Assembly (NCBI RefSeq): GCF_003334335.1
Contig: NZ_QOWQ01000175.1
Reading direction: 5' to 3' (one strand)
Length of the DNA: 527 bases
From: Escherichia coli
Lineage (GTDB): Bacteria; Pseudomonadota; Gammaproteobacteria; Enterobacterales; Enterobacteriaceae
The notes beneath the pieces are model-generated. The model was not told the origin of the DNA. It saw only the letters and a list, made by a program, of their open reading frames with translations, and searched no databases. How positions within the stretch are numbered: the first letter of the stretch is position 1; each line of letters starts with the position of its first letter. This document shows positions 1-527 of the stretch, in pieces. The translations under genes and the position numbers were made by a program.

Positions 1-527
1 GAATTTATCCGTGAAGGTGTGGGCGTTCATGCGTTTAACGGCGAAATCTTTGTGCAGCCGGTCTGGGATACGGAGAGTACGCAACTGTTTCGTACGCGTT
101 TTAAAGCCGTGAGTCCGAAACGGGTGGACACGCCAGGACACGGTATCGGGAACCGTTTTCTGCGGGCCGGTGTGGAGGTTGATCGATATGGCCGTGCCGT
201 TGCGTACCATATCTGTGAGGATGATTTTCCTCGCTCCGGGAGTGGACGATGGGAACGGATCCCGCGTGAACTACCCACCGGGCGTCCGGCCATGCTGCAT
301 ATTTTCGAGCCGGTGGAGGACGGGCAGACCCGTGGAGCCAATCAGTTTTACAGCGTTATGGAACGGCTGAAGATGCTGGATTCCCTGCAGGCAACACAGC
401 TTCAGTCGGCCATAGTGAAGGCGATGTATGCAGCGACGATTGAAAGTGACCTTGATACCGAAAAGGCCTTTGAATATATCGCCGGTGCGCCGCAGGGGCA
501 GAAGGATAATCCGCTTATTAATATTCT
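1..527 (+). CDS. Phage portal protein, lambda (gpB) family; internal fragment, 5' and 3' ends both outside the window
   Basis: Seen in sequence: frame +1 is open across the whole window (175 codons, no stop), whereas the other frames give only short ORFs. By recall, the translation aligns colinearly and without gaps to the central region of bacteriophage lambda portal protein gpB. Near-identical blocks include REGV..HAFNGE.FVQ..WDT....LFRT.F..VSPKR, IPRELP.GR, and F.H.FEPVEDGQTRGAN.FYSVME..KMLD.LQ.TQLQSAIVKAMYAATIES.LDT. GC content is roughly 50-55 percent, compatible with an enterobacterial lambdoid phage. The track did not list this frame because it contains neither a start nor a stop codon in the window. 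Confidence 0.93.

Follow-up and report, generated by a model that had tools for sequence, protein, structure and literature searches.

The 527-nt window, the whole stretch of DNA analysed here, is an internal segment of a portal protein gene from a lambdoid prophage or phage of Escherichia coli of the phage 21 type, a reading to which we give a probability of about 97%. A single reading frame crosses the window without interruption, its translation belongs to the lambda portal family, identical copies supply the length and neighbourhood of the gene, and the differences among related copies record purifying selection in that same frame, frame +1. The gene is already known and is a textbook phage structural gene, so the sequence-only reading, which had described the biology as ordinary and the gene as a conserved phage structural gene, was right in this respect. 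While the full gene is known from identical or near-identical copies, the source copy itself was read over these 527 bases alone.

An open frame of the lambda portal family

Frame +1 of the plus strand contains 0 stops in 175 codons across the entire window, and it is the sole stop-free frame, as a six-frame count found 1 to 13 stops in each of the remaining five. When the window was subjected to mononucleotide shuffling, the frame was left open in 3 of 20,000 shuffles. The mechanical ORF list is limited to ORFs with both ends closed and omits those running off either end, and the real frame is missing from it for this reason. What the list does contain is an ORF of 104 aa on the minus strand (27-341) and one of 66 aa on the plus strand in frame +2 (170-370); a further ORF in frame +2 (11-112, 33 aa) falls under the default length cut-off. 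All three lie inside the frame +1 open frame, but are read in another frame or from the opposite strand. The sequence-only reading had claimed that frame +1 runs stop-free from end to end, that both listed ORFs are nested in it in the wrong frame or on the wrong strand, and that the real gene is absent from the ORF track; each of these statements holds.

The same reading had called for a search of the translation against portal families, and all of the references used gave a match. Against the NCBIfam equivalog model TIGR01539 (portal_lambda), the 175-aa translation scored 236.3 bits over model positions 104-270 of 457. The curated cut-off of this model, which is set for whole proteins, is 172.7 bits, and the fragment thus lies above it; the full-length protein of a 100%-identical copy scored 698.1 bits over positions 1-457 of 457, placing the product within the family. 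The frame +1 translation was also matched by Pfam PF05136 (Phage_portal_2; E 3.2e-38) and by PHROG 21 (portal protein; E 7.3e-61). Among solved structures, it matched residues 137-301 of the lambda portal protein B (gpB; PDB 8k38) with an E-value of 8e-64 and ∼62% identity over 161 aligned residues, and six further PDB entries of the lambda portal were matched as well. A much more distant similarity was found to PDB 8vhx chain D ('Portal', 560 aa), which covers window residues 3-160 with an E-value of 7e-21; this chain probably belongs to the same portal family at a greater distance. Residues 1-59 (window 1-177) additionally match positions 136-194 of the 195 positions of PHROG 3993, its C-terminal end, with an E-value of 9.6e-15. 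PHROG 3993 is labelled 'unknown function' and is probably a collection of portal gene calls that were truncated or split, as opposed to a separate protein.

The likeness to lambda gpB that had been proposed from the letters stands as far as the family is concerned; the nearest named relative, however, is the portal of phage 21 (gene 4, 95% nucleotide identity) and not gpB. Gene 4 of phage 21 (M81255, 'Bacteriophage 21 head gene operon'; OL657228) is 95.3% identical to the window over its entire length at the nucleotide level, and 5 of the 175 amino acids differ. Its length (1,593 nt) is the same, as is its position in the head operon, downstream of genes 1, 2, and 3. Relative to phage 21, the window is therefore best described as an allelic variant, and the exact allele is present in prophages of S88, APEC O1, ATCC 11775, and other E. 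coli strains. Lambda gpB (NP_040583; PDB 8k38; PMC10721106) shares the TIGR01539 and PF05136 family and the gene order, but only about 60% nucleotide identity with the window. At the protein level, gpB and the 530-aa product of the complete gene are 61% identical end to end and differ in length by little (533 versus 530 aa) with small gaps only, indicating that the two are collinear.

The complete gene and its relatives

In the 100%-identical copy of E. coli S88, the window corresponds to 6001-6527 of locus L002 and lies within an intact coding sequence of 1,593 nt and 530 codons (L002:5605-7197) annotated as 'phage portal protein' (WP_000831818.1). The window starts 396 nt into this coding sequence, a multiple of three, so that frame +1 is the frame of the gene. 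Mapped on the S88 copy, the window spans codons 133-308 of 530 and contains neither end of the gene. The portal coding sequence is 530 aa long in S88, PhiR12_1, phage 21, and six other copies. Extension beyond the window edges had been predicted to reveal a protein of 500-540 aa, and the 100%-identical copy, whose 530-aa product is read in frame with the window, bears this out.

When annotated neighbourhoods were compared, one order of head genes was common to S88 (L002), PhiR12_1 (L001), phage 21 (L003), and lambda (L006): terminase small subunit, terminase large subunit, gpW-like head-tail joining protein, portal, S49 peptidase (a protease-scaffold of the C/Nu3 type), D-like decoration protein, major capsid protein, and FI. 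The portal gene thus occupies the position expected in a lambda-type head operon: it lies downstream of the genes for the terminase subunits and the gpW-like adaptor, and upstream of those for the S49 protease/scaffold, the decoration protein, and the major capsid protein.

Matches to the window are common in the species. They were found in 1,862 of 5,426 complete E. coli genomes, about a third, and among the matches listed, every E. coli entry is annotated as 'phage portal protein'. The number of E. coli records with at least 99% identity to the window is 209, and at least 17 are exactly 100% identical, including S88, APEC O1, and the type strain ATCC 11775. Genomes that carry the portal gene hold a median of 2 copies and up to 5, and in seven places in the E. 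coli genome collection the match is plasmid-borne. Nineteen phage records also match. The closest are PhiR12_1, PhiR12_2, PhiR12_4, and PhiR12_5 at 99.4% nucleotide identity, followed by phage 21 at 95.3%, and all of the nineteen are annotated as portal save one unannotated fragment record and M81255. In M81255, the product of gene 4 (L003:2990-4582, the portal gene) is written 'head-tail preconnector gp5', identical to the text given for gene 5, which looks like a labelling slip of an old record.

The pattern of substitution was followed in nine related copies with at least 95% identity, which differ from the window at 0-27 positions. Codon position 3 of frame +1 holds 29 of the 37 variable sites, and the relatives show 0-6 amino-acid differences each, against 3-27 nucleotide differences. 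Given this excess at the third position and the few amino-acid changes, the substitution pattern marks frame +1 as translated and subject to purifying selection.

Unlikely readings: a decayed gene or an embedded short gene

Lambdoid prophages of E. coli are often defective, and this frequency is one point in favour of the view that the window comes from a portal gene that has decayed in a cryptic prophage and lost its function, with this part still open. Two carriers lend this view some substance. In the S88 prophage, both the lysozyme gene (L002:278-812) and the terminase large subunit gene that adjoins the portal gene (L002:3491-5418) are annotated as pseudogenes with frameshifts, and the genome of H64 (NZ_CP027587.1) retains merely a 36-nt remnant of the window sequence, at a point where the portal annotation abuts a gene for the tail assembly chaperone G. 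The latter suggests a scar of deletion or recombination. The frameshifts in S88 mean that some carriers of the portal gene are defective prophages, and the S88 prophage is itself probably defective despite its whole portal gene. The portal coding sequence of S88 is nevertheless intact at 530 aa, and the substitutions among copies are overwhelmingly synonymous. Furthermore, the induced phages PhiR12_1, PhiR12_2, PhiR12_4, and PhiR12_5, whose complete genomes were obtained with K-12 or E. coli C as host, carry the 99.4%-identical copy with 0 amino-acid differences in the window. We therefore consider decay of the gene unlikely.

Far less probable still, to the point of being negligible, is that the minus-strand ORF at 27-341 or the frame +2 ORF at 170-370 is a real gene embedded in the portal gene. 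Both stay open in all nine of the copies with at least 95% identity, and frame +2 is also open for ∼62 codons at the equivalent place in lambda (L006). However, neither listed ORF has a PHROG match at E≤1, and the search was equally empty for the third short ORF (11-112). No overlapping gene is annotated in any of the phage or RefSeq records examined, and no promoter-like sites were found on either strand of the window. For the frame +2 ORF, nearly every substitution alters an amino acid (10 of 11 and 12 of 13 in two comparisons), and the frame thus shows no constraint: in seven relatives, 5-13 nucleotide changes within 170-370 produce 5-12 amino-acid changes in frame +2 versus 0-2 in frame +1. 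The minus-strand ORF contains three internal stops in its lambda equivalent. Amino-acid changes in this ORF are as few among close relatives as in the portal frame, which resembles conservation but is expected, since the third codon positions of the two frames fall together. With neither a PHROG match nor an open lambda equivalent, the ORF at 27-341 was rejected as a gene, and the ORF at 170-370 was rejected for its lack of a PHROG match and its mostly amino-acid-changing substitutions. The frame +2 translations of window 170-370 and of the lambda equivalent are very different, though both are open, and conserved codon usage in the portal frame most likely accounts for the shared openness. The listed short ORFs are best read as by-products of other frames and of the opposite strand, with the portal gene in frame +1 as the gene of the window. 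Searches for other elements were negative as well: Rfam gave no match at E≤1 on either strand of the window, and neither direct or inverted repeats nor promoter-like or terminator-like sites were found in it.

Proposed domain organization and role in the phage head

The alignment to gpB is ungapped over window residues 2-166 at a constant offset (residue i of the window, i+135 of gpB), which allows the published domain boundaries of gpB to be carried over. These place the wing at residues 24-249 and 368-452, the stem at 250-279 and 343-367, the clip at 280-342, and the crown at 453-511 (PMC10721106). By homology, window positions 1-342 on the plus strand would encode the second half of the first wing segment (gpB 136-249), positions 343-432 the first stem helix (gpB 250-279), and positions 433-527 the start of the clip domain (gpB 280 to about 310). 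At the end of the wing part, the motif FEPVEDGQTRGAN (gpB 237-249) is highly conserved and stands directly before the stem helix, within which LQSAIVKAMYAATIES forms a second conserved stretch; in the alignment to gpB, the resulting wing-stem junction FEPVEDGQTRGAN...LQSAIVKAMYAATIES is the most conserved stretch. Given 62% identity to gpB and the domains defined in PMC10721106, the complete protein would be expected to adopt the canonical portal fold of wing, stem, clip, and crown and to assemble as a dodecameric ring.

Divergence from gpB is concentrated in the equivalent of gpB residues 176-222, after gpB residue 298, and in the C-terminal tail. The first of these shows the strongest divergence from lambda and includes the equivalent of the 208-218 loop, which in gpB contacts the capsid protein and has been reported to adapt to it (PMC10721106). 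The match to lambda fades beyond approximately window residue 165, at the position of a gpB surface loop (303-319) found disordered in the structure. This distribution of differences would fit co-variation of the portal with capsid and terminase partners of the phage 21 type.

In lambda, twelve gpB subunits make up the portal ring, which initiates head assembly, docks the terminase, forms the DNA channel, and is bound by the gpW-type adaptor. For gpB, the lambda record gives a leader peptide of 22 residues alongside the mature peptide; the N-terminal region falls outside the window. Homology with gpB and with phage 21 gene 4 points to the same dodecameric assembly and packaging role for the protein described here. 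By analogy with gpB, twelve copies of the 530-aa protein would form a ring at one vertex of the prohead, and this ring would nucleate head assembly. The terminase would dock on it, DNA would pass through it inward at packaging and outward at infection, and the gpW-like adaptor, the link between head and tail, would bind to it. To this ring, the segment encoded in the window would supply part of the wing, the first stem helix, and the start of the clip. For annotation, the window illustrates that a list of closed ORFs, when drawn up for a short stretch of DNA, omits the real gene and supplies spurious short ORFs in its stead.

What the first reader, a model, noticed from the sequence alone, without database searches (positions are those of the whole stretch)
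121..255. Divergent central segment flanked by near-identical blocks (possible mosaicism within the portal gene)
Relative to lambda gpB as I recall it, the window's residues 41-85 (VDTPGHGIGNRFLRAGVEVDRYGRAVAYHICEDDFPRSGSGRWER) are largely different but exactly the same length (45 aa) as the corresponding lambda stretch. The flanks on either side are highly conserved. The last ~20 residues of the window (nt ~463-527, EKAFEYIAGAPQGQKDNPLINI) also diverge. This pattern fits a lambdoid portal variant with a lineage-specific surface-exposed region or a recombinational mosaic typical of lambdoid phages. Caveat: my recalled lambda sequence may be imperfect in this segment.
Basis: inference. Interest (0 to 1): 0.3.

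Follow-up and report, generated by a model that had tools for sequence, protein, structure and literature searches.

The report
Fast-evolving wing patch of phage-21-type portal
The window is an ordinary piece of a phage-21-type prophage portal gene from E. coli, and the flagged 45 residues are a fast-evolving patch of the portal's wing domain rather than a recombination insert, although natural 21/lambda hybrid portals do cross over about 160 bases further downstream.

Summary
The window is frame 1 of a lambda-family portal gene (Pfam PF05136). It is 100% identical to an E. coli ATCC 11775 prophage and 95% nt / 98% aa identical to phage 21 gene 4, covering portal residues 133-307.

Residues 173-217 (nt 121-255) match lambda gpB at 14/45 positions without gaps, against 82/108 in the window flanks (p=3e-7). 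The last 22 residues also diverge (23%). "Near-identical flanks" is overstated: they are 68% and 81% aa and 61% and 75% nt identical, with synonymous sites saturated.

The mosaic reading fails. Across 83 homologues the segment's identity falls smoothly with flank identity and never gains a gap. No relative of this lineage pairs like flanks with an unlike centre.

The segment lies in the wing domain (strands plus two loops). It includes the counterpart of lambda loop 208-218, which adapts to the capsid contact. The divergent tail is the start of the clip.

Best reading: old vertical divergence with weak constraint on exposed positions. This was already known from the phage 21/lambda comparison.

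Side result: natural 21/lambda chimeric portals exist with a clean crossover in a 17-nt identical run at window nt 415-431.

The parts
1..527 (+). Internal fragment (frame 1, residues 133-307 of 530) of a phage-21-type, lambda-family portal gene
   Evidence: Open frame. 100% identical to E. coli ATCC 11775 prophage portal WP_000831818.1, which lies between gpW and the S49 protease gene. 95% nt identical to phage 21 gene 4. Pfam PF05136, E=2e-100. Lambda gpB structure 8k38, E=2.5e-214.
121..255 (+). Variable wing-domain segment (portal aa 173-217 = lambda gpB 176-220), the flagged finding
   Evidence: 31% identical to lambda against 68% and 81% in the flanks. Gap-free in 83 homologues. Entropy 1.56. 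AF2 model pLDDT 76-92, with strands 190-192, 198-205 and 215-220 and loops around 173-189 and 206-214. Lies in the lambda wing domain, residues 24-249 (PMC10721106).
217..249 (+). Counterpart (aa 205-215, EDDFPRSGSGR) of lambda gpB loop 208-218, which changes shape at the portal-capsid (gpE) contact
   Evidence: Residue offset of +3 taken from the HMMER alignment. Loop described in PMC10721106. Entropy peak of about 1.9-2.0 at aa 210-219.
343..432 (+). First stem helix (aa 247-276 = lambda 250-279), the most conserved stretch of the window
   Evidence: Domain limits from PMC10721106. Smoothed entropy 0.2-0.5. 80-87% aa identity to lambda in sliding windows.
415..431 (+). 17-nt run (GTGAAGGCGATGTATGC) identical in the 21-type and lambda portal genes. 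It is the crossover interval of natural 21/lambda hybrid portals. The window itself is not recombinant here.
   Evidence: Hybrid L004 and L005 match the window allele at 321/323 informative sites up to nt 414, and match lambda at 306/308 from nt 432. L016 and L017 have the same last 21-type site. The run is one of the five longest identical runs between the two genes.
460..527 (+). Start of the variable part of the clip domain (aa 286-307; the variable region continues to aa 322 beyond the window)
   Evidence: 23% identical to lambda over aa 286-307, and 22% over aa 286-322. Entropy 1.93, the highest of any internal region. Lambda clip is residues 280-342, its loop 303-319 is disordered on the outer surface, and residues 320-324 bind the gpW C-arm.

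Best explanation
The window encodes part of the portal protein of a phage-21-type lambdoid prophage. Nt 121-255 encode a small beta-sheet-and-loop element on the portal wing.

A few positions hold the fold: R173, P177, R187, G189, V190, G196, A198 and Y201. The other, probably exposed, positions are under much weaker purifying selection and have drifted apart in each lineage. The element includes the loop that in lambda (residues 208-218) adapts its shape to the symmetry-mismatched contact with the capsid protein.

The difference from lambda gpB therefore reflects old, vertical divergence of the whole 21-type gene, with site-to-site differences in rate. It is not a piece imported by recombination. 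The divergent end of the window is the same phenomenon in the outer loop of the clip domain.

Shown: the gene's identity, the divergence pattern, the absence of a recombination signal, and the domain assignment by homology. Inferred: exposure of the variable positions, and weak constraint as the cause.
For: - Identity and context.
- Divergence pattern against lambda: 14/45 against 82/108, p=3e-7.
- Synonymous differences are saturated in the segment and in both flanks against lambda (pS 0.75, 0.86, 0.65). The same holds against Citrobacter and Salmonella relatives. The flanks are therefore conserved by selection on the protein, not by recent shared ancestry.
- Across 83 full-length homologues at 98% to 59% identity, the segment is always less conserved than its flanks. 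It declines smoothly (0.96, 0.73, 0.6, 0.3) and never has a gap. Spearman 0.69 between segment and flank identity, with no discordant pair involving this lineage.
- In the one unsaturated comparison (window allele against phage 21), dS in the segment (0.20) lies between that of its flanks (0.27 and 0.11). dN is 3-5 times higher (0.030 against 0.011 and 0.006), giving omega 0.15 against 0.04-0.06.
- In E. coli genomes the segment, both flanks and the tail are each found at about 2,950 places.
- Structure: lambda domain limits and the 208-218 capsid-contact loop come from PMC10721106. The AF2 model of this protein has pLDDT 76-92 over the wing and shows strands and loops in the segment. Its best solved-structure matches are the lambda portal entries 8xow, 8k38 and 8k39.
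Against: - Solvent or capsid exposure of the variable positions was not computed from coordinates, because none were available to me. It rests on one sentence of a paper and a monomer model with mean pLDDT 61.
- Saturated synonymous sites cannot exclude a very old exchange of the segment between lineages.
- The omega comparison rests on only 2 amino-acid and 6 synonymous differences in the segment.
- A few pairs in other lineages are mildly discordant (P0067/P0069: flanks 86%, segment 42%). Segment-level exchange may therefore happen elsewhere in the family.
Confidence: 0.8

Rival explanations
1. Partner-driven co-evolution. The variable wing patch (and the clip loop) are specificity determinants that diverged under selection to match lineage-specific partners: capsid protein and scaffold/protease for the wing, terminase and gpW for the clip.
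For: - The partners are themselves strongly diverged between the 21 and lambda types: gpE 61%, gpC 47%, gpD 50%, gpW 50%, and the TerL C-terminal tail is clearly different.
- The lambda loop 208-218 contacts gpE, and residues 320-324 bind gpW.
- omega is raised in both variable regions, 0.15 and 0.24.
- From my own knowledge of Feiss-lab work, not checked here: lambda and 21 terminases are reported to prefer their own proheads through the gpA C-terminus and the portal.
Against: - Natural hybrids combine the 21-type wing patch with lambda-type gpE, gpC and gpD. They also combine the lambda-type clip loop with 21-type TerL tail and gpW. All head and tail genes are intact, and the hybrids were seen on 6 and 13 contigs. 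If these prophages are viable, neither match is strictly required.
- omega stays well below 1.
Confidence: 0.15
2. Recombinational mosaic. Nt 121-255 were imported from another portal lineage into a lambda-like gene.
For: - Lambdoid phages are mosaic.
- Recombination within this very gene is real. There is a 21/lambda crossover at nt 415-431.
- There is also a breakpoint among 21-type alleles near gene nt 670 (window nt 274): 26 differences before it and 3 after, permutation p<0.002.
Against: - The flanks are as saturated at synonymous sites as the segment.
- The whole gene is colinear with phage 21.
- The family shows a graded pattern.
- No copy in E. coli has the flanks without the segment.
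- At population level the left flank (nt 1-120) is as variable as the segment: 907/1864 and 909/1851 records fall at 90-95% identity. There is no central island.
Confidence: 0.04
3. An overlapping feature on another frame or strand (the 66-aa +2 ORF at nt 170-370, the 104-aa minus-strand ORF at nt 27-341, or an RNA element) shapes the segment.
For: Both ORFs exist mechanically.
Against: - No Rfam match at E<=1 and no repeats.
- Synonymous sites of the portal frame change freely inside the segment, both against distant relatives (pS 0.75-0.88) and among close alleles (gene nt 531-636). An overlapping constraint would suppress this.
Confidence: 0.01

Closest known systems
Phage 21 gene 4 portal protein (GenBank M81255.1, OL657228.1 CPT_21_04)
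   Same: 98% aa and 96% nt identical over the full 530 residues. Same length and same neighbours: 21-type TerS/TerL, gpW, a 501-aa protease/scaffold, a 115-aa decoration protein and a 342-aa capsid protein.
   Different: 62 nucleotide differences, mostly synonymous. In the segment, I181M and R210F. The window copy is a chromosomal prophage allele shared 100% by many ExPEC and APEC strains.
Lambda gpB portal protein (NP_040583; structures 8K38, 8K39, 8XOT, 8XOW)
   Same: Same family and fold, 61% identical overall. Highly conserved stem helix, tunnel region and crown. The flagged segment has the same length.
   Different: 31% identity in wing segment 173-217, 22% in clip 286-322 and 24% in the C-terminal tail. 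Synonymous sites are saturated throughout.
Laboratory lambda-21 hybrid phages (Feiss laboratory; e.g. 21hy33, with a chimeric 2/A gene, mentioned in PMC4669245)
   Same: Hybrids formed by homologous crossovers inside diverged head and packaging genes of lambda and 21. The natural hybrids found here are the same kind of product.
   Different: The natural hybrids cross over inside the portal gene, at window nt 415-431. They carry a third type of small terminase. The window itself is not a hybrid.

Membership tests
Lambda-family portal protein (Pfam PF05136, Phage_portal_2) | Significant full-length match to the family profile | tested here: met
   PF05136, E=2.1e-100, model positions 2-354 of 354.
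Lambda-family portal protein (Pfam PF05136, Phage_portal_2) | Homology and fold match to a solved lambda-type portal | tested here: met
   phmmer to 8k38_A, E=2.5e-214, over residues 5-523. Foldseek best hits are 8xow, 8k38 and 8k39 (the model has only moderate confidence).
Lambda-family portal protein (Pfam PF05136, Phage_portal_2) | Gene position between the head-tail adaptor gpW and the S49 protease/scaffold gene, downstream of terminase | tested here: met
   L002 annotation: TerS, TerL, gpW, portal, S49 peptidase, decoration protein, major capsid protein.
Lambda-family portal protein (Pfam PF05136, Phage_portal_2) | Forms a dodecameric ring at one capsid vertex | not testable with these tools
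   Inferred from homology only.
Phage-21-type head module | Near-identity to phage 21 gene 4 along the whole gene, with 21-type neighbours | tested here: met
   96% nt and 98% aa identity in all segments. TerL 100%, gpW 99%, gpC 98%, gpD 96% and gpE 94% identical to phage 21.
Recombinational mosaic segment (module swapped into a gene) | Segment and flanks differ sharply in synonymous or nucleotide divergence | tested here: not met
   Against lambda, pS is 0.75 in the segment and 0.86 and 0.65 in the flanks. Against phage 21, dS is 0.20 in the segment and 0.27 and 0.11 in the flanks.
Recombinational mosaic segment (module swapped into a gene) | Relatives exist with the same flanks but an unrelated centre, or the reverse | tested here: not met
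   None for this lineage among 3570 protein pairs. In E. coli genomes all four sub-queries hit about the same 2,944-2,973 places.
Recombinational mosaic segment (module swapped into a gene) | Paired breakpoints at the segment's borders | tested here: not met
   The breakpoints found lie elsewhere: nt 415-431 (the 21/lambda hybrids) and about nt 274 (among 21-type alleles, one-sided).

The most novel reading that the evidence does not exclude
The natural 21/lambda chimeric portals suggest that the portal behaves as two exchangeable halves joined at the first stem helix.

The N-terminal wing half, which carries the flagged variable patch, travels with terminase and gpW. The clip/crown half travels with protease, decoration and capsid genes.

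If the hybrids are viable, the flagged patch could be a determinant for the terminase/adaptor side rather than for the capsid. Alternatively, portal-partner specificity in lambdoid phages may be much looser than genetic work on lambda and 21 suggested.
Probability: 0.1. Interest if true: 0.4.

Novelty: already known. Interest (0 to 1): 0.12.

Why it matters
It matters little. The window is a common phage-21-type prophage portal allele, present in about a third of complete E. coli genomes. Its patchy divergence from lambda gpB is what two old, vertically diverged homologues look like when constraint is uneven.

The useful outcome is negative. A 'conserved - divergent - conserved' pattern at protein level is not evidence of mosaicism unless synonymous sites or close relatives agree.

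The one mildly useful by-product is the set of natural 21/lambda chimeric portals with a defined junction. They could serve as ready-made material for asking which half of a portal specifies its terminase, adaptor and capsid partners.

Tried and rejected
- **Synonymous-rate test with intermediate relatives.** Citrobacter (88% aa) and Salmonella (80% aa) were already saturated (pS 0.5-0.9). Only the phage 21 comparison was informative, and it has few sites.
- **Hybrid junction in curated collections.** No full-length near-identical hit in 5,426 complete E. coli genomes or 50,697 phage records. The hybrids are known here only from draft and Logan assemblies.
- **Other features in the window.** Rfam at E<=1 found nothing. 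The repeat search found nothing. The overlapping ORFs were rejected because synonymous sites vary freely.
- **Papers not held.** Sippy & Feiss 1992 (PMC206162) and Gu et al. 2024 on the lambda portal vertex (PMC11092355) could not be read. Yeo & Feiss 1995 is likewise only known to me from memory and from reference lists.
- **Right half of the hybrids.** An ungapped comparison failed because of an indel. The codon-aligned result is the valid one.

Full report
**What the window is.** The 527 bases are open in frame 1 from end to end. They are 100% identical to a prophage portal gene found in many E. coli chromosomes, for example ATCC 11775, S88 and APEC O1. They are also 95% identical to gene 4 (portal) of phage 21. 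In the ATCC 11775 prophage the gene (530 codons, WP_000831818.1) follows the terminase subunits and gpW. It precedes an S49 protease, a decoration protein and the major capsid protein. The window covers portal residues 133-307. The protein matches Pfam PF05136 (lambda-family portal, E=2e-100). It also matches the solved lambda portal gpB (8k38 and six other entries, E=2.5e-214). Related sequence is present in 1,862 of 5,426 complete E. coli genomes, at a median of two places per genome.

**Check of the observation.** I aligned the full protein with real lambda gpB (NC_001416) and with phage 21 gp4. Overall identity to lambda is 61%, and to phage 21 it is 98%.
- The flagged stretch, nt 121-255 (portal residues 173-217, lambda 176-220), aligns without any gap and is identical to lambda at 14 of 45 positions.
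- The window's left flank (residues 133-172) is 27/40 identical and the right flank (218-285) is 55/68. The contrast is significant: Fisher p=3.4e-7 against the flanks and 4e-5 against the rest of the protein.
- The last 22 residues of the window are 5/22 identical.
- Among all 45-residue windows of the protein, the only ones with 14 or fewer identities start at residues 173-175 and 281-287.

Two corrections are needed. The quoted peptide is shifted by one residue, because nt 121-255 encode RVDTPG...GRWE. The flanks are conserved, not near-identical: they are 61% and 75% identical to lambda at the nucleotide level.

**Is it a mosaic?** A recently imported segment should sit between flanks that are also similar at synonymous sites. 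They are not.
- Against lambda, the proportion of synonymous differences is 0.75 in the segment, 0.86 in the left flank and 0.65 in the right flank. It is 0.63-0.92 elsewhere in the gene, which is saturated everywhere. The flanks look alike only because the protein is conserved.
- Relatives at 88% (Citrobacter) and 80% (Salmonella) protein identity show the same saturation.
- The one unsaturated comparison is the window allele against phage 21. There dS in the segment (0.20) lies between that of its flanks (0.27 and 0.11). dN is three to five times higher (0.030 against 0.011 and 0.006; omega 0.15 against 0.04-0.06; few sites).
- Across 83 full-length homologues ranging from 98% to 59% identity, the segment is always the less conserved part. 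It declines smoothly and never contains a gap.
- Over 3,570 protein pairs, segment identity follows flank identity (Spearman 0.69). No pair involving the window's lineage combines like flanks with an unlike centre.
- In the E. coli genome collection the segment, the left flank, the right flank and the tail are found at 2,944, 2,973, 2,971 and 2,955 places, so they occur together.
- At population level the left flank is just as variable as the segment: 907 of 1,864 and 909 of 1,851 records fall at 90-95% identity. The right flank has only 40 of 1,861 records there. There is no central island.

The mosaic reading of nt 121-255 is therefore not supported.

**What the segment is.** The published lambda structure divides gpB into wing (24-249 and 368-452), stem (250-279 and 343-367), clip (280-342) and crown (453-511) (PMC10721106).
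- The same paper reports that wing loop 208-218 changes shape among the twelve subunits to fit the portal-capsid contact.
- It reports that loop 303-319 is disordered on the outer surface.
- It reports that residues 320-324 bind the C-terminal arm of gpW.

With the +3 offset of the alignment, the flagged segment is wholly in the wing. Its residues 205-215 (EDDFPRSGSGR, nt 217-249) are the counterpart of the capsid-contact loop. The window's divergent tail is the beginning of the clip, whose variable part runs to residue 322.

An AlphaFold model built on a 64-sequence alignment is poor overall (mean pLDDT 61) but confident over the wing (pLDDT 76-92 for residues 91-230). It shows strands at 190-192, 198-205 and 215-220, separated by loops. 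Its best solved-structure matches are the lambda portal entries.

Within the segment the invariant or nearly invariant positions are R173, P177, R187, G189, V190, G196, A198 and Y201. Variability peaks at about residues 178-185 and 208-220. The fixed length together with variable side chains fits a structured element whose exposed positions are weakly constrained.

**Most likely explanation.** This is old vertical divergence of the phage-21-type portal from the lambda type, with uneven constraint. The fold-holding residues, the stem helix and the tunnel region are kept. The outer wing patch, the outer clip loop and the C-terminal tail drift. I give this about 0.8.

A refinement is that the patches co-evolve with lineage-specific partners: capsid and scaffold for the wing, terminase and gpW for the clip. 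This is possible, since the partners are only 47-61% identical between the two types, but it is weakened by the hybrids described next.

An overlapping gene or RNA element is very unlikely. There is no Rfam hit and no repeat, and synonymous sites vary freely.

**Real recombination in this gene, elsewhere.** Five protein clusters from E. coli (P0018, P0019, P0020, P0024, P0026) are 96-100% identical to the window protein through residue 285. From residue 286 on, their identity to the window protein drops to the values lambda shows (22%, 72-73% and 24% over the three downstream regions).
- At the DNA level the hybrid in GCA_001911505.1 (L004) matches the window allele at 321 of 323 informative sites up to window nt 414. 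It matches lambda at 306 of 308 sites from nt 432. L005, from a Logan assembly of ERR1937444, has the same last 21-type and first lambda-type sites as L004.
- The crossover lies in the 17-nt run GTGAAGGCGATGTATGC (nt 415-431), inside the conserved stem helix. It is one of the five longest runs of identity between the two genes.
- A second hybrid class (L016, L017) has the same last 21-type site, but its left part is closer to phage 21 itself (99.0%) than to the window allele (94.9%).
- The hybrids carry 21-type TerL (including its C-terminal tail) and gpW. They carry lambda-type protease, decoration and capsid proteins. Their small terminase is unlike both lambda Nu1 and 21 gp1.
- Their head and tail gene sets are intact, and they were seen on 6 and 13 contigs.
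- They are absent from the complete-genome and phage collections, and their viability is unknown.

Separately, the window allele differs from an ST131 allele at 26 sites in gene nt 1-670 but only 3 sites in nt 671-1593 (permutation p<0.002). This is a one-sided, low-level exchange among 21-type alleles with a boundary near window nt 274.

**Comparison with what is known, and verdict.** The gene is a member of the lambda-family portal proteins and of the phage-21-type head module. All sequence-level membership criteria tested were met. The phage 21 head-gene sequence has been public since the early 1990s (M81255.1 among the hits). The current phage 21 record annotates this gene by its similarity to lambda B. 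The finding is a correct observation of an already known, ordinary pattern. Its 'surface region' reading is supported and its 'mosaic' reading is not. Interest is low, at 0.12. The hybrid portals are a minor curiosity worth a note.

Noticed in passing
window 415-431; L004:6811-6827, L005, L016, L017: Natural 21/lambda chimeric portal genes in E. coli draft assemblies. They are 21-type up to window nt 414 and lambda-type from nt 432, with a clean single crossover in a 17-nt identical run inside the stem helix. They pair 21-type TerL and gpW with lambda-type gpC, gpD and gpE, and all head and tail genes are intact.
   Followed up: yes
window about 234-378 (gene nt 630-774); L010, L011 versus L002: Fine-scale recombination among 21-type alleles. 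The window allele and an ST131 allele differ at 26 sites in gene nt 1-670 but at only 3 in nt 671-1593 (max chi-square 27, permutation p<0.002).
   Followed up: partly
L004:3408-3914 and L016:7408-7914: The hybrid prophages carry a 168-aa small terminase that is only 31-35% identical to both lambda Nu1 and 21 gp1. Their TerL is 92% identical to the 21 type, and the nucleotide match to the 21-type locus begins about 75 nt inside TerL. This suggests a further junction at the TerS/TerL border.
   Followed up: no
P0048 (also P0004, P0014, P0038, P0083, P0104, P0106, P0113): Database proteins in which the portal is fused to, or interrupted by, other domains (Lom/Ail-type PF06316 and PF13505, tape-measure, TerL, S49 protease). 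P0048 is 96-100% identical to the window protein through residue 322 and then diverges. These are probably frameshifts, gene-calling fusions or insertions.
   Followed up: no
L013 (E. coli E07), L015 (HH97), L014 (VL7S7): Several chromosomal copies are decayed. Two are frameshifted portal genes. One portal is truncated after about 275 codons next to a tyrosine integrase gene.
   Followed up: no
P0067 vs P0069; P0078 vs P0088 (family alignment, residues 173-217): A few pairs from other lineages are discordant: flanks 86% with segment 42%, and flanks 97% with segment 76%. Exchange of this wing segment may occur elsewhere in the family.
   Followed up: no
MW057783.1 (hit H123); P0075: Likely mislabelled records. 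A 48,361-bp 'Campylobacter phage CJLB-4' hits the query at the same identity (88.9%) as the phage lambda records and is lambda-sized. A Cedecea neteri portal homologue is named 'plasmid partitioning protein ParB'.
   Followed up: no

Follow-up and report, generated by a model that had tools for sequence, protein, structure and literature searches.

The window, which denotes the whole stretch of DNA analysed here, has a length of 527 nt and a G+C content of ~56%, and the entire window is filled by a genuine fragment of a portal gene. The + strand carries this fragment at positions 1..527 in frame +1, which is free of stops across all 175 of its 175 codons, while the remaining five frames hold between 1 and 13 stops. 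The fragment is internal and corresponds to codons 133–307 of the 530 codons of a phage 21-type portal gene (gpB homologue), with the start codon and the stop codon both located outside the window. A 104-aa antisense ORF and two short + strand ORFs were also considered, and were rejected as chance ORFs since the frames elsewhere contain stops and these ORFs overlap the well-supported coding frame. The Rfam search of the window (E ≤ 1) returned zero matches, and no tandem repeats were reported in it by Tandem Repeats Finder.

The complete gene was observed in public chromosomes. In Escherichia coli ATCC 11775 the window lies at 20001–20527 of the extracted locus (L001) and is 100% identical to the corresponding part of the CDS of WP_000831818.1, annotated as 'phage portal protein', which spans 19605–21197. 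This CDS has a length of 1593 bp and encodes 530 aa, and the identical protein, WP_000831818.1, was obtained from ATCC 11775, S88, ST648 and YJ4. A full-length, uninterrupted portal ORF of ~530 aa is thus present in the identical loci, and the same frame is open throughout the window.

The family of the encoded protein was assigned with profiles and with a solved structure. Positions 10..489 (+), corresponding to residues 4–163 of the translation, match the Pfam profile Phage_portal_2 (PF05136, the lambda family) over model positions 104–258 of 354, with an E-value of 3.2e-38 and 132 bits, and the translation also matches PHROG 21 'portal protein' (E 7e-61). Against gpB, the lambda portal whose structure has been solved (PDB 8k38, with six related entries), the translation aligns ungapped with an E-value of 8e-64, with 100 of 165 residues (61%) identical to residues 137–301 of 8k38_A. 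The best-conserved run in comparison with lambda gpB (PVEDGQTRGAN...TQLQSAIVKAMYAATIES) is encoded by nucleotides ~307–456 of the window, and a hand count gives 48 identities among the 63 residues that make up the later half of the alignment. The full 530-aa portal covers model positions 1–457 of 457 of the equivalog TIGR01539 portal_lambda and scores 698.1 bits against a cut-off of 172.7. Judged by these profile matches, with the curated threshold passed, the encoded protein is a lambda-family portal (PF05136/TIGR01539).

In lambda, twelve portal subunits make a ring at one vertex of the capsid. In concert with the C/Nu3 protease–scaffold and the major capsid protein E, this ring nucleates the prohead. 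It is also the docking site of the Nu1/A terminase, the enzyme that nicks cosN and pumps the DNA in, and the tail is joined after W and FII have bound to the ring. With 61% identity to lambda gpB, the protein encoded in the window may be expected to form the same dodecameric ring at the unique capsid vertex, and it would, as in lambda, act in prohead nucleation, terminase docking and W/FII-dependent tail joining, a function to which homology points.

The head-morphogenesis module around the portal gene

The flanks of 100%-identical windows were read over ±20 kb in four public chromosomes, namely ATCC 11775 (L001), S88 (L006), ST648 (L007) and YJ4 (L008), and two further contexts were provided by phage PhiR12_1 (99.4% identity to the window) and phage 21 (95.3%), so that the six contexts read are all loci other than the window's own contig. 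A first-pass annotation of the window had proposed that a portal gene here predicts a surrounding phage structural region, with terminase and W upstream and protease/scaffold, D and E downstream. All six contexts bear this out, each of them containing a complete lambda-like head module in the gene order Nu1-A-W-portal-C/Nu3-D-E-FI-FII, in which the W-like gene encodes 68 aa. The lambda tail row continues in five of the six loci, and the phage 21 locus, as fetched, ends at the start of U. The late operon reads cos-Nu1-A-W-B-C/Nu3-D-E-FI-FII-Z-U-V-G-T-H-M-L-K-I-J-lom-stf-tfa.

In the ATCC 11775 locus, the terminase small subunit (Nu1, L001 16970–17518) and large subunit (A, 17490–19418) lie upstream of the portal, and a W-like head–tail joining protein of 68 aa (19402–19608) lies directly 5′ of the portal CDS. 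Directly 3′ of the portal is an S49 peptidase (the protease/scaffold C/Nu3, 21187–22692), which is followed by the decoration protein, the major capsid protein, FI, FII, Z, U, V, G, T and the tape measure, and then by M, L, K, I, J, Lom, a tail fibre and a tail fibre assembly gene. The expected neighbours were recognized both by annotation and by PHROG profiles in this locus, where eight neighbours of the portal matched PHROGs 57, 15, 75, 53, 49, 2353, 92 and 82 with E-values from ~3e-29 down to 0; the functions represented are terminase small subunit, terminase large subunit, head–tail adaptor, head maturation protease, head decoration, major head protein, FI chaperone and head closure protein. 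In the PhiR12_1 record the genes are themselves named Nu1, A, W, B, C/Nu3, D and E. The 12-nt lambda cohesive-end sequence GGGCGGCGACCT was found at L001 16783, which is 187 bp before the Nu1 start at 16970, and is likewise present in L005 and L006, while cosN and cosB are annotated in the phage 21 locus. Frameshifts are annotated in the terminase large subunit of S88 and in the protease of ST648, and these could be either assembly errors or real decay.

The module as a whole is of the phage 21 type (96.6% nucleotide identity over 7.5 kb) and not that of lambda itself, with which the window shares 61% of its amino acids, so that the lambdoid assignment of the first-pass annotation is refined. 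The examination of about 20 kb on either side that it had suggested revealed terminase, protease/scaffold, capsid and tail genes in the four exact-match chromosomes, and the integrase and att sites that it had named were both present in ATCC 11775.

The ompW prophage of ATCC 11775 and its variable regions

The element of ATCC 11775 is a ~47.1-kb prophage in the 3′ end of ompW (NZ_CP033092.2, ~2,684,027–2,731,107), since the att repeat and the alignment with an empty site define its host and phage arms. One end of the prophage carries dicB, an exonuclease, an excisionase and an integrase, with an intact ompW directly adjoining, and the opposite end shows a 126-bp ompW 3′ fragment beyond the tail fibre genes (tfa), beside yciE. 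A direct att repeat of 121 bp occupies NZ_CP033092.2 2683907–2684027 and 2730987–2731107 (~11908–12028 in L003 and ~4988–5108 in L002), and its two copies are 81% identical between the ends. Alignment with the empty K-12 site revealed that the tail-side copy is the original 3′ end of the host ompW, running into yciE, whereas the int-side copy tracks the host ompW until a core of ~30 bp, CAGTsTGGTACATGGATATyGATACCAC, beyond which it gives way to a diverged 3′ end brought by the phage. This substitute 3′ end restores a full-length host ompW. The same alignment places the crossover within the ~30-bp core, and the prophage was inserted into the 3′ end of ompW by a lambda-type tyrosine integrase, with the substitute 3′ end keeping the host gene intact. 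The ompW insertion was established for ATCC 11775 only; the near-identity of the S88 copy covers the 40-kb locus and stops short of the junctions.

The early region of the ATCC 11775 prophage, upstream of the head genes, contains a cI-like repressor, cro, replication genes, hokD, RusA, a Q-like antiterminator, three tRNAs and the lysis genes. The three tRNA genes (Ile, Arg, Arg) lie at L001 11648–11897, flanked by the Q-like antiterminator/DNA methyltransferase on one side and by the lysis genes on the other, and two tRNAs (Ile, Arg) were observed in the equivalent position in ST648 and YJ4. Qin-type early genes were also found in the ompW prophage (L001 518–1054 and 7122–7277; L002 582–958); ydfA, ydfB, ydfC, dicB, ydfD and hokD are genes known from the Qin cryptic prophage of K-12. 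Such Qin-type genes illustrate how mosaic early regions stand alongside a conserved head module. The cI-like repressor, labelled 'LexA family protein', is annotated with 112 aa (1347–1685), although the ORF is open for 212 aa (L001 1347–1985, minus strand, ATG at 1985). A truncated repressor in ATCC 11775 was therefore rejected, as the short annotation looks like a miscalled start codon, and the additional residues at the N-terminus look like a helix-turn-helix for DNA binding.

The ATCC 11775 and S88 copies are 99.3–99.9% identical and share two lesions in comparison with PhiR12_1. The endolysin gene (L001 14277–14811, and the same positions in L006) carries a +1 frameshift in a G-run at L001 ~14430, and the gene of the gpM homologue, a tail-tip protein (L001 30080–30349, and the same positions in L006), carries a premature stop, W89*, at L001 ~30347. 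Both lesions are probably real because they are common to two independently sequenced strains, and with a frameshifted endolysin and a gpM that is cut short, the prophage of ATCC 11775 and S88 is probably defective. In ST648 and YJ4, on the other hand, both proteins are full-length, the endolysin at 177 aa and gpM at 109 aa, and the early and lysis regions that accompany this portal and head module are of a different make. As the first-pass annotation had stated, 527 nt do not suffice to tell an intact prophage from a cryptic one: the same window occurs in the lesion-bearing copies and in copies with the two checked genes intact. The inducibility of the copy from which the window comes would be expected to vary with the strain.

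The slot between Rz and cos also differs in cargo among the strains (L007 14931–16560 in ST648, L008 14930–16559 in YJ4, and the equivalent L001 15882–16583 in ATCC 11775). ST648 and YJ4 carry two convergent genes there, encoding one protein of the sce7726 family and one of the 'beta family', and searches against PADLOC matched this pair to the models cll (E 4e-31) and PD-Lambda-2_C (E 3.5e-32), plus beta. On account of these matches, the pair is a candidate for anti-phage defence cargo. The ATCC 11775 slot contains DUF1398 and YnfO genes and gave no match in the PADLOC search.

ATCC 11775 retains cos and an unbroken set of Nu1-to-E head genes, but its copy and that of S88 both have an inactivated endolysin and a truncated gpM, and this combination prompts the idea that the prophage is a retained, domesticated element, for example a donor of capsid and packaging functions for cos-type satellites, as opposed to a product of mere decay. 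We regard this idea as distinctly far-fetched. Were it to hold, it might possibly extend to APEC O1, whose window is 100% identical.

Occurrence of the window and relation to known phages

The occurrence of the window was assessed by megablast against 5426 complete E. coli genomes. A total of 1862 genomes (1866 records) contained it at 2982 places, 2975 of them chromosomal, and at least 80% of the window was held by 1860 of the 5426 genomes. The number of matching places per genome has a median of 2 and a maximum of 5, and identity of at least 99% was observed in 209 E. coli records. All 20 matches listed are 100% identical to the window and annotated as 'phage portal protein', and they include ATCC 11775, S88, APEC O1, ST648 and YJ4. 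Most genomes, ATCC 11775 (NZ_CP033092.2) with its second place included, match the window more than once; a single chromosome therefore houses several lambdoid prophages whose portal genes are related, and these prophages have the opportunity to recombine with one another.

Among deposited phage genomes, 19 matches were obtained with 95–99.4% identity, all of them Escherichia phages. The closest are those of the PhiR12 series at 99.4%, with phage 21 at 95.3%, and no deposited phage record is 100% identical to the window. PhiR12_1 differs from the window by three changes, all three synonymous, and its record gives E. coli K-12 MG1655 as the host. That the records of the PhiR12 series name such a laboratory host is an indirect hint that infectious particles may be released; a literature search for a description of the PhiR12 phages found no paper. 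Lambda itself is absent from the megablast phage matches, being too diverged in DNA to show in such a search. In addition, seven RefSeq E. coli places and ten PLSDB records (H70–H79) labelled 'plasmid' match at 95–99.8%, such as CP061244.1 (1.41 Mb) and CP088669.1 (730 kb). Most of these records are 170 kb to 1.4 Mb in size and non-mobilizable, and therefore they look like mislabelled pieces of chromosome and are probably not phage-plasmids.

We are highly confident that the window belongs to the gpB-type portal gene of a lambdoid siphovirus resembling phage 21, whose genome almost certainly resides as a prophage in an E. coli chromosome. Many degraded lambdoid remnants are found in E. coli genomes, and the window might instead be a stray piece of portal gene in a cryptic prophage so decayed that its terminase and capsid neighbours are gone. 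Partial head modules do occur in a few records, for instance H65, which retains 57% of the module in two pieces, and two of the 1866 E. coli records cover less than 80% of the window. However, the full module, with terminase and capsid genes, accompanies the portal in all four exact-match chromosomal contexts, the frame of the window is unbroken and does not differ from the one in full-length copies, and at least 80% of the 7.2-kb Nu1-to-E module is present in 1871 genomes as compared with 1860 genomes holding the window. By these counts the portal almost never occurs without its module, and an isolated fragment is extremely improbable, although the counts were made per genome and not per place, so that with 2982 places and a median of 2 per genome some copies could sit in degraded remnants.

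An origin from a free, virion-derived phage genome would agree with the 19 deposited phages at 95–99.4%, PhiR12_1 and phage 21 among them, and was permitted by the wording 'phage or prophage' in the first-pass annotation. The best phage record nevertheless reaches only 99.4%, against 100% in all 20 chromosomes listed and at least 99% in 209 records, which makes such an origin very unlikely. The seven RefSeq places and ten PLSDB records would likewise allow the gene to reside on a plasmid or phage-plasmid; but none of the records labelled 'plasmid' is 100% identical to the window, most have the appearance of mislabelled chromosome, and 2975 of the 2982 places are chromosomal, so that the chance of a plasmid location is close to nil.

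For annotation, it is safe to call the window a fragment of a lambdoid portal gene of the phage 21 type and to use it as an indicator that prophage structural genes lie around it. It belongs to common mobile DNA, a close copy being present in about a third of complete E. coli genomes, and is of little importance beyond annotation. Its head module is highly conserved and is shared by prophages that differ in their early and lysis regions and in their state of decay; therefore, a portal fragment of this kind predicts its immediate neighbours well, but not the insertion site, the cargo or the inducibility of the prophage.

The closest described system is phage 21 (GenBank M81255, OL657228), in which the portal is gene 4 in the order cos-1-2-3-4-5/6-7-8. 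The window is 95.3% identical to phage 21 at the nucleotide level, with 25 nucleotide and 5 amino-acid differences. Third codon positions account for 20 of these 25 changes, and the codons affected comprise 17 synonymous and 5 non-synonymous ones, a pattern typical for a constrained coding sequence. From cos to FI the identity to phage 21 is 96.6% across 7.55 kb, and in the stretch from cos to Nu1, 187 of 200 bases are identical to the cosN/cosB region of phage 21, with an identical cohesive end. The sizes of the portal (1593 bp), protease/scaffold (1506 bp), decoration (348 bp) and major capsid (1029 bp) genes are common to both. From FII on, the identity drops to ~82–83%. The exact-match prophages have mosaic early, immunity and lysis regions, and the comparison with phage 21 covers cos to U only. 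Lambda belongs to the same family (PF05136, TIGR01539) and has the identical gene order Nu1-A-W-B-C-Nu3-D-E and the same 12-nt cos end, and serves as the paradigm for structure and function, but it shares only 61% amino-acid identity in the window.

With respect to the insertion site, ompW is a known integration hotspot (PMC3603311), and lambda-like ompW prophages ('PPompW') with a 121-bp attL/attR have been described (PMC8112680), the published examples being from STEC O145:H28, with internal attB sites and effector loci (PMC8112680). The ATCC 11775 prophage resembles them in its insertion into the 3′ end of ompW, its 121-bp att, its lambda-like structural region and the integrase beside ompW, and it matches the PPompW class. 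Nothing observed here departs from described systems.
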